Source: Escherichia coli | Lineage (GTDB): Bacteria > Pseudomonadota > Gammaproteobacteria > Enterobacterales > Enterobacteriaceae | Length of the DNA: 64,000 bases | Assembly (NCBI RefSeq): GCF_024502345.1 | Contig: NZ_JALDNN010000001.1 | Strand: one strand, 5' to 3' | Shown here: piece by piece, positions 1 to 64,000 of the stretch | Layout of the letters: every line of letters begins with the position of its first letter | Numbering within the stretch: the first letter of the stretch is position 1 | Translations under genes and position numbers: made by a program | Notes under the pieces: model-generated | What the model saw: the letters and a program-made list of their open reading frames with translations, nothing else | Told to the model about the DNA's origin: nothing | Databases searched by the model: none

Positions 1-3000
1 CTGATGCTGCTCATGCTGTTCAGAGAGCACATCCAGCAGCATGGCGTGCGTTTCACGCACGTTCACGTTGAGGCGCACGCTGTTCACCTGACCAAACGAT
101 ACGTTCTGCAACCCCTGGTTGAGCATACGGATACGGTTCTGCTCGCGCTGAATGGTTTTGCGAATGATGTTCGCCACGCTGCGGGAACTGATCGCCAGTT
201 TCTGTTCACGGGAGGTTAATTCTTCGGTCAGACGGCTAAGTTCGATCTCCATCTGTTCGATAGCTTCCACCGGATCATCGGTACGAATAATATCCTGACG
301 AATACGTTCACGCAGATGCTGATAAACCGCCACGAAGAACTGAATTTTACGCTCCGGACGTTTCGGATCTTCCGACATGCGCAGCACGTCGCGCAGATGT
401 TCGTTATCCGCCACCGCCAGACGCAGCGCACCTAACGCCTTATCCGACATGGAACGCAAATCATCAGCGGAGAGATAAGCCAGCTCACGACGGTGTAAGC
501 GGCGCTCAACGCCGTTATCTTTCACCATGCGCATCACCGCACACCAGCCCGCTTTGGCGGTCACTACCTGCTCGCGCATCTCAAAGTAATCACGCTCCAG
601 CTTTCGCAGTTTGCGGGTCAGGTTGTCCATCTCCGCTTCGCAGAAGGTAAGCGCTTTTTCCAGTTGATTGCGGCGTGAACGGTTATTGCTCAGTTGCGCA
701 TGCAGCTCGTCACGGCGAATACGCGCCCGCTCTTCTGCCCCGCTATCAGCACGCACGCCGATATCCTGCAATTCACGTTGCAGATCGTTGAGTAGCTCTT
801 TTTTGGTGTCGTACGAACTTTTCAGCGAAGCCAGCACCTGGTTGTACTGACTCAACTGCGCTGCGTGACCGCGCAACGCTTCGCGAGCGCGGGTACGCTC
901 CGCTTCCGCCTGTTCCAGACGTTCACGCAGTTTTTCGTTGAGATCGTTGTTACCGCTAAGCATTTCTGCCGAGTCAGAATAGCTAAAGTGCGCACGACGC
1001 TGCACCACTTCCGTCAGGGCAAACGCCTGCTGACGGGCATCGCGCTGCATCTGCTGAGAGTACGCGTAATCTTCTTTTAACTGTTCGAACTGTTCCGGGT
1101 CGCTCTGCAATACCGAAACGATCGGTTCCAGTTTCGCCAGTTGATTGCCAAACTGCTGAACAAAACGCGCGGCTTCCTGGGCTTCATCCAGACGTTCGCG
1201 GATTTCATCGACGCGATCCGCCAGGCTGTCATCAGCCAACAGGTTGAGACGCGGCAGAATGCGGTTCAGCGCCGTAACGCCTTCTTTCGCCTGCTCAAAC
1301 TGAATACGCTGCTGCTGGTTATCATTTTCATGATTACTCAACGCCCGCTCCAGTTCGACGCGACGGCTGTTCAGTTGACGGATTTCTGCTTCCGGGTCAG
1401 ACTCAAACGCCACCGCCAGATGACTGCCGATAAAGCGGCTGAACGCCTGATGCAGACGCTGGGTTTTCTGTACATCAAAGGAGAGCGTGGCGAAGCGTTC
1501 GGAAAGCACTTCACGCTCGGCATGGAGGCTTTCAATACGGCTTTCACGCGCAGCACGACCAAACAGCGGCACTTCCGGGAAACGTGAATAACGCCACTGA
1601 CGATCGGCGATTTTCACCACTACCGCTTTTTCCAGCTCATCAACGCTGAACACGCTATCATCGAATGACTGCGGATCCCCTTCGATCAAATAGAGATCTT
1701 CCGGGCAATCGGTCAAGCCTTCCAGGTGTTCGGTTACCTGTGACAGATCTGGCACCACGATGGCGTGGCGTGACGGACCATACAGAGCCGAGAAGTATGG
1801 CGCATCTTCCAGGCTAACGTCGTCATAAATTTCTGACAGCAGCACACCACCAAAACGCTCTGCCAGCGCGTTCAGACGCTGATCTTCAGAGCCGCCAGGC
1901 TGGCTTAAACGTTCGATCTCTTCATCGACGGCGTTTTTGCGCGCGCCTACTTCATCGCGTTCAACAATCGCCTCGCGCTCACGCTCCAGCAACTGTTGCA
2001 GATATTCAGTGACGTCCTGGCTGGAGGAGAACTCTTCGCCGCACTGTTCACTCAACTGGTTGAGACTGTTTTGCGCTGCCAGCCAAACCGGTGCACGCTG
2101 CATCAAACTCTGAATGCGAGACTGCAGCTGTTCCTGCTCCTGGCGCAGTGCCATACGCTCTTCGCGGGCGTTAGACACGCTATCGGAAAGAGAGGCAATA
2201 CGCGCTTCCAGCTCCTGATGCAGGGCTTCCAGTTCATCGATATCAAAATTCTTGCCCTGACGTTTGCAGAAATCTGCCAGCAGACGCTCAGCTTCTTGCT
2301 GCTCGCGCAGACGCTGTTCCAGTTCACTTAAGCGCATCCGCAACGGTTGAACCTGCTCTGCCAGGTGACGCTGATCGACCCCTTCGCGCAGCAGTTCGCG
2401 GGCGACATCCCACGCCTCGTTACGCGCCAGCGGGCCGTTGATTGCCACCACCAGCTGATAAGCCTGCTCAAACTGGCTGTGCGCGGTTTGCGCCATGCTC
2501 ATTTTCTGCTCAAGAGAGAGCATTTTTTCAGTCGCTTCCTGCTCTTTCGCCTGGAAGGTTTCCAGCCATTCGGCGGCGCTGTCGGCGGTTAAGTCCGGCA
2601 GATGGCACAGTTCTTTGGCACGATTAAGTGCAGCAATCGCCTGGTTATACTGGATCGCGCGCGTTTGCTGGACGTCCAGCGCCTGCTGGTAGTCAGCAAG
2701 CTGGCTTTTCAGCTCGTCCACTTCCAGTTCGGCAGCTTCCGCACGAGCCTCATTCTCTTCCTGGCGTTCGATGGCTTCTGCCACCACTTCGTTTTGCTCT
2801 TCCAGACGGATCTGCAGCTCATCGAGATCCGCTTCGTAGCGTTCGATCTTCTCCTGCTGACGCAATGCGGTTTGCACCAGGTTCAGGTGATCGCTGGCCG
2901 CCTGATAATCCGCTTCCAGATCGCCTTCGGCACCGTTGTGCTCTGCCAGCTCACGCGCCATATCGACGTGTTTGTACTGCTCAGCCGCCAGTTGCTGACG

Positions 3001-3894
3001 CGAAGTGTGTAGCTCGCGACGAAACTCCAGGGCTTTGTCGAGATGGACACGGCGCTCGTTGGCGTGACGCATGTAGTCCGCCGCCACGTAGTTGGTGGCT
3101 TCGCTAATCAGATGCTTAAACAGGTCGCGGTCCGACTGGGTGACACGAATCGCTTCCAGCGTCATGCGGTTTTCACGCAGCGCCGCTTCCATGTCCTGGA
3201 ACGCTTTACGCACGCCGCTGTTTTCCGGCAACAGGTAGTCGCGCAGAGAACGGGTAATGGCACTGGAGATCCCGCCATACAGCGAAGCTTCGATCAGACG
3301 ATAGAATTTGCTACGGTCAGATGCGGAGCGCAGACGACGCGCGATGATGCCCAGATCGAACATCAGCGAGTGGTAATCGGTAATGGAGTTGAACTGTTTA
3401 AACTGCACGCCTTCCATCGCCTCGAGCTTGTCTTTCAGCTCGTTAAGCGGCAGCACGCGCGCCTGGCGTTCGTTCAGAGTTTCGGTCACCAGCTGTGTCG
3501 GCTGCACCGACATCGGCAGTCCCTGAATGGCAAATGGTTTGATATCCACTTTACGATCGCGTCCGGCAACCTGTTGCAGACGCACACCGACCACCACGCG
3601 CTGGTGGCGCGAGTTAATGGTGTCGAGCATCGAATAACAGACACCCGCTTTCAGCTTACCGTGCAGACCTTTATCGCGCGAACCGCTGGTGGCCCCGGCT
3701 TCCGTAGTGTTACGGAAATGCAGCAGGGTCAGGTCGGGGATCAGCGCCGTAACGAACGCCGCCATGGTGGTGGATTTACCCGCCCCGTTACCGCCAGAAA
3801 GCGTCGTGACCAGCTCGTCAAGGTCAAAAGTTCGGGCAAAAAAGCCGTTCCAGTTAATCAGCGTCAGTGAGCGAAATTTACCGCGTTCAATCAT
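1..3894 (-). CDS. mukB: Chromosome partition protein MukB (SMC-like), partial: about 190 C-terminal codons lie beyond the window start
   Basis: Minus-strand frame open to the window edge, so absent from the ORF track. N-terminus MIERGKF read codon by codon at 3894..3874; peptide [24 protein letters not shown] read at positions 1..72. Start ATG overlaps the mukE stop by 1 nt (TAATG). Confidence 0.95.
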
Positions 3895-4598
3895 TATTCT
3901 TCCTCTCCGCTATCTGGCTGATTCTCTTCGGTTTCATCGTTGAGTTGCAGATGATTTTCAATCGGCATTGCTTCGCCATCACGAATCAGGCGACGCTGTG
4001 CTTCACGGGGATCGTCGCCAGCACGCACATCGGCTCCGAAGCGGAACACCGATTCGGTAATGCGGAACTTGCTGCTGTCGTGGCCCATAAACCACACCAT
4101 GCCTAAACGACGCAGACGGTTGAGCGAAGAACGTACTTTTTCCTGCAACTTCTGACGGTCAACGTCTGAACCGGTTGAACGGTTGTTCACCAGTTTCAGC
4201 AGTTTCGCTTCATCAGCCAGGGTGAGCAGTTCGTCGTACAGTTCCTGTTGAGTAAAAATCCCCTCATTCGCCAGCCGTTCCGGGCTGAGATAGAGATAAC
4301 AGAGGATTTTCCCGACCATCATATCCAGTTCCGACAAGACGGAACGAGGGATCAGCGTGGTGGAACGTGGGCGTAAATAGAAGAACCCTTCTGGTGCGCG
4401 AATAAGCTCAACGTTATAACGCGCGTAAAACTCTTCCAGATATTCCTGAAAATCCATCAGGAATGCATGATTATCCAGTTCGTCGAGGCCAATATGGCGG
4501 CCTGAACGTAAGGCGCTGTCCAGCGCCGGAAATAACGGATTCGCCAGCGCCTGCGCCAGCTTAACCGGCATCACTTGTTCAATATTTGTCGATGACAT
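3894..4598 (-). CDS. mukE: Chromosome partition protein MukE
   Basis: ORF track 3894..4625 (243 aa). Start placed at the ATG at 4598 (MSSTNIEQ..., 234 aa) to match the known protein; the in-frame ATG at 4625 is an alternative. Overlaps the mukF 3' end by 20 nt. Confidence 0.9.
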
Positions 4599-5901
4599 GC
4601 GCCTGTACCTTGGCTCCGTAATCATTAATCGGCTGCCATTTCGCTGGCAGTCCGGTGAAATCTGCTTGCGCTACGCCAAGACGTACCGCCTGATCAATAA
4701 CAATGCGCGCAACGTCAAAGTGACGTGCACGCGGATACTGTGACAAATATTCGCGTACCACCAGACCAAGATCCAGCGGCACTTGTCTGGTTTTGTACAC
4801 GGCAAGTTGTTCTTCGATGATCGCCGCCAGCTGTTCGCGGATCTCGTTAAACTCTTCGTATTCCAAATCTGGCGGAAGTTCCCCAGTCACTTCTTCATCG
4901 CGCAGTGCCATCTCTTCGTCACGCATATCCAGCAGACGATCGGCATTGGCATAAGTTAGCGCCCACGGCTCATCAAAATAGGTTTGTACCGACTGACGTA
5001 ACCGCTGAGCAAAGACGCGGTTTTTATCCATATCGATCGCGGTACGAATAAATTTATGTACGTGGCGGTCGTAGCCAATCCACAAATCGATGGATTGCTG
5101 GCCCCAACTGATAATACGGTCGAGTTTGCTCTGCAGATCGAACACCAGACGATCGACAAAATGCAGATCGTCATGAGTCATCGTCGCATCCTGAATGCGC
5201 AACAGATTAGCCTGCAATTTGTCGCCTGCCGCTTCCAGCGTATCCTGCAATTCACGCAGCGTTCCGGAAGTTTCCGAAAGCAACAATTCACAGCTGGAAA
5301 TCGCCGCCCGCCAGTCTTTGTTCAGCAACTGGGCGATATCGTCCTTCACCTGCTGCTGCTGTTCGTCCATCAGACGTTGCGTCAGGTCGATACTGTCGAA
5401 AATTTCTGCTACCGAATATTTCAGTGGCGCATAGACATTACGGTGCCAGTGAAATTCATCACCGCCCTCTTCGGCGGCATCTGCTGCGCGTTTGAGCTCA
5501 CCCGCCACAATCGACAACTGCATAGAAAGGCGCAGCGTAGAAAACTCGCGCTGACGGATGTAATAGTCAGTAATGCCGATGCCGAGCGGCGTCAGACGGT
5601 AAATAGCGTTACCTTCCGCCTGCTCGCTGGTAAAGCGGTTCAGCAGACGTTGACGCACCATGTCGTTGATCGCGTTATTGGCGCGCACGCCGATGGTTTC
5701 GCTGGTTTGCTCAAACGCATCACTCACATGGCGGAATGCATCCACCAGCTCGCCTTCACTCATCTCACCATCCAGACGCTCGCCGTTCAGCGTGGCAACC
5801 GCCAGCAGAAAAGAGAGTCGGTCTACCGGCAGCGAGATGGAGAAGTCATTTTTTCTGGCCCAGGCAACCAGTTCGGGGACTGTCTGGGAAAATTCACTCA
5901 T
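4579..5901 (-). CDS. mukF: Chromosome partition protein MukF (kleisin)
   Basis: ORF track, 440 aa, [20 protein letters not shown]...; length matches MukF. 4-nt overlap with the cmoM stop. Confidence 0.95.
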
Positions 5902-6683
5902 ACTTTATCCTTGCTCTGCGGTTTGCGCGCGGTGACATGAATATAACGCCCCAGGGTAATATACGGTTCCTGACGGCAATAACGCGTTTCTAATTCAAGT
6001 AATGCTTCATAGCAGTCGCGCTGCTGGTGCTTCTCGCGCAGATAATCATGAAACACGCGAACGCCTGTCTTACCCATAATTTGCCAACCAGCTTCTTCCA
6101 GCCACAGATAAACCTGCGCCGGGTCGCGTGGATAATCTGGCGAAAGCGTCCGTTTTTTCTTTTTCGGCATTCCCGCCTGCACGTAATCAAAATTCCCGGC
6201 GACCATGTTATGCATCAACAAACCATGCGCATTGTAGAACATTAACGACAACACGCCGCCTGGACGCAACACTGACCACAGGGTCTGCAATACGCTGCGG
6301 GGATCAGCCACCCACTCGAGCACCGCATGGAACAATATCAGATCAACGGGCGTTTCCAAATGCGAAGCAACATCCTGAGCGGCGCAATGTATAAATTGCA
6401 TGTTGTCGCTCACACCTTTTGCTTCTGCCGCCTGTTTTGCGCGGTCGATCATCTGCGCAGAAAGATCGCATAAAATGACCTGATGCCCGCGCTCGGCCAT
6501 TTTGATTGCGGTCTGCCCTTCTCCACCGCCCGCATCCAGCACACGCAGTTTTTGCGGACCCATTTCCGCCAGCACGCGATCGAGATCCTGCCACAGAATA
6601 GCCTGTCGAAGCTGCCCTTTGGTGGTGCCGTAAATGTTACGGGAAAACTTTTCCGCAATATCATCAAAATTGCGATCCTGCAT
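5898..6683 (-). CDS. cmoM: SAM-dependent methyltransferase CmoM (SmtA), tRNA mcmo5U methylation
   Basis: ORF track 5898..6695 begins at a GTG. ATG at 6683 gives [13 protein letters not shown]... (261 aa). SAM-binding motif VLDAGGGEG present. Confidence 0.9.
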
Positions 6684-6818
6684 TGCTTTCTCCACCGGTT
6701 GGCTAAGACGTTTTCTGATAAAGACGCTATTTTGTCACAGCCACGGCGAGAATGAACCCGTCTGGTGTAATATCGCTGGCGATCCCTTGCTATATGGTTA
6801 AAAAAGGAACCAGAAAGG

Positions 6819-7598
6819 ATGCTTTTTACACTGAAAAAAGTGATTGGCAATATGTTGCTGCCACTTCCGCTGATGTTGTTAATTATTGGCGCTGGCCTGG
6901 CGCTGCTGTGGTTTAGCCGTTTTCAAAAAACCGGGAAGATTTTTATTAGCATTGGGTGGCTGTCACTCTTGTTATTGAGTTTGCAACCGGTAGCCGACCG
7001 CCTGCTGCGTCCCATCGAAAGCACCTATCCGACATGGAATAATTCGCAAAAAGTGGACTATATCGTGGTGCTCAGAGGTGGTTATACCTGGAACCCGCAG
7101 TGGGCACCGAGCTCTAATTTAATCAATAACAGTCTGCCACGCCTGAATGAGGGTATCCGTTTATGGCGCGAAAATCCGGGTTCAAAACTGATCTTCACGG
7201 GAGGCGTAGCAAAAACCAATACGGTGAGTACAGCGGAAGTAGGTGCCAGAGTTGCGCAATCGCTGGGCGTACCGCGCGAGCAAATTATCACCCTGGATTT
7301 GCCAAAAGATACCGAAGAAGAAGCTGCGGCAGTGAAACAGGCGATTGGTGACGCCCCTTTCCTGCTGGTGACCTCCGCATCACATCTGCCGCGGGCGATG
7401 ATCTTTTTTCAGCAGGAAGGGTTAAATCCGCTACCAGCCCCGGCGAATCAGTTGGCCATCGACTCGCCGCTTAATCCGTGGGAACGGGCAATCCCTTCTC
7501 CGGTCTGGCTGATGCATAGCGATCGTGTTGGCTATGAAACGCTTGGCCGCATCTGGCAGTGGCTGAAAGGTTCGTCAGGCGAGCCACGGCAAGAGTGA
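6819..7598 (+). CDS. elyC: Envelope biogenesis factor ElyC (YcbC), DUF218 family
   Basis: ORF track, 259 aa, with an N-terminal transmembrane segment. Divergent from cmoM; 3' end overlaps ycbJ on the opposite strand. Confidence 0.85.
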   Translation: MLFTLKKVIGNMLLPLPLMLLIIGAGLALLWFSRFQKTGKIFISIGWLSLLLLSLQPVADRLLRPIESTYPTWNNSQKVDYIVVLRGGYTWNPQWAPSSNLINNSLPRLNEGIRLWRENPGSKLIFTGGVAKTNTVSTAEVGARVAQSLGVPREQIITLDLPKDTEEEAAAVKQAIGDAPFLLVTSASHLPRAMIFFQQEGLNPLPAPANQLAIDSPLNPWERAIPSPVWLMHSDRVGYETLGRIWQWLKGSSGEPRQE

Positions 7599-8468
7599 TT
7601 TTGATGCCAGATCGAAGTTGCGCCGACTAAATCGTCCGGTATTAACCAGTTGCGCAACTTCATCCCATAACACATACAACCAACGCCGCCAGATGAACGA
7701 CTCCGCCACTGGCGCGCGTTGCAGGTAACTCCAGAGCAAATCTTCCGCCAGAGAATTATCCATTAGTCGGAACAGTTCGTATTCTCGCGGTGCCCAAAGC
7801 ATTAGTCCCGGCCCGACCATCGCCAGTAACTGATCGCTGCGCGAATCTTTCAGCATGCTGCGTAAACAGAAGTTACCGTGAATCAACACACAATTGTCGT
7901 TAAAGCCTTCAAATAATGCCGGGAGACATTCGCGAGTGCGAAACAGGATCCGCTTATCCTGCATCGTCAGACCGGTGTTATTGAACTGATTGAGCGTGGT
8001 CCATAGCACTTCAACATGTTGCCGGTACCATGAGGGCCAGAAATTTTCCTGAGTATTGTCGACCGCGCCGACGCAACCGCGACTGTCCTGACGGTGCCAG
8101 GCCAGTAAGGCTTCAACGATTTGGTCTTTAAGCTGTTCCCAGCGTTCTGGTGTTCGGGCTGGTGCCTCCACCGAAACACCACGCATCCGCTCCAGTAGCA
8201 GGACATCAGGGCCGGGGTGTTCTTCATGCGTCATCACACCATAAATAGTCGGCATACGGACAGTCCCACTTCTTGCCAGCATGGTGGTTTTCCATGCCAG
8301 TTGTCGGGCTTTTCCGGGCGTACTAAAGCTTCTTGCCATTAACGGCATTGGGTTTCCCTGGCTGTCATACAAAGCCCACAACGCCGTATCCGCTTTTTCA
8401 TTGACGCACTCAATACGACTGAGTTTTTCGCCCAGTAAATGGCTTAATTCGGCACGCAGCTGTTCCAT
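7575..8468 (-). CDS. ycbJ: Uncharacterised kinase-like protein YcbJ (aminoglycoside phosphotransferase fold)
   Basis: ORF track, 297 aa, MEQLRAELSHLLGEKLSRIECV.... Confidence 0.85.
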   Translation of the reverse strand: MEQLRAELSHLLGEKLSRIECVNEKADTALWALYDSQGNPMPLMARSFSTPGKARQLAWKTTMLARSGTVRMPTIYGVMTHEEHPGPDVLLLERMRGVSVEAPARTPERWEQLKDQIVEALLAWHRQDSRGCVGAVDNTQENFWPSWYRQHVEVLWTTLNQFNNTGLTMQDKRILFRTRECLPALFEGFNDNCVLIHGNFCLRSMLKDSRSDQLLAMVGPGLMLWAPREYELFRLMDNSLAEDLLWSYLQRAPVAESFIWRRWLYVLWDEVAQLVNTGRFSRRNFDLASKSLLPWLA

Positions 8469-8621
8469 TCAGATTACCCTCATAAAAGCTACTGCTTTCA
8501 TAATGAGCGCCAATATAAAAGATGTCACCTGAATGAGATCAATTGTTGAAAAGAAAAATTGAGGAAAATCGTAACGGTACGACACTCCTCCCAAAATTGG
8601 CTGGAGTGTCGTGAAGTGAAA

Positions 8622-9547
<926 letters not shown>

Positions 9548-9598
9548 AGTTCCTCCAGATGGATCGGGTTATGAATGCATAAATCTTATCATAATCAT

Positions 9599-10831
9599 TT
9601 ATGCGACGGGGTCTATTTCCCAGCCGGTGCGGCAATCCGTAAAGAGACCTTGCGGGCAGTGTCCTAATGTCACCCGCGTTGCCTGCTGCCAGTTAGCGAA
9701 ATCAGTAATCGCCTGACGTAACCCTTTTTGCAGCGTTGTCGTTGGTTTAATACCTTCCTGTAACCACAGAGAGATAACTTCAAGGATGCCTGTCTGGCGA
9801 TGCATTTTGGCATCCATTCGCCCAACTAATTGCCCACGATGTAATAACGGCAGAACAAAATATCCATACTGGCGTTTCGGCGCTGGGGTATAGCACTCCA
9901 GCCGGTAGCTAAAATCAAAAAGCTGCTCTGCGCGTTTGCGATCCCAGACAACAGGATCAAAAGGCGAAAGTACCGCGCTGTGCGTTGCAGTGAGCTTTCC
10001 GGCCAGCGCTCGCTCGAGTAGCGGCAGCAAATCAGCATGCAGCCAAAGATTGCCCAGTTTTTCAACATGCACAGCAATGATTTGCTGCTGTTCAGCCCTC
10101 GCTTCACGCCACGCCGCCAGTGCCGGACGTTTCAGCCGATAGTAATCTGCCAGCCACTGTTCGCGGAATATTCCCAGGCTACGCGCACTGTTATCCAGCA
10201 TGATGATTTCTGCTTCTGTTTGCGAAACGAGATCGCGCTCATCATCCCACTCAGGCATGACACGGTTGGTTAAATCATAAACGCGCTGGAAGTTGCGCCG
10301 TTCAATCACCATCACCTTTCCGGCAGTAAATAAACCTTCCAGATGCCGTTTATGCGGCTTCCATTCCCACCAGCCGCTTGCACCTTTACGAGGATGCTCA
10401 AAATCGGCTGAACGTACCGGCCCCTTATCATGAATATGCTGAATTAACTGTGCAATTTCCGCCTCATGTTCCTGCATCCAGGCGTCTTTGTATTTCCAGC
10501 CCATTTTTTCAGGTGCCAGCATGCGGTGGCGAATAAGACGAAAGTCGCTGCGTGGCATAAAGCAGGCTTCATGCGCCCAGTATTCCATTAATTCGCCACG
10601 CGCCAGAGACTCATCCAGCCACTGGGCAGGATAATTTCCCAGACGACTGAAAAGCACCAGATATGGGCTACGGGCAACAATATTGATGGTATCGATTTGC
10701 AGCAAGGACATGCGGGAGATCGTTGCCGGAATATCCTCCAACGACGCTCGACGGCGGGGTTTGTTTAACAGGCCTTGCGCGGCAAGGTGAAGATTACGCG
10801 CATCAGCAAGGGAGAGGTGCGGCAGCGACAT
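9599..10831 (-). CDS. ycaQ: YcaQ, winged-helix DNA glycosylase family (interstrand crosslink repair)
   Basis: ORF track, 410 aa; length and sequence match YcaQ. Confidence 0.85.
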   Translation of the reverse strand: MSLPHLSLADARNLHLAAQGLLNKPRRRASLEDIPATISRMSLLQIDTINIVARSPYLVLFSRLGNYPAQWLDESLARGELMEYWAHEACFMPRSDFRLIRHRMLAPEKMGWKYKDAWMQEHEAEIAQLIQHIHDKGPVRSADFEHPRKGASGWWEWKPHKRHLEGLFTAGKVMVIERRNFQRVYDLTNRVMPEWDDERDLVSQTEAEIIMLDNSARSLGIFREQWLADYYRLKRPALAAWREARAEQQQIIAVHVEKLGNLWLHADLLPLLERALAGKLTATHSAVLSPFDPVVWDRKRAEQLFDFSYRLECYTPAPKRQYGYFVLPLLHRGQLVGRMDAKMHRQTGILEVISLWLQEGIKPTTTLQKGLRQAITDFANWQQATRVTLGHCPQGLFTDCRTGWEIDPVA

Positions 10832-10867
10832 TCATGACTCCATCAATCGAACGCTGCCGCGGCGTAA

Positions 10868-11854
10868 CTAGTTGCCAGAAGCCAGCGAGGTTAGTTGCGC
10901 AAGCAGTTTCGCTGGTTCATCACCTGAAAGCTGTGCGTCAACGGGCAAATACCACCAATTTTCTTCTGCAAAGGCCCGGCATTTCACCGCATCTTTTTCA
11001 GTCATTACCAGCGTTTGCCCGGTGCTTACCAACGCGCTGACATCCGCATGGTTCAAAGACTGATGATCGGCCAGCGGTACACATTTTTCCGGTTGTACGC
11101 CGCACATCTTCAGCGTGGCAAAAAAGCGCGGCGGATGCCCAATCCCCGCCATCGCCACTACATGTTCAAGCTGAGCAACGTCACAACGCGTACCGGTACG
11201 TAAATTCACCGCCTGACCCGGCAGAAGATGCATGGGGATTTCACCGCTGCGGGGGACACCGCCGTTGACGATTACCGCATCAACCGACTTTAAGCGCCCC
11301 GCTCGCTCACGCATTGGCCCCGCCGGCAACCACCAGCCATTGCCAAAGCGACGCACACCATCAACAACGACAATTTCCACATCACGCGCCAGACGGTAAT
11401 GCTGTAAACCGTCGTCGGTTACGATGATCTGCACATCAGGGTGTTGCGCCAGAATGGCTTTTACCGCATCAGAACGCACGGGAGAAACCGCAACGGGCGC
11501 GCCAGTGCGTTGATAAATCAACACAGGTTCATCACCCGCCTGTGCTGTAGTGGTATCTGCCGACAATAACAGCGGATAAGATTCAGCCTTACCACCATAT
11601 CCCCGCGATACGACCCCCACGCGAATACCGCGCTGTTGCAACTGTTCCACCAGCCAGACAACGACCGGGGTTTTTCCGTTGCCGCCTGCGGTGAGATTAC
11701 CAACCACGACAACCGGTACGGGGGCACGCCAGGCGCGCTTCAGTTTTAGTTTATAGCAAAGACGGATCGCGCCACTCACCAGGCCATACAACCAAGAGAG
11801 TGGCAGCAATAGCCGCCACAAAGGGGATTCACCAGACCAGATTTTTTCGATCAT
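10868..11854 (-). CDS. lpxK: Tetraacyldisaccharide 4'-kinase (lipid A biosynthesis)
   Basis: ORF track, 328 aa; P-loop [12 protein letters not shown]. Start overlaps the msbA stop by 4 nt. Confidence 0.95.
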
Positions 11855-13599
11855 TGGCCAAACTGCATTTTGTGAAGTTGCGCGTAAACGCCGCGGTGCT
11901 CAAGCAAATCGTTATGCGTACCGCGTTCCACAATGACACCATCCTCAACGACCACGATTTCGTCTGCCTTTTCAATGGTAGACAAGCGGTGGGCAATCAC
12001 CAGAGAGGTACGGTTTTTCTGCAACTCATCTAGTGCCGCCTGAATCGCACGTTCGGATTCGGTATCCAACGCCGAGGTAGCTTCGTCCAGAATCAGAATC
12101 GGGCTATCACGCAACAAGGCTCGAGCGATAGCAATACGCTGACGCTGACCGCCAGAGAGCAGCACGCCGTTTTCACCAATCACTGTATCGAGACCGTTAT
12201 CCATCTTATTGATGAAGTCCATGGCGTAGGCCATACGCGCCGCTTCTTCAATTTGCTCACGGCTGTACTGTTCAGTCCGTGCGTAAGCAATGTTGTTAGC
12301 AACCGTATCGTTAAACAGATGGACATTCTGCGACACCAGAGCAACCTGGTTACGTAACGACGCCAGAGTATACTCGCGCAGATCGTGACCATCCATCAGG
12401 ATTTCGCCTTCATCAATATCGTAAAAACGCGTGATCAGGCTGGCGATGGTTGATTTACCTGAACCAGAGCGTCCAACCAGAGCAACCGTCTTCCCTGCCG
12501 GAATTTTCAGGTTGATGTTACGCAAGGCGGGTACGTCACGTCCCGGATAAGTAAAGGTGACATTGCGGAATTCCACGTCGCCAGTCGCACGCTCGAGCAC
12601 GCGCTTACCTTCGTCTTTCTCCTGCTCACTGTCCAGAATGGTAAACAGCGTCTGACAAGCCGCCATACCGCGCTGGAACTGGGCGTTAACGTTGGTCAGC
12701 GATTTCAGCGGACGCATCAGTGCAATCATCGAAGAGAAAACAACGGTAATCGTACCGGCAGTCAGGCTATCCATGACACTTGGGAAGCTCGCCGCATACA
12801 GAACAAACGCCAGCGCCAAAGAGGCGATCAGCTGAATGATCGGATCAGAGATGGAAGAGGCTGAAACCATTTTCATCCCCTGAAGACGCATTCGGTTACT
12901 GACTTTATCGAAGCGTTTCGTTTCAACTTCCTGACCACCGAAAATCAATACTTCTTTATGGCCTTTCAGCATTTGTTCAGCGCTGGTGGTCACCTGCCCC
13001 ATGGTGTTCTGCATGTTTTTACTGATGTTGCGAAAACGCTTCGATACTACGCGAATCGCAATCGAAACAATCGGTGCCAGCACAATCAAAATGATCGACA
13101 ATTGCCAACTGTAATAGAACATCATGATGAACAGGCCGATGATCGACGCACCTTCACGCACAACAGTAATCAGTGCGCCGGAAGAGGAAGAAGCAACCTG
13201 TTCGGAATCGTAGGTGATACGTGACAACAGCGTACCCGTTGACTGTTTGTCAAAGAATGAAACCGGCATTCCCATCATGTGACCAAACAGGCGGCGACGC
13301 ATGGTCATTACCACCTTTCCTGATACCCAGGAGATACAGTAGCTGGAGACATAGCTGGTGATACCACGCAAAATCATCAGCCCGATCACCACCAGCGGCA
13401 TCCACACCAGCACGGAGCGATCTGTTTTACCAAAGCCATCATCAAGAAGTGGCTTAAGGAGCGATAACATGAAGGTATCGCTGGCTGCGTTGAGGATTAA
13501 CGCTACGCCCGCCACGATCAGACCCGCTTTAAAAGGCGCAATGGTTGGCCACAGTCGGCGGAATGTCTGCCACGTAGAGAGATCTTTGTCGTTATGCAT
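11851..13599 (-). CDS. msbA: Lipid A / LPS flippase ABC transporter MsbA
   Basis: ORF track, 582 aa; Walker [13 protein letters not shown] signature LSGGQRQR, Walker [10 protein letters not shown]. Confidence 0.95.
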
Positions 13600-13635
13600 T
13601 CAAAAAACCAGCATTTGTTGAAATAGCCGCATATT

Positions 13636-15900
13636 CTACCCGTTATCCACTGGCACGCCAAACCACTGATGATACCAACGAGGTAAAATTTGCTCCCTGA
13701 GGCTGCTAATCCGCCAGCCTTGCGCTGAAAAATCGACCGTTACTTGCCCCTGATGAGGAGTATCAAGCCACGTATAACCCTGTTGTTGATAGCGATGCTT
13801 AACTTTGTTAGAGGGCAGTCGCCATGCGTTATAGCGCGATGCCGATGCGAGTGCCACTTTTCCATTCACTCGCTGAATTAATGGCAACGATGATGAGGTA
13901 TTACTGCCATGGTGAGGTACCTGAAGCAATGTTGCCTGCACTTGCTGCCAGTAACGGCTTAGCATCTTTTGTTCAGCTGGGGCTTCAATATCACCGGTTA
14001 GAAGAATGCTATTCGTCCCGTCATCAACCTTAACCACACAGGAATGGTTATTTCCTTTATCGTTGCTACCTTGTAAAGGCCAGTGCGCGCTGAAACGCAA
14101 TCCTTGCCATTGCCACGCTTCGCCACGCACACAGGGCTGATGATGTTCCCAGTTTAACGGACTTCTGATCCATAACATCGGCCATATATGCAATATTGAA
14201 TCCAGCCCTCCCCGGTGATCCAGATGTTCATGGCTCAGAATAACGCCTTCCGGTTCAAGATTATGCCAGTGGAGCCAGGGGATAATCAGTTGTTGCCCAC
14301 TATCCCCTTCGGGCCAGGCCAGTCCCGTGTCATAGAGAATCGCTTTGCCGTTTCTGGCTATCACCATTGCCAGCCCTTGCCCGACATCAAGCATGTACAC
14401 TTGCCACTCGTCAGGTCGAGGTTTTTGCCACAGCGGCCAGCACATCAGCAAGCCTACAGCCACACACATTGCTGGCAACGTTCGCCAGGCGTTTAATCGC
14501 CATACCACCAGTAAGAACCATGGGGAAAATGATAGCCATTGCCAACGTTCAGCAATGTTGATCCACCCTTCTGGCAAACTCTTTAACCCCCAGAAAAGTA
14601 AAGCCAAAGACCGGTCGGCAAGAAACCATAACCCTTGCTCCAGGATTAACGGCCCGCTTAAATGCACAACCATCGCGGCGAGGATCAACGGAACCGTGAT
14701 AAATGTCACCAAGGGAATTGCTAATAGATTTGCAATAAACGAGGTCAGACTAATGCCATGAAATATGACGATTTGCACGGGCATAAGCAGAAGTGTGATT
14801 CCCAGTTGCAGATGGATGAGGGAAACAACTGCACGCAATACCGGCGGCAGTTGCCACTCAGGACAGGGAAACCACTGATACCAAAATATCAATGCCGCGA
14901 CCGCAGCGGCAGAGAGCCATAAACTTTGCGAGAGAATGGCAACAGGATCCATCAGCAAAATTGCCGCCAGACAACATATCCATACATCCCAGCCACTCCA
15001 CTGTCGCCCACTTAACTTAAGCATTCCCCACGTAGCAAGCGCCACAACGGTACGCAATGCAGGAGGTTGCATTCCCGTCAGCCAGGCATAAAAAGCAGCA
15101 CAGCAGATTCCGCCAATTAATGGCATTTGCCAGTGGATCCAGCGCCCAGGCAGAAAAATTTGTCCACTGCGAATGAGTCCGGCAGCCAGCAACGCCGCAA
15201 AAGCGATGTGCAATCCCGATATCGCCATTAAATGCGCCGTTCCAGTATCACGCATGATATTTTTGATTTCTTTAGGGACGGATAACCGTTCCCCCATACC
15301 TAAACCAAGAATAACCGCATTCCACGGATAGGGTTGCAGCGTTGTTTGTAGTGACGCCAGATACTGTGCACGCAGGCTACAATTCGGTTCAATAACACTT
15401 GCCTGCAGAAAGCGGCCGGTGAGCGGCTGATGCTGGGCAATGGCATAACGCTGGCTATCAAAGCCGCCATCATTAAGTTGACCATGAACGGCACGAACTT
15501 TGAGTTTCATTGACCACAGTTGTCCGGCACAAACCGCTTGCGGAAGATATTCGCCATACAGCACAAGGCCTGGCGCAGGGAATATACGTCGACCTTGTAG
15601 ATAAGTAATTTGACCGTAATGAGTGGTCATGCCGTCAGTAGCAGTGATCTCAACAATTGCATCCTGCGTCGCGCCAGTTAAGGTTTCTCCTGCCCACAAA
15701 ATTTGCTTTGCTGATAATATGCCCCAAACGAAAAACAGCAACGTCAGCGCGATATAACGGACGGTTTTAACAGGGATAAATGCCAGTACGCAGGCGAAGA
15801 GAGTCAGAAACGCAAGGGTTAATGTCCCAGGCAATTGGGGCAAAATCAGCAACGGAAAAATTCCGCAAATTATGCATACGCCGACTGTCGTTATTTTCAT
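13636..15900 (-). CDS. ycaI: ComEC/Rec2-family inner-membrane protein YcaI with metallo-beta-lactamase domain
   Basis: ORF track 13636..15978 (780 aa). Start moved to the ATG at 15900 (MKITTVG..., 754 aa). HxHxDH motif (SHEHLDHRGG) seen near the C-terminus. Confidence 0.85.
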   Translation of the reverse strand: MKITTVGVCIICGIFPLLILPQLPGTLTLAFLTLFACVLAFIPVKTVRYIALTLLFFVWGILSAKQILWAGETLTGATQDAIVEITATDGMTTHYGQITYLQGRRIFPAPGLVLYGEYLPQAVCAGQLWSMKLKVRAVHGQLNDGGFDSQRYAIAQHQPLTGRFLQASVIEPNCSLRAQYLASLQTTLQPYPWNAVILGLGMGERLSVPKEIKNIMRDTGTAHLMAISGLHIAFAALLAAGLIRSGQIFLPGRWIHWQMPLIGGICCAAFYAWLTGMQPPALRTVVALATWGMLKLSGRQWSGWDVWICCLAAILLMDPVAILSQSLWLSAAAVAALIFWYQWFPCPEWQLPPVLRAVVSLIHLQLGITLLLMPVQIVIFHGISLTSFIANLLAIPLVTFITVPLILAAMVVHLSGPLILEQGLWFLADRSLALLFWGLKSLPEGWINIAERWQWLSFSPWFLLVVWRLNAWRTLPAMCVAVGLLMCWPLWQKPRPDEWQVYMLDVGQGLAMVIARNGKAILYDTGLAWPEGDSGQQLIIPWLHWHNLEPEGVILSHEHLDHRGGLDSILHIWPMLWIRSPLNWEHHQPCVRGEAWQWQGLRFSAHWPLQGSNDKGNNHSCVVKVDDGTNSILLTGDIEAPAEQKMLSRYWQQVQATLLQVPHHGSNTSSSLPLIQRVNGKVALASASRYNAWRLPSNKVKHRYQQQGYTWLDTPHQGQVTVDFSAQGWRISSLREQILPRWYHQWFGVPVDNG

Positions 15901-16054
15901 GCACCCCTCCCTGTTTATGGAAAGTGTGCAACTTTGTTGAGCGGTTGTCTGGTGGGAATTTTGCGTTCCCCGAGGCACATTCAGAAGAATTTAACGAAAG
16001 GGTGAAAACTGCTCAAAACTCTGCGAGGCAGCTTCCAGTTCCTGATTAGAGAAA

Positions 16055-16080
16055 TGAAAAAAGCACCCGACAGGTGCTTT
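16055..16080 (-). terminator. Rho-independent terminator downstream of ihfB
   Basis: Minus-strand hairpin AGCACC-tgtcgg-GTGCT followed by TTTTTTCATTT. Confidence 0.7.
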
Positions 16081-16106
16081 TCTCGCGTTCAAGTTTGAGT
16101 AAAAAC

Positions 16107-16391
16107 TTAACCGTAAATATTGGCGCGATCGCGCAGTTCTTTACCAGGTTTAAAGTGAGGAACGTATTTTCCTTCCAGTTCTACTTTATCGCCAGTCTTC
16201 GGATTACGTCCGGTACGTGGTGCGCGGTAGTGCAAAGAGAAACTGCCGAAACCGCGGATTTCAATACGCTCGCCCTGCGCAAGAGTCGAGGCCATATGCT
16301 CCAGCATCTCTTTTACTGCATCTTCAACCGTCTTGGCGGGAATGTGCGATTGCTGGGTGGCAAGTCTTTCTATCAATTCTGACTTGGTCAT
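16107..16391 (-). CDS. ihfB: Integration host factor beta subunit
   Basis: ORF track, 94 aa, [26 protein letters not shown].... Confidence 0.95.
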
Positions 16392-16445
16392 GATTCCTCC
16401 GGTTCCTTAAAGGCAAATTAAGCGGCTGCTGTTGCTGCATTGATT

Positions 16446-16467
16446 AAGGGCGGCCGTAGCCGCCCTT
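16446..16467 (-). other. Stable stem-loop downstream of rpsA, without a T-run
   Basis: Perfect 9-bp stem AAGGGCGGC-cgta-GCCGCCCTT between rpsA and ihfB; no U-tract on the minus strand, so possibly a processing site or partial terminator. Confidence 0.4.
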
Positions 16468-16550
16468 AGTGCTTGATTACAGGACGAAACCTGCAATCTG
16501 TCAAGTAAACTCAACAAACTTCGGAATAAAAATCCCGAAGAGTCAGAGAA

Positions 16551-18224
16551 TTACTCGCCTTTAGCTGCTTTGAAAGCTTCAGCCATTGCGTTGTTGGAGA
16601 AGTTTGCATCTTCCTGTTTGTTAACAGTTGCGATTGCATCTTTCTCGTCAGCTTCGTCTTTCGCACGAACAGACAGGCTGATTGCGCGGTTTTTACGATC
16701 AACGCCGGTGAATTTAGCTTCAACTTCGTCGCCAACGCTCAGAACCAGGGTAGCGTCTTCAACGCGGTCACGGGATGCTTCAGAAGCACGCAGGTAACCT
16801 TCAACGCCGTCAGCCAGTTCTACGGTTGCGCCTTTAGCGTCAACTGCAGTTACTTTACCGGTTACGATAGCGCCTTTCTTGTTCAGAGCAACCCAGTTGT
16901 TGAACGGATCTTCTGCGAGCTGTTTAACGCCCAGGGAGATACGTTCACGTTCTGCGTCAACCTGCAGAACAACTGCAGCGATTTCGTCACCTTTTTTGTA
17001 TTCACGAACTGCTTCTTCGCCTGCAACGTTCCAGGAGATGTCAGACAGGTGAACCAGGCCGTCGATGCCGCCGTCCAGGCCGATGAAGATACCGAAGTCA
17101 GTGATAGACTTGATTTTACCTTCAACACGGTCGCCCTTGTTGTGGGTTTCCGCGAATTGCTGCCACGGGTTAGCTTTGCACTGTTTCAGACCCAGGGAGA
17201 TACGACGACGTTCTTCGTCGATATCCAGAACCATAACTTCCACTACATCGCCAACGTTAACAACTTTGGACGGGTGGATGTTTTTGTTGGTCCAATCCAT
17301 TTCGGAAACGTGTACCAGGCCTTCAACGCCTTCTTCGATTTCAACGAAGCAGCCGTAGTCGGTCAGGTTGGTCACGCGACCAGTCAGTTTGGTACCTTCC
17401 GGATAACGTTTAGCGATAGCTACCCACGGATCTTCGCCCAGCTGTTTCAGGCCCAGGGATACACGGGTACGTTCGCGGTCGAACTTCAGCACTTTAACAG
17501 TGATTTCGTCGCCCACGTTGACGATTTCGCTCGGATGCTTAACGCGTTTCCAGGCCATGTCAGTGATGTGCAGCAGGCCGTCAACGCCGCCCAGATCAAC
17601 GAATGCACCGTAGTCAGTGAGGTTCTTAACGATACCTTTAACTTCCATGCCTTCCTGCAGGTTTTCCAGCAGCTGATCGCGCTCTGCGCTGTTTTCGGAT
17701 TCGATAACGGCACGACGAGAAACAACAACGTTGTTGCGCTTCTGATCCAGCTTGATTACTTTAAATTCAAGCTCTTTGCCTTCCAGGTGCAGAGTGTCAC
17801 GCACCGGACGAACGTCTACCAGAGAACCTGGCAGGAACGCACGAATACCGTTCAGCTCAACAGTGAAGCCGCCCTTAACTTTGCCGTTGATAACACCGGT
17901 AACAGTTTCAGCATCTTCGTAAGCTTTTTCCAGCGTGATCCAGGCTTCGTGACGTTTAGCTTTCTCACGGGACAGCAGAGTTTCACCGAAGCCGTCTTCT
18001 ACTGCGTCCAGAGCAACGTCAACTTCGTCACCTACCTGGATTTCCAGCTCGCCCTGGGCGTTTTTGAACTGCTCAGCCGGGATGGCGGACTCAGATTTCA
18101 GACCAGCGTCAACCAGTACTACGTCTTTGTCGATAGCAACAACAACGCCACGAACGATAGAACCCGGGCGGGTTTCGATTTCTTTTAAGGACTCTTCAAA
18201 GAGTTGAGCAAAAGATTCAGTCAT
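16551..18224 (-). CDS. rpsA: 30S ribosomal protein S1
   Basis: ORF track, 557 aa, [26 protein letters not shown]...; six S1 repeats. Confidence 0.97.
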
Positions 18225-18334
18225 GTTTAATCTTCAGGTTTATATTTAACGTCCACCTGGCTCCATGCCGGATGGGGTTGTTTAACATACCCGCTGTCAT
18301 TCCATTGCAACGGGGGTACTGCAAATTCGGTCGC

Positions 18335-19018
18335 TTATGCGAGAGCCAATTTCTGGCGCGCGTATTGTAGCGCTTTTTCAATCACTTGCTCAATGCTTAA
18401 GGTGGTGGAATCCAACACTAAAGCATCGGCTGCCGGAACCAGTGGCGCTACCGCTCGGTTACGATCGCGGTCGTCGCGTTCTTTGATCTCGGCCAAAAGG
18501 CGCTCAAAGTTAACACTAAAGCCCTTCTCCTGCAACTGTAGCATGCGGCGATGCGCACGTTCTTCCGAGGAGGCGTCAAGGAAAATTTTCACTGGCGCAT
18601 CAGGGAATACCACCGTTCCCATGTCGCGGCCATCGGCAATCAGGCCTGGTAATTCGCGAAACGCGCGTTGGCGACGCAATAATGCTTCACGAACGCGTGG
18701 GAATGCCGCGACTTGTGAAGCTGCATTCGCCACTTCCTGAGTACGAATTTCGCCGCTGACATCTTCCCCTTCGAGGATCACTTCCAGATTGCCATTGGTT
18801 GACACAAAACGTACATCCAGATGGGATGCCAGCGGTACCAGCGCATCTTCTGACGCAACATCAACATGGTGATGTAATGCCGCCAATGCCAGTACGCGAT
18901 AAATTGCACCCGAATCCAGCAGATGCCATTGCAATGCTTCCGCCATAGCCTTACACAAGGTGCCTTTCCCTGCACCGCTTGGGCCATCAATGGTAATAAC
19001 CGGGGCAATTGCCGTCAT
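18335..19018 (-). CDS. cmk: Cytidylate kinase
   Basis: ORF track, 227 aa; P-loop GPSGAGKGT. Confidence 0.95.
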
Positions 19019-19190
19019 CTTTATCTCCTTAAAACAGGCGTACCGTTAACATAACCGCGCGCATTATACGCGCCGACGCCACAAATCGTTAACGTTGTGT
19101 GCAAAAACCAGTTTTGTCTGTATTCAGATGGGGATTTATTGCGCAATTATAGCGGGCTGGCAGAAGACCAGCCCGAAAGATGACAATGAT

Positions 19191-19955
19191 TTACTTACCA
19201 GAGGCGATACGATCACGGATGTGTTGCGCACGCTCTGTTGATGGTGGGTGAGAGTCAAACATGGACTGGGTGCGACCGCCATCCAGACTATCCAGTTTTT
19301 CAAAGCTGCCAACCAGCCCCTGGGTGCTGATGCCACGTTTCTTCAACAGATCAAAGGAGAAATCATCTGCTTCGGACTCTTTATCACGGGAGTATTTAGC
19401 ATTAATAGCGCCTTCTGCGATATCACCCAATTGTGAGCGGGAAAGCTGGGAAGCCACACCGCTGGTAGCTGAAATGGCATCGCGTGCGGCAACGATCGCA
19501 TAAGAAGCTTTCATTTCAGCCAGCGAGTGACCCAACGCGACGTGGCCCAGTTCATGGCCCAGAACACCTTCAATTTCGTTGTCATTCATCATGTCCATCA
19601 GGCCACTGTAGACACGGACACAGCCGTTCGCCATCGCCCATGCGTTGACGTCGCTGGTCATATAAACCTTATAGTTGACCGGCGTGCCATTAATATTGTT
19701 ACCCAATGCTTTGGCGATTTTTGCCAGACGTTTACCGTACTTGCTGGATTTACTTGCGACTTGATTGCCGCTGTCCATTTCGGCACAGCCCTGATTGGCA
19801 ATCGCTTTTGCATCGGCATCGCTTAATGTTGCTGCTTTATAGGCATTTAAACCGGAGCTGATAGCCATATTGGTATCAATACCGTGGGTATTTTGACACC
19901 CTGTCAGTAATGCTGCAGAGGTCGCAATCGCCAGCAGTAATTTAGTATTCTTCAT
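19191..19955 (-). CDS. ycaL: M48-family metalloprotease lipoprotein YcaL
   Basis: ORF track 19191..19979. Start moved to the ATG at 19955 (MKNTKLLLAIATSAALLTGC, lipobox), 254 aa. HExxH motif (GHELGHVALGH). Confidence 0.85.
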   Translation of the reverse strand: MKNTKLLLAIATSAALLTGCQNTHGIDTNMAISSGLNAYKAATLSDADAKAIANQGCAEMDSGNQVASKSSKYGKRLAKIAKALGNNINGTPVNYKVYMTSDVNAWAMANGCVRVYSGLMDMMNDNEIEGVLGHELGHVALGHSLAEMKASYAIVAARDAISATSGVASQLSRSQLGDIAEGAINAKYSRDKESEADDFSFDLLKKRGISTQGLVGSFEKLDSLDGGRTQSMFDSHPPSTERAQHIRDRIASGK

Positions 19956-20123
19956 GTGAATCATCCGTTGATTAATCATATATAAATATTATGTATCAAC
20001 AACTTACATTGACAAGCGACGCTACCATTAATCAAAATGACTCACAAGGTCCGAAAAAAAACGCCGACAATGTGCCGACGTTTTGATAAAGAAAGATTTG
20101 GCTATTTATTGCCCGTTGTTCAT

Positions 20124-21407
20124 TCAGGCTGCCTGGCTAATCCGCGCCAACTGCTCGAAATAATCCGGAAATGTTTTGGCCGTACATTTGGGATCAAGAA
20201 TCGTCACTGGTGTATCTGACAACGCCACCAGCGAGAAACACATCGCCATCCGGTGATCATTGTATGTCGCGATCTCGGCAAAGTTCAGTTTTTCCGGTGG
20301 AGTGATACGAATGTAATCGTGCCCCTCTTCTACTTCCGCACCGACTTTACGCAGTTCTGTTGCCATCGCAAACAGGCGATCGGTTTCTTTAACACGCCAG
20401 TTATAGATATTGCGCAGCGTGGTGGTGCCTTTTGCAAATAACGCCGCCGTGGCAATGGTCATCGCCGCATCGGGAATATGGTTCATATCCATATCAATAG
20501 CGTTCAGTTCACCACGCGTGCAGGAAATATAATCATCGCCCCAGCAAATGGTCGCGCCCATTTTTTCCAGCACATCAGCAAAGCGAATATCACCCTGCAT
20601 ACTGTTACGTCCAATACCGGTCACTTTTAGAGTGCCGCCTTTGATTGCTGCTGCTGCCAGAAAGTAAGAAGCCGAAGATGCATCGCCTTCGACCAAATAA
20701 GTACCCGGAGACTGATAAGACTGCCCGCCTTTTACGACAAATTGTTGATAGTGCTGATTTTCAATTTCAACACCAAACGTCTTCATCAGATTGAGTGTGA
20801 TGTCGATATAAGGTTTAGAAACCAGATCGCCTTTAATACGAATCACCGTATCTTCCGGCGCAAGAGGCGCAGTCATTAACAGTGCGGTGAGGAATTGGCT
20901 GGAAACGGAGCCATCAACGTCAACGTTGCCGCCAGTAAAGCCGCCCTGTAAACGCAACGGCGGATAATTTTCTTGTTCCAGGTAAGTGATCTTCGCCCCG
21001 CCCAGGCGCAGCGCATCCACCAGATGACCAATCGGGCGTTCTTTCATACGCGGCTCACCGGTCAGCACAATATCATTGCTACCCAGACAAAGAGCTGCCG
21101 CCAGCGGACGCATTGCCGTTCCGGCGTTACCGAGGAACAACTCCAGGGCACCTTCTGCGTGTAATGGACCGCCGTTACCGATAATTTCGCAACGCGTACG
21201 ATCGGCTGAAAGCGTATAGCTTACCCCTAACGCTGTTAATGCATTCAGCATATGGCGCACGTCATCGCTATCCAGCAGATTGGTTAATACTGTTTTGCCG
21301 TGTGCTAATGCCGCCAGCAATAAAGCGCGGTTAGAAACGCTCTTGGAACCGGGCAGATTAATAGTGCCATCGACACGAGCGATGGGTTGTAACGTCAGGG
21401 ATTCCAT
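20124..21407 (-). CDS. aroA: 3-phosphoshikimate 1-carboxyvinyltransferase (EPSP synthase)
   Basis: ORF track, 427 aa, [35 protein letters not shown].... Confidence 0.97.
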
Positions 21408-21477
21408 GAACTCAACTCTCTACAACAGAAATAAAAACCCCACAGGCTGGCTGTGGGGATTAAGCAAAATTTCGGCA

Positions 21478-22566
21478 TTAACCGTGACGGCGTTCGAACT
21501 CAACCATGAAGTCTGTCAGCGCTTTAACGCCTTCCAGCGGCATGGCGTTATAAATAGAAGCGCGCATTCCGCCGACCACACGGTGACCTTTCAGTGCATG
21601 AAGGCCAGCAGCAAAAGACTCTTCAAGGAACAATTTGTCAAGCGCACTGTCCGCCAACTGGAACGGCACGTTCATCCGCGAACGGTTAGCTTTCGCCACG
21701 TCATTGCGGTAGAAATCGCTGTTATCAATCACCCCATATAGCAGTTCTGCTTTTTGCTGATTGATTTTATCCATTTCAGCTACACCGCCGTTCGCTTTCA
21801 GCCATTTAAAGACCAGACCAGATAGATACCAGGCAAATGTCGGCGGCGTGTTAAACATGGAGCCGTTATCGTTGAGGATGGAATAATCCAGAATCGACGG
21901 ACACGCGATATTCGCTTTGCCCAGCAAATCTTCACGAACGATGACGATTGTCAGGCCAGCCGGGCCGATATTTTTCTGCGCGCCAGCGTAAATCACGCCA
22001 TAACGGCTGACGTCAATCGGACGGGAAAGAATGGTTGAAGAGAAGTCGGCGGCGACCACCACATCTTTGCCGAAGTCTGGCGTTTCGTCGATGGCGATAC
22101 CGTCGATGGTTTCATTCGGGCAGTAATGCATATAAGCAGCATTATCAGAGAGTTGCCATTCACGCATTGGCTTAACCGCGCGCAGACCATCAACAGTCAC
22201 TTTGGCGTCAAAGACATTAGGCGTGCAGTATTTTTTCGCTTCTTTAATGGCACTTGCCGCCCAGTAACCGGCATCAACATAATCTGCGGTGGTTTTATCA
22301 CCGAGAATATTCAGCGGTACCGCAGCAAACTGACCGCGACCACCGCCATGGCAGAATAATACCTTGTAGTTGGAGGGGACATTAAGAAGATCGCGAAAAT
22401 CCTTCTCGGCTTCCTCTGCAACCTGAATGAACTCTTTGCCACGGTGACTCACTTCCATCACCGACGTACCAAGACCGTTCCAGTCGCGCAGTTCCTGTTG
22501 AGCCTGTTTAAGCACCTCTGCCGGTAGCATTGCCGGACCAGAACTAAAATTGAAGATTTGAGCCAT
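21478..22566 (-). CDS. serC: Phosphoserine aminotransferase
   Basis: ORF track, 362 aa, [26 protein letters not shown].... Confidence 0.97.
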
Positions 22567-22764
22567 TTCCCCTCACCACGTTGCGTTGCTATTAACCCGC
22601 GGTCAATCGATTGCGACCACAGGTAATACATTATTCCTGTGGCTATCGGTTTTATCATTCAGTGACACACATCGCAATGAGTAAAACCGTTGAGGGCAAA
22701 AATGTGGCTTGCATCACACAAAAGAATCTCTCGGATTATTAGCAAAAAGCCGATGTTTTTACTG

Positions 22765-23457
22765 TCAGGTCACCCGTTTTGCCCGACTTGCCTTCGTCCA
22801 TTCTGGATTTGCACAGCGCGGACATAATTGTTTTTCCCCCGCTTTCATATGAATGATTTCACTACAACGAATACAGGCATAGTCCGCCGACTCCGGCACC
22901 ACTTTGTAACGCTGCGTACAATCACTGGGTAAAATAAGTAAACCCGGTTTCACCTTGTCATCTTCAAAGAAATAGACACTGATTTGCCCGTTGGTTTCGA
23001 GAATCGCCAGACGTACCTGCCCCAGCTGCTCCACGCCACGCAATCGTAGCTCCATAAAGAACTCAAATTCCGTCATGTTGGAGTTATTGAGTTTCGACCA
23101 GGCCAGCTCGCCATCTTCAATAATAACAACCGGCTTACCTTCCAGTAGATCTTCCAGTTTTTCACTGTGCGCCATCAACCACATTACCAGGCGGTATAAC
23201 AACGCCAGAGTGATAAAGACGATAAGTACCGGCACCATCGGCACATCATCATAAAACGCCACATCTCCCGCCGCTGAACCCAGCGTGAGAATGATTAACA
23301 CTTCAAACAGCGACATCTGTCGCACACCGCGTCTTCCGGTCATTTTGAGGAACAAAAAAACCAGTACAAAGGTATAAAGACTACGTAGTGCAACTTCGCC
23401 AAGGAAATCAAAAGGCACTTTATCAAATGCCATACGGTGGAGATCGAACGCCTTCAT
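22765..23457 (-). CDS. ycaP: Inner-membrane protein YcaP (DUF421)
   Basis: ORF track, 230 aa, with hydrophobic N-terminal segments. Confidence 0.8.
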   Translation of the reverse strand: MKAFDLHRMAFDKVPFDFLGEVALRSLYTFVLVFLFLKMTGRRGVRQMSLFEVLIILTLGSAAGDVAFYDDVPMVPVLIVFITLALLYRLVMWLMAHSEKLEDLLEGKPVVIIEDGELAWSKLNNSNMTEFEFFMELRLRGVEQLGQVRLAILETNGQISVYFFEDDKVKPGLLILPSDCTQRYKVVPESADYACIRCSEIIHMKAGEKQLCPRCANPEWTKASRAKRVT

Positions 23458-23586
23458 TTTTATGCTCTTATCGTGGTTTATCCGCTAAAAGCATAGTCAA
23501 CAGTTCATCGGCATGGCGGCGGTGATAGCGCCTTTGAGATAAAACCCGTATTATTGCGCGCTTTCCGTACGACTAAAGTGATTTTC

Positions 23587-25347
23587 ATGACGCAAACATT
23601 TATCCCCGGCAAAGATGCCGCTCTGGAAGATTCCATCGCTCGCTTCCAGCAAAAACTTTCAGACCTCGGCTTTCAGATTGAAGAGGCCTCCTGGCTGAAT
23701 CCCGTGCCTAACGTCTGGTCTGTACATATTCGCGACAAAGAGTGCGCACTGTGTTTTACCAACGGTAAAGGCGCAACCAAGAAAGCGGCGCTGGCTTCTG
23801 CACTCGGTGAATATTTCGAGCGTCTCTCAACCAACTACTTTTTTGCTGATTTCTGGCTGGGCGAAACCATCGCCAACGGTCCATTTGTGCATTATCCCAA
23901 CGAAAAATGGTTCCCACTGACCGAAAATGACGATGTGCCAGAAGGGCTGCTCGATGACCGTCTGCGCGCATTTTACGATCCGGAGAATGAATTGACCGGC
24001 AGTATGCTGATTGACCTACAATCCGGTAACGAAGATCGTGGTATTTGCGGTCTGCCGTTTACGCGCCAGTCCGACAATCAGACCGTTTATATTCCGATGA
24101 ATATCATTGGTAACCTGTACGTTTCTAACGGTATGTCCGCTGGCAATACCCGCAACGAAGCACGCGTTCAGGGGTTGTCCGAAGTTTTCGAACGCTACGT
24201 GAAAAACCGCATTATTGCAGAAAGCATCAGCTTGCCGGAAATCCCGGCAGACGTGCTGGCGCGTTACCCAGCGGTGGTTGAAGCGATCGAAACACTGGAA
24301 GCAGAAGGTTTCCCGATCTTCGCATATGATGGTTCCCTTGGCGGCCAGTATCCGGTGATTTGCGTGGTACTGTTTAATCCTGCTAACGGCACCTGCTTTG
24401 CCTCTTTCGGTGCGCATCCTGATTTTGGCGTAGCACTGGAACGTACCGTGACCGAGCTGCTGCAAGGTCGTGGCCTGAAAGATTTGGATGTGTTTACTCC
24501 GCCAACCTTCGATGATGAAGAAGTCGCTGAACATACCAACCTCGAAACGCACTTTATCGATTCCAGCGGTTTAATCTCCTGGGACCTGTTCAAGCAGGAT
24601 GCCGATTATCCGTTTGTGGACTGGAATTTCTCCGGCACCACGGAAGAAGAGTTTGCTACGCTGATGGCTATCTTCAACAAAGAAGATAAAGAAGTTTATA
24701 TTGCCGATTACGAGCATCTGGGCGTTTATGCTTGCCGTATTATCGTGCCTGGCATGTCCGATATTTATCCGGCTGAAGATCTGTGGCTCGCGAATAACAG
24801 TATGGGCAGCCATTTACGTGAAACGATTCTTTCGCTACCAGGCAGCGAGTGGGAAAAAGAAGATTACCTGAACCTCATCGAGCAACTGGATGAAGAAGGT
24901 TTTGATGACTTTACCCGCGTGCGTGAGCTGTTGGGTCTGGCGACCGGGTCGGATAACGGTTGGTACACCCTGCGTATTGGTGAATTAAAAGCCATGCTGG
25001 CGCTGGCTGGTGGCGATCTGGAACAGGCTCTGGTCTGGACCGAATGGACGATGGAGTTTAACTCATCGGTATTCAGCCTGGAACGCGCCAACTATTATCG
25101 CTGCCTGCAAACGTTGTTATTACTGGCGCAGGAAGAAGATCGCCAGCCGCTGCAATATCTGAATGCGTTTGTTCGCATGTACGGCGCAGATGCCGTGGAA
25201 GCCGCTAGTGCGGCAATGAGCGGCGAAGCGGCGTTTTATGGCTTGCAACCAGTAGATAGCGATCTGCACGCGTTTGCTGCACATCAGTCGCTGTTGAAGG
25301 CCTACGAAAAGCTGCAGCGCGCCAAAGCAGCATTCTGGGCAAAATAA
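23587..25347 (+). CDS. ycaO: YcaO, founding member of the YcaO ATP-dependent amide-activating superfamily
   Basis: ORF track 23554..25347. ATG at 23587 gives MTQTFIPGKDAALEDSIARFQ... (586 aa). Confidence 0.9.
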   Translation: MTQTFIPGKDAALEDSIARFQQKLSDLGFQIEEASWLNPVPNVWSVHIRDKECALCFTNGKGATKKAALASALGEYFERLSTNYFFADFWLGETIANGPFVHYPNEKWFPLTENDDVPEGLLDDRLRAFYDPENELTGSMLIDLQSGNEDRGICGLPFTRQSDNQTVYIPMNIIGNLYVSNGMSAGNTRNEARVQGLSEVFERYVKNRIIAESISLPEIPADVLARYPAVVEAIETLEAEGFPIFAYDGSLGGQYPVICVVLFNPANGTCFASFGAHPDFGVALERTVTELLQGRGLKDLDVFTPPTFDDEEVAEHTNLETHFIDSSGLISWDLFKQDADYPFVDWNFSGTTEEEFATLMAIFNKEDKEVYIADYEHLGVYACRIIVPGMSDIYPAEDLWLANNSMGSHLRETILSLPGSEWEKEDYLNLIEQLDEEGFDDFTRVRELLGLATGSDNGWYTLRIGELKAMLALAGGDLEQALVWTEWTMEFNSSVFSLERANYYRCLQTLLLLAQEEDRQPLQYLNAFVRMYGADAVEAASAAMSGEAAFYGLQPVDSDLHAFAAHQSLLKAYEKLQRAKAAFWAK

Positions 25348-25677
25348 AATCAAATAGCCTACGCAATGTAGGCTTAATGATTCGTCTGAGTTATATTACG
25401 GGGCGTTTTTTAATGCCCCGCTTTACATATATTTGCATTAATAAAATAATTGTAATTATAAGGTTAAATATCGGTAATTTGTATTTAATAAATACGATCG
25501 ATATTGTTACTTTATTCGCCTGGTGCTCCCTTTTAATTAACTGTTTTAGCGGAGGATGCGGAAAAAATTCAACTCATTTGTTAATTTTTAAAATTTATTT
25601 TTATTTGTATAATCAAATATTTACTCCGTATTTGCATAAAAACCATGCGAGTTACGGGCCTATAAGCCAGGCGAGAT

Positions 25678-25691
25678 ATGATCTATATCAA
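25678..25691 (+). promoter_or_regulatory. Candidate FNR/CRP-family half-site dyad in the focA-pflB promoter region, followed by a TATAAT hexamer at 25701..25706
   Basis: aTGATctatATCAA resembles the FNR consensus TTGAT-N4-ATCAA. It lies in a roughly 400-bp AT-rich region upstream of focA, which is known to carry several anaerobic promoters. Confidence 0.4.
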
Positions 25692-36814: not shown

Positions 36815-39259
36815 TTACACCTTTTCAACCTGAACAAGGTTTGTATGTGACGGATTCCCCTTAGCGAGAGGAGACGGACGTTGAGTGGTCAGTACGTTGA
36901 TACAACCGCCCTTATCGACACGTTTTGTATCCGGGTCATACCAGGCACCTTCACCCAGTGCGACCACACCCGGCATCATTCGTGGCGTCACTTTCGCCTC
37001 AATATGAACCTCACCACGATCGTTAAAGATCCTGACTTTATCGCCGTTGTTGATACCGCGTTTTTGCGCATCAAGCGGGTTGATCCACATTTCCTGACGG
37101 CAAGCTGCTTTCAGCACATCAACGTTGCCGTAAGTTGAGTGAACGCGAGATTTATAGTGGAAACCCGTAAGCTGCAGCGGATACTGTTTGTTCAGCGGAT
37201 CCTGATAACTTTCAAAGCCCGGCGTGTAGATCGGCAGTGGATCGATCACATCGCCTTCTGGCAATTCCCAGGTAGCGGCAATGTCAGCCAGCGCCTGCGA
37301 ATAAATCTCAATTTTACCCGATGGCGTGGTCAGTGGATTTGCCTGAGGATCTTCACGGAAAGCTTTATAAGCAACGTGGTGCCCTTGTGGGTCGCGCTTT
37401 TTAAAGATCCCCTGCTTGCGGAACTCTTCAAACGTTGGCAGTTCAGGAATCGCTTCCCGCGACTGGGCATACAGATGCCGCATCCACTCTTCCTGTGTAC
37501 GGCCTTCAGTAAACTGTTGCTCAACGCCAAGACGTTTTGCCAGTTCGCTGGTCATTTCATAGATGGTCTTACATTCAAAGCGCGGTTTAATCACCTGATC
37601 GTTGAAAATCACGTAAGACATATTCCCGCAGGATGCATCCAGTGCAAAGTCCATCTGTTCGGAAGCGGTGCAGTCAGGCAGCAGGATGTCAGCATATTTC
37701 GCCGATGAGGTCATGTGGCAGTCGATAACCACAATCAGCTCGCACTTCTTATCATCCTGAAGGATTTCATGGGTACGGTTGATTTCAGAATGCTGGTTAA
37801 TCAGGCAGTTACCGGCATAGTTCCAGATCATTTTGATCGGCACATCCAGCTTATCTTTCCCGCGTACACCATCACGCAGCGCCGTCATTTCCGGGCCACG
37901 TTCAATGGCATCGGTCCACATAAACATCGAAATGCTGGTCTGGATCGGGTTTTCCAAGGTCGGCATACGGACAAACGGTAAGCTGTATGAACCTTCACGC
38001 GCGCCGCTGTTGCCTCCGTTAATACCAACGTTACCGGTCAGAATCGCCAGCATCGAGATAGCACGGGTTGCGATTTCACCGTTAGCGTGACGCTGCGGGC
38101 CCCATCCCTGGCTGATAAACGCCGGTTTGGTACTGCCGATTTCACGAGCCAGTTTGATGATTTTGTCTGCCGGAACACCGGTGATTTGTGAGGCCCATTC
38201 CGGTGTTTTAGCCACGCCATCTGGCCCTTCACCCAGAATATAAGCTTTATAGTGGCCATTTTTCGGCGCACTGGCTGGCAGGGTTTTCTCATCGTAGCCA
38301 ACGCAATATTTATCGAGGAATGCCTGATCCACCAGGTTTTCAGTGATCATGACGTACGCCAGACCGTTAACCAGTGCGGCATCTGTTCCCGGACGAATAG
38401 GGATCCACTCATCTTCGCGCCCGGCACCGGTGTCGGTATAGCGCGGATCGATGATGATCATGCGGGCATTAGATTTCTGGCGTGCCTGTTCAAGATAGTA
38501 AGTCACCCCACCGCCACTCATTCGCGTTTCGCCAGGGTTATTACCAAACAGCACTACCAGCTTACTGTTTTCGATATCCGACGGGCTGTTGCCATCTGCC
38601 CAGCCGCCGTAGGTATAGTTCAAACCTTCCGCAATTTGCGCGGAGGAGTAGTCGCCGTAATGGTTCAGATAGCCGCCGCAGCAGTTCATCAGCCGCGCGA
38701 CCAGGGTATTTCCCGGCGGCCAGGAGCGGGTCATGGTGCCGCCCAGCGTACCGGTGCCATAGTTCAGATAGATAGACTCGTTGCCGTACTCTTTGATCAG
38801 GCGCTGCATATTGGTCGCGATGATGTCGTAGGCTTCTTCCCAGCTAATGCGCTCGAATTTGCCTTCACCACGCGCCCCGACTCGTTTCATCGGATATTTC
38901 AGGCGGTCCGGATTGTAGACACGGCGACGCATGGAACGCCCACGCAGGCAGGCGCGAACCTGGTGCAGGCCGTCGTAATTGTCATCGCCGGTATTGTCCG
39001 TTTCGACATATTTGATTTCACCGTCCACGACGTGCATACGTAGCGGGCAGCGACTACCACAGTTAACTGTACAGGCGCTCCAGATAACCTTTTCGTCTGA
39101 TTTTGTTGGAATGGCGCTATCGACAGCGTGCGCAATCCGACTAAAAGGTAATGTTAATGCGCTGCTGGCCATTGCCAGGCCGCCGATCGCTGTCGTTTTT
39201 ACCAAACCACGGCGACTCACCTCAGCAGCCAATACCGCATCAGGGATTTTCGTTTTCAT
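36815..39259 (-). CDS. dmsA: DMSO reductase catalytic molybdopterin subunit, with Tat signal peptide
   Basis: ORF track, 814 aa; twin-arginine motif SRRGLVKTTAIGG in the N-terminus. Confidence 0.95.
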   Translation of the reverse strand: MKTKIPDAVLAAEVSRRGLVKTTAIGGLAMASSALTLPFSRIAHAVDSAIPTKSDEKVIWSACTVNCGSRCPLRMHVVDGEIKYVETDNTGDDNYDGLHQVRACLRGRSMRRRVYNPDRLKYPMKRVGARGEGKFERISWEEAYDIIATNMQRLIKEYGNESIYLNYGTGTLGGTMTRSWPPGNTLVARLMNCCGGYLNHYGDYSSAQIAEGLNYTYGGWADGNSPSDIENSKLVVLFGNNPGETRMSGGGVTYYLEQARQKSNARMIIIDPRYTDTGAGREDEWIPIRPGTDAALVNGLAYVMITENLVDQAFLDKYCVGYDEKTLPASAPKNGHYKAYILGEGPDGVAKTPEWASQITGVPADKIIKLAREIGSTKPAFISQGWGPQRHANGEIATRAISMLAILTGNVGINGGNSGAREGSYSLPFVRMPTLENPIQTSISMFMWTDAIERGPEMTALRDGVRGKDKLDVPIKMIWNYAGNCLINQHSEINRTHEILQDDKKCELIVVIDCHMTSSAKYADILLPDCTASEQMDFALDASCGNMSYVIFNDQVIKPRFECKTIYEMTSELAKRLGVEQQFTEGRTQEEWMRHLYAQSREAIPELPTFEEFRKQGIFKKRDPQGHHVAYKAFREDPQANPLTTPSGKIEIYSQALADIAATWELPEGDVIDPLPIYTPGFESYQDPLNKQYPLQLTGFHYKSRVHSTYGNVDVLKAACRQEMWINPLDAQKRGINNGDKVRIFNDRGEVHIEAKVTPRMMPGVVALGEGAWYDPDTKRVDKGGCINVLTTQRPSPLAKGNPSHTNLVQVEKV

Positions 39260-39429
39260 AATGGCTCACTCAAGCTTGCTCACGATTGATTCCAGTAACA
39301 AACCGTATTGTGTAATTATTTCTATAGCAGCTCGCTATATAGGCTTGTATACATCGAATAATTTGAAAATCAAAGAGATAGGTAGATTTTCACTCGAAAG
39401 TAGTATTACGTGTAAGTGAGGAGTAATTA

Positions 39430-39443
39430 TTGTTCGGTATCAA
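39430..39443 (-). promoter_or_regulatory. FNR binding site of the dmsABC promoter
   Basis: Minus-strand TTGATaccgAACAA matches the FNR consensus with one mismatched half-site position, about 170-185 bp upstream of the dmsA start codon. Confidence 0.65.
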
Positions 39444-39451
39444 AGGGAGAC

Positions 39452-39478
39452 AAAAAAAGCGCCCGTAGGCGCTTTTTA
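39452..39478 (-). terminator. Rho-independent terminator downstream of serS
   Basis: Minus-strand AAGCGCC-tacg-GGCGCTT followed by seven T. Confidence 0.75.
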
Positions 39479-39497
39479 GATTCAGAAAAATTGGGTA

Positions 39498-40811
<1,314 letters not shown>

Positions 40812-40880
40812 TTAAATGGGAGATGTGGCCACAGCCTGCGACCACAGGGATACAGTAACAACATTACCGCAACGATAACA

Positions 40881-42224
40881 TTAACGGTAGCGTTTTATGG
40901 GGCTATTTTGATCCTGTTCAGCCAGCCAGGCGAGCTTTTCGCCAATCTTGCCTTCAAGGCCCCTGTTTGTCGGGAAATAATAGCGTGTTTGTGCTATTTC
41001 CGGCGGGAAGTAAACCTCACCGGCAGCATAAGCGTTTGCTTCATCATGAGCGTAACGATATTCCTGCCCGTAGCCCATTTCCTTCATTAATTTCGTCGGC
41101 GCATTACGCAAATGAACCGGCACGTCATAATCCGGACGTTCGCGAGCATCCGCCAGCGCAGCTTTAAACGCAGTGTAGACAGCGTTGCTTTTTGGCGCGC
41201 AGGCCAGGTAAACAATCGCCTGAGCAATGGCGCGTTCACCTTCCGCCGGGCCAACGCGAGTAAAGCAATCCCAGGCCGCAATTGCCACCTGCATCGCCCG
41301 TGGGTCGGCATTGCCGACATCTTCGGAAGCAATTGCCAGGCAACGACGCGCGACATATAACGGATCGCCACCGGCGGTAATAATTCGCGCATACCAGTAG
41401 AGCGCCGCATCGGGTGCGCTACCACGTACCGACTTATGCAGTGCGGAAATGAGATCGTAAAAGCGATCGCCTTTGTTATCAAAGCGGGCGCTTCGCTCAC
41501 CGGCGATTTCGGTCAATAATTCAGGCTTCAGGACCCGCTTACCGCTATCATTGACTTCGGCCATATCCGCCATCATTTCCAGCGTATTTAACGCCCGGCG
41601 CGCGTCGCCATTCACCAGTTCAGCAATGGCGCGTCGTGTTTCATCTGGCAGAACAATATCCTGACCACCATAGCCACGGGTTTTGTCTTCCATCGCCTGA
41701 GTTAGTACTTGCTCAATATCCTCTGTACTCAGGGATTTCAACAGATAGACACGGGCACGGGAAAGCAGTGCCGAATTAAGCTCAAACGACGGGTTTTCAG
41801 TGGTTGCGCCAATAAAAGTGATGGTGCCGTCTTCAATATGTGGCAGAAATGCATCCTGCTGGCTTTTGTTGAAACGGTGAACTTCGTCAACAAAAAGAAT
41901 AGTGCGGCGACCTGCATTGCGGTTTTGCCGGGCGCGCTCGATCGCCTCGCGAATCTCTTTCACGCCAGAGGTGACGGCAGAAATACGTTCCACATCAGCG
42001 TTCGCATAGCGGGCAATCACTTCAGCGAGAGTTGTTTTGCCGGTACCCGGTGGCCCCCAGAGGATCATAGAATGCAGATGCCCGGCTTCGATAGCGCGCG
42101 GCAACGGCTTCCCCGCAGCCAGCAAATGTTGCTGGCCGATATACTGTGCTAAATTTTCTGGCCGCATACGCGCGGCCAGAGGTTGAAAAGTATTATCCGA
42201 AAAATCGAGCGACAGATTGCTCAC
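40881..42224 (-). CDS. rarA: Replication-associated recombination protein A (AAA+ ATPase, MgsA/YcaJ)
   Basis: ORF track, 447 aa; Walker [10 protein letters not shown]. Confidence 0.95.
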
Positions 42225-42234
42225 TCAGGTGCCT

Positions 42235-42846
42235 CTACTTACGTTGATCATCTACCGTGACGCCTTGCGGCGGGGTGAAGGTAAATTTCGCTGCATCCAC
42301 AGCCCCATTTTGCTGGGATTTCAGTTGATAACTGCTGCGCTGATCGTCCTGCTCCACCGCGCTAAACTGATGGATTGTGCCATCACGTCCCACGTTAATG
42401 GTGAACTGCTTCAGATTGCCATTGCTGGCTTTCGGCGTCAGGACAAAGTCATCGCCATTCTGTTTGATATTGTACTGCTGCCAGTCGCTGGACTGGTTGC
42501 GGGCAATCAGCATAAACGGCGTATTACCGGTGGCATCTTTCAGCCAGGTTGCCGTAGCTTGCTCAACGAACGGGTTATAGAACCACAGTGTTTTACCGTC
42601 AGAAACCAGAATGCTTTCATCAGGTTGTGTCATATGCCAGTTGAATAAGTTTGGACGTTTCACCCACAGATCGCCCTGACCTTCCTGCACCGCCGCGCCG
42701 CTACCGTCAGTCACTTTTTGTGTGAAGCTGGCGTGGAAGCTGCTGACTTTATCCAGGCGGCTTTTCAGATCGCTTGCGGCATCAGCCCAAACGCTGCTTG
42801 CTACTAAGCTTGAGAGTAATGCACAGGTGATGGCAATTTTTTTCAT
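42235..42846 (-). CDS. lolA: Periplasmic lipoprotein chaperone LolA
   Basis: ORF track 42235..42849; second ATG at 42846 gives [21 protein letters not shown]... (203 aa). Confidence 0.93.
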
Positions 42847-42958
42847 CATTATTCCTCAAATTACGTCACTCCCGATCGGGAGTTCCCTCTACTCTCTATT
42901 CCAGGCTAATAATCAGCTTGAGGAAAGAAGAAAATACTGAATTTTCAGTTGATAGAGT

Positions 42959-42990
42959 GCCGGATGCGACGCTACCGCGCCTTATCCGGC
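42959..42990. repeat. REP (repetitive extragenic palindromic) element between ftsK and lolA
   Basis: GCCGGATGCGACGCTACCGCGCCTTATCCGGC closely resembles the E. coli REP consensus (GCCGGATGCG ... GCCTTATCCGGC). Confidence 0.7.
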
Positions 42991-43000
42991 AATGCATTAA

Positions 43001-46000
43001 TTAGTCAAACGGCGGTGGGGCCAGCACTTCACGATTACCGTTGTGCCCCTGTTCGCTGACAATCCCCTGCGCTTCCATCTGTTCGATAATACGCGCTGCA
43101 CGGTTATAACCAATGCGGAACTGACGCTGTACGCCAGAAATTGACGCTTTGCGTTTTTCAGTGACAAACTGCACCGCCTGATCGAACAACGGATCCAGTT
43201 CTTCAGCGCCATCGAAACCGCCCGCGCCACCTTCGCTTTCACTGTCGGAAGTGATGCCATCAACATACTGTGGGCGACCACGCGCTTTCCAGTCCTGCAC
43301 CACGGCATGAACTTCCTGATCGCGAACAAAAGCACCATGGACACGTACCGGCAACGTGGAGTTCGGCCCAGAGTAGAGCATATCCCCCATCCCCAGCAGT
43401 GATTCCGCGCCAGCCTGATCAAGAATGGTACGTGAGTCAATCTTACTGGATACGGTAAAGGCGATACGGGTCGGAATATTCGCTTTAATCAGACCAGTAA
43501 TAACATCAACCGATGGACGCTGAGTTGCCAGTACGAGGTGGATACCCGCGGCACGGGCTTTTTGCGCCAGACGTGCTATCAGCTCTTCCACTTTTTTACC
43601 TACCGTCATCATCAGGTCGGCAAATTCGTCAACCAACACCACAATGTATGGTTCTTTTTTCAGCACCGGATGCTGGGCATCCATACTGTCACCCGGCTTC
43701 CAGTACGGGTCTGGAATCGGACGCATCATGCGATCGGCTTCAGCAATTTTTTCGTTATAACCCGCCAGATTACGCACACCCAGCGCAGACATCAGTTTAT
43801 AACGACGCTCCATCTCGTTAACACACCAGCGCAGCGCGTTGGCGGCATCTTTCATATCAGTAACGACTTCCGTTAACAGATGCGGAATGCCTTCATAAAC
43901 CGAAAGCTCCAGCATTTTCGGGTCGATCATGATGAAACGCACATCTTCTGGCTGTGCTTTATAAAGCATGCTCAGGATCATCGCGTTCACACCGACAGAT
44001 TTACCGGAACCGGTAGTCCCCGCAACCAACAAGTGCGGCATTTTCGCCAGATCGGCAACCACCGGCTCACCGGCGATATCTTTACCCAGCACCACGGTTA
44101 ATGGCGACGGATTATCGCGGAATTTGGCGTTATCCAAAACTTCGCGCAGATAAACGGTTTGTCGTTTTTTATTTGGTAACTCCAGACCTACATAGGGTTT
44201 GCCAGGAATAACTTCAACGACACGCACCGCCACCGTCGAAAGTGAACGGGCAAGGTCCCGTGACAAGTTAGAAATGCGCGCCGCTTTTACGCCAGGAGCC
44301 AGGTTAAGTTCAAAGCGAGTGATAACCGGCCCCGGAGAGTAATTGACGACATCGGCTTTAATACGGAAATCAGCCAGACGCGCTTCCACCAGGCGAGCCA
44401 TTTGTTCAAGCGCAAAGGTATCTACCGGCTCCACTTCGCTCGGCGGCGGTGTCAGCAAATCCAGAGAAGGCAGCGGCGTCGTCGGTTTATGCAACGGACG
44501 GCTGTCGCCATTACGCATCAACAGCGGATGAAGCAGGGTATCCTGCGGCTGTGGCGCAACTGGCTGTTGTGGCTGCTGATACTGCGGCTGCGGCGCAACC
44601 GGTTGTTGCGGCTGTTGATACTGCGGCTGCGGCGCAACTGGTTGTTGCGGCTGCTGATACTGCGGCTGCGGCGCAACCGGCTGTTGCGGCTGCTGATATT
44701 GCTGCTGTGGCGCAACCGGCTGTTGTGGCTGTTGATATTGTGGCTGCGGCGCAACCTGCTGTTGTGGCTGCTGATACTGCGGCTGCGGCGCAACCTGCTG
44801 TTGTGGCTGCTGATACTGCGGCTGCGGCGCAACCGGCTGTTGCGGCTGCTGATATTGCTGCTGTGGCGCAACCGGCTGTTGTGGCTGCTGATACTGCTGC
44901 TGCGGTGCAACCGGTTGTTGCGGCTGCTGTACAGGTTCAACAATTGGCGTAAACAACGGTTCGTGTGGACCATCATCCAGCAACGCTTTCATTGGCGAAA
45001 ATTCAAAATCATCCAGCGAGAACGGATTCGCCCCAGCCGGTTGTTCGCCGGAATAACGTTGTTGTTGAGTTTGCGCAAACTGACGAGCCAGTTCAGCCTC
45101 TGCCGCAGCATCTGCATCTTCTGCGTTTACGGGCACATCATGTTGATACTGTTCGCCATAGCGTTGCTGCTGTGTCTGGGCGAACTGACGTGCCAGTTCA
45201 TCCTGCTGCATCGCATCGATTTCATCATCGTTATACTGATCGCCAGAATCATACTGATTGCGCTGGGCTTCACGGGCTTTCTCTTCCGCCGCACGCTGTG
45301 AGGGCAGCTTAATACCGTAAGACGCCAGTTCACGACGAGTTGGCACGCGGATACGTTTCGGTCGTGGCAACTGCGGGCCAATCCCCTCTTTGACTTGCGG
45401 ACGCGGTCCACCGCTATTTGCCAGACTGAAGACTGGCGCGGCAACGGTTGCGGCAGCCCCCGTCGCCAGTGTCGCTTTTTTCACGCCAGATGCCAGCGGA
45501 GAAACAGCGGCAGCGGCTTCTACTGGAGGTACTGCTGCAACAGAAGGCGCTTTCAACGAAGATTTGATCGGTTCTGGTTCTTTAACCGGTTCTGGAATCG
45601 GTTGATACCAGGCCGCAAGTTGTTCACGTTCACGGGCTCGCTTCTCTTCCACTTCTTCAAAATAGTAAAGCGGCGGACGCGCGGGTTTTGTCTCTTCTAC
45701 AACGGGTTCAGGCTCCACAACAGGCTGCTGTTCAACGGGTTGCGGCTGTTGGTACAACGGCTCCTGAGCGGCTGGCTGCTGATAAGTTTGCTCAGTCTGG
45801 TATGTAGACTGTGGAGCAAAAGTGGATTGCTGCTCTTCGGCTTGCCAGGCGTTACCTGCCACCGGTTGTTCTGGCGCAGGGGCATAATACGGCTGTTGCG
45901 CAGGCTGTTCCGGCGCAGTTGCATAATACGGTTGCTGAACAGGTTGTTCCGCCGCAGGAGCGTAGTAAGGTTGTTGCGCAGGTTGTTCAGCTGCAGGTGC

Positions 46001-47224
46001 ATAATACGGCTGCTGTGGCTGTACTGGTTGTTGCAGCGGCTCATTATATTGCACTGCAGGCTGCGCATATTGTGGCTGCTGTGGGTAACCTTCCGGTGCA
46101 GGAGCAATAACCGGCTCTCCCGTTTGTGGACCCGGTACAGGCTGCCAGGCTACTGTAGGTTGCGAAGGTGGAACATCAACAGAGGCAACAGGCGGCGTCT
46201 GAGTCACAGGTTCAACCGGCGCAGCCCAGCTTTGTGTCGCCGTGGTAGCAGCAGCTGCTACAGCGACAGGTTCGGTAATTGGCGCACCGTTTAATAATGG
46301 ATCGTATTCGTCATATTCTGGCTGCGTTGCACGATTGCCCGAAAATAGGACGTCGTCAGGGTCGGCAGCCACACCGCGTGCAGTGTAGGTAATCTCTTCG
46401 TCATCATCCATCCGCTTACCGGAGAACAACGCAGCGTCTGTTTGCCGCCCCATCGGATTAATGAATTTTTCCGCCAACCGTTTACGACGCGCTAGCGCGC
46501 CGCGAAGAATACGAGCACGGCGTGATTCATGCTGTTTGCCGTGGTTTTCATCTTCATACTCTTCGTCATCTTCATATTCATCTTCATCGACCCAGGTATC
46601 ATCGCGACGGGTACGATTACTGGCGAAGGTGAGAATGTTTAAAATCCAGCCGCCGAGTTTTTCAGCAATGGTCACCCATGACCAACCGGTGAACAGCGTC
46701 AGGCCCGCTGCCCAAACGCAGAGCAGCGCAATAGTTCCCCCGCTACTGTGTAGCAGTGGTTGTAGCGTAGTACTTAGTAAGCTGCCAATGACGCCACCGG
46801 AGGCAAAATACCAGATATCGTCAGCGTTGATTGCCGCCAGACCACAGGAGGTAAGGATGAGCGCCAAAACGCCAATGATGCGTAGCGAAACGGCAAAATA
46901 ATCAATGTATTCGTCGCTGGACTGATGACGCCAGGCAAACCAACAACCGCCGACAATAATGACGGGAATGGTGTAAGCCATCACGCCAAAAATAAAGAAC
47001 AGCGTATCTGCCAGCCACGCACCGGGCATCCCACCTAAATTATGGATAGGTTCATGCCAGGCCGTTTGCGACCAGCTGGGGTCCGAAGGGTTAAAGCTTA
47101 GTAAGGCAGCCATCAACCAGACGGCAAACAGGACAATAAGGATCAGCAACGCTTCCAGAAGGCGACGGCCGCTACTTAACTTTGTCAATGTGACTTCTTT
47201 GTCTTCAGTGTATTCCTGGCTCAA
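43001..47224 (-). CDS. ftsK: DNA translocase FtsK, with expanded low-complexity linker (1407 aa)
   Basis: ORF track, 1407 aa; N-terminal membrane domain, PQ-rich linker with two tandem-repeat arrays, C-terminal motor (Walker A GTTGSGKS). Confidence 0.95.
44544..44930 (-). repeat. ftsK: Tandem 39-bp repeat array A in the ftsK linker (about 10 units, in-frame)
   Basis: Plus-strand unit ctgcggctg(c/t)ggcgcaac(c/t)gg(c/t)tgttg(c/t)ggctg(c/t)tgata repeated head-to-tail; encodes QQPQQ(P/Q)VAPQ(P/Q)QY. Confidence 0.85.
45867..46030 (-). repeat. ftsK: Tandem 39-bp repeat array B in the ftsK linker (about 4 units, in-frame)
   Basis: Encodes EQP(A/V)QQPYYA(P/T)A(A/P) four times; plus-strand unit gg(c/a)gcagg(g/t)gcataatacgg(c/t)tg(t/c)tg repeated. 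Confidence 0.8.
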
Positions 47225-47300
47225 GAAAGGCTCTCCAGGTTACAGGCTTTTCCTGCCCGATGCTAAAACGGACAACAGTACCAGGTTACCCCAGTACTGT

Positions 47301-47320
47301 TGCTGTATGGATTAACAGGA
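47301..47320 (-). promoter_or_regulatory. LexA (SOS) box upstream of ftsK (dinH promoter)
   Basis: CTGT-atggatta-ACAG (47303..47318) fits the CTGT-N8-ACAG SOS-box consensus, about 80-95 bp upstream of the ftsK ATG. Confidence 0.7.
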
Positions 47321-47358
47321 GTGTAATCAAAATACGCCGATTTTGCACCTGTTCCGTG

Positions 47359-47853
47359 TTAGCGCGTCTTAATAACCAGACGATTACTCTGCTTGACTTC
47401 TTCCATAACAACGTATGTCCGTGTGTCATTGACGCCAGGCAGACGCAGCAGGGTTTCCCCCAGCAACTTACGGTAAGCTGACATATCCGGCACGCGTGTT
47501 TTCAACAGGTAGTCGAAATCACCAGATACTAAATGACACTCCTGAATTTCTTCAAGTTTTTGTACAGCGGTATTGAATTGTTCAAACACATCCGGTGCGC
47601 CACGATTCAGAGTAATCTCAACGAATACCAGAAGTGATGCATCCAGATAATGGGGGTTAAGCAGCGCCGTATAGCCCTGAATAAACCCTTGTCTTTCCAG
47701 CCGACGCACACGCTCAAGGCACGGCGTTGGGGAAAGTCCCACACGTTTAGAAAGCTCGACGTTAGAAATACGCCCATCCTTTTGCAACTCATTAAGAATG
47801 TTACGATCGATACGGTCGAGATCTTTGCCAGGGCGCTTCTTGCTATCTACCAT
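47359..47853 (-). CDS. lrp: Leucine-responsive regulatory protein
   Basis: ORF track 47359..47907. ATG at 47853 gives MVDSKKRPGKDLDRIDRNIL... (164 aa). Confidence 0.97.
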   Translation of the reverse strand: MVDSKKRPGKDLDRIDRNILNELQKDGRISNVELSKRVGLSPTPCLERVRRLERQGFIQGYTALLNPHYLDASLLVFVEITLNRGAPDVFEQFNTAVQKLEEIQECHLVSGDFDYLLKTRVPDMSAYRKLLGETLLRLPGVNDTRTYVVMEEVKQSNRLVIKTR

Positions 47854-48301
47854 TATTATTGTCTCTCTGTATTCCTTCCCTACTCCTGTCTGACCCTGAA
47901 ACATCACTGTTCAGAGTCGCTACCCGTCACGATAGACCGAAATCATGAAGATTCACGGCGCGCAATGCCTGGGTCTACGGTGAGAAGACCGTTGCCTTGT
48001 GGCAGCTATCGACATCACGAATGGCGTCTGTCCACGCCATACGTAGATTTCACTAGCACGGTAAACATGGTATTTACATGCATGGTTATGCGCATATAAG
48101 AATACTGTTTTTTTTCTTCCTCGAATGTTTTCGCAAAACACCAGGGGATTGTCAAAGCAAAACATCGATTTTTAGTACAACATGCCAGATATTCATTAAC
48201 AGGGGCGTTTATTCATCATTTAATCGGCTTATAAAGCGGGAAATTTAAGTAGCAGAGGTGATAATGACGGGAGAATTTGACCTGCTTATCGATGCTGCTG
48301 A

Positions 48302-49363
<1,062 letters not shown>

Positions 49364-49391
49364 TTTTACAAATCAGTAACAAAAGTAAAGA

Positions 49392-49429
49392 AGGCGACAC
49401 CATGCGACTATGGGTCGCCTTTATTTTTT
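49392..49429 (+). terminator. Rho-independent terminator downstream of trxB
   Basis: AGGCGAC ... GTCGCCT stem followed by TTATTTTTT. Confidence 0.65.
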
Positions 49430-49485
49430 CCCCGTTGTAACATTGCTCTGCAAATAATTCTGATAACTCACCTGCTAAGCGTGCA

Positions 49486-51252
49486 ATGAATAAATCTCGT
49501 CAAAAAGAGTTAACCCGCTGGTTAAAACAGCAAAGCGTCATCTCCCAACGTTGGCTGAATATTTCTCGTCTGCTGGGCTTTGTAAGCGGCATATTGATCA
49601 TTGCCCAGGCCTGGTTCATGGCGCGAATTCTGCAACATATGATTATGGAGAATATTCCCCGTGAAGCCCTGCTGCTTCCCTTTACGTTACTGGTTCTGAC
49701 CTTTGTACTGCGAGCATGGGTGGTCTGGTTACGCGAACGGGTGGGTTATCACGCCGGGCAGCATATCCGCTTTGCCATCCGCCGTCAGGTTCTCGACCGT
49801 CTGCAACAAGCAGGGCCAGCGTGGATTCAGGGTAAACCTGCGGGGAGCTGGGCGACGCTGGTACTCGAGCAAATTGACGATATGCATGATTACTATGCAC
49901 GCTACCTGCCGCAAATGGCGCTGGCAGTGTCGGTGCCGTTGCTGATTGTGGTGGCGATCTTCCCCTCTAACTGGGCTGCGGCGCTCATTCTGCTGGGCAC
50001 TGCACCGTTAATTCCGTTGTTTATGGCGCTGGTTGGGATGGGGGCTGCCGATGCTAACCGACGTAACTTTCTCGCTCTTGCTCGCTTAAGTGGGCATTTC
50101 CTCGATCGCCTGCGCGGCATGGAAACATTGCGTATTTTTGGTCGTGGTGAAGCTGAAATTGAAAGTATTCGTTCTGCTTCGGAAGATTTCCGCCAACGGA
50201 CAATGGAAGTGCTACGACTGGCGTTTTTATCCTCCGGCATTCTCGAATTTTTTACCTCGCTGTCAATTGCTCTGGTGGCGGTCTACTTTGGTTTTTCCTA
50301 TCTCGGCGAGCTGGATTTTGGTCACTACGATACTGGCGTGACGCTGTCTGCGGGTTTTCTGGCCCTGATCCTTGCGCCAGAGTTTTTCCAGCCATTACGC
50401 GATCTCGGTACGTTTTATCATGCTAAAGCCCAGGCTGTTGGTGCAGCTGACAGTCTGAAAACGTTTATGGAAACCCCGCTCGCCCATCCGCAGCGCGGTG
50501 AGACGGAATTAGCATCGACCGATCCGCTGACCATTGAGGCCGAGGATCTGTTTATCACGTCGCCGGAAGGTAAAACGCTGGCCGGACCGCTGAACTTTAC
50601 TTTGCCAGCAGGCCAACGTGCAGTGTTGGTTGGTCGCAGCGGTTCAGGTAAAAGCTCACTGCTGAACGCGCTTTCTGGTTTTCTCTCATATCAGGGATCA
50701 TTACGAATCAACGGGATAGAATTACGCGATTTATCACCAGAATCATGGCGTAAACATCTCTCCTGGGTTGGGCAAAACCCACAATTACCGGCAGCAACAT
50801 TGCGGGATAACGTACTACTGGCGCGACCTGATGCCAGCGAACAAGAACTACAAGCAGCGCTGGATAACGCCTGGGTCAGCGAGTTTCTACCGCTCCTGCC
50901 ACAAGGCGTTGATACGCCTGTTGGCGACCAGGCTGCCCGCCTTTCCGTGGGGCAGGCGCAGCGCGTAGCGGTGGCCCGTGCGTTACTAAATCCCTGTTCG
51001 CTATTACTGTTGGATGAACCCGCTGCCAGCCTTGATGCTCACAGTGAACAGCGCGTAATGGAGGCGCTGAATGCCGCCTCTCTGCGCCAGACAACGTTAA
51101 TGGTCACCCACCAGTTAGAAGATCTTGCTGACTGGGATGTCATTTGGGTTATGCAGGATGGCCGGATTATTGAGCAAGGACGTTACGCGGAATTAAGTGT
51201 GGCTGGTGGCCCATTCGCCACATTACTGGCCCATCGTCAGGAGGAGATTTAA
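49486..51252 (+). CDS. cydD: Cysteine/glutathione ABC exporter subunit CydD
   Basis: ORF track, 588 aa; Walker [10 protein letters not shown]. Confidence 0.95.
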   Translation: MNKSRQKELTRWLKQQSVISQRWLNISRLLGFVSGILIIAQAWFMARILQHMIMENIPREALLLPFTLLVLTFVLRAWVVWLRERVGYHAGQHIRFAIRRQVLDRLQQAGPAWIQGKPAGSWATLVLEQIDDMHDYYARYLPQMALAVSVPLLIVVAIFPSNWAAALILLGTAPLIPLFMALVGMGAADANRRNFLALARLSGHFLDRLRGMETLRIFGRGEAEIESIRSASEDFRQRTMEVLRLAFLSSGILEFFTSLSIALVAVYFGFSYLGELDFGHYDTGVTLSAGFLALILAPEFFQPLRDLGTFYHAKAQAVGAADSLKTFMETPLAHPQRGETELASTDPLTIEAEDLFITSPEGKTLAGPLNFTLPAGQRAVLVGRSGSGKSSLLNALSGFLSYQGSLRINGIELRDLSPESWRKHLSWVGQNPQLPAATLRDNVLLARPDASEQELQAALDNAWVSEFLPLLPQGVDTPVGDQAARLSVGQAQRVAVARALLNPCSLLLLDEPAASLDAHSEQRVMEALNAASLRQTTLMVTHQLEDLADWDVIWVMQDGRIIEQGRYAELSVAGGPFATLLAHRQEEI

Positions 51253-52974
51253 ATGCGCGCTTTGCTACCCTATCTGGCACTGTATAAACGTCATAAATGG
51301 ATGTTAAGTCTTGGTATTGTGCTGGCAATTGTGACGCTGCTCGCCAGTATCGGTCTGTTGACACTTTCCGGCTGGTTCCTCTCGGCCTCAGCGGTTGCGG
51401 GGGTTGCCGGACTGTACAGCTTCAACTATATGCTACCCGCTGCGGGCGTGCGTGGTGCAGCAATCACCCGTACTGCCGGGCGTTATTTTGAACGTCTGGT
51501 AAGTCACGACGCGACTTTCCGCGTGTTGCAGCATCTGCGCATTTACACCTTCAGCAAATTGTTGCCCCTCTCCCCTGCCGGACTGGCGCGCTATCGTCAG
51601 GGCGAATTGCTCAACCGCGTGGTGGCGGATGTTGATACGCTCGATCATCTTTACCTGCGCGTTATCTCGCCGCTGGTGGGCGCTTTTGTGGTGATTATGG
51701 TGGTGACAGTCGGGTTAAGTTTCCTTGATTTCACCCTCGCCTTTACGCTGGGCGGCATTATGTTACTGACGCTTTTCCTGATGCCACCGCTGTTTTATCG
51801 TGCGGGAAAAAGCACCGGGCAAAATCTGACTCATCTTCGCGGACAGTATCGCCAACAACTGACGGCCTGGCTGCAAGGGCAAGCTGAGCTGACCATTTTT
51901 GGTGCCAGCGATCGTTATCGCACGCAACTAGAGAATACAGAAATTCAATGGCTGGAAGCGCAACGCCGTCAATCTGAACTGACCGCATTGTCGCAAGCGA
52001 TAATGCTGCTCATTGGCGCGTTAGCGGTGATCCTGATGCTGTGGATGGCGTCTGGCGGCGTTGGCGGCAATGCTCAACCCGGCGCGTTAATTGCCCTGTT
52101 TGTCTTTTGCGCGTTAGCCGCGTTTGAAGCACTGGCACCAGTAACGGGTGCATTTCAGCATCTGGGGCAAGTCATTGCCTCTGCCGTTCGGATCACTGAT
52201 TTAACGGATCAAAAACCGGAGGTCACCTTCCCTGATACCCAAACTCGTGTTGCCGATCGCGTTTCGCTGACATTACGGGATGTTCAGTTCACTTATCCGG
52301 AGCAATCCCAACAGGCACTTAAAGGGATTTCTCTTCAGGTAAACGCCGGGGAACATATTGCGATTCTCGGGCGAACCGGATGCGGCAAATCAACACTGTT
52401 ACAACTGCTGACCCGCGCTTGGGACCCGCAACAGGGCGAGATTTTGCTTAACGATAGCCCCATAGCCAGCCTGAATGAAGCGGCTCTACGACAGACCATC
52501 AGCGTTGTTCCTCAGCGAGTGCATCTGTTTAGCGCCACGCTGCGTGATAATCTGTTACTCGCCTCGCCTGGCAGTAGTGATGAGGCTCTGTCGGAGATCT
52601 TGCGTCGCGTTGGTCTGGAGAAGCTGCTCGAGGATGCAGGTCTCAACAGTTGGTTAGGTGAAGGCGGACGCCAGCTCTCCGGTGGTGAACTGCGCCGTCT
52701 GGCTATCGCCCGTGCGCTGTTACATGATGCGCCACTGGTGTTGCTGGATGAACCTACCGAAGGCTTAGATGCCACAACCGAAAGCCAGATCCTTGAATTG
52801 CTTGCAGAAATGATGCGTGAGAAAACGGTGTTAATGGTCACCCATCGACTTCGCGGACTCTCTCGTTTCCAACAAATAATAGTGATGGACAACGGGCAAA
52901 TTATTGAGCAAGGTACTCACGCAGAACTGCTTGCCAGACAGGGGCGTTATTACCAGTTCAAGCAGGGTTTGTAA
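51253..52974 (+). CDS. cydC: Cysteine/glutathione ABC exporter subunit CydC
   Basis: ORF track, 573 aa; Walker A GRTGCGKST, signature LSGGELRRL. Start immediately follows the cydD stop. Confidence 0.95.
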   Translation: MRALLPYLALYKRHKWMLSLGIVLAIVTLLASIGLLTLSGWFLSASAVAGVAGLYSFNYMLPAAGVRGAAITRTAGRYFERLVSHDATFRVLQHLRIYTFSKLLPLSPAGLARYRQGELLNRVVADVDTLDHLYLRVISPLVGAFVVIMVVTVGLSFLDFTLAFTLGGIMLLTLFLMPPLFYRAGKSTGQNLTHLRGQYRQQLTAWLQGQAELTIFGASDRYRTQLENTEIQWLEAQRRQSELTALSQAIMLLIGALAVILMLWMASGGVGGNAQPGALIALFVFCALAAFEALAPVTGAFQHLGQVIASAVRITDLTDQKPEVTFPDTQTRVADRVSLTLRDVQFTYPEQSQQALKGISLQVNAGEHIAILGRTGCGKSTLLQLLTRAWDPQQGEILLNDSPIASLNEAALRQTISVVPQRVHLFSATLRDNLLLASPGSSDEALSEILRRVGLEKLLEDAGLNSWLGEGGRQLSGGELRRLAIARALLHDAPLVLLDEPTEGLDATTESQILELLAEMMREKTVLMVTHRLRGLSRFQQIIVMDNGQIIEQGTHAELLARQGRYYQFKQGL

Positions 52975-53015
52975 GCTATTATTGAACGATCCGACTTGCG
53001 TGGAGTTTTGCGGTC

Positions 53016-53720
53016 ATGCGCCTGGTTCAGCTTTCTCGCCATTCAATAGCCTTCCCTTCCCCGGAAGGCGCATTACGTGAGCCTAACGGCCTGCTGGCAC
53101 TTGGGGGCGATCTTAGCCCTGCGCGCCTGTTAATGGCTTACCAGCGTGGTATTTTTCCGTGGTTTTCTCCAGGCGACCCCATCCTCTGGTGGTCGCCCGA
53201 TCCCCGCGCGGTGCTATGGCCAGAATCACTGCATATCAGCCGTAGTATGAAGCGATTTCATAAACGCTCGCCCTATCGTGTCACGATGAATTACGCTTTT
53301 GGTCAGGTCATTGAAGGCTGTGCCAGCGATCGCGAAGAAGGAACCTGGATCACGCGTGGCGTGGTCGAAGCCTACCATCGCCTTCACGAACTCGGTCATG
53401 CCCACTCCATTGAAGTCTGGCGTGAAGATGAGCTTGTCGGCGGTATGTACGGCGTGGCCCAGGGAACGCTATTTTGTGGCGAGTCCATGTTCAGCCGGAT
53501 GGAAAATGCGTCTAAAACGGCGCTTCTGGTATTCTGTGAGGAATTTATCGGTCATGGCGGTAAGCTTATCGACTGCCAGGTCCTTAACGATCACACAGCA
53601 TCGCTTGGTGCCTGCGAAATTCCCCGCCGGGATTACCTTAATTATCTCAATCAAATGCGCCTCGGACGATTGCCGATTAATTTCTGGGTACCACGATGCT
53701 TGTTTTCACCACAAGAATGA
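53016..53720 (+). CDS. aat: Leucyl/phenylalanyl-tRNA--protein transferase
   Basis: ORF track, 234 aa, [20 protein letters not shown].... Confidence 0.95.
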
Positions 53721-54001
53721 ATGTTTTCGGCACATTTCTCCCCAGAGTGTTATAATTGCGGTCGCAGAGTTGGTTACGCTCATTACCCCGCTGCCGATAA
53801 GGAATTTTTCGCGTCAGGTAACGCCCATCGTTTATCTCACCGCTCCCTTATACGTTGCGCTTTTGGTGCGGCTTAGCCGTGTGTTTTCGGAGTAATGTGC
53901 CGAACCTGTTTGTTGCGATTTAGCGCGCAAATCTTTACTTATTTACAGAACTTCGGCATTATCTTGCCGGTTCAAATTACGGTAGTGATACCCCAGAGGA
54001 T

Positions 54002-54223
<222 letters not shown>

Positions 54224-54404
54224 TTGTTTTACCGCCTGATGGGCGAAGAGAAAGAACGAGTAAAAGGTCGGTTTAACCGGCCTTTTTATTTTGTGATATG
54301 TATGAAGTACTTTGGAAGTATAAGTCCATAACTTGTCTCGATGTAGATATACTGCACAACTTGTTTACAGTATGAGCAAACAATAATTATCATTAAAATT
54401 CTTC

Positions 54405-54433
54405 TTGACCGTTTTACTCCAACTCCCTATAGT
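54405..54433 (+). promoter_or_regulatory. serW promoter (sigma70) with GC-rich discriminator
   Basis: TTGACC (54405..54410), 17-nt spacer, TATAGT (54428..54433), then GC-rich AGCGCCCCG before the tRNA; typical of stringently controlled stable-RNA promoters. Confidence 0.6.
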
Positions 54434-54476
54434 AGCGCCCCGTTGCCACCCATGAGGTTTGGCAGCAAAACAATTT

Positions 54477-54564
54477 GGTGAGGTGTCCGAGTGGCTGAAG
54501 GAGCACGCCTGGAAAGTGTGTATACGGCAACGTATCGGGGGTTCGAATCCCCCCCTCACCGCCA
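54477..54564 (+). tRNA. serW: tRNA-Ser (anticodon GGA)
   Basis: 88 nt GGTGAGGTGTCCGAGTGGCTGAAGGAGCACGCCTGGAAAGTGTG...GGTTCGAATCCCCCCCTCACCGCCA. Acceptor stem GGTGAGG/CCTCACC, anticodon loop CTGGAAA, long variable arm, encoded CCA. Confidence 0.93.
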
Positions 54565-54576
54565 TATTTAAAGAAG

Positions 54577-54606
54577 AGCTCGTACGAAAGTACGGGCTTT
54601 TTTTTC
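54577..54606 (+). terminator. Rho-independent terminator downstream of serW
   Basis: 9-bp stem AGCTCGTAC-gaaa-GTACGGGCT followed by nine T. Confidence 0.8.
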
Positions 54607-54615
54607 GCATTTTAT

Positions 54616-54695
54616 CTGCCTGTACGGCAGTGAACATGGTGGGCGGGTGGAGTATGTTACCAGTGAATTTCTAAGCTGCCTGTACGGCAGTGAAC
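54616..54695 (+). repeat. Pair of identical 20-bp direct repeats, each a small hairpin, downstream of serW
   Basis: CTGCCTGTACGGCAGTGAAC at 54616..54635 and again at 54676..54695, exactly 60 bp start to start. Each contains the dyad CTGCC-tgtac-GGCAG. Confidence 0.8.
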
Positions 54696-54850
54696 TCAAA
54701 TACTACACGTTTAGCCCGTTGTTAATAAAGCAAAACCATCTCATTTTCCTGCTGTCACCCTTTTTTATCCTTACCTTTTCCAGCAGCACTAATTATCAAC
54801 AACTTACCTTCACCTCCAAAAATAGGGTTTTCACCGTTCCACCCCATAAA

Positions 54851-54885
54851 TAAAAAGTCCGTAACCTCTTTCGAGATTACGGACT
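54851..54885 (-). terminator. Rho-independent terminator downstream of clpA
   Basis: Minus-strand hairpin GTCCGTAA ... TTACGGAC followed by TTTTTATTTATG. Confidence 0.65.
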
Positions 54886-54909
54886 TCACCAACCTACCTG
54901 ACAATCAGA

Positions 54910-57186
54910 TTAATGCGCTGCTTCCGCCTTGTGCTTTTGTGCACTCTGGAATCCGTAAGTCAGCTCATTTTTCTCTTTATCCAGCGCGACGGTGACCTGA
55001 CCGCCGTCCACCAGCGAACCAAACAGCAGTTCGTTGGCAAGCGGTTTTTTCAGGTTGTCCTGGATGACACGCGCCATCGGACGTGCGCCCATTGCCCGGT
55101 CGTAACCTTTCTCGGCCAGCCAGTTACGCGCTTCCTGGCTCACTTCCAGAGAAACACCTTTCTGATCCAGCTGAACCTGCAACTCGACGATGAATTTATC
55201 CACCACCTGATGGATCACGTCAGTTGACAGATGATCGAACCAGATAATGTTGTCGAGACGGTTACGGAATTCCGGTGTAAAGATCTTCTTGATCTCTTCC
55301 ATCGCATCGGTGCTGTTATCCTGGTGGATAAGACCAATGGATTTGCGCTCAGTTTCCCGTACCCCGGCGTTAGTGGTCATCACCAGCACCACGTTACGGA
55401 AGTCCGCTTTGCGTCCGTTGTTATCGGTCAGCGTACCGTTGTCCATCACCTGCAACAGAATATTGAACACGTCCGGATGCGCTTTCTCGATTTCGTCCAG
55501 CAGCAGCACCGCATGTGGATGCTTGATTACCGCATCGGTCAGCAAACCGCCCTGATCAAAACCAACGTATCCCGGAGGCGCACCAATCAGACGGCTGACG
55601 GTATGGCGTTCCATATACTCGGACATATCAAAGCGCAGAAGCTCAATGCCCAACGCTTTCGAAAGCTGTACCGTCACCTCTGTTTTCCCGACCCCGGTAG
55701 GGCCGGCAAACAGGAACGAACCGACAGGTTTATGTTCGTGACCTAAACCTGCACGCGCCATCTTAATGGCTTCAGTCAGCGCCTCAATGGCTTTATCCTG
55801 ACCGAAGACCAGCATTTTCAGGCGATCGCCGAGGTTTTTCAGGGTAGCGCGGTCACTCTGAGAAACACTCTTCTCTGGAATGCGTGCAATACGGGCCACC
55901 ACGGACTCAATATCCGCCACATTTACGGTTTTCTTGCGTTTGCTTACCGGCATCAGGCGTGCGCGAGCGCCCGCTTCGTCGATAACATCAATCGCTTTAT
56001 CCGGCAGATGACGATCGTTAATGTATTTCACCGCCAGCTCTACCGCCGCACGCACCGCTTTTGCGGTATAACGCACGTCGTGGTGCGCTTCATACTTCGG
56101 TTTCAGGCCATTGATGATTTGAACAGTTTCTTCGATCGACGGTTCAGTAATATCAATTTTCTGGAAGCGACGCGCCAGAGCACGGTCTTTCTCGAAAATG
56201 TTGCTGAACTCCTGATAGGTTGTCGAACCAATTACGCGAATTTTACCGCTGGAGAGCAACGGTTTGATTAGGTTAGCCGCATCGACCTGACCACCAGACG
56301 CTGCACCCGCACCGATAATGGTGTGGATCTCATCAATAAACAGGATGCTGTTAGTGTCCTGCTCCAGCTGCTTGAGCAACGCTTTAAAACGTTTTTCAAA
56401 GTCGCCGCGATATTTTGTGCCCGCTAACAGAGAACCGATATCGAGAGAGTAAATTGTACAGTCAGCCATCACTTCCGGCACATCGCCCTGAACAATTCGC
56501 CAGGCAAGACCTTCTGCAATCGCGGTTTTACCGACACCAGATTCCCCCACTAGCAGCGGGTTGTTTTTACGGCGACGGCAGAGAACCTGAATAGCACGCT
56601 CCAGCTCCTTCTCACGACCAATCAGTGGGTCGATTCCGCCCACGCGCGCAAGCTGATTCAGGTTCGTCGTGAAATTCTCCATACGTTCCTCCCCACCAGC
56701 TTGTTCTTCGCTGTTTGGCTGGCTGCCAGGATCAGAAGACTGTGTCGGCTCGTCTTTACGCGTGCCATGAGAGATAAAGTTCACCACATCGAGACGGCTG
56801 ACTTCATGTTTACGCAACAGATATGCCGCCTGCGACTCCTGTTCGCTAAAGATAGCGACCAGAACGTTTGCACCGGTAACCTCATTGCGACCGGAGGACT
56901 GGACATGGAAGACCGCACGTTGCAGTACACGCTGAAAACTCAGCGTCGGCTGTGTGTCGCGCTCCTCTTCACTGGCAGGCAGAACGGGTGTGGTTTGTTC
57001 AATAAAGGCTTCCAGTTCCTGACGGAGCGCAACCAAATCCACAGAACACGCTTCCAGCGCCTCCCGGGCAGATGGGTTACTGAGCAGCGCCAGTAACAAG
57101 TGCTCGACGGTCATAAACTCATGACGGTGCTCGCGCGCTCTGGCGAAAGCCATATTTAAACTGAGTTCCAGTTCTTGATTGAGCAT
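54910..57186 (-). CDS. clpA: ATP-dependent Clp protease ATP-binding subunit ClpA
   Basis: ORF track 54910..57201. ATG at 57186 gives [19 protein letters not shown]... (758 aa); two AAA+ modules ([16 protein letters not shown]). Confidence 0.97.
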
Positions 57187-57216
57187 AGGCACCTCCCCCA
57201 ATTTTTATGCCTGCAT

Positions 57217-57537
57217 TCAGGCTTTTTCTAGCGTACACAGCAATGGATGCTCATTCTCCCTCGCGTACTTGTTCACCATCGCCACTTTGGTTTCTGCAAC
57301 CTCGGCGGTAAAGACTCCGCAAATGGCCTTCCCCTGGTAGTGAACAGCGAGCATCAATTGCGTTGCACGTTCTACATCATAAGAAAAGAATTTTTGTAAC
57401 ACGTCAATAACAAACTCCATCGGAGTGTAATCATCATTGACTAATATCACTTTATACATAGATGGCGGTTTTAGCGCGTCGCGAACTTTTTCTTCCGCCA
57501 GTTGATCAAAGTCCAGCCAGTCGTTCGTTTTACCCAT
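57217..57537 (-). CDS. clpS: ClpA adaptor protein ClpS
   Basis: ORF track, 106 aa, [43 protein letters not shown].... Confidence 0.95.
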
Positions 57538-57859
57538 TGTCAGTTATCATCTTCGGTTACGGTTATCGGCAGAACGCCCTGCCGCTGACAAGAGCTTATT
57601 TGCCTGACCAATCTACTCCACATGATAGATAACTATCATCTATCGTTGGCATCAGCGACATCTGTCACATTCCTGTCAATAGCGTTAACTGCTTCAAATT
57701 TTTGATTCATACCTGCCCCCTGGCCCCTGTCAAATGCTTGACGGCTCGCCCTAATTCTCTAAATTGTATTTCTAGAGTTGGCGAGGTTTTGAACAGCCCC
57801 CTCTCTGACCCCGGTTTATTCCATCTTACTTGTATAAGATTTGCGAAGGATGTCGAAGC

Positions 57860-58084
57860 ATGGAAAAGGGTACTGTTAAGTGGTTCAACAATGCCAAAGG
57901 GTTTGGTTTCATCTGCCCTGAAGGCGGCGGCGAAGATATTTTCGCTCATTATTCCACCATTCAGATGGATGGTTACAGAACGCTAAAAGCTGGACAATCC
58001 GTTCAGTTTGATGTCCACCAGGGGCCAAAAGGCAATCACGCCAGTGTTATTGTGCCCGTCGAAGTAGAAGCGGCAGTCGCATAG
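57860..58084 (+). CDS. cspD: Cold-shock-domain protein CspD (stationary-phase replication inhibitor)
   Basis: ORF track 57830..58084. ATG at 57860 gives MEKGTVKWFNNAKGFGFICPEGGGEDIFAHYSTI... (74 aa). Confidence 0.95.
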   Translation: MEKGTVKWFNNAKGFGFICPEGGGEDIFAHYSTIQMDGYRTLKAGQSVQFDVHQGPKGNHASVIVPVEVEAAVA

Positions 58085-58116
58085 CTCTTCTGTCTCATTG
58101 TGTACATCCTAAAGGC

Positions 58117-58148
58117 AAAATGCCAGCCCGATCGGCTGGCATTTTTAT
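58117..58148. terminator. Bidirectional terminator between convergent cspD and macB
   Basis: AAAATGCCAGCC-cgatcg-GGCTGGCATTTT: long palindrome with A-run and T-run flanks. Confidence 0.75.
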
Positions 58149-58156
58149 CTCAAAAA

Positions 58157-60103
58157 TTACTCTCGTGCCAGAGCATCTACTGGATCCAGTCGTGCCGCAT
58201 TTCGTGCGGGTAACCATCCAAATAAAATCCCGGTGGCCGTCGAGCAGAGAAACGCCAGCAGCAGTGCCAACGGTGAAAAACCAATCTCCCAGCCGGGTAA
58301 GAAAAGCTGCAAGGTGAAAGCAATTAACAGTGACAGTGTTATTCCCAACGCGCCACCGACCAGGCAAACCAGTACGGCTTCGATCAGGAACTGTTGCAAA
58401 ACATCGCTTGCTCGCGCACCTACAGCCATGCGAATGCCAATTTCCCGCGTCCGCTCGGTCACTGACACCAGCATAATATTCATTACACCAATACCGCCCA
58501 CCACCAGCGAAATCACCGCCACCAGCGTCAGAAACAGTTGTAAAGTACGTGTGGTCTTTTCAACGGTTTTCAAGACGCCGTCCATGTTCCAGGTAAAGAA
58601 ATCCTTCTTACCGTGGCGCAGTGAAAGTAAACGCGTGAGTTGCTGTTCCGCCTCGGCGCTGTCAAATCCTTCTTTCACCCTGACAGTAATGGAGTTAAGC
58701 CACGACTGGCCCATAACTCGCCCGGACATCGTGCTGTAAGGTAGCCAGACACGCAGCACTTTACTGCTACCAAACATCGACTGTTTTTCTTCCGCCACAC
58801 CAATGACTCTGGCGGGCATATTGCCGACCAGAATCACCTCGCCAACCACATCTGCTTTATGGGGGAAAAGCTGGCGGCGAGTATTACTGTCGAGAACCAC
58901 TACCTGCGCACGACCGTTCAGCTGCTCCTGATTAAAGGTGTTTCCTTCACTGAAGGTCATGCCATAGACATTAAAATAATCGCCGCTCACGCCATTGGCA
59001 CTGGCAGCAACATCAACATTGTTGTAACGCAGGCGCAGGTTTTGCGAGACGGCAGGTGTGGCTGAAGCGACCCACGGTTGTTTTTGGATGGCGATTAAGT
59101 CATCGTACTTCAGCGCCTGCTGATATTGCGGATCGTCATCGCCAAAATCTTTCCCGGGGTAGACGTCAATAGTATTCGTACCAATAGAACGAATATCCGC
59201 CAGCACCATTTGTTTGGCGGCGTCACCTACCACGACAATGGAAACCACCGACGCAATACCGATAATAATCCCCAGCATGGTCAGTAAAGTACGCATTTTA
59301 TTCGCTGCCAACGCCCGCCACGCCATCGTCAGCGCCTCGTTAAAACCGCTGACAAACTGCCGCCAGCCAGACACCGTGTTGACAACAGGTTCCGTCCGTC
59401 CAGCAACATTCACTTTTTCAATGGCGGGAGGATTGCGCACAATTTCGCCGTCGCGAATTTCGATCACCCGCTCGGCCTGAGCAGCGACCTGCGGATCGTG
59501 AGTGACGATAATCACCGTATGCCCGCGATCGCGCAGCTGATGCAGGATCGCCATCACCTCTTCGCCTGAATGGCTGTCCAGTGCGCCGGTCGGTTCATCG
59601 GCAAGAATTACCTGACCGCCGTTCATCAATGCCCGCGCGATGCTAACGCGCTGTTGCTGACCACCCGAAAGCTGTGCCGGATAATACTCTGTACGGTCTT
59701 CCAGCCCCAGTCGTTGCAGTAACTCCTGGGCGCGAAGCAGCCGCTGTTTCCGCTCAAGACCGGCATAGACGGCGGGTACTTCAACGTTCTGCTCGGCGGT
59801 TAAATGCGAAAGCAAATGGTAACGCTGGAAAATAAAGCCGAAATGCTCGCGGCGCAGTTGCGCCAGCGCATCGGCGTCCAGTGTGGCAACATCCTGACCG
59901 GCGACGCGATAGGTGCCGCTGGTGGCCTTATCCAGACAGCCGAGAATATTCATCAGGGTCGATTTACCGGAACCCGAAGCGCCAACAATCGCTACCATCT
60001 CACCGGCATAAATATCGAGGGTGATGCCCTTCAGCACCTCAACCTGCTCATCACCGGCAGGATAGCTGCGACGAATATCCTTTAATTCGAGCAAAGGCGT
60101 CAT
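58157..60103 (-). CDS. macB: Macrolide/peptide export ABC transporter MacB (ATPase-permease fusion)
   Basis: ORF track, 648 aa; Walker [10 protein letters not shown], signature LSGGQQQR. Confidence 0.95.
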
Positions 60104-61215
60104 TGTGCAGCTCCTGGTTTGGCCTCACCAATCACCACTTCATCGCCCGCTTCCAGCCCTTTGACAATCTCAACATCGGTATCGTTACGTGCGCCAATCG
60201 TCACTTCACGCTCGCGTGTTTCACCATTACGCAACAATTTGACTTTATAACGATTATCGCCAACCGGATCGCCTAACGCCGACAGAGGGATCGTCAGCAC
60301 ATTTTTCACATCGGTGAGCTGAATATGCACTTGCGCAGTCATATCCAGCCGCAGCAAACCATTGGGGTTGGGGACTTCAAAACGGGCGTAATAGAAAATA
60401 GCGTCGTTAACCTTTTCCGGCGTCGGTAGTACATCCTTGATTTGCCCCTCGTAGCGCGTCAGTGGATCGCCAAGTACCGTAAACCAGGCTTTTTGCCCCG
60501 GCTTCAGGTGGATTACATCCGCTTCAGAAACCTGCGCTTTTACCAGCATGGTGCTCATATCTGCCAGCGTCAGAATGTTCGGTGCTTGTTGTGCGGCAAT
60601 CACCGTCTGGCCTTGCAGAGTGGTGATTTGCGTGACTTCCCCGGCCATCGGGGCAACGATGCGAGTGTAATCGAGATTGGTTTTAGCCGTATCGAGAGAA
60701 GCCTGATTGCGCTTGATTTGCGCGTCAATGGTGCCAATTTGCGCCTGTTTCACAGCCATCTCCGTCGCGGCGGTGTCGAGATCCTGCTGTGAAACCGCCT
60801 GCGTTTGTGCCAGACGTTGCTGACGGGAATACGTCACCCGCGCCAGTTTCAGCTCCGCTTCCGCCTGCTGCCGCTGCGCGCGTAGCTCCATCAGCGTTGC
60901 TTCGACCTCCTTGATCTGGTTTTCAGCCTGTTCAGGATCAATGACCCCTAAAAGCTGGTCTTTTTTTACTTTATCGCCAATCGCCACCGACAGCGTTTTC
61001 AACTGACCGCTGACCTGCGCGCCCACATCAACCTTACGCAGCGCGTCCAGCTTTCCGGTCGCCAGCACGCTTTGCTGTAAATCACCGGGGCGCACAATCA
61101 GTGTCTGGTAAGTCGGCACGGGTGCGTTAAGAATTCTCCATAACGTAATCAGTCCGGCGATGACTATCACCAGCGCAATAACGTAACGCTTCTTCACGGT
61201 TTTCCGCTTTTTCAT
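60100..61215 (-). CDS. macA: Membrane fusion protein MacA
   Basis: ORF track 60100..61242. ATG at 61215 gives [22 protein letters not shown]... (371 aa). 4-nt overlap with the macB start. Confidence 0.93.
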
Positions 61216-61329
61216 AAATATTCTGAATACTCCATATGCCAATCCGGGTCATTAACTTCAACGAAATATCAACAAAACCCTAAAATTTACGTTAGTAATC
61301 ACACTATTGATGTTTGGTTAAGATACGCA

Positions 61330-62322
61330 ATGGTGAAATCGACGTCATGTATAACCATTGATTTCATGAATATGTCGCAGCTAACTGAACGGACCTTTAC
61401 GCCATCTGAATCTCTCAGCAGCCTGTCACTTTTTCTTAGTCTGGCACGTGGACAGTGTCGGCCGGGTAAATTCTGGCATCGCCGTAGTTTTCGCCAGAAA
61501 TTTTTGCTGCGCTCGTTGATTATGCCGCGTTTAAGCGTTGAGTGGATGAACGAACTTTCCCACTGGCCTAATCTCAATGTATTGTTAACGCGCCAGCCGC
61601 GACTGCCTGTACGTCTGCATCGCCCTTACCTTGCGGCGAATCTTAGCCGTAAGCAATTGCTGGAGGCGTTACGTTACCATTATGCGTTACTCCGCGGGTG
61701 TATGTCGGCGGAAGAATTCAGCTTATATTTGAATACCCCCGGGCTGCAACTGGCGAAGCTGGAAGGCAAAAACGGCGAGCAGTTCACGCTTGAGCTGACC
61801 ATGATGATCTCAATGGATAAAGAAGGTGATAGCACAATCCTGTTCCGCAACAGCGAAGATATTCCTCTGGCAGAAATCACGTTTACCCTGTGCGAATATC
61901 AGGGGAAAAGAACGATGTTTATTGGTGGACTGCAAGGCGCAAAATGGGAAATTCCACATCAGGAAATCCAGAATGCGACGAAAGCCTGCCACGGGCTATT
62001 TCCCAAACGCCTCGTGATGGAAGCGGCCTGTCTGTTTGCCCAACGTTTGCAGGTAGAGCAGATTATTGCCGTCAGCAATGAAACGCATATTTACCGCAGC
62101 CTGCGTTATCGCGATAAAGAAGGCAAGATCCATGCCGATTACAACGCTTTCTGGGAATCGGTTGGCGGCGTATGTGATGCTGAACGCCATTACCGCCTTC
62201 CAGCACAGATAGCACGAAAAGAGATTGCCGAAATCGCCAGTAAAAAACGGGCTGAATACCGTCGGCGCTATGAGATGCTCGACGCTATTCAGCCACAAAT
62301 GGCCACGATGTTTCGCGGTTAA
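61330..62322 (+). CDS. ybjX: VirK/DUF535-family protein YbjX
   Basis: ORF track, 330 aa. Start uncertain: in-frame ATGs at 61366 and 61372 (MNMSQLTERTF) are alternatives. Confidence 0.8.
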   Translation: MVKSTSCITIDFMNMSQLTERTFTPSESLSSLSLFLSLARGQCRPGKFWHRRSFRQKFLLRSLIMPRLSVEWMNELSHWPNLNVLLTRQPRLPVRLHRPYLAANLSRKQLLEALRYHYALLRGCMSAEEFSLYLNTPGLQLAKLEGKNGEQFTLELTMMISMDKEGDSTILFRNSEDIPLAEITFTLCEYQGKRTMFIGGLQGAKWEIPHQEIQNATKACHGLFPKRLVMEAACLFAQRLQVEQIIAVSNETHIYRSLRYRDKEGKIHADYNAFWESVGGVCDAERHYRLPAQIARKEIAEIASKKRAEYRRRYEMLDAIQPQMATMFRG

Positions 62323-63977
62323 TCCGCGCGACCGCGCGCCAGCCACAGCACGCGTGAGAACATTTTTTTCAGCAGCGTCGGTACGGAGTCCACACCACGA
62401 CGTCCGGCCTCCATTGCCACTTCAATGGCAAGATCGGGTTTGGAAGAGCGATGGATCGCTTTCGAGATAATTTTGCGCAGATTCATCGGTACATTTTCCG
62501 GGATTTGCGCCACGCGGTGGAACACATCGGAAAATCCCTGGCGATACATAAAATGTTCCATATCCAGCGCCGGTAACGCCGTTAAATGTTCTCGTTCGGC
62601 TTCCCGATCATTATTCAACAGGCTGCGTACCGTAGCGGCATATTTCTTCCCTGCTTCATCGCCATCGACCAGTACATGCCATTCAATCCCCATTCGCCGG
62701 GCAAATTTAACCAGTGGCTTTAGCCCGGACTGGGCAAACTCAATGACCTTGATCCCTTCGGCATCAAAATGATGTCCGCACTGACGCGCCAGTTCATTGA
62801 TAACCCAGGTTTCCGTTTCCCCTTCCACCAGCAACCAGCAGCGAGCAAACAGCGATGACGGACGATTAAAACGAATGTGAAAAGAGATGCGGCGGCTGTC
62901 TTCGGTGCTCAAGCCACTTGGCCCCAGACGCCAGGCGGCAACGCGCGAGGACTCACGTACCAGGCGGCAAACATGTTCCACTGGAGTTAACGAAAGCAGC
63001 TCGCCAGAGTTGGTGGTAGCAATACGTTGTAAAGGCAAAAGATTCAACAGATGCCAGGCAACTGAAAGCATAATGGGGTGTAAACGCGTTTCTGGATCTT
63101 CGATCAGCAACAATGGACGGGCGTCTTTATCCAGTCGCAATGTGCCTTTTGCCTGCAATAAAGTAGCAAACAGGCCGAGCAAAATAACCCGATACGAGCG
63201 CCCTCCAGGTCGGTCAATCATCCGGTTGATGATGTCCAGATAGCGCCAGCTTCGTTGCTCATTGCTGGCCCGCCGCCGCATTAAACGATATCGCGCCTGT
63301 CCAGCCCCCTGCTCAGAGAAATAATGCTCAAGCAACTGCACCATTGCGGAAAGTCCCTGACGAATCTGTCCATCAGAGAGATTTTGCGGATGTGAGGACA
63401 ACTCACGGGCGAGGAAATCGAGCTGGCGCGCGGTGACTTCCACATTGGGGACATTTGGCACCGTGCCGTTACGAATACGGCGCATAAAACGGGCATCACG
63501 CAAGCGCAGCACCGGCATTAAACGCACCAGATGGCGTGCCTGATCGTTAATATCCTCAACATCAATCGGATGTCCGTCTTTATCGAGAAAACTGCGCAGT
63601 GTCATCACGCTGCCGTCTTCCGCACTCTCCCCTTCCAGACGATAAAAAATACGGTGATAGCCATCGGTGCATGGCGTCCAGCACGCTTCCAGCGGCCGAT
63701 AACGGCGAACCCGATGTCGGCCTGGCAGCGATTCGCGGAAGGTCAAAATAATATGCAGATGATGTTCCCGACCGTTGATATCTCCCGGCGGGAACCAGAA
63801 ATCGTCGCGCTCAAAATGGTAGAGATCTGATTCTGGCGATAGCAGCAAGGTTAAGGCGTCCAGCAAGCTGGATTTACCCCACGCGTTCTCCCCAATCAGG
63901 ACGTTGTTTTGTTCCAGCATCAACGACAAACGGTTGATACCGCGAAAACCCACAATTTCAACGCGCTCAAGAATCAT
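62319..63977 (-). CDS. ybjD: OLD-family (overcoming lysogenization defect) ABC-ATPase/Toprim nuclease YbjD
   Basis: ORF track, 552 aa; N-terminal Walker A GENAWGKSS, D-loop/Walker B LLLIEDPETRLHP, C-terminal Toprim motifs LVEGETE and DGDEAG. Confidence 0.88.
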   Translation of the reverse strand: MILERVEIVGFRGINRLSLMLEQNNVLIGENAWGKSSLLDALTLLLSPESDLYHFERDDFWFPPGDINGREHHLHIILTFRESLPGRHRVRRYRPLEACWTPCTDGYHRIFYRLEGESAEDGSVMTLRSFLDKDGHPIDVEDINDQARHLVRLMPVLRLRDARFMRRIRNGTVPNVPNVEVTARQLDFLARELSSHPQNLSDGQIRQGLSAMVQLLEHYFSEQGAGQARYRLMRRRASNEQRSWRYLDIINRMIDRPGGRSYRVILLGLFATLLQAKGTLRLDKDARPLLLIEDPETRLHPIMLSVAWHLLNLLPLQRIATTNSGELLSLTPVEHVCRLVRESSRVAAWRLGPSGLSTEDSRRISFHIRFNRPSSLFARCWLLVEGETETWVINELARQCGHHFDAEGIKVIEFAQSGLKPLVKFARRMGIEWHVLVDGDEAGKKYAATVRSLLNNDREAEREHLTALPALDMEHFMYRQGFSDVFHRVAQIPENVPMNLRKIISKAIHRSSKPDLAIEVAMEAGRRGVDSVPTLLKKMFSRVLWLARGRAD

Positions 63978-64000
63978 ATCCCCTCCAGAAATATGTGACT

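Follow-up and report, generated by a model that had tools for sequence, protein, structure and literature searches.

Results

The window analyzed here, the whole stretch of 64,000 nucleotides from Escherichia coli (contig NZ_JALDNN010000001.1, assembly GCF_024502345.1), carries at its left end the muk genes on its minus strand, preceded by a methyltransferase gene in the same direction.

5898-6683, minus strand: cmoM (smtA), 261 aa, tRNA cmo5U34 methyltransferase (ORF and translation, RefSeq, Pfam)
4579-5901, minus strand: mukF, 440 aa, kleisin (ORF, RefSeq, Pfam)
3894-4598, minus strand: mukE, 234 aa (ORF, RefSeq, Pfam MukE)
1-3894, minus strand: mukB, truncated at the left window edge after its first 1,298 codons

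Pfam assigns methyltransferase domains to the cmoM product, KicB, MukF_M and MukF_C to MukF, and the MukB N-terminal and hinge domains to the partial MukB, about 566 nt of whose gene lie beyond the left end of the window (RefSeq mukB has 4,461 nt). The 234-aa MukE is identical to chain C of PDB 3EUH. All three junctions have identical boundaries in the RefSeq annotation of an E. coli genome of 99.8% identity, and cmoM starts there at ATG 6683, which is preceded by the Shine-Dalgarno (SD) motif GGAG; an SD is absent from the alternative start, GTG 6695. ORFs, Pfam and RefSeq thus agree on the order and strand of the genes (methyltransferase, MukF, MukE, MukB, all co-directional), and the locus is the known E. 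coli cmoM(smtA)-mukF-mukE-mukB operon, with the three junctions studied here being its internal ones.

Much about this operon is on record. In the review PMC4255302, the smtA(cmoM)-mukF-mukE-mukB operon is credited to Yamanaka et al. 1996, and the literature describes both the co-transcription of its genes and the assembly of MukB, MukE and MukF into one complex. MukBEF expression goes up when the promoter ahead of smtA is replaced, and strain construction has treated the genes as this operon. The K-12 distances, -4 for cmoM/mukF, -20 for mukF/mukE and -1 for mukE/mukB, are tabulated in supplementary file 3 of PMC10666635, where the mukF/mukE and mukE/mukB pairs are flagged as complex-forming. 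The window has these same distances, and it matches K-12 operon b0921-b0924 in gene content, order and strand as well, the only difference being the truncation of mukB by the window. The operon, its gene order and its exact junction distances are therefore already published and are not new.

The region is present in nearly all complete genomes of the species. A 3.5-kb query around the junctions, carrying mukB, mukE, mukF, cmoM and elyC on the matching stretch, found a match of 95-100% identity in 5,425 of 5,426 complete E. coli genomes. The remaining genome had no match to the cmoM-mukFEB stretch, and 4 of the 5,429 matching places are in records labeled as plasmids.

A simple consensus scan of window positions 1-7200 for sigma-70 promoters and terminators gave nothing of note within the operon, and Rfam gave no known RNA family there. 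Beyond the operon, the convergent genes elyC (6819-7598, plus strand) and ycbJ (7575-8468, minus strand) overlap at their 3' ends by 24 nt (7575-7598). Farther along, the enterobacterial sRNA family STnc130 matches over its full length at 39350-39484 (plus strand, 139 bits), and Rfam gives a single match to CRISPR-DR4, a type I-F-like repeat, at 54668-54695 (minus strand, 50.1 bits), beside a tRNA at 54477-54561 (plus strand). E. coli has a vestigial CRISPR array in the region of clpA, infA and serW, and the CRISPR-DR4 match may be that array.

Direct reading of the sequence and the RefSeq annotation bear out the overlaps of 4, 20 and 1 nt that an earlier note on this DNA had given for the three junctions.

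5898-5901, minus strand: cmoM/mukF junction, ATGA, 4-nt overlap (mukF ATG 5901..5899, cmoM TGA 5900..5898)
4579-4598, minus strand: mukF/mukE 20-nt overlap (mukE ATG 4598..4596, mukF TGA 4581..4579)
3892-3896, minus strand: mukE/mukB junction, TAATG, 1-nt overlap (mukB ATG 3894..3892, mukE TAA 3896..3894)

The span of 3892-4598 that the note assigned to the coupled string takes in mukE and its two junctions, but the cmoM/mukF junction lies outside it. Each junction taken singly is unremarkable, and only -20 belongs to a less common class. In E. coli, 707 of 2,987 unidirectional pairs fall within -8 to +6, the commonest spacing being -4, followed by -1 and -8, with longer overlaps rare; pairs encoding subunits of a complex make up 30.4% at short distance versus 6.8% at more than 20 nt, a 4.5-fold enrichment among short-overlap pairs (PMC10666635). 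Of the 28 co-directional gene pairs in the 50-kb neighborhood of the operon, 5 overlap. Overlaps of 4 nt of the ATGA type also occur nearby at ycaR/kdsB (9365-9368) and msbA/lpxK (about 11851-11854).

Three sets of sequences were compared. The genome loci were the best 80 matches, all from species of Enterobacteriaceae; a distant set comprised 10 MukE loci of 30-69% identity, drawn from representative proteins together with the contigs that encode them; and a metagenome scan with a degenerate-codon pattern, in which the MukF peptide AKVQAHVID was fixed and synonymous sites were free, yielded 120 stretches with 80 distinct junction contexts and MukE proteins 59-100% identical to that of E. coli. 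The 20-nt mukF/mukE overlap is present in all of the best 80 Enterobacteriaceae matches and, with a TGA stop, in 80 of 80 distinct metagenome contexts. Among the 10 distant loci, the same junction ranges from a 32-nt overlap through an 85-nt gap. mukE and mukB overlap in each of the 81 Enterobacteriaceae loci listed, by 1 nt (66 loci), 4 nt (10) or 8 nt (5), and in 8 of the 10 distant loci. The cmoM/mukF junction takes three forms among the 77 Enterobacteriaceae loci listed, a 3-nt gap (35), an 8-nt overlap (30) and a 4-nt overlap (12), with longer gaps in the wider metagenome set. The mukF-mukE-mukB packing is thus kept over a wide evolutionary range, whereas the cmoM/mukF geometry is evolutionarily labile, with spacings between -8 and +3 in a single family.

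Nearly every locus whose flank is long enough has a cmoM-like methyltransferase upstream of mukF, a Vibrio-like locus among them. One locus (L083, 2132-4238; MukE 69% identical) has a divergent PF01171 gene upstream of mukF and no cmoM there; a 34-nt spacer separates its mukF and mukE, and the 1-nt mukE/mukB overlap is kept. Five long MukE representatives (P0127, P0129, P0130, P0133 and P0136; 380-574 aa) have an N-terminal MukE domain and a long C-terminal extension, and may be either genuine fusions or artefacts of gene calling.

Because the arrangement is conserved across species, it is maintained rather than accidental. This bears on the proposal that initiation at each gene is fully independent, with each cistron using its own SD and the overlaps amounting to compact packing without an effect on expression. 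The frozen -20 geometry and the near-universal mukE/mukB overlap speak against that proposal by suggesting selection on the arrangement itself.

The width of the middle overlap depends on where mukE starts, and two in-frame alternatives flank the annotated ATG 4598.

4623-4625, minus strand: in-frame upstream ATG of mukE; longest ORF, 243 aa, 47-nt overlap with mukF
4569-4571, minus strand: in-frame ATG at mukE codon 10; 225 aa, no overlap, 7 nt past the mukF stop

We reject ATG 4625, which is ATG in 59 and ACG in 21 of the 80 species at the best 80 loci and has no SD (-1.8 kcal/mol). ATG 4571 is present in 80 of 80 loci within Enterobacteriaceae (best 80 loci) but likewise has no SD, and in 9 of the 80 wider metagenome junctions codon 10 is instead ATT, ATA, ATC, CTC or CCA. 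The codon-10 ATG is also absent from a Vibrio-like locus (L086), whose junction otherwise retains AAGGTACAGGCNCATGTCATCGA. ATG 4598, by comparison, is invariant in all 80 Enterobacteriaceae loci (best 80) and all 80 metagenome junctions, and MukF His435, whose codon CAT makes the mukE ATG, is encoded by CAT in 80 of 80 metagenome junctions although the search pattern permitted CAC. With codon 10 a nonstart in 9 of 80 junctions and in the Vibrio-like locus, and ATG 4598 invariant, Met10 is not favored as the sole start, and it is possible that ATG 4571 serves as a minor secondary one. The pattern of conservation supports the annotated ATG 4598 as the true mukE start, predicting a protein of 234 aa and the 20-nt overlap. 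Structural entries differ on the MukE N terminus: PDB 3EUH and 9GMB have 234 aa, 7V8P and 3RPU have the Met10 start (225 aa), and the Pfam MukE model PF04288 begins at residue 10.

All three downstream starts are preceded, at a suitable spacing, by an SD motif that lies in the upstream ORF, as expected of coupled genes.

5908-5912, minus strand: mukF SD AAGGA, in the last cmoM codons, 6 nt before the ATG; duplex -5.2 kcal/mol
4599-4628, minus strand: mukE initiation region, in the last mukF codons, with AAGG at 4608-4611 and GGAG at 4615-4618
3901-3908, minus strand: mukB SD GGAGAGGA, in acidic mukE C-terminal codons (G-E-E-E), 6 nt before the ATG

No SD in the operon is stronger than GGAGAGGA (-6.6 kcal/mol); related species keep GGAGG or GGAGA there, and distant loci have SD-like motifs. 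Upstream of the mukF ATG, AAGGA alone is invariant across the 77 Enterobacteriaceae loci listed. The mukE AAGG lies 9 nt before the ATG and would pair with the 5' part of the anti-SD, giving an aligned spacing of about 5 by our own estimate from the consensus UAAGGAGGU. The presence of an SD at all three starts is what fully independent initiation would predict.

The mukE initiation region stands apart in its conservation. Mean entropy over the 30 nt before the start is 0.056 bit for mukE versus 0.985 for mukF and 0.725 for mukB in Enterobacteriaceae, and 4599-4628 is the window of lowest synonymous-site entropy in the mukF gene (0.054 versus a median of 0.954). MukF Lys431 is AAG in 79 of 80 metagenome junctions, in which synonymous sites were free; in this wider set only AAG, CAG, CAT and GTC stay fixed, and the three third positions between them vary freely. 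Across the family, the 30 nt preceding mukE are more constant than a 4-nt SD requires, and this constancy is the sole feature of the locus left unexplained. Such conservation might point to a dedicated translational control element at 4599-4628, such as a binding site for a protein or RNA or a structure, that would set the MukE:MukF ratio at the frozen -20 junction, although we regard this candidate as very doubtful.

Local folding was compared with that of shuffled sequences, with z scores of +0.94 at the mukB start, +1.69 at mukF and -1.71 at mukE. The mukF and mukB starts fold no more stably than shuffles and therefore do not look masked or dependent on unmasking; this lack of unusually stable structure at two junctions again suits independent initiation. 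Over the mukE AUG, a 33-nt hairpin can be drawn (-6.8 kcal/mol, z -1.33), but the Vibrio-like sequence folds differently, and covariation was 0.108 versus 0.100 in shuffles, equaled or exceeded in 19 of 500. With a weak fold and covariation not above the shuffle controls, masking of the mukE AUG by a conserved hairpin appears doubtful. The classic unmasking pairs trpBA, atpHA and rplJL (listed in PMC6728339) likewise have the downstream initiation site inside the upstream coding region; the mukE site differs from them in its weak hairpin, its control-level covariation and the divergent Vibrio-like fold.

Published ribosome-profiling data allow the junctions to be compared by output, a check that the earlier note had proposed. 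In Mori 2021 Dataset EV6, the Li 2014 column (MOPS glucose minimal medium), divided by the listed mass, resolves to whole numbers of molecules per generation: 69 for CmoM, 204 for MukF (2.96 times CmoM), 263 for MukE (1.29 times MukF) and 356 for MukB (1.35 times MukE). As these values are second-hand, from a conversion table, and represent one growth condition and weakly expressed genes, only the threefold cmoM/mukF step is robust, and the two steps of about 1.3-fold are within plausible error. The proteomic molar ratio of B:E:F:CmoM, from mass fractions in Dataset EV6, is about 3.4:2.8:1:0.56. Synthesis thus climbs at every junction, which disfavors strict coupling.

Discussion

The short overlaps of the muk operon invite an explanation by translational coupling, and the geometry is partly of the right kind. 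Termination-reinitiation has been linked to spacings of -8 to +10, and its efficiency drops steeply with distance (PMC10666635). The cmoM/mukF (-4) and mukE/mukB (-1) junctions lie in the range of -8 to about +10, and mukF/mukE, with the mukE ATG 17 nt upstream of the mukF TGA, lies outside it. For native E. coli pairs at -4, four of five were coupled and the SD mattered in most (Huber et al. 2019, PMC6728339).

The most demanding form of coupling is a strict termination-reinitiation chain, in which the same ribosomes would translate cmoM, mukF, mukE and mukB in turn and so lock the four outputs together. Conservation of the overlaps fits such a chain, as does the fact that -4 and -1 are classic reinitiation geometries, at which most E. 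coli pairs assayed were coupled. Reinitiation, however, cannot run faster than translation of the upstream gene, and yet synthesis rises; therefore, strict termination-reinitiation cannot be the sole route. With an efficiency of at most 1 and no other source, downstream synthesis would have to equal or fall below upstream synthesis, and the progression 69, 204, 263, 356 is impossible. The -20 junction, outside the -8 to +10 class where reinitiation falls off steeply, the drift of cmoM/mukF spacing from -8 to +3 in one family with larger gaps elsewhere, and the lineage without cmoM upstream of mukF all weigh further against the chain, which we consider highly improbable.

The rise in synthesis could also stem from an internal promoter or differential mRNA stability. 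Tight coupling could then persist, with the increase supplied by extra transcripts starting inside cmoM or mukF, or by 5' mRNA decay, and not by de novo initiation. The largest step, threefold, does fall at cmoM/mukF, where an internal promoter is most plausible, and in lineages in which mukF has no cmoM upstream, mukF must have a promoter of its own. Against this stand the smtA-upstream promoter, which the literature takes as the operon promoter, and our simple sigma-70 scan, which as weak evidence showed no promoter-like minus-strand site in cmoM or mukF; we give extra transcripts little credence as the source of the rise. Unless such transcripts exist, much of the initiation is certainly de novo at mukF and probably so at mukE and mukB.

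At the other extreme, fully independent initiation gains from the unequal synthesis rates of the cistrons and from bioBF, the one of the five E. coli -4 pairs that showed no coupling (PMC6728339). Besides the conserved arrangement discussed above, the other four native pairs count against it, and a ribosome that terminates within the footprint of the next start must physically meet that site. Independence at every junction is, on balance, unlikely.

We consider it probable, though with appreciable doubt, that initiation at each cistron is SD driven and mostly de novo, assisted but not dictated by translation of the upstream gene. Most initiation at mukF, mukE and mukB would then be directed by their own SD motifs, while ribosomes finishing the upstream gene would keep the next site unfolded and some of them would reinitiate. 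The strengths of the initiation sites, rather than ribosome hand-over, would set the order CmoM < MukF < MukE < MukB. Coupling would be partial at most, and weakest or irrelevant at cmoM/mukF. We infer the division between de novo initiation and reinitiation because our literature search found no study on translational coupling in the cmoM-mukFEB operon.

The coupled pairs of Huber et al. (PMC6728339, PMC10666635) provide the closest comparison. They are likewise co-directional, with ATGA or TAATG junctions, an SD in the upstream ORF and products that are subunits of heteromeric complexes. The present operon departs from them in that downstream synthesis exceeds upstream synthesis and the middle junction, at -20, is outside the characterized range. 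In addition, CmoM is no subunit of the complex. The earlier note held that the overlaps fit translational coupling of the MukBEF subunits. Geometry, SD motifs and membership in one complex support that reading in part, and the rising synthesis excludes a strictly coupled string. Its inclusion of cmoM in the same string fares worst, given the threefold step, the labile geometry and the absence of cmoM upstream of mukF in one lineage.

Genes whose products assemble into one complex overlap by a few nucleotides in textbook fashion, and the arrangement is of little importance in that respect. The comparative data do settle the start of mukE, excluding the 243-aa form and leaving the 225-aa form of some structures and Pfam not favored. 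They also set the 20-nt mukF/mukE overlap, frozen over a wide range of gamma-proteobacteria, apart from the cmoM/mukF junction, which is not. An output that rises along the operon would roughly suit a cell that requires MukB and MukE in excess of MukF.

Follow-up and report, generated by a model that had tools for sequence, protein, structure and literature searches.

The convergent genes elyC and ycbJ of Escherichia coli share the last 24 bp of their coding sequences, and the arrangement as a whole, from its origin and maintenance to its dispensability and transcription, is very likely explained as an ordinary, evolutionarily old tail-to-tail overlap of two real genes. In the 64,000-nucleotide stretch of DNA analyzed here (the window), elyC occupies 6819..7598 on the + strand and encodes a 259-aa envelope biogenesis factor (DUF218/PF02698), as judged from the ORF listing, RefSeq and homologues, and ycbJ occupies 7575..8468 on the - strand and encodes a 297-aa YcbJ family phosphotransferase (APH-like, PF01636), as judged from the ORF listing and RefSeq. 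The shared segment, 7575..7598, carries ElyC residues S253-E259 with the stop codon on the + strand and YcbJ residues S291-A297 with the stop codon on the - strand. An earlier note on this DNA had reported a 24-bp 3' overlap comprising the last eight codons of each gene; the overlap is real and its extent is right, but its content is seven sense codons plus a stop codon per gene. The two frames run in the same codon register (phase 123:321), with the elyC stop TGA (7596..7598, +) antisense to the ycbJ Ser291 codon TCA and the ycbJ stop TGA (7577..7575, -) antisense to the elyC Ser253 codon, also TCA. The last elyC codon outside the overlap is codon 252, TCG (7572..7574, +).

The same geometry is found in the MG1655 reference annotation (ycbJ 971752..972645, elyC 972622..973401) and in the RefSeq annotation of all E. 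coli records examined. Of 5426 complete E. coli genomes, 5425 match the 2 kb around the site at ≥98% identity, which places the window in the E. coli chromosome; the junction sequence is likewise present in 5425, and the 24-bp segment shows no variation among six sampled E. coli strains. Both products are conserved, with 1412 homologues for ElyC (PF02698) and 600 for YcbJ (PF01636) at E ≤ 1e-10 in each case, and the YcbJ homologues listed are all 297 aa long. What defines a convergent overlapping protein-coding pair is thus found here in full: two real genes, shared 3' ends and stop codons, and an overlap that recurs in orthologous loci. An annotation or sequencing artefact, in which one of the genes would end earlier in this strain, can be dismissed with near certainty. 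The existence of strains with a 251-aa ElyC speaks for such an artefact, but codon 252 of the window is TCG and the elyC frame has no stop before 7596, the sequence is identical in thousands of independent genomes, and stop codons allow no annotation choice. Since the position of a stop is fixed by the sequence, the ends of elyC and ycbJ are free of the ambiguity that attaches to start codons.

The overlap is already known from the reference annotation and the literature, and it is an ordinary one among dozens of tail-to-tail overlaps in the genome. Lillo and Krakauer (2007, PMC2174442) counted 58 convergent overlaps in E. coli, 32% of those longer than 4 bp being in phase 123:321, which fits an origin by stop-codon mutation. 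A 2025 preprint (10.1101/2025.02.11.637708) describes ycbJ as overlapping elyC in the opposite orientation and reports that deletion of ycbJ inactivates elyC. What is added here is descriptive, namely the depth of conservation, the asymmetric constraint on the shared bases, a frozen TCA codon and two natural reversals. The locus offers a clean small example of how convergent overlaps evolve, in which the YcbJ tail dictates the sequence, the elyC stop freezes one synonymous site and the overlap is undone by a single SNP or a REP insertion; on termination or antisense regulation it raises no new question beyond those of the genome-wide studies.

To follow the overlap across relatives, one genome per species was scanned with a YcbJ alignment, giving at least 80 Enterobacteriaceae loci in which both stop codons were located by script; the species are phylogenetically related, and the counts below are therefore of non-independent events. 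Among the matches listed, most of the ~75 scorable Enterobacteriaceae species have a 24-bp overlap, and at least 67 species combine it with an ungapped ElyC tail. These include members of Escherichia, Enterobacter, Kosakonia, Leclercia, Lelliottia, Trabulsiella and Atlantibacter, as well as Salmonella diarizonae, Citrobacter amalonaticus and Citrobacter sedlakii. Among the same matches, four loci (S. arizonae, Yokenella, L065 and L067) have a 21-bp overlap. The ycbJ stop has been lost in locus L081, where the overlap reaches 36 bp, and the YcbJ tail is extended likewise in L064; Escherichia sp. MOD1-EC7003 has zero overlap.

Further out, a Dryocola/Cedecea-like locus with 73% identical YcbJ retains a 21-bp overlap. 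In Plesiomonas shigelloides (YcbJ 42% identity) the genes are convergent across a 30-bp spacer and ElyC ends in ...LKGKH; in a relative with 33% identical YcbJ the two genes lie 107 bp apart, and in another at 44% identity (L092) elyC is absent between ycbJ and cmoM. Two YcbJ fragments of intermediate divergence (P0254 and P0262) were set aside as coming from frameshifted or fragmentary assemblies. Since distant relatives are convergent with spacers of 30-107 bp, convergent adjacency appears to predate the overlap, which would be a derived feature of the Enterobacteriaceae. The ancestral ycbJ and elyC would thus have converged across a short spacer; in the enterobacteriaceal ancestor the spacer and the original elyC stop would have been lost, and the elyC frame would have run into ycbJ antisense until it met the first available stop, the TGA opposite the TCA codon of Ser291. 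In phase 123:321 antisense stops arise only opposite TTA, CTA and TCA, which make up 2.75% of ycbJ codons, so that an ORF entering ycbJ antisense would average ~36 codons. An overlap of eight codons is by itself unremarkable, and the departure from chance lies in its conservation across species.

The alignments show the shared 24 bp to be governed mainly by YcbJ, with most residues of the ElyC tail following the synonymous drift of ycbJ. The YcbJ C-terminus KSLLPWLA is nearly invariant, with a mean amino-acid entropy of 0.14 bit over residues 290-296, compared with 0.77 bit for ElyC 253-259 (SGEPRQE), and L292, P294 and W295 of YcbJ are retained even at 33% identity. The variable ElyC residues, 255 (E/K/Q/D), 258 (Q/E/K/D/H/N) and 259 (E/Q/K), all lie opposite third codon positions of ycbJ, and ElyC S253 and P256 are fixed solely by lying opposite the ycbJ stop codon and Trp295. 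Up to ...WQWLKG251, ElyC itself is near-invariant. Codon 252, which follows, is the most variable position of all, with 11 amino-acid states, 2.57 bits and variation at all three bases, and is constrained by neither gene.

Constraint in the other direction is seen at a single serine. Among the matches listed, ycbJ Ser291 is encoded by TCA in 74 of 79 species, compared with 7.8% TCA at the other ycbJ serines. In three of the five exceptions the antisense stop is found one codon further on, opposite a Leu292 encoded by TTA or CTA; the other two are Citrobacter in which elyC no longer reaches ycbJ and codon 291 has become TCT or TCG by drift. As the exceptions are either compensated or free of overlap, the elyC stop freezes a synonymous site of ycbJ. 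This is the clearest reciprocal constraint shown by the comparison, with ycbJ having to keep TCA, or the adjacent TTA/CTA, for the termination of elyC.

A few other shared positions vary little. Among the matches listed, ycbJ ends with TGA in 76 of 76 species. At Ala297 (window 7578..7580) the third base, which also serves as the first position of the ElyC Gly254 codon, is C in 75 of 76, and that of Pro294 (coordinates given as 7584..7586) is only C or G across 76 species. The Ala297 and Pro294 third bases are fourfold-degenerate for ycbJ yet near-invariant, varying less than other sites of this degeneracy, and the YcbJ protein alone is insufficient to explain this. The cause may be selection acting on Gly254 and residue 257 of ElyC, or on the context of the stop codon. 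The low variability at Ala297, Pro294 and the ycbJ stop suggests that the ElyC tail is not wholly free and that some selection on the tail or on the RNA is possible. A stronger proposal, that the ElyC tail SSGEPRQE is functionally important and the 24 bp is truly dual-coding and selected by both proteins, could draw on the conservation of S253, P256 and nearly always G254, and on the first base of Gly254 being held despite its degeneracy for ycbJ. We consider it quite unlikely: the ycbJ stop and Trp295 dictate S253 and P256, residues 255, 258 and 259 switch freely between E, K, Q and D, and the tail is missing in 28 complete E. coli genomes and in Plesiomonas, with EH standing in its place in the Citrobacter freundii complex.

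The last of these points rests on two kinds of natural loss, both of which map at or adjoining elyC codon 252. In three protein clusters ElyC has a length of 251 aa and ends in ...WQWLKG; in their DNA a single TCG>TAG change at codon 252 makes the last base of elyC directly adjoin the ycbJ stop. With a 53-nt probe at 100% identity, the TAG allele is found in 28 of 5425 complete E. coli genomes, and TAG at codon 252 is also present in four loci (L006-L008 and L010). In the RefSeq annotation of strain 1190 a 251-aa elyC abuts ycbJ with zero overlap. A shorter, 35-nt TAG probe gave no match owing to a flanking SNP haplotype, and its wild-type control matched only 793 genomes. The earlier note had held that an earlier stop codon in other strains would make the overlap an annotation artefact; such a stop does exist, but it is a real nonsense polymorphism, and its presence in natural genomes shows that the overlapped ElyC tail is dispensable rather than that the overlap is spurious.

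The second kind of loss is seen in four species of the Citrobacter freundii complex (L013, L020, L025 and L036), in which palindromic inserts separate the genes by 35-117 bp. The insert, a REP/BIME-like palindromic repeat lying between ycbJ and elyC at 1364..1480 of locus L013, sits just downstream of elyC codon 252 and gives ElyC a new end, ...G(S/A/R)EH. It matches at least 40 unannotated places in nearly every E. coli genome, which argues for a repeat of REP/BIME type; we take this name from our recognition of the REP consensus. Since a nonsense SNP and a REP insertion have each removed the overlap in natural lineages, the overlap itself is dispensable.

On the transcriptional consequences, the reasoning of the earlier note holds: it had placed the terminators of each gene inside the coding sequence of its partner and the two mRNAs antisense to one another at their 3' ends, and Lillo and Krakauer (PMC2174442) had likewise argued that the terminators of convergent overlapping genes must sit within the partner's coding sequence. 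As an mRNA must include its own stop codon, each full-length transcript overlaps the partner in antisense by 24 nt or more, and its terminator falls within the partner's CDS. Transcript overlap of ycbJ-elyC in vivo is recorded in Table 1 of the ExcludonFinder study (NAR 2025, PMC12288877), in which the pair is among 165 convergent excludons of MG1655, called by an RNA-seq coverage criterion and detected in at least 50% of 58 MG1655 transcriptomes.

This listing raises the question of whether the overlap is a selected convergent excludon, in which antisense pairing and polymerase collision make ElyC and YcbJ expression mutually exclusive or coupled. Selection for such coupling would account for the retention of the overlap across the family, linking ElyC, which acts in envelope, ECA and peptidoglycan precursor homeostasis, with YcbJ, a putative kinase encoded beside kdsB and lpxK. 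The listing itself is in its favor, as are the higher synteny reported for excludon pairs (PMC12288877), the conservation of the overlap in most Enterobacteriaceae sampled, and the unusual invariance of several fourfold-degenerate sites within it. However, the listing records only overlapping RNA-seq coverage, which is guaranteed by the overlap of the coding sequences; conservation is largely accounted for by the YcbJ protein and the elyC stop codon; and a candidate hairpin nearby (described below) lacks covariation. Because the overlap has been lost in natural lineages, through the TAG allele and the REP insertion, and distant relatives are convergent with spacers of 30-107 bp, a selected excludon is possible but unsupported for this pair, and we regard it as unlikely. 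That the overlap is maintained as a regulatory coupling of ElyC and YcbJ levels through antisense pairing or polymerase collision at 7575..7598, with the invariant synonymous sites reflecting selection on the RNA and not on protein, is very unlikely. Most likely, the antisense overlap is a tolerated by-product between two weakly expressed genes and not a dedicated switch.

How the two 3' ends are formed was approached through terminator and structure predictions. A consensus scan and an inspection of T-runs found no intrinsic-terminator-like site at or near 7575..7598. The nearest terminator-like call, a weak one on the - strand (7701..7685), lies upstream of the ycbJ stop, and the sole run of four or more T's is a TTTT at 7599 with no hairpin before it. 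In the count of Lillo and Krakauer, a Rho-independent terminator was predicted for only 23 of the 116 genes of E. coli convergent overlaps (PMC2174442). No Rfam family was found in 6500..8800 at E ≤ 1.

A 10-bp inverted repeat, GAAGTTGCGC ... GCGCAACTTC, lies at 7613..7662, inside ycbJ and 15-64 nt past the elyC stop, with no U-tract. Owing to this repeat, the elyC-sense RNA over 7560..7760 (+) folds with z = -3.5 relative to shuffles; structure in the ycbJ-sense RNA past its own stop (7400..7610, -) is no better than chance (z = 0.03). Across at least 80 species, 72.6% of cells pair in the 7613..7662 stem and covariation is no better than in slid controls. The stem was accordingly rejected as a conserved RNA hairpin on both pairing and covariation, and a bidirectional intrinsic terminator at the junction was rejected as well, there being no called site and the stem having neither U-tract nor covariation. 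The complementarity of the stem is due for the most part to codons that are antisense-related, those for EVA and RNF; it is a possible pause hairpin.

A C-rich, G-poor elyC-sense stretch at 7599..7754 (+), antisense to ycbJ, is a candidate Rho loading region: in the first ~150 nt after the stop the C/G ratio in 78-nt windows is 1.5-2.1 (maximum 2.08), which places it between the 90th and 99th percentiles of the window as a whole (95th percentile 1.70, 99th 2.21). On the ycbJ-sense RNA the ratio is 1.44, in the first 78 nt after the stop only. Judged by composition, the elyC-sense stretch would be compatible with Rho loading on untranslated RNA.

Published data are available for the other strand. 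In Adams et al. (2021, PMC7815308, supplementary file 2), Rho termination is reported for a ycbJ-strand region at MG1655 972120 (+), which by conversion through the annotation lies at about 8100 on the - strand of the window, with a Rho score of 5.47 and p = 5e-12. Read counts upstream and downstream of 972120 are 135 and 18 in untreated cells and 192 and 140 with bicyclomycin. The region, which was called from 800-nt windows, lies ~525 nt upstream of the ycbJ stop; it may reflect transcription that stops prematurely within ycbJ and not the way the mRNA 3' end is made. Its position suggests that much ycbJ-strand transcription, perhaps kdsB read-through, stops early. The gene may be poorly translated or expressed under those conditions. 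The Rho regions of the same study hold no entry for the elyC strand, and its Term-seq 3' ends include none within 9722xx-9727xx (MG1655). Given that no intrinsic terminator was found and that a Rho signal has been published, on the ycbJ strand only, we infer that Rho is the most likely 3'-end mechanism. Rho would act on the RNA left untranslated past each stop codon, and head-on collision of polymerases may contribute; for convergent pairs, termination driven by collision has been described (bioRxiv 10.1101/2022.10.23.513370).

The chief consequence of the overlap lies in the reading of mutants. Since the 3' ends are shared, a clean deletion of either gene damages the other, and phenotypes assigned to ycbJ may be elyC phenotypes. 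In the Keio design, the final 21 nt of a deleted gene are reportedly left in place. A ycbJ deletion of this kind would presumably remove exactly the elyC stop (7596..7598) and an elyC deletion the ycbJ stop (7575..7577), so that each mutant would alter the C-terminus of the partner. A warning about misassigned ycbJ phenotypes has already been given in the 2025 preprint (10.1101/2025.02.11.637708).

Two observations were made in the neighborhood of the shared segment. Codon 86 of elyC (7074..7076) is AGA (Arg) in the window and Gly in the consensus, in five further E. coli strains and in 14 of 14 other aligned ElyC sequences; the residue falls in the conserved VVLGGGYTW motif of the DUF218 domain, and the identical sequence of 7050..7102 is found in 0 of 4517 matching complete E. 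coli genomes. Arg86 is possibly a private and damaging substitution, or possibly a sequencing error in the source. The second concerns the gene order around ycbJ in L090, L092, L094, L096 and the window (7575..9550). The genes ycaR-kdsB lie directly upstream wherever upstream DNA is present (relatives at 73%, 44% and 42% YcbJ identity), and lpxK is also present in both loci that reach that far. Downstream of ycbJ, cmoM and mukF are found in the loci at 73%, 44% and 33% identity and not in Plesiomonas. This synteny with LPS genes hints at an envelope-related role for the APH-like kinase YcbJ.

Among known systems, Ju and colleagues reportedly described bidirectional terminators between convergent genes in 2019. 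The present locus resembles bidirectional and collision terminators (bioRxiv 10.1101/2022.10.23.513370) in being convergent, in having no classical intrinsic terminator and in the hairpin-capable repeat nearby at 7613..7662, but this hairpin has no flanking U-tract or A-tract and is not conserved, and the collision model applies best to highly expressed pairs, whereas elyC and ycbJ both appear weakly expressed. With convergent excludons (PMC12288877) the pair shares its place in the list and an unavoidable 3' transcript overlap. Excludons, however, are defined by a reciprocal expression that transcriptional interference or cleavage by RNase III brings about, whereas ycbJ-elyC was assigned from RNA-seq coverage; and classical excludons overlap via long UTRs, whereas in this pair the coding sequences themselves force the overlap. 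The closest match is the class of convergent overlaps of Lillo and Krakauer (PMC2174442), with real genes on opposite strands, shared 3' ends, an overlap of <50 bp in phase 123:321, an origin that fits the loss of a stop or spacer and a subsequent run-on to the next stop, and an identical consequence for the terminators. From this class ycbJ/elyC, being one of the 58, shows no essential difference, and the detail added here consists of a conserved TCA providing the stop codon of the partner gene, together with the two natural reversals.

Follow-up and report, generated by a model that had tools for sequence, protein, structure and literature searches.

YcaI, an intact ComEC/Rec2 orthologue encoded immediately upstream of msbA-lpxK in Escherichia coli

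Characterised ComEC proteins and the architecture of YcaI

Within the ComEC family, Mn2+ dependence and 5' exo/endonuclease activity have been shown for Moorella proteins alone (PMC12455585, PMC8579336), and motif II of the characterised nucleases reads H-x-D-x-D-H (PMC8579336, PMC12455585). Mutation of the residues equivalent to the YcaI active-site set described below abolishes both nuclease activity and transformation in other ComEC proteins (PMC12455585; PMC8579336). [quoted passage not shown] Closer to E. coli, Haemophilus influenzae Rec2 and other γ-proteobacterial ComEC/Rec2 proteins (TIGR00361; 9vc9, 9vcb, 9vcf) have the same three-domain architecture and length as YcaI, although E. 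coli, unlike the γ-proteobacterial Rec2 hosts compared, has been shown to be transformable only with artificial help. Sxy expression has been reported to bring about hofQ-dependent uptake of DNA in this species, in an Sxy/lambda-Red assay that covered hofQ alone (PMC3330819), and we found no published experiments on YcaI nuclease or transport activity in the literature. The gene and its domains, as located in the 64 kb stretch of E. coli DNA analysed here (the window), are as follows.

13636..15900, minus strand: ycaI CDS, ComEC/Rec2 orthologue, 754 aa plus TAG stop (ORF list and sequence)
15906..15911, minus strand: Shine-Dalgarno GGGAGG, 5 nt before the ycaI ATG (sequence)
15430..15822, minus strand: N-terminal region, DUF4131, predicted OB fold, aa 27-157
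14500..15300, minus strand: Competence (channel) domain PF03772, aa 201-467 (Pfam, E=4.3e-53)
13843..14388, minus strand: metallo-beta-lactamase (nuclease) domain PF00753 Lactamase_B, aa 505-686 (Pfam, E=1.4e-23)

The minus-strand ORF that starts with an ATG at 15900 and ends at 13636 encodes the 754 aa of YcaI, and its boundaries are those of the RefSeq ycaI CDS in the nearest genome. This ATG is favoured over an upstream GTG at 15978 because of the Shine-Dalgarno sequence that precedes it and because the ribosome-binding block ACAGGGAGG is conserved across five genera. YcaI scores above the cut-offs of both relevant family models, matching NF008580 over aa 1-754 (NCBIfam; 1314 bits, cut-off 969) and, as a full-length match, the ComEC/Rec2 equivalog TIGR00361 (1110 bits, cut-off 190), and it can be aligned over its full length with its nearest solved relatives, which are ComEC/Rec2 structures (E about 1e-75 to 1e-78). 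YcaI is a full-length, intact ComEC/Rec2 orthologue (the first-pass annotation of this DNA had recognised a ComEC/Rec2 homologue), and ycaI is a known, already annotated E. coli gene of known family.

The domain search that the same annotation had proposed as a check recovered both the Competence and the Lactamase_B domains. The N-terminal match to Pfam DUF4131 is weaker (20.7 bits, under the cut-off of 31.6), and the AlphaFold2 model of YcaI (pLDDT 92.7 and pTM 0.89 overall) places beta strands at residues 78-171 with pLDDT around 90, followed by a helical region at residues 176-491 with pLDDT above 90. All the invariant residues of the channel domain (H223, S228, G229, H231, Y271, R283 and N391) are kept in YcaI. 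[quoted passage not shown] The Moorella/Neomoorella and Bacillus subtilis nuclease domains (9ic4, 30bt) superpose on YcaI to this extent with an identity of only ~27%. The next-best structural matches (Pce/CbpE, RNase J and CPSF-73) share the H-x-H-x-D-H motif II and the overall fold; YcaI differs from them in having no beta-CASP domain and in that its MBL domain is joined to a membrane channel and a predicted OB fold.

[quoted passage not shown]

The sequence motifs of the MBL superfamily map onto YcaI as listed below.

14386..14388, minus strand: motif I Asp, D505 in LDVGQG (D in 146 of 149 representatives; invariant in alignment A3)
14215..14232, minus strand: motif II HEHLDH, H557 E H559 L D561 H562 (sequence and alignment columns)
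14050..14052, minus strand: N617, family-invariant Asn in N-x-x-S-C (invariant in A3)
13990..13992, minus strand: motif IV Asp, D637 in TGDIE (D in 142 of 149 representatives)
13903..13917, minus strand: motif V PHHGS, H663, H664 and S666 (invariant in A3)

HEHLDH, encoded by CAT GAA CAT CTG GAT CAC at 14232-14215 (minus strand, aa 557-562), occupies the motif II position of Lactamase_B in alignments with both 149 diverse and 120 enterobacterial homologues, and hence is not a chance match. Motifs I, IV and V are likewise found in YcaI, whereas the motif III His of canonical MBL hydrolases is replaced by Asn, as in all ComEC proteins (described in PMC8579336). From the alignments we infer that this Asn is N617. 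The nearby H619 (in GNNHSC) was also considered as the motif III ligand, but its column is variable (H in 49, D in 42 and other residues among the representatives; R in 64 and H in 41 among the enterobacteria), so that it is probably not a ligand. In terms of the Moorella-type enzymes, YcaI has equivalents of H598, D602, H603, D700, H725 and S728; in particular, D637 corresponds to D700, a metal ligand in M. glycerini ComEC, and motif V to H725 and S728 of that protein (PMC12455585).

Residues D505, H557, D561, H562, N617, D637, H663, H664 and S666 vary little or not at all across the 149 diverse representatives and throughout the enterobacterial clusters that are not truncated. The alignments thus support a nuclease domain that is not degenerate, as the first-pass annotation had proposed; loss of metal-binding residues on full alignment, the outcome it had named as counting against this view, was not seen. 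Since all its ligands are kept, YcaI is not a case of the S. pneumoniae or H. pylori kind, and nuclease activity can reasonably be predicted for it.

The sole active-site departure from the family is H559. That annotation had correctly noticed an HxHxDH sequence here, but took it as the yardstick of an intact site, whereas the ComEC consensus is HxDxDH, found in 116 of 149 ComEC representatives (5 are gapped at this column). The equivalent residue is D600 in the Moorella-type proteins, and Asp is also found in the γ-proteobacterial ComEC/Rec2 relatives. Judging from its distribution, H559 is a substitution typical of the Enterobacterales and not a plain retention of the family motif: His occupies the position in 21 of the 35 nearest 50%-identity clusters, against 5 of the next 114, in which Asp is dominant. 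Named His-bearing clusters comprise Cedecea, Mangrovibacter, Erwinia, Rouxiella, Tatumella, Providencia and Utexia.

This distribution, together with the presence of Asp in the characterised Mn2+-dependent ComEC domains and of His in the Zn2+ enzyme Pce (PMC8579336), is what would be expected if the exchange reflected a functional shift of the nuclease domain, either to another metal (Zn2+ or Fe2+ for Mn2+) or to an altered substrate. Such a shift seems unlikely to us, given that both His and Asp serve as competent metal ligands, that the remaining active-site residues of YcaI are all unaltered, and that motif III is still Asn as in other ComEC proteins. With the nuclease domain taken as intact, the His at 559 nevertheless means that the activity or metal preference of YcaI might differ from those of the characterised Mn2+-dependent enzymes, and comparing H559 with D559 would be an inexpensive way to learn what determines the choice of metal in ComEC nucleases.

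The deposited sequences of 9vc9, 9vcb and 9vcf read SHGANAH at motif II, and a natural degeneracy of this kind would have made the E. coli motif remarkable. Their nearest natural relatives, however, all read SH-x-DNDH, and the double D-to-A exchange is the standard nuclease-dead 'DADA' mutant (PMC8579336), so that the deposited sequences are most likely engineered.

Gene order, the msbA junction and the upstream region

The genes around ycaI are arranged in the order ihfB-ycaI-msbA-lpxK-ycaQ-kdsB, all on the minus strand, and the order comEC-msbA-lpxK is common to E. coli and a Pasteurellaceae genome.

11851..13599, minus strand: msbA, next gene downstream of ycaI, same orientation (ORF list, RefSeq annotation)
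13600..13635, minus strand: ycaI-msbA spacer, 36 nt, without terminator
13633..13661, minus strand: promoter-like element for msbA in the ycaI 3' end (-35 TTGGCG at 13661-13656, 17-nt spacer, -10 TAGAAT at 13638-13633)
16022..16037, plus strand: candidate CRP-S-type site TGCGA-GGCAGC-TTCCA, TGCGA half closest to the promoter, 122 nt upstream of ycaI
16056..16084, minus strand: ihfB intrinsic terminator, 13-bp stem then T run, conserved in alignment A2

The first-pass annotation had placed a real gene at exactly the right position and had given the gap to msbA correctly as 36 bp (13635-13600), but had described ycaI as lying downstream of msbA-lpxK. This is true in plus-strand coordinates alone: ycaI lies immediately upstream, and msbA transcripts reading into ycaI, which it had suggested looking for, are impossible since ycaI precedes msbA. 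Read-through can only proceed from ycaI into msbA. The spacer is 36 nt long in six of the seven sequences compared; no terminator-like site was found in it, and no stable RNA structure, its fold being no more stable than that of shuffled sequences (z = +1.09). With no terminator between the genes, transcription from ycaI can run on into msbA-lpxK, and ycaI-msbA-lpxK-ycaQ has been described as an operon (PMC10328246). On its other side, ycaI is insulated from ihfB transcription by the ihfB intrinsic terminator.

The promoter-like element at the 3' end of ycaI is the only sigma-70-like match in 11500-16600, and the TAG of its -10 hexamer serves as the stop codon of ycaI. Neither hexamer varies among seven sequences from five genera, and it is here that the locus has its two longest stretches without any variation. 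Hence, the essential msbA gene probably has its own promoter within the last ycaI codons, and changes or insertions in the last ~45 nt of ycaI may disturb its expression. We advance with reserve, as a joint proposition, that His at 559 could mark a clade-specific change in the metal use or catalysis of a nuclease for DNA uptake, in bacteria without overt competence, and that, separately, the last codons and stop of ycaI may double as a deeply conserved promoter for msbA-lpxK. A short ORF of 10 codons within the spacer (MRLFQQMLVF, 13632-13600) is probably not real, because its start lies upstream of the transcription start expected for the embedded promoter, which would be close to 13626 (+/-3), and because its stop is lost in locus L006.

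Upstream of ycaI, a site of CRP-S type would liken the gene to members of the H. influenzae competence regulon (PMC1635313). The palindromic CRP-S consensus TGCGA-N6-TCGCA is uninformative in the window (39 matches with up to 2 mismatches, against 46.5 expected), and the asymmetric E. coli-type motif (PMC6728893) was used instead. Its core, TGCGA-N6-TTCCA, has a single exact match in the window (0.26 expected). The same exact core occurs once per locus, at the equivalent position, in all five E. coli loci and in loci L011 and L013 (alignment A2), and is lacking in Klebsiella. The site is of the asymmetric E. coli type, whereas that of H. influenzae is palindromic, and the latter consensus is unmatched upstream of ycaI. 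We regard 16022-16037 as a candidate Sxy/CRP control element for ycaI, whose Sxy-dependent transcription would then be predicted to begin at roughly 15968-15981.

Selection on ycaI and the role of its product

Full-length ycaI is present in 5423 of 5426 complete E. coli genomes. For the whole gene dN/dS is 0.14-0.24, and for the MBL domain 0.13-0.22 (binomial p against neutrality 1e-16 and 5e-8, respectively), and omega values of 0.09-0.29 across the three domains indicate purifying selection in each. The MBL domain is the best conserved (73% identity, against 56% and 63% in the other two), and the length of 754 aa is held across genera despite identities of 60-73%. This constraint is moderate, since dN/dS is about ten times that of the neighbouring msbA.

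These data bear on whether ycaI might be a functionless relic, its ORF kept only for the signals of msbA-lpxK (the 3'-end promoter and operon transcription). Such a reading would fit the fact that conservation at the DNA level is strongest over the last ~45 nt of ycaI and the spacer, synonymous sites included, the operon description cited above, and the tolerance of disruption in rare strains, such as 90-3040, in which a prophage is inserted in ycaI. It is nonetheless highly improbable: the constraint at the DNA level spans just ~80 nt, whereas selection acts on all three domains, length and intactness are maintained as described, and the catalytic residues are invariant throughout the Enterobacterales. 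Moreover, a kan cassette in ycaI is viable (PMC8151780), so that msbA can be expressed without an intact ycaI.

As a whole, the locus is in all likelihood best explained as an intact E. coli ComEC/Rec2 orthologue with a weak, CRP-S-governed promoter and with transcription continuing into msbA-lpxK. YcaI would reside in the inner membrane and combine a periplasmic OB fold with a multi-helix channel for single-stranded DNA and a periplasmic nuclease of MBL fold. By analogy with the ComEC proteins that have been characterised, incoming duplex DNA would have its 5'-leading strand degraded by the nuclease while the complementary strand passes through the channel. The gene would be translated from its own ribosome-binding site and most likely has a weak, activator-dependent promoter under the CRP-S site (cAMP-CRP plus Sxy), which would leave it largely silent under laboratory conditions; msbA-lpxK would be reached by transcription starting at ycaI and, in addition, from the probable embedded msbA promoter. 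A gene that is largely silent yet Sxy-inducible might explain why YcaI is intact in a species with no obvious natural competence. YcaI can thus be regarded as an intact, catalytically plausible component of inner-membrane DNA uptake that is under selection, a result that is of small consequence beyond housekeeping but that fits the published view of the Sxy regulon as a working but barely expressed uptake machinery.

An active YcaI need not have been selected for genetic transformation. With Sxy induced, natural transformation of E. coli is undetectable unless lambda Red is supplied (PMC3330819), and a nutritional view of competence in the γ-Proteobacteria has been argued (PMC1635313), so that the selected role might be the import and degradation of DNA as a nutrient, with catabolism as the reason for keeping the ComEC machinery, or some other envelope function. 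In one study, a ycaI nonsense mutant was transformed less well by chemical and ultrasound methods and reached a slightly lower OD in stationary phase (PMC12844161), although these phenotypes are small and may include polar effects on the essential downstream msbA; such polarity should be looked for in any ycaI knock-out. We consider this role possible but somewhat doubtful; it differs from a role in transformation in the selected benefit and not in molecular mechanism, and the sequence does not tell the two roles apart. Spontaneous plasmid transformation on plates proceeds without ycaI (PMC6135910; PMC3306417).

Gene boundaries, neighbourhood and family assignment

The ycaI gene is a single long open reading frame that fills positions 13636-15900 of the minus strand, from an ATG at 15900 to a TAG at 13638-13636 (754 aa). 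An alternative GTG start at 15978 would yield a 780-aa version, but the ATG is preferred because a Shine-Dalgarno sequence (GGGAGG) located 5 nt before it is kept across genera in the alignment, because the sequence further 5' lacks codon-like conservation across genera, and because RefSeq carries the identical 2265-nt CDS, named ycaI, with the product 'ComEC family protein'. In this region the window shares 99.9% identity with strain 48, 99.3% with O157:H7 strains and 98.1% with K-12. All the neighbouring genes lie on the minus strand as well: aroA, ycaL, cmk, rpsA and ihfB, followed by a terminator and ycaI, and then msbA, lpxK, ycaQ and kdsB. The elements flanking ycaI are the following:

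16084-16056, minus strand: ihfB intrinsic terminator, between ihfB and ycaI
13600-13635, minus strand: ycaI-msbA spacer, 36 nt
13599-11851, minus strand: msbA, the next gene after the spacer

The first-pass annotation gave the correct size for the 36-nt gap but placed ycaI downstream of msbA-lpxK. With the whole cluster on the minus strand, ycaI is instead upstream, and hence the proposed read-through of msbA transcripts into ycaI would run in the wrong direction. The linkage itself is old and common to a family that contains naturally competent species, since a Pasteurellaceae genome also presents the arrangement comEC-msbA-lpxK-(trm112-like)-kdsB, with dksA-pcnB-folK upstream. It is not universal, as one relative with 43% identity has other genes around it.

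Sequence analysis could hardly make the membership of YcaI in the ComEC/Rec2 family, as proposed in the first-pass annotation, more certain. NF008580 and TIGR00361 (ComEC_Rec2), both NCBIfam equivalogs, cover the protein end to end, far over their cut-offs, and a Pfam search identifies a Competence domain (aa 201-467, E=4.3e-53), a Lactamase_B domain (aa 505-686, E=1.4e-23) and a sub-threshold DUF4131 match (aa 27-157). The closest solved structures by sequence are the ComEC/Rec2 entries 9vc9, 9vcb and 9vcf (E ~1e-75 to 1e-78), followed by the Moorella/Neomoorella ComEC entries 30bt and 9ic4. AlphaFold2, given a 68-sequence alignment, models YcaI with high confidence (pLDDT 92.7, pTM 0.89), and a Foldseek search of the PDB with this model ranks first 9ic4, the crystal structure of a ComEC beta-lactamase-like domain (TM 0.80 on target, rmsd 2.7 A). 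The next matches are Pce/CbpE, RNase J and CPSF-73, the same structural neighbours that Stedman et al. reported for the experimental ComEC domain structure (PMC12455585). [quoted passage not shown] Only two points go slightly beyond annotation, both of them modest: motif II has a His-for-Asp swap that is typical of the Enterobacterales, and the stop codon of ycaI forms part of a deeply conserved, promoter-like element of msbA.

The nuclease active site and selection on YcaI

The loss of metal-binding residues was sought in a full alignment of 149 representatives of 50%-identity clusters, and the residues proved to be retained.

Conservation of YcaI active-site residues (representatives with the same residue, of 149)
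D505: 146
H557: 143
D561: 143
H562: 143
D637: 142
H663: 142
H664: 139

In the cleaner 68-sequence full-length alignment, D505, S556, H557, D561, H562, N617, S620, C621, G636, D637, H663, H664, G665 and S666 are strictly invariant. Among 120 enterobacterial 90%-identity clusters, D505, H557, H559, D561, H562, D637, H663, H664 and S666 are kept in every ungapped column, and N617 has a single exception (Leu in one cluster). H619, in GNNHSC, was considered as the motif III His and rejected, given that its column is variable and N617 is invariant instead. The equivalent positions in Moorella glycerini ComEC are H598, D600, D602, H603, D700, H725 and S728; substitution of the metal-coordinating residues abolishes nuclease activity and transformation in that protein, whereas S728A only lowers nuclease activity, and transformation still takes place (PMC12455585). 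Likewise, the D573/D575 'DADA' positions of Bacillus subtilis ComEC correspond to motif II positions of YcaI (PMC8579336).

The HEHLDH sequence is indeed present (aa 557-562, encoded at 14232-14215), but it had been presented as a retained HxHxDH motif, which the ComEC family normally lacks. The second position of motif II is Asp in 116 of the 149 representatives and His in 26, and the latter are concentrated among the nearest clusters (21/35, versus 5/114 of the remainder). The His-bearing clusters that carry a name are Cedecea, Mangrovibacter, Erwinia, Rouxiella, Tatumella, Providencia and Utexia; a Pasteurellaceae representative has HDDNDH. On this distribution, HEHLDH reads as a conservative ligand swap typical of the Enterobacterales and not as plain retention of a family motif. 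The solved Rec2 sequences 9vc9, 9vcb and 9vcf carry SHGANAH or SHSANAH at motif II. Since their nearest natural relatives all have SH-x-DNDH, the deposited proteins are most likely engineered, nuclease-dead double Asp-to-Ala constructs and not natural degenerates.

The gene is found in 5425 of 5426 complete E. coli genomes, at a coverage of at least 80% in 5423; four of some 5430 matches in this collection fall on records classed as plasmids. The exact 2265-nt gene occurs in 38 of 40 evenly sampled records. Two exceptions were seen. In strain Z1322HEC0005, ycaI (501-2831 of locus L004) has an in-frame 66-nt tandem duplication that adds 22 aa to the channel domain after approximately residue 427, and its annotation still gives an intact protein of 776 aa. 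In the other, strain 90-3040, a prophage insertion cuts ycaI after some 408 codons: the truncated gene (3962-5185 of locus L005) abuts phage-like DNA (1-3961) encoding a Com-family regulator, a DNA cytosine methyltransferase and DUF826/DUF1378 proteins, and a match to the second half of ycaI lies elsewhere in the same record.

Nei-Gojobori comparison of the window, K-12, JJ1886 and strain 48 yields dN/dS values of 0.14-0.24 for ycaI (0.09-0.29 for individual domains) and of 0.01-0.05 for the neighbouring msbA. The synonymous excess is highly significant for the whole gene (p ~1e-16) and for the MBL domain (5e-8), and mean identity across the Enterobacteriaceae is highest in the MBL domain (73%), followed by the channel (63%) and the N-terminal region (56%). 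These comparisons indicate that YcaI is under moderate purifying selection and that its nuclease domain is not decaying, in agreement with the earlier suggestion that this domain is not degenerate. They also contradict the reading of ycaI as a relic kept for msbA. By the standard ComEC mechanism (PMC12455585; bioRxiv 10.64898/2026.04.23.720307), the predicted OB fold and the MBL nuclease would sit in the periplasm at the channel mouth, where the nuclease would degrade the 5'-leading strand while the other strand threads the channel. It is quite probable that YcaI is active in E. coli. The main alternative is selection of the same machinery for DNA catabolism and not for recombination, two options that sequence cannot tell apart.

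A CRP-S-type site upstream of ycaI

Within the 150 nt that separate the ihfB terminator from ycaI lies TGCGAGGCAGCTTCCA (16022-16037), which agrees exactly with the asymmetric E. coli CRP-S core 5'-TGCGA-N6-TTCCA-3' as defined by Sondberg et al. summarising Sinha et al. 2009 (PMC6728893). The match is unique on both strands of the 64-kb window, for which the chance expectation is 0.26. All five E. coli loci, an orthologue locus with 70% identity (L011) and Citrobacter rodentium each have exactly one match, at the corresponding position, and its near edge was measured at 120-122 nt before the ATG in the window, L011 and C. rodentium; the N6 spacer and flanks vary between these loci, and the exact motif is absent from Klebsiella and from a Cedecea-like locus. 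Cameron & Redfield (2006) describe CRP-S-like motifs in essentially all rec2-orthologue promoters of the Enterobacteriaceae (33 promoters, 38 sites), and the ycaI site is thus probably already in their supplementary list. The ycaI gene is inferred to be a member of the Sxy/CRP-S regulon, with 16022-16037 as the candidate site, which would account for its silence in ordinary culture. Induction of Sxy in E. coli leads to DNA uptake that is detectable with lambda Red and dependent on hofQ, the gene assayed there instead of ycaI (PMC3330819).

The ycaI-msbA junction and other elements of the window

No terminator-like element was found in the 36-nt ycaI-msbA spacer, and shuffled sequence folds at least as well as the region does (z = +1.09), so that transcripts initiated at ycaI should run on into msbA. 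The sole sigma-70-like match in 11500-16600 is TTGGCG-17 nt-TAGAAT (13661-13633, minus strand), whose -10 hexamer opens with the TAG stop of ycaI. Both hexamers and nearly the entire spacer between them are invariant in three E. coli strains, L011, C. rodentium, K. pneumoniae and the Cedecea-like genome, and the YcaI proteins of the compared genomes are only 52-73% identical to that of the window. A five-genus alignment of the whole ihfB-ycaI-msbA junction has 36% invariant columns. Its longest invariant runs, TGGTATCATCAGTGGTTTGGCG (13677-13656) and GGGTAGAATATGCGGCTATTTCA (13641-13619), both take in synonymous positions, and 13619-13677 (minus strand) together with the 36-nt spacer is the most conserved DNA of the locus across the five enterobacterial genera. 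Such conservation is strong evidence, by phylogenetic footprinting, that the end of ycaI harbours a promoter and leader for msbA, with a putative transcription start, and an element of this kind fits the viability of kan insertions in ycaI.

A ten-codon mini-ORF, MRLFQQMLVF (13600-13632, minus strand), occupies the spacer right up to the ATG of msbA. Klebsiella retains it with altered amino acids, but in the Cedecea-like genome its stop is lost, and it is probably not translated.

Elsewhere in the window, two 28-nt repeats, 60 nt apart, surround one 32-nt spacer at 54608-54695, directly after tRNA-Ser(GGA) (54477-54564). The repeats share an identical 20-nt core, and the second of them matches Rfam CRISPR-DR4; judged from the repeats, this looks like an orphan mini-CRISPR array. 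Finally, 39350-39484 (plus strand) is a full-length match to the STnc130 enterobacterial sRNA family (139 bits, gathering score 55).

Follow-up and report, generated by a model that had tools for sequence, protein, structure and literature searches.

The region directly 5' of rpsA in the stretch of Escherichia coli DNA studied here (64,000 nucleotides, hereafter the window) is very probably, as judged from its anatomy and conservation, the translational operator of the rpsA mRNA, at which ribosomal protein S1 would mediate recruitment of the 30S subunit independently of a Shine-Dalgarno (SD) sequence, and free S1 would repress translation. The S1 dependence, the competition and the autorepression are taken from the literature, while our own analysis concerns the anatomy of the region, its conservation, its covariation and its identity to the K-12 sequence. 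The rpsA operator is already known, and the window adds no new biology; rpsA is a textbook example of an E. coli gene exempt from SD-dependent initiation, an exception on which S1 autoregulation is based.

The rpsA locus and its pairing with the anti-SD sequence

The coordinates of the features discussed below are collected in Table 1. The window has the gene order (mukB ... ihfB-rpsA-cmk-ycaL-aroA-serC ...) known from the E. coli chromosome. A comparison with K-12 MG1655 that took in the 3' end of cmk, the intergenic spacer and the start of rpsA (30 nt) showed no difference (206 of 206 nt, 100% identity), and K-12 is the organism in which the published rpsA operator experiments were carried out (summarised in PMC10931766, PMC3616713, PMC4408793, PMC3121790). 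The rpsA leader is near-invariant in the species: of 5426 complete E. coli records, 5422 carry it with an identity of 99% or more. What the preliminary description of this DNA had called a 110-nt leader is in fact the spacer between cmk and rpsA and does not correspond to a defined transcript leader; the functional initiation region is reported to reach position -91 (PMC3121790).

Table 1. Features of the cmk-rpsA region, given as positions of the window
Feature	Positions	Strand	Description and basis
cmk	18335..19018	-	stop codon at 18335..18337
Promoter-like TTGAGC-18-TACAAT	18364..18393	-	3' end of cmk; candidate internal rpsA promoter, consensus scan only
cmk-rpsA intergenic spacer	18225..18334	-	110 nt; bounded by the cmk stop and the rpsA ATG at 18224
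Hairpin H1	18290..18314	-	9 bp with bulge; loop AAUGGA, GGA at 18301..18303; MFE and centroid folds
Linker ss1 (H1-H2)	18276..18289	-	includes the nearly invariant AACAACC
Possible lower H2 extension	18248..18282	-	AAC 18280-18282 with GUU 18248-18250; MFE fold; evidence weak
Hairpin H2, core	18253..18275	-	8 bp with internal mismatch; loop AUGGA, GGA at 18262..18264; folds
Linker ss2 (H2-H3)	18236..18252	-	AU-rich single strand
Hairpin H3	18211..18235	-	7 bp, stem GAAGAUU/AAUCUUU; loop AAACAUGACUG, 11 nt, holds the AUG; MFE and centroid folds
Degenerate SD-like GAAG	18232..18235	-	-11..-8; 5' end of the H3 stem
rpsA start codon AUG	18222..18224	-	H3 loop; first in-frame start after a stop
rpsA CDS (30S ribosomal protein S1)	16551..18224	-	557 aa; ORF and translation; E. 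coli records label it rpsA

As a measure of the SD we used the energy (in kcal/mol) of the best duplex between positions -20 to -1 and the 3' end of 16S rRNA, ACCUCCUUA. The comparison included 19 of the 36 gene starts, those whose annotated coordinates verify, as the drift of coordinates beyond ~25.4 kb excluded the rest. At -1.0 kcal/mol the pairing at rpsA is the weakest of the 19 verified starts, for which the median is -5.6 kcal/mol (-9.2 for cmk and -9.5 for ihfB), and among random 20-mers drawn from the window about 70% match the anti-SD at least as well. The stretch CCTGAAGATTAAAC-ATG quoted in the preliminary description is found in the window on the minus strand, and its characterization as AU-rich is borne out by an A+U content of 75% in the 20 nt before the ATG. 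The accompanying claim that these lack any GGAGG-like element is correct with respect to a canonical SD, but goes too far if taken to mean that the region is wholly SD-free, since a vestigial GAAG is present. Overall, the missing SD at rpsA is real, and lies beyond chance in a direction that is unusual for a very highly expressed gene.

To place this result in a broader context, the S1 N-terminus was used in one scan of species-representative genomes, from which the 80 closest loci (the matches listed) were taken; these belong to Enterobacterales, Vibrionales, Shewanella, Idiomarina, Pseudidiomarina, Alteromonas relatives, Ferrimonas and others. Among the matches listed, residues 1-267 could be aligned and the ATG was found at the same place in 80 of 80 species. 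By duplex energy, no SD precedes rpsA in any of these 80 other gammaproteobacterial species: all of the matches listed fall in the range of +0.9 to -2.7 kcal/mol, and the lack of an SD at rpsA is therefore a conserved trait. If the missing SD were an artefact of annotation, the start would have been called wrongly, or else rpsA would be translationally coupled to cmk; we reject this explanation as next to inconceivable, because there is no in-frame ATG, GTG or TTG upstream before a stop is reached, the S1 N-terminus and the position of the ATG are conserved in the 80 species among the matches listed, and the cmk stop, 110 nt upstream, is too far away for coupling.

The GAAG has been described in the literature as a weak SD-like element (PMC3121790, PMC4408793), and one may ask whether it is a weak but genuine SD, such that initiation at rpsA would be conventional and poorly anchored. 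The tetramer is correctly spaced, it occurs in 44 of 81 leaders among the matches listed, and it is one base change away from GGAG: an A-to-G substitution at -10 creates an SD (Scharff et al. 2011, PMC3121790), a published change that matches the sequence of the window exactly, -10 being the first A of GAAG. Nevertheless, we consider a genuine SD very improbable. Its pairing energy is below the random background; the first G is changed to U or A in many species (UAAG, AAAG and others), and several leaders lack the tetramer altogether, with AUUC, GUAU or UUAU in its place; in the ensemble of the window's own leader it is mostly paired within H3 (unpaired probability 0.27); and translation of rpsA has been described as SD-independent (PMC3121790, citing Skorski 2006). 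The replacement of GAAG with GGAG is also known to eliminate autogenous control (Aseev et al. 2015, PMC4408793).

Fold of the leader and its conservation

Folding of positions -91 to +20 (111 nt) gives three hairpins, with an MFE structure that coincides with the centroid, and the same hairpins are obtained when 140 nt are folded. The base of the H1 stem is at -90, so that the published boundary at -91 lies one base 5' of this stem, while the 3' arm of H3 is formed by codons 3-5 of rpsA. The energy of the fold is not significantly different from that of shuffled sequences (z = -0.77 for 140 nt, z = -1.52 for 111 nt); since these z-scores are not unusual, fold energy gives no evidence for structure, and structure was tested comparatively instead. 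The preliminary description had proposed to fold the leader and to compare it with published rpsA operator structures: the folding returned three hairpins, with an unexceptional energy that leaves covariation as the convincing evidence, and the comparison produced a three-hairpin match.

Two mini-ORFs can be recognized in the leader on the minus strand, one (18297-18305, AUG-GAA-UGA) across the H1 loop and one (18246-18266, AUG followed by five sense codons and UAA) beginning in the H2 loop. They are probably incidental, because each AUG shares bases with the conserved GGA and is missing from other species, which have AAGGAUG or AGGAU.

The comparative analysis was complicated by a problem of register. 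RNAalifold, run on a plain, sequence-only MAFFT alignment, recovered H2 independently, but not H1 and H3, because the latter two are out of register in that alignment. To get around this, we first superimposed the E. coli fold on the alignment, and then realigned the leaders with a covariance model. In the sequence-only alignment, 82% of the cells of the three projected hairpins are paired, versus 33-51% when the partners are slid by 1-3 columns; double changes are seen in 18 of 27 pairs, and no shuffle attains the observed covariation. After realignment with the covariance model these figures become 88% of cells paired, versus 34-49% with slid partners, and 20 of 27 pairs covarying. A covariance-model alignment favours structure by construction, and the unfitted, sequence-only figures are thus the conservative ones. 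The model detects the element once in the 64 kb of the window, and once at each locus.

The support is not distributed evenly among the hairpins. In the model-fitted alignment (80 distinct leaders) H1 has compensatory changes in all 9 of its pairs, with 86.5% of cells paired, and H2 in 7 of 8, with 93% of cells paired; the lower extension of H2 is 83% paired, with a few double changes at 2 of its 3 pairs. In H3, 86% of the cells are paired over 80 distinct leaders, with double changes at only 2 of 7 pairs; covariation is small here because the 3' arm is coding. Even so, no variation is seen in this hairpin at bases G117-A119 and U122-U124, in contrast to the third positions of the codons around them, which vary. 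Thus, compensatory changes argue strongly for H1 and H2, and covariation argues weakly for H3. The compensatory substitution in H1 and H2 across gammaproteobacterial orders indicates that the structures themselves are under selection. The covariation of the putative operator structure extends across Enterobacterales, Vibrionales, Shewanella, Idiomarina and Alteromonas relatives; already in 2003 Tchufistova et al. reportedly found fold and regulation to be common to gammaproteobacteria, except for the Pseudomonas group.

These results bear on the possibility that an unstructured, AU-rich start is by itself sufficient for initiation without an SD, the upstream hairpins being incidental. The AUG has an unpaired probability of 0.94 in the ensemble of the window's own leader (the median across species, from single-sequence ensembles among the matches listed, is only 0.56), and expression drops to 12% in mutants whose rpsA start is more structured (PMC3121790). 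Both observations are expected if the start is open, but incidental hairpins would not undergo extensive compensatory substitution across orders, and the hairpins and the loop GG are reported by Fu 2013 to be required for activity and for regulation (PMC3616713). We therefore give little credence to the view that an open start alone is enough; as a partial account it is complementary to the operator reading rather than exclusive of it.

With regard to sequence motifs, among the matches listed GGA is found in the loop of H1 (L1) in 81 of 81 leaders, and in the loop of H2 (L2) in 70 of 81, while the AUG occupies the H3 loop columns in 81 of 81. The 11 leaders without GGA in L2 mostly have UGA; those with UGA come mostly from the Erwinia, Pantoea and Rosenbergiella group and from insect symbionts (loci L012, L020 (Rosenbergiella), L006, L016, L037, L053, L064 and others). 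This pattern suggests that L1, which always keeps GGA, and L2, which varies, are not equivalent. The linkers also differ in their behaviour: ss1 has a mean A+U content of 68%, with A57 and C58 invariant and A53, C60, C61 and A62 conserved in at least 90% of leaders; ss2 has a mean A+U content of 79%, a length of 9-21 nt and a sequence that is variable across species among the matches listed.

The two loop GGAs could in principle work together as a discontinuous SD, pairing with the CCUCC of 16S rRNA. Such a role would agree with a display of GGA that is universal in L1 and common in L2 among the matches listed, and with the importance of the GG of L1 and L2 for regulation noted by Fu 2013 (PMC3616713). 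It is difficult to reconcile with the presence of UGA in L2 of 11 of the 81 leaders. Moreover, in work by Skorski et al. in 2006, changing GGA to CCU is said to have lowered translation with no rescue by ribosomes carrying the compensating anti-SD, and a discontinuous SD is said to have been rejected. On balance, we find pairing of this kind hardly credible.

The published S1 operator and the proposed mechanism

When set against the published E. coli rpsA operator (Boni et al. 2001, EMBO J 20:4222; Tchufistova et al. 2003, NAR 31:6996; Skorski et al. 2006, J Bacteriol 188:6277; Fu et al. 2013, NAR 41:3491), the leader in the window (18225..18315, 5' of the rpsA start) appears as the same element, and nothing in it differs: both have three hairpins within ~90 nt, GG(A) in the loops, AU-rich linkers with a variable ss2, a weak GAAG and no canonical SD, and a boundary near -91. 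Fu et al. 2013, citing Boni 2001, describe helices H1-H3 and a conserved GG in L1 and L2 that matters for regulation, an AU-rich ss-2 that varies in length, and toeprints of S1 that fall on the H3 loop as well as on the AU-rich single strands (PMC3616713). According to other studies, the leader adopts a specific fold without a canonical SD, and binding of the 30S subunit depends on the interaction of S1 with the mRNA; control is a competition of free with 30S-bound S1, and introduction of a canonical SD abolishes repression (PMC10931766). Translation of rpsA is described as SD-independent in a study that used the UTR spanning -91..-1 (PMC3121790, citing Skorski 2006), and upstream 30S footprints are reported to coincide with the rpsA structures (2025 preprint, 10.1101/2025.04.04.647229). 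The suggestion in the preliminary description that this start fits S1-dependent, structure-based initiation with autoregulation is well founded, as the sequence is identical to K-12 and all the published features of sequence and structure are present, and either conserved or covarying across the 80 species among the matches listed.

These observations can be interpreted as follows. The rpsA initiation region would lack a functional SD, the ~90 nt 5' of the AUG being organized as three hairpins split by AU-rich single strands; H1 and H2 would display a GGA in their loops, while the loop of H3 would carry the AUG and its stem the vestigial GAAG. The 30S subunit would be recruited by its own bound S1, which would grip the AU-rich single strands, rather than by pairing with the anti-SD. 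Free S1, when in excess, would then contend with the 30S subunit for these sites and so stop the translation of its own mRNA; free S1 could compete and repress in this way because no SD anchors the 30S subunit.

A further role may be considered for the AACAACCCC linker, which is nearly invariant, and the invariant loop GGAs. Together they might form a specific upstream module, comparable to a standby site or an IRES, at which the 30S platform docks, beyond providing a context for S1 binding. We raise this reading because recent 30S-seq footprints are reported upstream, on the rpsA structures; we regard it as rather unlikely. If true, the novelty would concern the element in general, as the rpsA leader in the window is the same as that of K-12.

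Some likenesses to other systems help to delimit the rpsA operator. The initiation regions of rplY (L25) and fis are, like that of rpsA, efficient, autoregulated E. coli regions with a weak or absent SD, in which a weak SD-like element (GAGA in rplY) is combined with an upstream structure or an AU-rich enhancer, and in which autogenous control is lost once the SD is made canonical (PMC4408793, PMC10931766); they differ from rpsA in that they involve other proteins and other folds, have no GGA-loop hairpins, and are not repressed by S1. The mRNA of rpsO (S15) is another r-protein message in which a 5' structure governs S1-dependent recruitment of the 30S subunit, and in which upstream 30S footprints coincide with structure (PMC3858243; 10.1101/2025.04.04.647229). 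However, rpsO has an SD (GGAG), and a pseudoknot stabilised by S15 entraps the 30S subunit instead of there being competition. A cyanobacterial rpsA-leader motif, known from comparative genomics, also precedes rpsA, and is reported by Fu 2013 to be unlike the E. coli structure (PMC3616713).

Rfam 15 seems to contain no family for the operator. In a scan of positions 16000-20000 there was no match at 18195..18334 even at E<=10, and a scan of the whole window at gathering scores placed no family at the rpsA leader. Without an Rfam family, automatic annotation will miss the rpsA operator. The weak, sub-threshold Rfam matches in the scan of 16000-20000 all fall on the ihfB terminator.

Operon context and other elements of the window

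The rpsA gene is part of the cmk-rpsA-ihfB operon, with promoters also located within and upstream of cmk (PMC12083536). A consensus scan for promoters returned 2 sites versus 2.1 expected by chance; as this is no more than chance would give, we do not claim the promoter-like sequence at the 3' end of cmk as an rpsA promoter. Terminator-like hairpins with U-tracts are found on the minus strand just 3' of ihfB (16056-16084) and just 3' of rpsA (16519-16540), an arrangement that fits partial termination between the two genes.

As for the origin of the window, among 5426 complete E. coli genomes the closest one shares 99.4% identity with it over 25 kb (positions 1-25000), most others being at 95-99%, and the annotated coordinates of this 99.4% genome drift past ~25.4 kb. 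With a best match of only 99.4% and such a drift, the lineage of the window is therefore without an exact representative among the 5426 genomes, though its rpsA leader is that of K-12.

Elsewhere in the window, two CRISPR-DR4 (type I-F-like) repeats (54616-54635 and 54676-54695), spaced 60 nt, form a mini-array of two repeats and one spacer, with an Rfam match to CRISPR-DR4 at 54668-54695 on the minus strand. The mini-array (54616-54695) lies between tRNA-Ser(GGA) (54477-54564) and a clpA-sized ORF (54910-57201, minus strand), with an infA-sized ORF (54005-54223) nearby; we take it to be the known orphan I-F CRISPR remnant that is located between clpA and infA in E. coli. Finally, the dmsA-serS intergenic region (39350-39484, plus strand) matches the Rfam family of STnc130, an enterobacterial sRNA, strongly, with a score of 139 bits versus a gathering score of 55.

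Follow-up and report, generated by a model that had tools for sequence, protein, structure and literature searches.

The window, by which we mean the whole 64,000-nt stretch of Escherichia coli DNA analysed here (GCF_024502345.1 NZ_JALDNN010000001.1), carries the ftsK gene on its minus strand. The gene is listed among the open reading frames with a length of 4,224 nt and 1407 aa, which agrees with the ORF size given in the original prediction. The start codon is TTG (positions 47222..47224), and the same start is found in the K-12 annotation (3225..3227 of the fetched K-12 locus). In a comparison with the NCBIfam FtsK equivalog PRK10263 (cut-off 1566), the encoded protein reaches 3154 bits. 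It has the N-terminal 4-TM domain, the alpha, FtsK/SpoIIIE ATPase and gamma domains, and near-identity to E. coli FtsK, and it is an FtsK DNA translocase. Two arrays of 39-nt tandem repeats, termed array A and array B, are present within the gene. The features are as follows.

43001..47224, minus strand: ftsK coding sequence (DNA translocase FtsK), from the ORF list; 4,224 nt, TTG start, 1407 aa
N-terminal part of the protein: FtsK_4TM, from precomputed hits to the window FtsK
45860..46015, minus strand: array B, four 39-nt units QQPYYA(P/T)A(A/P)EQP(A/V), aa 404-455
44540..44929, minus strand: array A, ten 39-nt units QQPQQ(P/Q)VAPQ(P/Q)Q(Y/D) in protein phase, aa 766-895
44171..44473, minus strand: FtsK_alpha (Pfam), aa 918-1018, the start of the motor
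aa 1026-1239: FtsK_SpoIIIE, from the Pfam scan of aa 208-1407
aa 1342-1402: FtsK_gamma, from the same scan

The Pfam scan, which covered FtsK aa 208-1407, shows no Pfam domain at aa 208-917, and both arrays are therefore within a domain-free linker. Array A ends 22 residues before the start of FtsK_alpha. The linker of E. coli FtsK has been described as Pro/Gln-rich and of low conservation, with a length that differs across species; it is ~650 aa in E. coli, compared with ~200 aa in Vibrio and ~125 aa in Pseudomonas (review PMC5357621). A survey of small in-frame variable segments in E. coli genes counted four in ftsK, more than in any other gene (Touzain et al. 2010, PMC2884548). Arrays A and B and the 24-nt in-unit deletions described below are of the same kind as these segments; the published work is a catalogue of segments, whereas the present analysis gives allele frequencies and a history at the level of units.

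Other repeats are also found in this part of the protein. A two-copy direct repeat of 14 residues, with the copies 36 residues apart, is in the linker at aa 675-725 (45060..45200); it is identical in K-12, and its copy number is constant across 15 aligned sequences. A short acidic repeat of 6/9/18 nt is found at positions 46547..46588, in a 13-residue stretch right after the membrane domain, where the protein sequence is the same in K-12. Four further open reading frames of 152-299 aa overlap the region (44402..45301, plus strand; 44449..44952, plus strand; 44518..44976, minus strand; 45395..46294, plus strand). These were rejected as genes and represent stop-free frames from repetitive CAG/CCG-rich sequence.

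Tandem Repeats Finder places array A at 44543..44929, with a period of 39, 9.9 copies, 90% matches, no indels and a score of 599. The array had been predicted at 44544-44930; its presence is borne out, with the position off by one base relative to the Tandem Repeats Finder span. Array B is found at 45864..46012 with the same period of 39, 3.8 copies and 77% matches, and its units have 74-85% DNA identity. Array A has an identity of 0.906 at offset 39, and identities remain at 0.89-0.91 when the shift is from one to seven units. When the codons of array A were shuffled 1000 times, the best in-frame offset averaged 0.575 and the maximum did not exceed 0.658. The observed value is far above that of the shuffles, and the periodicity of array A is thus not a mere consequence of Gln/Pro-rich composition.

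The units of array A are nevertheless not identical, and the "perfect 39-bp repeats" that had been expected are not found. Adjacent units share ~91% identity, and no exact repeat is longer than 83 nt; the two copies of the 83-nt repeat are offset by 156 (44649..44731 compared with 44805..44887, minus strand), where units "f c" match units "b c". There are 11 variable sites among the 39 of each unit. Third codon positions account for eight of these, second-position C/A changes that exchange P and Q for two, and a T/G change that converts the terminal Y to D for one. Differences between units had been thought to be only synonymous or P/Q, and this holds except for the terminal residue. Pairwise comparisons among the ten units give 131 synonymous and 46 non-synonymous codon differences, with the latter limited to the two P/Q positions and the last residue. 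The synonymous bias, together with a natural copy-number range of 3 to 10 (see below), suggests some constraint on the sequence of the unit and perhaps on the length of the linker.

K-12 MG1655 ftsK (NC_000913.3, 933224..937213) is 3990 nt and encodes 1329 aa. Alignment of the two proteins shows 7 substitutions and 78 gap columns. The gaps form two blocks, one of 26 aa in array B and one of 52 aa in array A, and the 7 substitutions are all outside these blocks. The K-12 length given in the original prediction is correct, and the N-terminus is the same apart from one I6T substitution. The excess over K-12 does equal six 13-aa units, as the 78 gap columns show. The heading of the prediction implies that a 10-unit array explains the extra length; array A does have 10 units, but it accounts for 52 of the 78 residues (four units), and the other 26 residues (two units) are in array B. 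K-12 has 6 units in array A compared with 10 in the window, and 2 units in array B compared with 4, so that the reference has fewer units than the window in both arrays.

The two arrays are not new. CVN001, a locus of the generic E. coli MLVA scheme, is attributed, reportedly, to Lindstedt et al. 2007, and ms07, from a Shigella/E. coli MLVA scheme, is said to come from Gorge et al. 2008. The primer sequences of CVN001, ms07 and ms06 used here are those reprinted in later open-access papers. CVN001 has a 39-bp unit and is amplified with primers AACCGGCTGGGGCGAATCC and GGCGGCGGTGTCAGCAAATC, and the allele number is calculated as (product - 250)/39 (PMC8143711). The ms07 locus is given as the same locus as CVN001, and ms06 is another 39-bp locus (PMC4553163, PMC8215070). 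Each of the six primers (forward and reverse for CVN001, ms07 and ms06) has an exact match in the window, and the sites are on either side of the arrays; the CVN001 and ms07 sites have 0 mismatches and one occurrence each.

44442..44461, plus strand: CVN001 R primer site, exact match
45024..45042, minus strand: CVN001 F primer site, exact match
44447..44466 (R) and 45170..45189 (F): ms07 primer sites, exact match, 743-bp amplicon (587 bp expected for K-12)
45747..45766 and 46106..46125: ms06 primer sites, exact match, flanking array B, 379-bp amplicon

The CVN001 amplicon of the window is 601 bp, which corresponds to allele (601-250)/39 = 9; that of K-12 is 445 bp, or allele 5. The ms06 amplicon is 379 bp in the window compared with 301 bp in K-12. 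The published ms06 range is 301-379 bp, with 379 bp representing allele 4 (PMC8215070), and the published alleles are 2, 3 and 4 (PMC8215070, PMC4553163). Array A has the flanking primers of CVN001/ms07, the 39-bp unit and a copy number that is variable between strains, and it is the same locus, with the window allele 9 at or beyond the usual upper end. Array B has the flanking primers of ms06, the 39-bp unit and 2, 3 or 4 units in the fetched genomes. It is the same locus as ms06, and its 4 units are ordinary, since 7 of the 13 other fetched E. coli genomes have them. Arrays A and B are therefore the known VNTR typing loci CVN001/ms07 and ms06, and the feature was already known. These loci went unrecognized in the original prediction, the core reading of which is supported. 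The open-access typing papers on CVN001/ms07 give no gene name, and the placement inside ftsK comes from the primer mapping described here. A 39-bp VNTR of ~9 copies is also known in Salmonella ftsK, where it is a typing marker termed SENTR2 = STTR7 (PMC2430564). The Salmonella enterica locus is in another species; the likeness is that the orthologous gene also has a 39-bp VNTR that is in frame and within the linker.

The population range of array A was determined with a query that consisted of the array and 300-nt flanks, compared with 5,426 complete E. coli genomes. The number of units was calculated from the span of the match, and this conversion was validated on fetched loci. Two different rankings were each sampled systematically at regular intervals, and the two samples together contain 110 fully joined rows. 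Six units are present in 43 of these rows and seven units in 50, so that ~85% have 6 or 7. Five units are found in 2 rows, eight in 6 rows, nine in 2 rows and ten in 0 rows; another 7 rows represent alleles with an extra 24-nt in-unit deletion. The range across all 110 rows is 5 to 9 units. The published frequencies of CVN001, whose alleles are numbered one below the unit count, agree with this distribution: in a Swedish ESBL collection with alleles 4 to 8, allele 5 is at 40%, allele 6 at 40%, allele 7 at 13%, allele 8 at 5% and allele 4 at 1% (PMC5217547). With 0 of 110 rows at ten units, the rule of three gives a frequency below ~3%, and the ten-unit array A is a rare upper-tail allele. Alleles of ms07 up to 12 have been reported in one gel-based study (PMC8215070). 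In a spread sample of genomes, spans of the whole ftsK gene are 3,873 to 4,146 nt with a mode of 4,107, and none is 4,224.

The fetched genomes widen the range of array A to 3 and 10 units, with 2 to 4 units in array B, and every allele is in frame. Repeat number is thus a natural length polymorphism in E. coli, as had been proposed from the window. Individual alleles are as follows.

RCAD0514 (NZ_CP034106.1, fetched locus 501..4373): 3 units in array A and 2 in array B, ftsK of 3,873 nt and 1290 aa
E15: 5 units in array A
K-12 and CX04: 6 units in array A
O157:H7: 7 units in array A
TUM14759: 8 units in array A
BS90R-A: 9 units in array A
CFT073 and OkiPb01705: array A with an extra 24-nt (8-codon) in-unit deletion, 83 aa, which is not a multiple of 13

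RCAD0514 has the shortest natural allele encountered; array A is just 39 aa in this complete-genome isolate. Approximately 6% of the sampled genomes have array A spans of the 24-nt-deletion kind (846/845, 806 and 884 nt), and such alleles would give non-integer CVN001 calls. A phase-variable or contingency locus, acting through a frame shift or a promoter-spacing switch, was also considered and rejected: 15 of 15 alleles are in frame, including those with the 24-nt deletions, and the array is inside an essential gene.

The exact allele of the window is absent from the 5,426 complete RefSeq E. coli genomes, where the best identity over the array and flanks is 96.6%. The flanking 12.9 kb has at most 99.4% identity to any of these genomes, with O121:H19 strains, FDAARGOS_943 and FDAARGOS_944 among the best matches, and the source strain of the window is therefore not one of the 5,426.

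Typing of the 39-nt units was carried out on the window and 14 other sequences, which consist of 13 E. coli genomes and one metagenome contig that is identical to the window. With units designated by letters, the order in array A and in related alleles is as follows.

Window: a b c d e f c g h i
Res13-PER07-33: a b c e m g x i (8 units)
USMARC-49610: a b c e w y z
FDAARGOS_943: a b c c e m t g u
44742..44834, minus strand: perfect tandem stretch of 93 nt (2 x 39 + 15), with an exact 54-nt run at offset 39

The window has "c d e" in place of the "c e" of the related alleles, and unit d is the expected product of a 39-nt duplication across the c/e junction. The perfect 93-nt stretch is the footprint of the recent single-unit duplication that made unit d, and it bears out the recent duplication that had been predicted. 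The block "f c" closely resembles "b c", which is four units upstream, and accounts for the 83-nt exact repeat. The closest sampled allele, that of Res13-PER07-33, differs from the window by two separate 39-nt insertions and 4 mismatches. This would be the most economical derivation, with the order and number of expansions a reconstruction; none of the sampled genomes has the immediate parent allele.

An allele of equal length is found in the complete genome of strain ETEC6335 (NZ_CP122588.1, fetched locus 1206..5429), which also has 10 units in array A and 4 in array B and an ftsK of 4,224 nt and 1407 aa. Its units are in a different order, a b j a b j p q r s. Array A in this strain has an exact 148-nt run at offset 117, and the closest relatives of the strain have 7 units. 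The unit order, the run at offset 117 and the 7-unit relatives together indicate that the same length was reached by an independent, exact three-unit (117-nt) duplication. The lengths in the window and in ETEC6335 represent size homoplasy, of a type that is invisible to size-based MLVA.

Tandem arrays in general are hazardous for assembly, and this hazard had been pointed out for array A. Expansion or scrambling of the array by the assembler, with a true allele of the usual 6 to 8 units, would be consistent with the absence of the exact window allele from the complete genomes. However, the units are imperfect, and with a longest exact repeat of 83 nt, reads or k-mers longer than 83 nt place each unit uniquely. 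At least 10 public contigs, one of them a 4.74-Mb chromosome, encode exactly this 1407-aa protein, which several NCBI accessions list as E. coli FtsK. The DNA of an independently assembled metagenome contig (MEGAHIT k127, ERZ925130) is identical to that of the window over 2,000 nt that span both arrays, and the unit order of the window is an orderly derivative of related alleles. The hazard is judged to be small on the basis of the imperfect units and the identical metagenome DNA. Mis-assembly of array A is unlikely and was rejected because of the imperfect units, the 83-nt limit on exact repeats and the identical DNA and protein in independent public assemblies; that the true allele has 6 to 8 units is extremely doubtful.

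A second explanation is that the long linker allele is adaptive in the window lineage, by way of the reach of the motor from the septum or contacts with division proteins, and is not the result of neutral VNTR drift. Mutations in the linker lead to filamentation, and parts of the linker bind FtsQ, FtsL, FtsI and FtsZ (review PMC5357621). The natural copy number of array A is also bounded, at 3 to 10. On the other hand, copy number varies freely inside and across phylogroups, and the 1407-aa length was reached twice by different routes and without a shared background. The only allele-swap experiment found is from Salmonella. In S. Enteritidis, exchange of an ftsK allele with an 84-bp indel, which removed 2 of 9 repeats, left survival in egg white, the sole reported phenotype, unaffected (PMC6137255). 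An adaptive allele in this lineage is very improbable, and the broader proposal, that selection acts on the number of units in the ftsK linker arrays and that the Pro/Gln units represent a length-tunable tether or a divisome-contact region, is very unlikely. If selection does act, rare long alleles such as 10 + 4 would measurably alter the timing or efficiency of DNA clearance and of chromosome-dimer resolution at the closing septum.

The window very probably has a long allele of a well-known in-frame 39-bp VNTR pair in the E. coli ftsK linker, which would have arisen by stepwise gains and is probably near neutral. Arrays A and B encode Pro/Gln-rich 13-residue units in the linker that joins the membrane domain at the N-terminus to the alpha-beta-gamma DNA motor at the C-terminus. 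In the proposed mechanism, the number of units may shift through replication slippage or unequal exchange among imperfect units, and the sequence by itself would be compatible with either process. Since 39 nt is 13 codons, the gain or loss of a unit leaves the reading frame intact and alters only the length of the disordered tether. The window lineage would have gained units in steps to reach 10 + 4 units and 1407 aa, at the rare upper end of the species range. The length change probably has little or no effect on fitness, given that the Salmonella allele swap was without effect on egg-white survival. The sequence of the unit looks constrained, while the copy number appears to float between ~3 and 10.

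The significance of the allele is small beyond bookkeeping. The VNTR to which this long allele belongs has served for the typing of E. coli and Shigella since ~2007 and has a Salmonella counterpart. Only two points are mildly notable: the allele is one of the rare long ones of the species, and an equal length arose independently in another strain. Size-based MLVA requires a caveat, because the same CVN001 amplicon size does not mean the same allele; the window and ETEC6335 each have 10 units in a different order. In annotation and in comparisons with K-12, FtsK proteins of ~1290 to 1407 aa are to be expected in E. coli and do not represent errors. The natural series of 3 to 10 units provides ready-made alleles for testing the length of the FtsK linker.

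Follow-up and report, generated by a model that had tools for sequence, protein, structure and literature searches.

The tandem repeat at positions 45860..46015 on the minus strand of the window (the whole stretch of 64,000 nucleotides of Escherichia coli DNA that was analysed) is the established MLVA/VNTR locus ms06 and as such already known. This repeat, referred to as array B, consists of four in-frame 39-bp units (aa 404-455) in the gene ftsK. It is most probably a coding minisatellite that lies in the low-complexity linker of FtsK and evolves slowly. The four-unit form would be ancestral, while the three- and two-unit forms would represent clonal deletions with nearly neutral effects.

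The host gene and its linker

Array B and a second repeat, array A, are both located in ftsK (43001..47224, minus strand), which according to the list of open reading frames, Pfam and the RefSeq annotation of homologous loci encodes a protein of 1407 aa with a TTG start codon. The Pfam search revealed the domains FtsK_4TM (PF13491, aa 20-191), FtsK_alpha (PF17854, aa 918-1018), FtsK_SpoIIIE (PF01580, aa 1026-1239) and FtsK_gamma (PF09397, aa 1342-1402), all far over the gathering cut-offs, which identifies the protein as an FtsK/SpoIIIE DNA translocase. The matching region is labelled 'DNA translocase FtsK' by RefSeq in every E. coli match, and lrp and trxB are the annotated neighbours of ftsK in the homologous loci.

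Between these domains, no Pfam domain was detected in aa 192-917. This linker of about 700 aa (K-12: about 650 aa according to the literature) is rich in proline and glutamine and of low complexity (Q 18%, P 16%, A 13% in aa 201-915), as is characteristic of FtsKL. According to the literature, FtsKL is unstructured, rich in Pro and Gln and variable in length; cells can grow without it, and it contributes to divisome interactions and to full dimer resolution (PMC5357621; PMC3140498; PMC5391129). Array B lies within such a region between FtsKN and FtsKC, as described by Bigot 2004 and Dubarry 2010. In the open-access literature consulted, FtsKL is characterized in bulk terms only ('lacks any evolutionarily conserved feature'), and the YY-containing units are not singled out there. 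A conserved motif of 31 aa (aa 516-546; 45587..45679, minus strand), recognized by its invariant alignment columns, is present 60 aa C-terminal of array B and served as the positional anchor for the comparison of linkers from 80 Enterobacteriaceae loci.

An Rfam scan of both strands from 44000 to 47500 yielded no family at gathering score. Long open reading frames in other frames or on the other strand (e.g. 45395-46294 on the plus strand and 45697-46107 on the minus strand) were regarded as by-products of the repeat composition within a conserved, annotated gene.

Structure of array B

Tandem Repeats Finder detected array B with a period of 39 bp at 45864-46012 (3.8 copies, 77% matches) and alternatively with a period of 78 bp at 45864-46015 (1.9 copies, 82%). 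In the frame of ftsK, the array comprises exactly 4.0 units of 13 codons, namely U1 (45977-46015), U2 (45938-45976, peptide ending ..AAEQPV), U3 (45899-45937) and U4 (45860-45898), all on the minus strand. The first-pass annotation had noted about four in-frame 39-bp units at 45867-46030; unit and coordinates were thus right to within a few bases. Directly N-terminal of U1, a partial or degenerate leader encodes LQQPVQP (46016..46036, minus strand). It contains CAACAACC, which is microhomologous to the beginning of U2 and forms a deletion endpoint in strain ZJ3920. The identity of the array with itself at a lag of 39 bp was 0.76. This value lies far outside chance expectation: when the codons of the N-terminal linker part were shuffled 2000 times, it was never reached (mean 0.395, maximum 0.51).

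Identity with the typing marker ms06

The published ms06 primers match the window exactly, the amplicon measures 379 bp, the unit is 39 bp long and the alleles comprise 2 to 4 units; array B and ms06 are therefore the same locus. The marker reportedly goes back to Gorge et al. 2008 (J Clin Microbiol 46:1026). The binding sites of the reverse primer (TGTTGGTACAACGGCTCCTG, 45747..45766, plus strand; primer from PMC8215070, Table 1) and of the forward primer (AAACGGGAGAGCCGGTTATT, 46106..46125, minus strand) each occur once in the window, with 0 mismatches. The amplicon of 379 bp corresponds to the four-unit allele at the top of the published range, which covers alleles of 2, 3 and 4 units of 39 bp and amplicons of 301-379 bp (PMC8215070). 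In Shigella flexneri, where ms06 bears the alias SF33, alleles 2-4 occur with a diversity index of 0.15 (PMC2806262). There are zero structural differences between marker and array: locus, unit size and the allele set 2/3/4 are the same. The typing papers treat ms06 as an anonymous size marker, and neither ftsK nor the peptide nor the origin of the alleles is mentioned in them (PMC8215070, PMC2806262). As a known typing marker in a linker of known variable length, array B carries little weight for genome annotation.

Comparable markers are further in-frame coding minisatellites in envelope and division proteins of enterobacteria, for instance SENTR1, a 45-bp repeat in tolA that is used in MLVA. 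Its unit is likewise a multiple of 3 bp, it forms a low-complexity spacer in a tether-like region, and its copy number is also stable enough to mark lineages. Gene and peptide differ, however, so that this is an analogy of kind only.

Copy-number variation in E. coli

Allele frequencies were obtained from 2 x 60 systematically spread rows out of 5,426 complete E. coli genomes, in which clinical lineages are over-represented. Four units were present in 41 of the 120 rows, three units in 42 and two units in 36; the one remaining row had two units and an additional 18-bp deletion. With a 501-bp query, spans of 501 bp (20), 462 bp (21) and 423 bp (18) and one odd allele were found in 60 sampled genomes. 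The in-silico ms06 amplicons of 60 sampled genomes measured 379 bp (21), 340 bp (20, and one divergent three-unit allele) and 301 bp (18). The weakest-ranked records were those of ZJ3920 (two units with the 18-bp deletion) and CFE299 (divergent three units). Alleles with one unit or with at least five units did not occur in the 120 rows, a sample in which frequencies below about 1-2% would escape. K-12 and O157:H7 both possess two units, which in K-12 cover aa 404-429. The array is therefore not an invariant part of the linker, a possibility considered in the first-pass annotation, and alleles of 4, 3 and 2 units each account for about one third of the sampled genomes. The frame was kept in all 30 alleles read (25 from E. 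coli and 5 from other Escherichia), because the unit measures 39 bp. Successful lineages were found with each of the three E. coli alleles, all of which are common.

Draft assemblies break in the ftsK repeats, and many matches in protein databases are partial FtsK sequences. This could give rise to the suspicion that the polymorphism is an artefact of repeats collapsed or expanded during assembly and that array B is truly invariant. Such an explanation is highly improbable, as all sampled genomes are of 'complete' level and only three discrete sizes occur, which differ by exact multiples of 39 bp. Moreover, independent PCR studies obtained the same amplicons of 301-379 bp and the same alleles 2-4 (PMC8215070; PMC2806262), and the shorter alleles carry chimeric units together with linked flanking SNPs, as described below.

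An intragenic tandem repeat whose copy number varies within a species might also be a hypermutable contingency locus that rapidly switches the properties of FtsK within lineages. This reading is hardly credible for array B. A 39-bp in-frame unit does not allow on/off switching as in phase-variable loci, and slippage is disfavoured by a DNA identity of only about 77% between the units. Unrelated isolates from around the world share identical alleles, and one FtsK protein accession is common to five strains from different hosts and continents. Furthermore, the diversity of ms06 within serotypes of S. flexneri is only 0-0.11 (PMC2806262).

Origin of the shorter alleles

The allele of K-12 and O157:H7 consists of U1 and U4, each base-for-base identical to the respective unit of the window, and the junction lies within an 11-bp microhomology (CCTGCGCAACA). 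The common three-unit allele is composed of U1, U2 and a U3/U4 chimera, and the allele of CE0007a of a U1/U2 chimera, U3 and U4. In ZJ3920, a deletion between leader and U2 is combined with a U2/U3 chimera, and CFE299 possesses a further three-unit variant. Flanking SNPs in the shorter alleles are linked to specific chimeric units. The chimeric units point to at least four independent in-register deletions from the four-unit form. By parsimony within E. coli, we infer that the copy number changed from 4 to 3 or 2; between Escherichia species, the 39-bp units are too short to resolve unit-to-unit orthology.

Array B probably arose in the Escherichia lineage when one ancestral segment of the type Q-P-Y-Y-A-P was tandemly amplified to units of 13 codons. 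These units have since become strongly divergent at synonymous sites, with the peptide QQ[P/S]YYxxx[P/A]EQxx being kept. Rare changes in copy number would occur by in-register deletion, and presumably also by duplication, between neighbouring units via short stretches of retained homology, putatively through replication slippage or unequal recombination. Each such 39-bp event would preserve the frame and add or remove 13 residues in the tether that connects the membrane/divisome domain to the DNA-pumping motor. The four-unit form of the window would represent the ancestral state in E. coli, and the three- and two-unit forms, including that of K-12, would be derived and clonally inherited. With a linker of about 700 aa, a gain or loss of 13-26 residues is probably close to neutral for its function.

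FtsK of K-12, the reference for almost all work on this protein, accordingly appears to combine a derived 78-bp deletion in array B with a short array A. The linker that is 'wild-type' in experiments would consequently lie at the short end of natural variation.

Array A and the independence of both arrays

Array A (44543..44929, minus strand; aa 766-894) is the VNTR locus ms07 and comprises about 10 in-frame 39-bp units (Tandem Repeats Finder: 9.9 copies, 90% matches). For the ms07 primers, exact matches lie at 44447-44466 and 45170-45189, which results in an amplicon of 743 bp. Both arrays are 930 bp apart, and the 297 aa between them are constant in length in 25 sequences.

ms07, which corresponds to STTR7/SENTR2 in Salmonella, resembles array B in that it lies in the linker of the same gene, has the same period of 39 bp or 13 codons and is in frame, Pro/Gln-rich, Tyr-bearing and polymorphic. 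Its unit sequence is a different one, however, and its units are more alike (90% vs 77%). Its alleles are more numerous, with 4-10 units in our samples from other strains (frequencies from one systematic spread sample) and 1-12 in the literature. In addition, ms07 is conserved in Salmonella, whereas array B is absent there. In the best rotation, the consensus peptides of both arrays agree at 5 of 13 positions, and 4327 of 5000 residue shuffles gave at least as many matches. The DNA units agree at 21 of 39 positions, a level attained in 65 of 5000 mononucleotide shuffles; this likeness is mostly due to shared CAG, CAA and CCG codons and is attributed to the Gln and Pro content. As the resemblance of the peptides is not above chance, array B is indeed a repeat family distinct from array A, as had been proposed in the first-pass annotation.

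The assumption made there that the linker contains two independently expandable modules also agrees with the counts from 25 fetched loci, 24 of which could be scored for both arrays. Four units of array B occurred together with 6, 6 plus 5 aa, 7, 9 or 10 units of array A, three units with 5, 6 plus 5 aa, 7 or 8, and two units with 6, 6 plus 5 aa or 7. The copy numbers of both arrays hence vary independently. The 78 extra codons of the window, whose distribution between the arrays had been left undecided, can now be divided: in comparison to a K-12 derivative, array B accounts for 26 (4 vs 2 units) and array A for 52 (10 vs 6 units).

Two strains of S. Enteritidis differ by an in-frame indel in the repeats of the ftsK linker, and exchanging it between them made no difference in a single assay (PMC6137255). 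This bears on array B only indirectly, because it concerns Salmonella, the other array and one phenotype (egg-white survival).

Constraint on the unit and occurrence in other genera

Between the units of array B, dN was 0.03-0.11, and dS ranged from 0.67 to saturated. The differences are thus mostly synonymous, which indicates a constraint on the peptide. Among 22 distinct Escherichia units, neither E10 nor Q11 varies. All units of all arrays that were read contain YY, although the count of 22 out of 22 is not independent for these two positions, since YY was required in the search. The strong purifying selection on the unit peptide, seen in the invariant YY and EQ, shows that the array is not mere filler and leaves open a role for its copy number.

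Five other Escherichia species-level genomes possess 2-5 units of array B. Citrobacter has one degenerate PQYYAP-like segment, and in Salmonella no array B was found at the linker; judged by these comparisons, array B is restricted to the genus Escherichia. At the same position of the linker, unrelated Tyr-bearing arrays of Pro, Gln, Glu and Ala are present in Klebsiella, Raoultella, Enterobacter, Superficieibacter, Pseudocitrobacter, Leclercia and others. Their periods range from 24 to 198 bp (most 36-81 bp), with 2-3 aromatic residues per 12-24 aa. The first-pass annotation considered the Tyr-rich units to be uncommon in a disordered linker, a view that must be abandoned: regularly spaced tyrosines in a matrix of Pro, Gln, Glu and Ala are the rule at this site across the Enterobacteriaceae, and array A also contains one Tyr per unit.

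These data also bear on the idea that the YY units are functional short linear motifs, acting as 'stickers' in a Pro/Gln spacer, and that a copy number of 2-5 tunes their valency under selection. With aromatic residues every 6-10 positions in a Pro/Gln/Glu matrix, the array would then be multivalent rather than a passive spacer, a possibility that is rather unlikely. The linker would require YY units at one fixed site, roughly 20-70 aa upstream of its conserved motif, and different Tyr-bearing units would have been amplified there repeatedly and independently in different genera. The number of units (2-5 in Escherichia and about 10 at most in other genera) would set the strength of a weak interaction, either between FtsK molecules at the closing septum or with a divisome partner. 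The conservation of the unit peptides despite saturated synonymous divergence, the invariant E/Q at positions 10-11 with YY in all units read, and the independent Tyr-bearing expansions in other genera would fit this idea, as would the interactions of the linker with FtsZ, FtsQ, FtsL and FtsI reported by Dubarry 2010, as cited in PMC5357621. Against it stand the absence of the array from Salmonella, the single degenerate copy in Citrobacter and the fact that each of the three E. coli alleles is frequent and occurs in successful lineages. Recurrent expansion may also be purely mutational in low-complexity regions, and no partner or phenotype is known to map to aa 404-455. A nearly neutral minisatellite with a constrained unit peptide is thus the preferred explanation. 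Regardless of this, the conserved YY/EQ peptide, together with the recurrent Tyr/Pro/Gln arrays elsewhere, provides a testable handle on a linker that is usually called featureless.

A protein search with the linker segment yielded mostly truncated FtsK fragments, including some from Salmonella, and no protein of full length. Short-read assemblies break at the ftsK repeats, and this accounts for the large number of 'partial FtsK' entries in protein databases. The search also revealed one relative with a single unit (P0029/P0031), perhaps from E. fergusonii, the closest matches of which belong to Escherichia (62-78% identity).

Two repeat arrays in the FtsK linker

In the window, ftsK (43001-47224, minus strand, TTG start) encodes a protein of 1407 amino acids with the canonical set of 4TM, alpha, motor and gamma domains; amino acids 192-917 contain no recognisable domain. 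In the linker (FtsKL) between the membrane domain and the C-terminal motor part, two arrays with a period of 39 bp were detected by Tandem Repeats Finder (TRF): array A (44543-44929, minus strand, 9.9 copies, 90% matches) and array B (45864-46012, minus strand, 3.8 copies, 77% matches), the latter alternatively being read as a 78-bp unit (1.9 copies, 82%). Translated in the ftsK frame, array B consists of exactly four units of 13 codons (U1 to U4; amino acids 404-455, window 45860-46015), directly preceded by a degenerate leader, LQQPVQP. Its identity at lag 39 was 0.76, against a maximum of 0.51 in 2000 shuffles of the linker codons. The first-pass annotation, which had described an in-frame 39-bp array of about four units, was therefore correct within a few bases; the repeat is confirmed and its interpretation supported.

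Array B is already known as the typing locus ms06, and both linker modules are established VNTR loci. The MLVA panel made for Shigella and used on E. coli (Gorge et al. 2008) contains the 39-bp loci ms06 and ms07, whose primers are given in PMC8215070. Both primers of ms06 have perfect matches in the window (46106-46125 and 45747-45766) and enclose array B in an amplicon of 379 bp; those of ms07 match at 45170-45189 and 44447-44466, on either side of array A, with an amplicon of 743 bp, equal to 10 units. For ms06, alleles 2, 3 and 4 with amplicons of 301-379 bp were published (PMC8215070), and these three sizes are exactly those found here in silico. In S. flexneri, ms06 (alias SF33) likewise has alleles 2-4, with a diversity of 0.15 overall and 0-0.11 within serotype groups (PMC2806262). 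The 39-bp VNTR in ftsK of Salmonella is termed STTR7 or SENTR2 (PMC2430564). The gene context or the peptide of ms06 and ms07 is not discussed in the typing papers PMC8215070 and PMC2806262.

Copy number of array B in E. coli

A 501-bp query covering array B had a match in 5,425 of the 5,426 complete E. coli genomes compared, in each case within annotated ftsK. Sixty records drawn at regular intervals from the ranked matches had spans of 501 bp (20 records), 462 bp (21) and 423 bp (18), and one carried an odd allele. A second sample, independent of the first, used the 379 bp bounded by the published ms06 primers and gave amplicons of 379 bp (21 records), 340 bp (20) and 301 bp (18) besides one divergent 3-unit allele. 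Translation of 25 fetched loci showed that these sizes represent four, three and two units. Two units occur in K-12 derivatives and O157:H7, three in ATCC 25922 and O104:H4, and four in O121, O111:H8 and the window; alleles of one or of at least five units were not seen in E. coli in the two systematic samples and the 25 fetched loci. Array B is thus polymorphic among the sampled complete genomes, as had been proposed, and not an invariant part of the linker. An assembly artefact was rejected as the source of this polymorphism, since the alleles are discrete and were confirmed by PCR studies.

Most of the database proteins matching the linker (P0001-P0080) were FtsK fragments, truncated and derived from short contigs, and some had frame-shifted tails; draft assemblies evidently break or are mis-assembled within the ftsK repeats.

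Origin of the alleles and constraint on the unit

The four units of the window all differ from each other in DNA sequence. K-12 and O157:H7 share a 2-unit allele made up of U1 followed by U4, base for base as in the window. It represents a clean 78-bp deletion with its junction in an 11-bp microhomology (CCTGCG/CAACA) that occurs at the U1/U2 boundary and again at U3/U4. In the common 3-unit allele, U1 and U2 are followed by a chimera that begins (5') as U3 and ends (3') as U4. In CE0007a, a U1/U2 chimera is followed by U3 and U4; ZJ3920 has lost the leader and U1 via the microhomology CAACAACC and also carries a U2/U3 chimera, and CFE299 shows a further, different 3-unit arrangement. Judged by these junctions, the short alleles go back to at least four independent in-register deletions, all derivable from a 4-unit array. 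The latter is probably the ancestral form in E. coli, because the reverse would require that U2 and U3 were re-created with many private synonymous differences. The changes in copy number would come about by slippage or by unequal recombination of diverged units. Such events are rare, as one identical FtsK protein accession is common to five isolates from different hosts and continents, and the diversity of ms06 within Shigella serotypes is near zero.

Pairwise, the units of the window differ at 6-10 of 39 bases, and nearly all differences are synonymous (U1 versus U2: eight codons with synonymous changes only, one with an amino acid exchange). Between units, dN ranged from 0.03 to 0.11 and dS from 0.67 to saturated. 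A comparison of 22 distinct units, taken from E. coli and five further genomes of Escherichia at species level, showed E10 and Q11 to be invariant and positions 6-9, 12 and 13 to vary. No unit of any array B read lacked the YY pair; the search for the 22 units itself demanded YY and is excluded as support. The mostly synonymous differences, the invariant E10 and Q11 and the YY pair in all units indicate that the units are old and that purifying selection acts on the peptide QQ[P/S]YYxxx[P/A]EQxx. Alternatively or additionally, the units may have been selected for DNA divergence that stabilises the array.

Array A and its relation to array B

With 1407 versus 1329 amino acids, FtsK of the window is 78 residues longer than that of K-12, and longer than all fetched alleles. 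Compared to a K-12 derivative, array B contributes two additional units (26 codons) and array A four (10 versus 6 units; 52 codons), which settles how the 78 extra codons, left unassigned at first, are divided. The segment between the arrays had a constant length of 297 residues in each of the 24 sequences in which both were scored. Four units of array B were found with 6, 6 plus 5 amino acids, 7, 9 or 10 units of array A, three with 5, 6 plus 5 amino acids, 7 or 8, and two with 6, 6 plus 5 amino acids or 7. The counts combine freely in these sequences, in agreement with the first-pass annotation, in which two independently expandable modules were assumed.

In a systematic sample of array A amplicons, 6 units were found in 23 records, 7 in 23, 8 in three, 6 plus 15 bp in three, 5 in one and 4 in one; six records were uninterpretable. 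No match at least 99% identical to the 10-unit array A of the window was obtained when its amplicon was compared to 5,426 complete E. coli genomes. Array A of the window therefore lies at the long end of the range; O121 RM8352, the strain closest to the window by array B, has nine units.

At the best rotation, the unit peptides of the two arrays agree in 5 of 13 positions, a score attained by 4327 of 5000 shuffles as well. A peptide relationship is thus not demonstrable, and the description of array B as a distinct repeat family holds. The weak resemblance at the DNA level is due to common Gln/Pro codons.

An extra 15-bp partial unit (QQPQY) is present inside array A of ATCC 25922 (L002), ZJ3920 (L003), F3_13_1_3 (L005) and three sample matches (H109, H112, H113). 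The resulting 602-bp amplicon is off the multiples of 39 bp and would be mis-scored as a fractional allele in gel-based MLVA.

Distribution in Enterobacteriaceae and possible function

The GTDB species-representative genomes were scanned once with a linker alignment (80 loci). Among these, the YY unit occurred as a tandem array only in Escherichia, with five units in E. whittamii, four in E. albertii, four in an 'E. coli' genome ranked as a separate species by GTDB, and two each in two further species. An Escherichia-like FtsK from Logan contigs (P0029 and P0031), with 62-78% identity to that of E. coli in this segment, has a single QQPYYASAPEQSV unit, which may represent the state before duplication; E. 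fergusonii as its source is a guess. Citrobacter species possess one PQ(P)QYYAP-like segment. In the Salmonella linker, the YY segment is absent and array A is kept.

At the linker position of array B, many other genera have in-frame arrays of their own, unrelated to array B and built from Tyr-bearing Pro/Gln/Glu/Ala units, 20-70 residues upstream of a conserved motif including RPPLYYFEE. Examples from Klebsiella, Raoultella and Enterobacter are QPQQPAYQEPQYA (10 copies), EPQYQPYAEQPVA (four copies) and 24-amino-acid units such as PEQAPVQQPAYQPEPAYQPQHAYQ (six copies). Altogether, such arrays (loci L053-L061, L075, L079, L085-L089, L097 and L100; Klebsiella, Raoultella, Enterobacter, Superficieibacter, Pseudocitrobacter, Leclercia and others) have periods of 36 to 198 bp and up to about 10 copies. 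Tyr-rich units, regarded as unusual for a disordered linker in the first reading, are therefore on the contrary typical of this one. Their arrangement at a fixed position looks like recurrent independent expansion, a modest side lead.

FtsKL is described as an unstructured, Pro/Gln-rich tether, varying in length and composition by species, which is dispensable for growth and helps in contacts with FtsZ, FtsQ, FtsL and FtsI and in full chromosome-dimer resolution (PMC5357621, PMC3140498, PMC5391129). The sole allele-swap experiment found exchanged ftsK linkers of S. Enteritidis that differ by an in-frame repeat indel of 84 bp, and the phenotype assayed stayed unchanged (PMC6137255). Array B is very probably a coding minisatellite that evolves slowly within a flexible tether, in which steps of 13 residues are tolerated and inherited clonally, and therefore serves as a typing marker. 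The main rival is that the YY units act as functional multivalent motifs and tune an interaction by their copy number; it is compatible with purifying selection on the unit peptide and with the recurrent arrays of other genera, and we consider it rather unlikely. A contingency locus was rejected, as the alleles keep the reading frame, fall into discrete sizes and are stable within clones.

Further features of the linker

Open reading frames of 136-299 amino acids in other frames or on the opposite strand cover both arrays (44402-45301 and 45395-46294, plus strand; 44518-44976 and 45697-46107, minus strand). Their products are repeats rich in Leu/Arg or Ser/Arg/Asn; they were regarded as by-products of repeat composition rather than as genes.

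A short acidic repeat lies right behind the membrane domain (46547-46588, amino acids 213-226; TRF periods 6, 9 and 18), and similar Asp/Glu/Tyr repeats occupy the same place in other genera (loci L029, L031, L048, L049, L069 and L078). A 14-amino-acid motif is present in two copies separated by 21 residues (45158-45199 and 45053-45094; amino acids 676-689 and 711-724); the duplication also occurs in Salmonella and Klebsiella fragments in the form ELARQFA(Q/A)(S/T)QQ(H/Q)RY. Whereas the FtsK linker is devoid of conserved features according to the literature, a motif within it (45587-45679, amino acids 516-546) is nearly invariant across the genera of Enterobacteriaceae.

Follow-up and report, generated by a model that had tools for sequence, protein, structure and literature searches.

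The type I-F CRISPR-Cas system of Escherichia coli sits between clpA and infA (PMC3903273), and the array found at this place goes under two names, CRISPR4.1-2 in the nomenclature of the Mojica laboratory and CRISPR3 'anti-CRISPR' in that of Touchon & Rocha 2010 (PMC3903273, PMC2886076). E. coli I-F arrays have a periodicity of 60 nt, and their PAM is CC on the 5' side of the protospacer in the crRNA-sense strand, at its leader-proximal end (given there as GG; PMC3506596). Touchon & Rocha interpreted a short array with spacers against the I-F cas genes as an 'anti-CRISPR' that would bar elements carrying the cognate system, and they expected neutral spacers to be lost through repeat-mediated deletion (PMC2886076). 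A review by the Mojica laboratory on the work of Almendros et al. 2016 states that orphan arrays are expressed constitutively, that native orphan arrays interfere with plasmids bearing the complete I-F cas set, and that this targeting primes the uptake of more plasmid-derived spacers (PMC8616872). Díez-Villaseñor et al. (2010) are cited for self-targeting spacers as a drive of cas loss (PMC2886076, PMC8616872). Here we analyze a pair of short direct repeats in a 64,000-nt stretch of E. coli DNA (the whole stretch analyzed is called the window), and we regard the pair as very probably an orphan type I-F CRISPR4 'anti-cas' array, which would block incoming I-F systems by means of a cas1f-targeting crRNA. 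Such an element is already known, having been described since 2010 and tested experimentally in 2016.

The sequence CTGCCTGTACGGCAGTGAAC occurs at positions 54616-54635 and 54676-54695 (+) of the window, in two perfect copies whose starts are 60 nt apart. Tolerating up to 3 mismatches brought up no third copy in the 64-kb window, and 100 dinucleotide-preserving shuffles never reproduced the match. Within each copy there is a 5-bp dyad, CTGCC/GGCAG, with a 5-nt loop. The sequence-only reading had reported a perfect 20-bp direct repeat pair, each copy with a hairpin, 60 bp apart, and the exact matches and the shuffles bear this out. It had placed the pair between the serW terminator and the clpA 3' end, and the tRNA, both terminators and the end of the clpA ORF (54910, convergent with serW) were located as it stated. 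The window reads aat-infA-serW-array-clpA-clpS, an order that is colinear both with that of K-12 and with the I-F locus flanks. The 20-bp unit stands in so far as the identity is perfect over 20 nt, but the true unit is 28 nt: the clpA-side copy includes 8 more nt (54668-54675), which are degenerate in the serW-side copy. The unit was taken as 20 bp rather than 28 because the serW-side repeat keeps only the 20-nt hairpin part. Besides the 28-nt unit, that reading had overlooked the 32-nt spacer between the units and the minus strand as the informative one.

Read on the minus strand, the elements follow one another as an A/T-rich stretch, GTTCACTGCCGTACAGGCAGCTTAGAAA, TTCACTGGTAACATACTCCACCCGCCCACCAT, GTTCACTGCCGTACAGGCAGATAAAATG and the serW terminator. 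The geometry is that of a minimal array with two repeats and one spacer (28 + 32 + 28 nt, period 60 nt), which has fewer repeats than many CRISPR finders require. The leader-proximal repeat (R1) matches the Rfam family CRISPR-DR4 (RF01317; gathering score 35) on the minus strand with 50.1 bits, and the match covers the whole model (positions 1-28 of 28). The leader-distal repeat (R2) also matches CRISPR-DR4 over its full length, with a score of only 29.7 bits, under the gathering score, because its last eight bases are degenerate. A scan of the whole window with Rfam at gathering thresholds returned only three hits, and the CRISPR repeat is one of them. The sequence-only reading had said that membership in a known dispersed repeat family would count against it, and the family found is CRISPR-DR4. 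The only RNA-family match in the window besides serW and the CRISPR repeat is STnc130, an enterobacterial sRNA, at 39350-39484 (+), with 139.1 bits against a gathering score of 55.

When the two repeats are folded separately as minus-strand RNA, each forms a 5-bp/5-nt hairpin of -8.6 kcal/mol. When the 101-nt array region is folded as a whole, the z-score is -1.38, which is non-significant, since in the minimum-energy structure one repeat is paired with the other. In type I-F processing, Cas6f/Csy4 binds the repeat hairpin and cuts at the 3' base of the hairpin, so the 20 nt kept in R2 correspond to the 3' handle needed by a single crRNA. The degenerate 8 nt of R2 would be of use only as the 5' handle of a next spacer, and no spacer follows. 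Given Cas6f, the predicted crRNA (Table 1) would consist of an 8-nt 5' handle, CUUAGAAA, the 32-nt spacer and a 20-nt 3' hairpin handle, as extracted from the sequence. Of the three earlier proposals, that of RNA hairpins on a read-through transcript thus came closest. It was right about the hairpins, since the repeats are CRISPR repeats whose RNA hairpin is the element recognized by Cas6f/Csy4, but not about the transcript, which would run on the minus strand from the clpA-side leader and not as read-through from serW.

Table 1. Features of the array and of its setting in the window; minus-strand features are given from the higher to the lower coordinate.
Feature	Position	Strand	Basis or remark
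Leader-proximal CRISPR repeat R1, GTTCACTGCCGTACAGGCAGCTTAGAAA, 28 nt, type I-F / CRISPR-4	54695->54668	-	Rfam RF01317
Single 32-nt spacer, TTCACTGGTAACATACTCCACCCGCCCACCAT in crRNA sense, targets cas1f	54667->54636	-	cas1f match with CC
Terminal, leader-distal repeat R2, GTTCACTGCCGTACAGGCAGATAAAATG	54635->54608	-	First 20 nt intact, last 8 nt degenerate
Predicted 60-nt mature crRNA, given Cas6f	54675->54616	-	Inferred from the known Cas6f/Csy4 cut
CRISPR leader, 158 nt	54853->54696	-	Homologous to the CRISPR4.1 leader
clpA intrinsic terminator hairpin, upstream boundary of the leader	54887->54854	-	15-pair stem then T-run; inverted repeat
serW, tRNA-Ser(GGA)	54477-54564	+	ARAGORN; Rfam tRNA 53.8 bits
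serW intrinsic terminator, abuts the terminal repeat	54570-54605	+	16-pair stem then T8

We searched the 64-kb window for I-F cas genes with tblastn of six I-F Cas proteins, and found none: the matches are at chance level, apart from 11 residues at 54635-54667 that correspond to the spacer. This makes the array an orphan. Judged from its sequence, the locus is a member of the CRISPR-4 repeat family, yet it is not a complete CRISPR-Cas system.

We compared the window with the cas-carrying strain FDAARGOS_1284 (L001), in which the order is infA, CRISPR4.2, serW, cas6f-csy3-csy2-csy1-cas3f-cas1f, CRISPR4.1 and clpA. Three blocks correspond, namely a colinear flank (window 51421-54287 = L001 1-2867), the serW block (window 54396-54605 = L001 3505-3714) and a block with 97.9% identity that reaches the end of the window (54668-64000 = L001 12483-21813). 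The third block starts at the first CRISPR4.1 repeat and its leader, indicating that the 158 nt between the clpA terminator and R1 are the CRISPR4.1 leader. The comparison also bears on the CRISPR identity of the pair: the homologous repeats of cas-carrying strains do belong to arrays adjoining cas genes. The GC content of the leader is 38%, compared with 51% for the window, and its repeat-proximal ~110 nt are nearly invariant among 10 strains. A consensus scan of the minus strand of the leader found no sigma-70-like promoter, and reading the leader by eye gave just weak -35/-10 candidates with poor spacing, none of which we name as a promoter.

The same comparison yielded several observations on the surroundings of the array. 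The segment 54288-54395 (+) of the window, in the infA-serW region, has no counterpart in FDAARGOS_1284, which carries CRISPR4.2 and its leader there (L001 2868-3504); because CRISPR4.2 takes the place of this segment, the two forms of the locus differ on both sides of serW. The CRISPR4.2 array of that strain (L001 2915-3243) has the variant repeat end GTTCACTGCCGTACAGGCAGTCTTCAAA instead of ...CTTAGAAA, and the csy1 of the strain (L001 6279-7586) has an internal stop and is annotated as a pseudogene. In FDAARGOS_943, whose copy of this region is identical (L005 424-558, equal to window 54755-54889 (-)), RefSeq has a 44-aa 'hypothetical protein', WP_000843684.1. This ORF, which is probably spurious, overlaps both the clpA terminator and the CRISPR leader.

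The target of the spacer lies in a gene of the I-F system itself. A search with the 32-mer spacer gave matches in 2578 of 5426 complete E. coli genomes, and in the cas-carrying genomes among the matches listed the match lies inside cas1f. In the cas1f of FDAARGOS_1284, the protospacer TTCGCTGGTAACATACTCCACCCGCCCACCAT (L001 12001-12032) is identical to the spacer at 31 of 32 positions and has CC directly 5'. The protospacer covers codons 33-43 of Cas1f, and the sole difference, an A/G at spacer position 4, is a synonymous one. A further allele came from a scan that took one genome per GTDB species: the cas1f of E. coli E69 (L004, CP089930.1), which adjoins a 37-repeat I-F array, matches the window spacer at 32 of 32 positions, again with CC 5'. 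The E69 gene shares 90.8% nucleotide identity with the cas1f of L001, and 310 of 327 amino acids are identical. The side and the sequence of the PAM agree with the E. coli I-F definition at both protospacers (L001 and L004). That the spacer had mutated at position 4 (A/G) was considered and dropped in view of the E69 match; the match with CC indicates instead that the window spacer copies a natural cas1f allele without mutation. E69, a single genome, is the only one in which a 32/32 target of the window spacer was found; in the 5426 RefSeq complete genomes the E69-type allele does not occur, and the best full-length match there is 95%.

Spacer position 4 lies within the I-F seed. Against the common, B2-type cas1f allele, the mismatch at this position would therefore be expected to weaken direct interference, while priming tolerates a mismatch, and we would expect weakened interference together with priming rather than clean interference. 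A PLSDB search of plasmids with the cas1f protospacer segment gave no match. In four complete E. coli genomes the spacer has two matching places, and a plasmid record holds one match; duplications of the locus, or a copy of cas1f or the array on a mobile element, could account for such matches.

From these features we infer that the window allele would be capable of interference, in the following way. The array would be transcribed from the leader on the minus strand and would stay idle as long as the cell lacks I-F Cas proteins. If a mobile element brought an I-F cas operon into the cell, the incoming Cas6f would cut at the base of both repeat hairpins and release the single 60-nt crRNA (54675->54616). 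The incoming Csy complex would load this crRNA and recognize the CC-flanked protospacer in the incoming cas1f, upon which Cas2-3 would degrade the incoming DNA. Imperfect matches would also prime the acquisition of more spacers. The net role of the array would be that of an 'anti-cas' device, which keeps an I-F system from establishing itself.

We next consider how the spacer and its target are distributed in the population. The exact window spacer is present in 545 of the 5426 complete E. coli genomes (O157:H7 strains are among the matches listed), and the cas1f protospacer segment is present in 241. No genome has both, each being found in at most one place per genome. An overlap of about 24 genomes is expected by chance, which gives a hypergeometric P of 4.5e-12, a value that is uncorrected for phylogeny and inflated by shared ancestry. 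The mutual exclusion is likewise confounded by phylogeny, as the I-F cas genes are mostly found in one clade. The clpA-serW intergenic region is present in 5424 of the 5426 complete genomes. Among the matches listed, this region mostly has no annotation, occasionally carries the annotation 'CRISPR', and sometimes has a 'hypothetical protein' in the leader.

Ten other cas-less loci were sampled across the identity range. Their arrays have 1-3 spacers each (2-4 repeats), and all ten have the same ...GATAAAATG terminal end. In these ten loci, the window and K-12 together there are 12 distinct spacers, and 11 of the 12 match cas1f, cas3f or csy3 of L001, in alignments of 17-32 nt and with CC directly 5' in 10 of the 11. 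Leaving the window spacer aside, 10 of the 11 others match I-F cas genes when K-12 is included, and 9 of 10 when it is left out. The anti-cas pattern of the spacers in the sampled arrays is an independent reproduction of the published pattern.

Several of these relatives show decay. The K-12 array differs from the window by T->A at spacer position 6, and the terminal repeat of K-12 MG1655 (L002 1533-1560) has a G->A substitution within the stem (CAGACAG) that weakens the hairpin from -8.6 to -1.4 kcal/mol, so an array of the K-12 type may be processed poorly at the 3' end of its crRNA. The window copy is better preserved than the K-12 copy. Mutated terminal repeats are also found in L009 and L014, and the stem change G->A (CAGACAG) recurs in the terminal repeats of L008, L012 and L013. 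The array of E. coli 2018-11-3CC (L007, 615-819) has three spacers, of which the first is 33 nt long; one of its spacers is the cas1f spacer shortened to 28 nt by an internal deletion of 4 nt. In JADFJT010000085.1 (L003), a contig of a metagenome-assembled genome named 'Proteobacteria bacterium', the array at 1123-1210 equals the K-12 copy down to the K-12-specific changes, and this contig is probably E. coli-derived sequence.

These signs of decay bear on the rival that we rank as the serious alternative, namely that the pair is an inert relic, the remnant of a lost I-F system whose self-targeting perhaps selected for the loss and which persists by inertia. The stem G->A in K-12, the 4-nt spacer deletion in L007 and the terminal repeats of L009 and L014 are what such a relic might look like in relatives, but the window copy retains both hairpins and a complete spacer. 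The window has no cas genes, just one spacer and no promoter by consensus scan, all in line with a remnant, and self-targeting-driven loss of cas was proposed by Díez-Villaseñor et al. (cited in PMC2886076, PMC8616872). Inertia fits poorly, however, with a region that is kept in 5424 of 5426 genomes and with retained spacers that are nearly all anti-cas with correct PAMs, since neutral spacers should be deleted via the repeats (PMC2886076). It also fits poorly with the reported interference of native orphan arrays with cas plasmids (PMC8616872). We therefore consider an inert relic unlikely.

The spacers leave room for another thought. Spacers that differ at positions 4 and 6 could reflect different alleles of cas1f, the window spacer being an exact copy of the rare E69-type allele and not of the common B2-type one, and the orphan arrays could then record the I-F variants met by each lineage. 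That the arrays form such a record, or, less modestly, that the array is kept in nearly all E. coli also for a Cas-free role of its minus-strand transcript or hairpins, in clpA 3'-end formation, in convergent transcription with serW or as a small RNA, seems to us improbable even when the two are taken jointly, and it is to the two jointly that this judgement applies.

A role entirely independent of Cas is less probable still. The repeats would in that case be binding sites for a dimeric protein, extra terminators or insulators for clpA and serW, or a small regulatory RNA, and the position between convergent terminators, the stable hairpins and the very wide retention could all be read in this way. 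Against extra terminators, clpA and serW already have strong intrinsic terminators, and the repeat hairpins lack T-runs. Against protein-binding sites, 2-4 repeats and differing spacers across strains misfit a fixed binding geometry; the paired sites for a dimeric DNA-binding protein that the sequence-only reading had put forward find no support. Against a small RNA, no Rfam sRNA family scores above threshold here and the hairpin is broken in K-12. We hold such a role to be very improbable.

The weakest alternative, an att-like duplication in which site-specific integration or excision at serW left the direct repeats, can practically be set aside: tRNA 3' flanks are often integration sites and at least one strain, A0 34/86, does have an integrase island at serW, but the repeat is not tRNA-derived, the window contains the serW 3' end only once, CRISPR-DR4 matches the repeats over its full length, the intervening 32 nt match cas1f, nothing mobile lies between the copies, and the junction of the A0 34/86 island lies inside the tRNA 3' end, with both repeats together outside the island. 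The att-like relic of the sequence-only reading falls with the unduplicated serW 3' end and the CRISPR-DR4 match, and the splitting of the pair by an island at serW, for which it had proposed to look, is not seen in A0 34/86, where the pair is intact.

Two strains are of note at the serW site. In A0 34/86 (L009/L015, NZ_CP120567.1 3520000-3549100), the tyrosine-integrase island sits at the serW 3' end and the CRISPR pair on the clpA side; 14 nt of the serW 3' end are left beside the terminator, and ARAGORN finds no tRNA there. In E. coli JCH767 (L010, NZ_CP132019.1 1785487-1786631), two units annotated 'RtT sRNA' by RefSeq lie at the place of serW (~746-1060), where ARAGORN likewise finds no tRNA, and the serW-terminator-like segment ATATGCGAAAAAAAAGCTCGCACTT recurs after the first RtT unit, pointing to a rearrangement or an expansion of repeats here.

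The orphan 'anti-cas' array thus remains the preferred reading of the pair, and it offers a clear example from nature of a CRISPR array directed at the genes of its own system. RefSeq is mostly blank here or has a hypothetical ORF in the leader, because an array of two repeats falls under the threshold of CRISPR finders, and scans can be expected to come upon the element again and again. The earlier statement that no annotated feature is known at this place accordingly holds for most RefSeq records but not for the literature, in which the element is well described (PMC3903273, PMC2886076, PMC8616872). What is new here is mild and confined to the level of the allele: the array is intact, compared with the decay in K-12, its spacer has an exact E69-type match, and it has a position-4 mismatch to the common allele. 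Together, the intact hairpins, the exact E69 match and this mismatch provide a basis for a test of seed mismatch and priming with a native array.

Finally, we compared the window array with known systems. It shares with tRNA-linked att duplications a short direct repeat near a tRNA 3' end, but its copies are not island boundaries. Compared with type I-F repeats generally (RF01317; Pseudomonas, Yersinia, Pectobacterium), R1 equals the consensus at 27 of 28 positions and has the 5-bp stem and 5-nt loop placed identically; it differs at one loop base, with U for c at position 12. Those repeats are the substrate of Cas6f/Csy4, whereas the window array has no cognate Cas6f in the window. The functional CRISPR4.1 arrays of LF82, UTI89 and FDAARGOS_1284 are closer: their repeat is identical to R1, their leader, adjoining clpA, is homologous, and they have the same orientation and 60-nt period. 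Unlike the window array, they adjoin cas1f-cas3f-csy1-csy2-csy3-cas6f and are paired with CRISPR4.2 between infA and serW, while the window has neither these genes nor the second array. They also have non-cas spacers and another terminal repeat (...GTATTCAC), neither of which is found in the window. The window array is itself an example of the orphan CRISPR4 (CRISPR4.1-2), which has the same clpA-infA locus by serW, the same 28-nt repeat and leader, and the same ...GATAAAATG terminal repeat; as in the window, the cas-F genes are absent and the spacer is directed against an I-F cas gene with the correct PAM. Differences are confined to alleles: the K-12 form of this orphan array differs from the window at spacer position 6 (A, compared with T in the window) and by its mutated terminal-repeat stem, whereas O157:H7 strains have the spacer allele in common with the window.

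Follow-up and report, generated by a model that had tools for sequence, protein, structure and literature searches.

ybjD, a stand-alone OLD-family gene of the Escherichia coli core genome under strong purifying selection

OLD nucleases are normally regarded as mobile immune modules. Phage P2 Old, the archetype of Class 1, is prophage-encoded, kills recBC cells and cleaves tRNA upon sensing λ Gam, and Thermus scotoductus OLD (Ts OLD, PDB 6P74) is a structurally defined single-gene member of the same class. Class 2 includes B. pseudomallei OLD (6NK8) and the Gabija protein GajA (B. cereus GajA, 8SM3 and 8U7I), which lies on a defence island and has a helicase partner, GajB. Archaeal Cran1 (Sulfolobales OLD clade U11; PMC12796447) is an OLD ATPase-nickase that is essential, cell-cycle regulated and vertically inherited across an order, and that apparently acts outside antiviral defence.

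YbjD was the E. coli OLD seed of Schiltz et al. 2019 (PMC6755086), who placed E. coli in Class 1, and Atahualpa et al. 2026 (PMC13261556) proposed the name OldB for the same gene. According to the latter study, ybjD is transcribed and non-essential, and deleting it makes no difference to any of 68 BASEL phages; when the protein is overexpressed with the inducer at a non-toxic level, Bas18 and Bas20 are weakly restricted and the plaques of Bas64–68 become smaller. This effect requires the ATPase domain, with the Toprim domain dispensable, and is retained by a K35A variant of higher toxicity; RecBC-linked killing by YbjD was absent, recBC(ts) cells surviving (PMC13261556). The anti-phage effect is the only YbjD phenotype on record, and ybjD belongs to the approximately 15% of E. 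coli K-12 genes without a physiological function (a figure cited in PMC13261556). Our search of the literature on b0876 and DUF2813 found no further studies. The OLD identity and lone-gene status of ybjD are already published (PMC6755086, PMC13261556), and the finding of the first-pass annotation that led to this work adds nothing to the literature; beyond those papers, the present analysis contributes comparative and evolutionary observations only.

The window analysed here is a stretch of 64,000 nucleotides of E. coli DNA (contig NZ_JALDNN010000001.1), with ybjD close to its 3′ end (Table 1). The gene reported at 62319–63977 in the first-pass annotation is borne out by the list of open reading frames as a 552-residue frame on the minus strand, and its product matches the representative of the E. 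coli cluster (P0001) with 100% identity. ybjD is intact, its base composition is native (53% GC versus 51% for the window), and it sits in the order clpA clpS yljB cspD macB macA ybjX / ybjD / aqpZ lysO hcp hcr poxB; none of the flanking genes in E. coli encodes an integrase, transposase, helicase or reverse transcriptase. Its promoter is located outside the window end, within the 425-bp divergent ybjD–aqpZ spacer (L001 8679–9103). Around the locus, an Rfam scan detected no structured RNA at E ≤ 1, a promoter and terminator scan did not rise above shuffled expectation, and a PhoP-box scan stayed at chance level (18 matches versus 13.4 expected); the sole candidate ybjD terminator is a weak hairpin at 62246–62263 (−), within the 3′ end of ybjX. 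As no LexA box or other informative site was found upstream of ybjD, no regulatory pointer to a repair role emerges.

Table 1. Coordinates of ybjD, its convergent neighbour and the motifs discussed in the text (window positions)
Feature	Position	Strand	Basis
ybjX (VirK/YbjX, DUF535), convergent neighbour	61366..62322	+	Pfam; RefSeq start
TTAA common to the interlocked ybjD (−) and ybjX (+) stops	62319..62322	.	sequence
ybjD CDS, 552 aa plus stop	62319..63977	−	ORF list, ATG start; RefSeq 'ybjD: ATP-dependent endonuclease'
C-terminal region, residues 378–552: Toprim core and three-helix C-terminal bundle	62322..62846	−	
K513, invariant K-P, long C-terminal helix 500–527	62439..62441	−	family alignment and AF2 model
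D472-M-E474, candidate second-metal ligands	62556..62564	−	pattern and position
DxD motif DGDEAG, residues 438–443: D438 and D440, metal A	62649..62666	−	alignments
LVEGETE, residues 383–389: E385, metal A; E389, metal B	62811..62831	−	alignments
ABC-type ATPase domain, residues 1–377	62847..63977	−	
H-loop position Asn323 (Ts OLD H310; GajA 'THS')	63009..63011	−	profile alignment
Walker B and D-loop LLLIEDPETRLHP, residues 289–301	63075..63113	−	sequence and HMM alignment to 6p74
Walker A/P-loop GENAWGKSS, residues 29–37, K35	63867..63893	−	read from sequence
Shine–Dalgarno GGAGG, 4 nt 5′ of the ybjD ATG	63982..63986	−	read from sequence

The ybjX–ybjD pair is found in 5424 of 5426 complete E. 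coli genomes at an identity of at least 95.9%, in agreement with the placement of ybjD in the core genome by the first-pass annotation. YbjD has 166 species matches, the best 80 of which are all full length (80–99% identity), and the hcp–lysO–aqpZ / ybjD / (ybjX) macAB–cspD synteny is kept at every one of these best 80 Enterobacteriaceae loci. The same gene order surrounds ybjD in Yersinia, Vibrio and Salinivibrio have orthologues that stand alone, and six distant DUF2813 contexts (metagenomic or genomic) contain neither a partner nor a mobile element. The want of an obvious partner or mobile context, first remarked on in the window, extends to all of these taxa and contexts: no conserved partner gene was detected, and helicase, reverse transcriptase and toxin genes were not found near ybjD in the contexts examined. 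No phage-borne copy was recovered by tblastn, P2 included. Matches labelled as plasmid-borne were rejected as true plasmid copies, being chromids or chromosomes mislabelled as plasmids. Across species, YbjD identity tracks that of MacB (r = 0.92). Presence and fixed synteny are consistent with vertical inheritance of ybjD, and the population traits of defence genes (patchy presence, a defence island or mobile element, horizontal transfer) are absent.

Purifying selection on ybjD is as strong as that on its housekeeping neighbours. The dN/dS is 0.009–0.015 within Escherichia and 0.03–0.04 against Citrobacter and Salmonella, and 78 YbjD orthologues align with zero gaps, with 297 of the 552 columns invariant. 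Across 29 independent pairs, the whole gene has a pN/pS of 0.064, compared with 0.039–0.064 for neighbouring genes in the same analysis, and the value falls from 0.069 in the ATPase to 0.036 in the Toprim domain (Fisher p = 2e-5), making Toprim the most constrained segment of YbjD. This analysis refutes the idea that ybjD, once a mobile defence gene, is now decaying and has no current function. Such decay would sit well with a non-essential gene whose deletion lacks a phenotype and whose Toprim domain has no assayable role (PMC13261556), but a dN/dS of 0.009–0.04, the absence of indels across 78 species, intact catalytic residues, a strong Shine–Dalgarno sequence and evident transcription leave it next to no probability.

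The tail-to-tail arrangement of ybjD and ybjX, also described in the first-pass annotation, holds to the nucleotide. RefSeq starts ybjX at 61366, compared with an earliest possible open reading frame start of 61330. Its stop TAA occupies 62320–62322 and positions 62319–62321, in reverse complement, form the ybjD stop, such that both stops fall within the palindrome TTAA and the coding sequences therefore overlap by 4 nt; because of this overlap the two transcripts must overlap as well. We considered whether ybjD and ybjX work together, at the protein level or as an excludon whose overlapping convergent transcripts would let PhoP-driven ybjX silence ybjD. The interlocked-stop geometry is kept at 61 of the 62 Enterobacteriaceae loci in which a DUF535 gene adjoins ybjD, including those with a YbjX identity of 45–50% (45–75% outside Escherichia); ExcludonFinder lists the pair among the convergent excludons that occur in 50% or more of E. 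coli RNA-seq samples; there is no room for an intrinsic terminator between the genes; and ybjX is named in those parts of the PhoP-regulon literature that we consulted. Against this, 18 of the best 80 of 166 species matches keep ybjD (82–87% identity) without ybjX, a 136-nt gap separates the genes in Yersinia, no DUF535 gene lies beside ybjD in Vibrio or other distant members, and YbjX evolves 3–6 times faster than YbjD. The TTAA is also mutationally locked, most changes destroying one or both stops, so that its persistence needs no regulatory function. Functional pairing is accordingly improbable in our judgement, and ybjX is a convergent neighbour and no obligatory partner of ybjD.

The N-terminal part of YbjD is covered by Pfam DUF2813 (residues 1–375, E 2e-160) and has the Walker A, Walker B and D-loop motifs of the ABC ATPase that typifies OLD proteins. 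A helical insert at residues ~160–280, modelled with low pLDDT, corresponds to the OLD dimerisation insert. In an alignment of 68 family sequences G29 and E30 of Walker A are invariant and K35 is present in 62 of the 68, and an HMM alignment to 6p74 matches K35, E293 and H300 with K34, E276 and H283 of Ts OLD. The acidic residues of the Walker B/D-loop segment include E293 (the Walker B glutamate), D294 and E296, and H300 is the D-loop histidine. The four motifs reported in the first-pass annotation (GENAWGKSS, LLLIEDPETRLHP, LVEGETE and DGDEAG) are all in place and intact (Table 1). Two ATPase motifs did not figure in that list, the H-loop and the ABC signature, both of which are non-canonical: the H-loop column contains N in 45 of the 68 sequences, H in 10, Q in 7 and Y in 5, and the signature is degenerate in both the family and the profile alignments.

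OLD-like_TOPRIM spans residues 376–440 (E 4e-16), and the conserved Glu and DxD ligands of an OLD Toprim domain are in place. In the HMM alignment E385 and E389 correspond to Ts E377 and D381, and D438/D440 to Ts D431/D433; E387 is also invariant in the family. The metal-ligand roles of these residues are taken from PMC7049728. D472 (67 of 68 sequences) and E474 (68 of 68), assigned by pattern and position without an HMM alignment, are the probable counterpart of Ts S478-x-E480 and Bp T506-x-E508. K513, found in all 68 sequences, may likewise be the counterpart of Bp K562, the catalytic lysine of Class 2 (role from PMC6755086 and PMC7049728). The putative nuclease set as a whole (E385, E387, E389, D438, D440, D472, E474 and K513) is invariant or nearly so throughout the DUF2813 clade. 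The AF2 model places one helix before β4 (458–464) and three at the C terminus (473–490, 500–527 and 534–548). YbjD is predicted to join a nucleotide-binding domain of ABC type (SMC/Rad50/RecF-like) to a two-metal Toprim nuclease that carries a helical bundle at its C terminus; the nuclease activity, ATP binding and oligomeric state that might be attributed to it are all drawn from its homologues.

The AlphaFold model of YbjD is confident (pLDDT 83.7), with GajA, Ts OLD and Retron-Eco8 OLD as its best structural matches, and its overall fold is that of the solved OLD structures. Together with the domain HMMs and the Ts OLD profile alignment, the model sustains the earlier assignment to the OLD family, and that ybjD is a stand-alone, core, OLD-family gene seems to us practically certain. 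The sorting into Class 1 or Class 2 by HMM, which the first-pass annotation had put forward as a check, gave no clean answer when run: the GajA model is the best match and the genomic context says Class 1. The best PADLOC match, the GajA (Class 2) model PDLC00094, scores 267 bits, in a scheme in which a Gabija call requires GajB as well, and the P2-type Old model scores 84 bits. In E. coli, the 80 species loci, Yersinia, Vibrio, Salinivibrio and the six distant DUF2813 contexts, the gene is isolated as in Class 1, with no adjacent UvrD-like helicase, reverse transcriptase/ncRNA or split AriA/AriB. The structural traits of Class 1 Ts OLD (no C-terminal helical domain, no α3–β4 insert helix and Arg replacing the catalytic Lys) are not those of YbjD, which has the pre-β4 helix, the C-terminal helices and the invariant K513. 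The DUF2813 family profile scores 76 bits against Ts OLD and 75 bits against GajA, and we therefore treat DUF2813 as a separate clade and the OLD classes as context labels. By sequence and predicted fold, YbjD appears to lie between the two classes, with a Class-2-like C-terminal region.

One alternative is a split Gabija system, a Class 2-type machine in which the partner of YbjD would be an SF1 helicase encoded elsewhere in the host genome (UvrD, Rep or HelD). All 68 DUF2813 members match PDLC00094 (best E-value 5e-129), and the C-terminal region, with its Class 2-type invariant lysine, superposes on that of 6nk8_B over 164 residues at 2.4 Å; yet no adjacent helicase gene of the GajB (UvrD/PcrA/Rep-like) type appears in the ~90 contexts examined, and the family profile lies equally close to Class 1 Ts OLD and GajA. 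We give such a machine only a slim chance. What we propose instead is that YbjD is a nucleotide-gated nuclease in which the ATPase domain would mainly bind ATP, as a restraint or switch, an idea that fits the H-loop Asn, the degenerate signature and the toxicity of K35A. Once the restraint is released, the Toprim site would use two metal ions to nick or degrade its nucleic-acid substrate, and K513 would stabilise the transition state. The restraint model is borrowed by analogy from B. cereus GajA, and the related Vc OLD and P2 Old need a functional ATPase. The naturally selected function would require the Toprim nuclease and would thus differ from the Toprim-independent overexpression phenotype. 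Given strict conservation, vertical descent and a nuclease domain that is the most constrained part, the real job of YbjD is probably not the weak anti-phage effect; the native role would most likely be low-level genome or RNA maintenance or surveillance, performed alone or with unlinked host factors. The ATP-gated mechanism and a native role differing from the assayed phenotype we regard as evenly poised; we lean towards the package as a whole, with the stand-alone core OLD enzyme included.

The foremost competitor is that YbjD is a true single-gene anti-phage immune protein fixed in the core genome, the reading published under the name OldB, with an ATPase that senses infection and possibly abortive toxicity that stops the phage. 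On overexpression with the inducer at a non-toxic level, Bas18 and Bas20 indeed plate less well and Bas64–68 form smaller plaques (PMC13261556), characterised bacterial and phage OLD proteins act in defence, with archaeal Cran1 the exception, and in PADLOC it is the GajA models of Gabija that YbjD matches best. Strong purifying selection, too, is compatible with conserved immunity against phages outside the published panel. At native expression, however, deletion does not affect any of the 68 phages, and the phenotype is independent of both the nuclease domain and Walker A K35 (PMC13261556), so that the domain dispensable for it is the most constrained one. The gene also lacks the usual population signatures of defence, being present in 5424 of 5426 genomes outside any defence island or mobile context, syntenic and gap-free across the family, with a pN/pS equal to that of neighbouring transporters and no fast-evolving segment. 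We consider dedicated immunity unlikely, if far from negligible. A more specific version of the nuclease-dependent reading makes the DUF2813 clade, YbjD included, the bacterial counterpart of Cran1: an anciently domesticated OLD with a Toprim-dependent housekeeping role, whose anti-phage phenotype would be a side effect of ATPase overexpression. Domestication would then predate the Enterobacteriaceae/Yersiniaceae divergence and possibly the Vibrionales split, and candidate roles would be DNA nick or gap processing, chromosome maintenance and RNA cleavage. We offer this version tentatively, as somewhat more apt to be wrong than right.

Unlike the mobile OLD modules, ybjD has the behaviour of a housekeeping gene throughout an entire bacterial family. 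The mismatch between its sole phenotype and its best-conserved domain, which that phenotype ignores, provides a concrete experimental target in the form of a chromosomal Toprim-dead allele, and the case is a caution against equating overexpression plaque assays with native function.

Like Ts OLD, YbjD is a single-gene product with an ABC ATPase, a Walker B Glu and a D-loop His, and the Toprim metal-A and metal-B acidic residues of the two proteins align, at a sequence identity of only about 20%; Ts OLD differs in having His (H310) in the H-loop where YbjD has Asn323, and in lacking the C-terminal helical domain and using Arg where YbjD has a three-helix bundle and an invariant Lys. With GajA and the other Class 2 proteins, which are slightly longer (about 578–590 aa versus 552 aa), YbjD has in common the helical C-terminal domain and the presumed catalytic Lys, and plausibly the logic of ATP as a negative regulator, whereas a GajB partner was not found beside any YbjD-clade member examined, and YbjD is chromosomal, core and vertically inherited. 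P2 Old has the same two-domain architecture and also acts as a single gene, but is 18% identical to YbjD, which gave no phage-borne match by tblastn and is not lethal in the published recBC(ts) assay (PMC13261556). Cran1, whose overexpression toxicity also arises through its ATPase domain (PMC12796447), matches YbjD in evolutionary pattern, a likeness drawn without direct sequence comparison and across the difference between an essential archaeal gene and a non-essential bacterial one, and it offers an apparent precedent for a vertically inherited OLD protein with a role other than defence.

The first-pass annotation had described ybjD as an OLD-family ATPase/Toprim nuclease gene of the core genome, and that observation is fully confirmed. 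All four quoted motifs are present (residues 29–37, 289–301, 383–389 and 438–443), and the family identity is borne out by Pfam, with residues 1–375 matching DUF2813 (E = 2e-160) and residues 376–440 matching OLD-like_TOPRIM (E = 4e-16). The gene order is clpA-clpS-yljB-cspD-macB-macA-ybjX, ybjD, aqpZ-lysO-hcp-hcr-poxB; from clpA to poxB neither mobility genes (integrase, transposase) nor helicase or reverse transcriptase genes occur, and the GC content is native (53% versus 51% for the window). The observation holds and its interpretation is right, but neither is new. The OLD nuclease reading and two of the three checks suggested with it are published: Schiltz et al. (2019) seeded an OLD census with E. 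coli YbjD (b0876), gave its identity to P2 Old as 18% and placed E. coli in Class 1, comprising single isolated genes (PMC6755086); Atahualpa et al. (2026; PMC13261556) show that ybjD is transcribed and describe phage assays; and the overlap of the convergent ybjD and ybjX transcripts, which is unavoidable, is reported by ExcludonFinder with a detection rate of 50% or more across E. coli RNA-seq samples (PMC12288877).

Coordinates of features at the ybjD locus (window positions unless stated)
Feature	Position	Strand	Basis
ybjD, 552 codons	62319–63977	−	ORF search
GGAGG ribosome-binding site	before ybjD ORF	−	read from sequence
N323, Asn in place of H-loop His	63009–63011	−	HMM alignment to 6P74
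ABC signature, residues 258–262, degenerate GGRSY in E. coli	63192–63206	−	
ybjX start (318 aa, MNMSQL...)	61366		RefSeq
Alternative ybjX start, ATG (330 aa)	61330		
ybjX stop, TAA	62320–62322		
ybjD stop	reverse complement of 62319–62321		
Weak terminator-like hairpin	62246–62263	−	
Weak terminator-like hairpin	62622–62639	+	
macA stop/macB start, 4-nt overlap	60100–60103	−	
First tandem DUF535 gene, species locus L071	7656–8612 of L071		
Second tandem DUF535 gene, species locus L071	8797–9750 of L071		

The 4-nt overlap between ybjD and ybjX is exact, because the two stops interlock in the palindrome TTAA. It is retained at 61 of the 62 loci with an adjacent DUF535 gene, namely 56 loci and a further five (four Kluyvera and the Enterobacteriaceae isolate L067) with tandem DUF535 genes; the gap is 12 nt in Buttiauxella and 136 nt in Yersinia. 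Most substitutions in TTAA would kill one or both stops, and this mutual constraint explains its persistence without a regulatory role. By contrast, the macA/macB overlap reflects the usual translational coupling of operon genes. ybjX is no obligate partner of ybjD: it is absent at 18 of 80 species loci (Klebsiella, Raoultella, Superficieibacter and some Enterobacter), where ybjD identity is still 82–87%, and outside Escherichia its own identity falls to 45–75%. At L071, as at L067, L072, L073 and L080, two ybjX-like genes lie in tandem downstream of ybjD, with the overlap retained by the proximal one. This arrangement points to two paralogous DUF535 lineages, and such a split would account for the clustering of 'YbjX' identities at about 48% or 65% in other genera. 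The two hairpins, each within the partner gene's coding sequence, are candidate end points of the convergent transcripts; the region has eight terminator-like sites against a shuffled expectation of 4.0 ± 2.1, not clearly in excess. In uropathogenic E. coli given a cathelicidin-derived peptide, ybjD (UTI89_C0880) is modestly upregulated with arnF, evgS and marR, and ybjX does not appear in the gene table (PMC6737244); antisense read-through from ybjX could account for this if the RNA-seq was not strand-specific.

Exhaustive HMMER searching of 1.84 billion cluster representatives recovered 1979 DUF2813 clusters at E ≤ 1e-3 and 335 at E ≤ 1e-30, including members from Vibrio, Motilimonas, Chitinilyticum, Acidobacteriota and Anaerobiospirillum. 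Across a 68-sequence alignment reaching down to about 30% identity, E385, G386, E387, E389, D440, E474, K513 and P514 show no variation, D438 and D472 are each conserved in 67 sequences and Walker A K35 in 62. HMM alignment to Thermus scotoductus (Ts) Class 1 OLD (6P74), with catalytic roles as defined in PMC7049728, equates E293 with Ts E276 (Walker B), H300 with H283 (D-loop), N323 with H310 (H-loop) and, in the Toprim domain, E385 with E377, E389 with D381 and D438/D440 with D431/D433. From position and invariance, we infer that D472-x-E474 would supply the second-metal ligands and that K513 would be the counterpart of Burkholderia pseudomallei K562. Asn occupies the H-loop position in 45 sequences, against 10 with His, 7 with Gln and 5 with Tyr, and the ABC signature, whose family consensus is GSGAQ, differs among Enterobacteriaceae. 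Several very long members (1046–1867 aa; clusters P0149, P0162–P0165, P0170, P0175, P0179, P0180, P0189, P0191, P0196 and P0206), with a 1187-aa form in Anaerobiospirillum, have long C-terminal extensions; in them an insert of several hundred residues, resembling the coiled-coil inserts of SMC/Rad50, separates the Walker A segment from the remaining ATPase.

HMM classification, one of the suggested checks, gave a divided answer. By context the clade is Class 1, and six of six distant DUF2813 genes are solitary amid housekeeping genes (polA, cysS, yicC, yajQ, ppsA-like); by sequence, however, YbjD is not clearly so, its best PADLOC model being GajA PDLC00094 (267 bits, against 84 for the P2-type Old model), which all 68 family members match; with the family profile, Ts OLD (76 bits) and GajA (75) come out almost level. 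YbjD is therefore a solitary OLD whose nuclease module is Class-2-like, in agreement with the reported nesting of Class 2 inside Class 1 diversity.

Core-genome status, as first proposed, holds: of 5426 complete E. coli genomes, 5424 carry the ybjX–ybjD segment at ≥95.9% identity. With one genome scanned per species, relatives turned up in 166 species; the top 80 all come from Enterobacteriaceae, at full length and 80–99% identity, and all 80 are flanked by hcp/lysO/aqpZ and (ybjX) macA-macB-cspD. Gene order is identical in Yersinia pseudotuberculosis (65% identity), and full-length orthologues extend to Serratia (64%), Proteus (56%), Aeromonas (45%) and Vibrio and Salinivibrio (42–43%), the last two stand-alone among metabolic genes. 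Cross-species YbjD identity correlates with that of MacB (r = 0.92), LysO (0.87) and AqpZ (0.85). This distribution and the mode of inheritance, both new in this analysis, are those expected of a vertically descending core gene, whereas defence systems are typically patchy and carried on islands; among 50,697 phage records, tblastn returned only an E. coli DNA fragment. Apparent plasmid matches were rejected as chromids or mislabelled chromosomes: among PLSDB records H15, H17, H18, H23 and H27–H29, several (4–5 Mb) are evidently complete chromosomes and others (0.5–2 Mb) chromids, so that core-gene matches in plasmid collections are misleading. Two further records are likely contaminated or mis-binned: L040 (CACSKA010000002.1, 'Chryseobacterium sp. 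18061') holds, at 86% identity, an hcp-lysO-aqpZ-ybjD-ybjX-macAB locus typical of Enterobacteriaceae, and L016 (CAAEVH010000004.1, an 'uncultured Raoultella' MAG) a Citrobacter-like one at 91%.

The selection analysis is also new. Nei–Gojobori dN/dS for ybjD is 0.009–0.015 among Escherichia species and 0.03–0.04 against Citrobacter and Salmonella; macA, macB, aqpZ, lysO and hcp equal or exceed it in the same pairs, and ybjX reaches about 0.06. The alignment of 78 orthologues is gap-free over 552 residues, 297 of them invariant. Across 29 phylogenetically independent pairs, pN/pS is 0.069 in the ATPase (1–377), 0.036 in the Toprim core (378–460; Fisher P = 1.8e-5 against the ATPase) and 0.067 in the C-terminal helices, with neighbouring genes at 0.039–0.064. 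Being lowest in pN/pS, the Toprim core is the domain under strongest selective protection, yet it is dispensable for the published phenotype. In PMC13261556, that overexpression effect is unchanged by deleting Toprim (residues 1–377 only) or mutating its acidic residues, is lost once the ATPase is deleted and is retained, with higher toxicity, by K35A. The remaining interest of ybjD lies in a conservation pattern at odds with its sole published phenotype.

In the phage assays of that paper, all 68 BASEL phages plate alike on the Keio ybjD deletion and its parent, and recBC(ts) cells are killed by P2 Old, not by YbjD; pBAD expression lowers plating of Bas18 and Bas20 and gives smaller Bas64–68 plaques. 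As to the native role, we tentatively entertain one that is non-defence or not primarily defence, and regard a conserved immune role against phages not yet tested as somewhat less likely.

The best-supported reading of the protein is a nucleotide-gated two-metal Toprim nuclease. With an invariant active site and low Toprim pN/pS, the predicted nuclease chemistry appears to be what selection maintains. The H-loop Asn and degenerate signature, not mentioned in the available part of the 2026 paper, may be why K35A keeps the phenotype. Since the H-loop His is replaced, the signature degenerate and K35A toxic yet phenotype-retaining, the ATPase domain would serve as an ATP-binding switch or restraint more than a motor, by the same logic as in Bacillus cereus GajA. 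The evolutionary pattern of YbjD parallels that of archaeal Cran1, a vertically inherited OLD with a cell-cycle role rather than one in defence.
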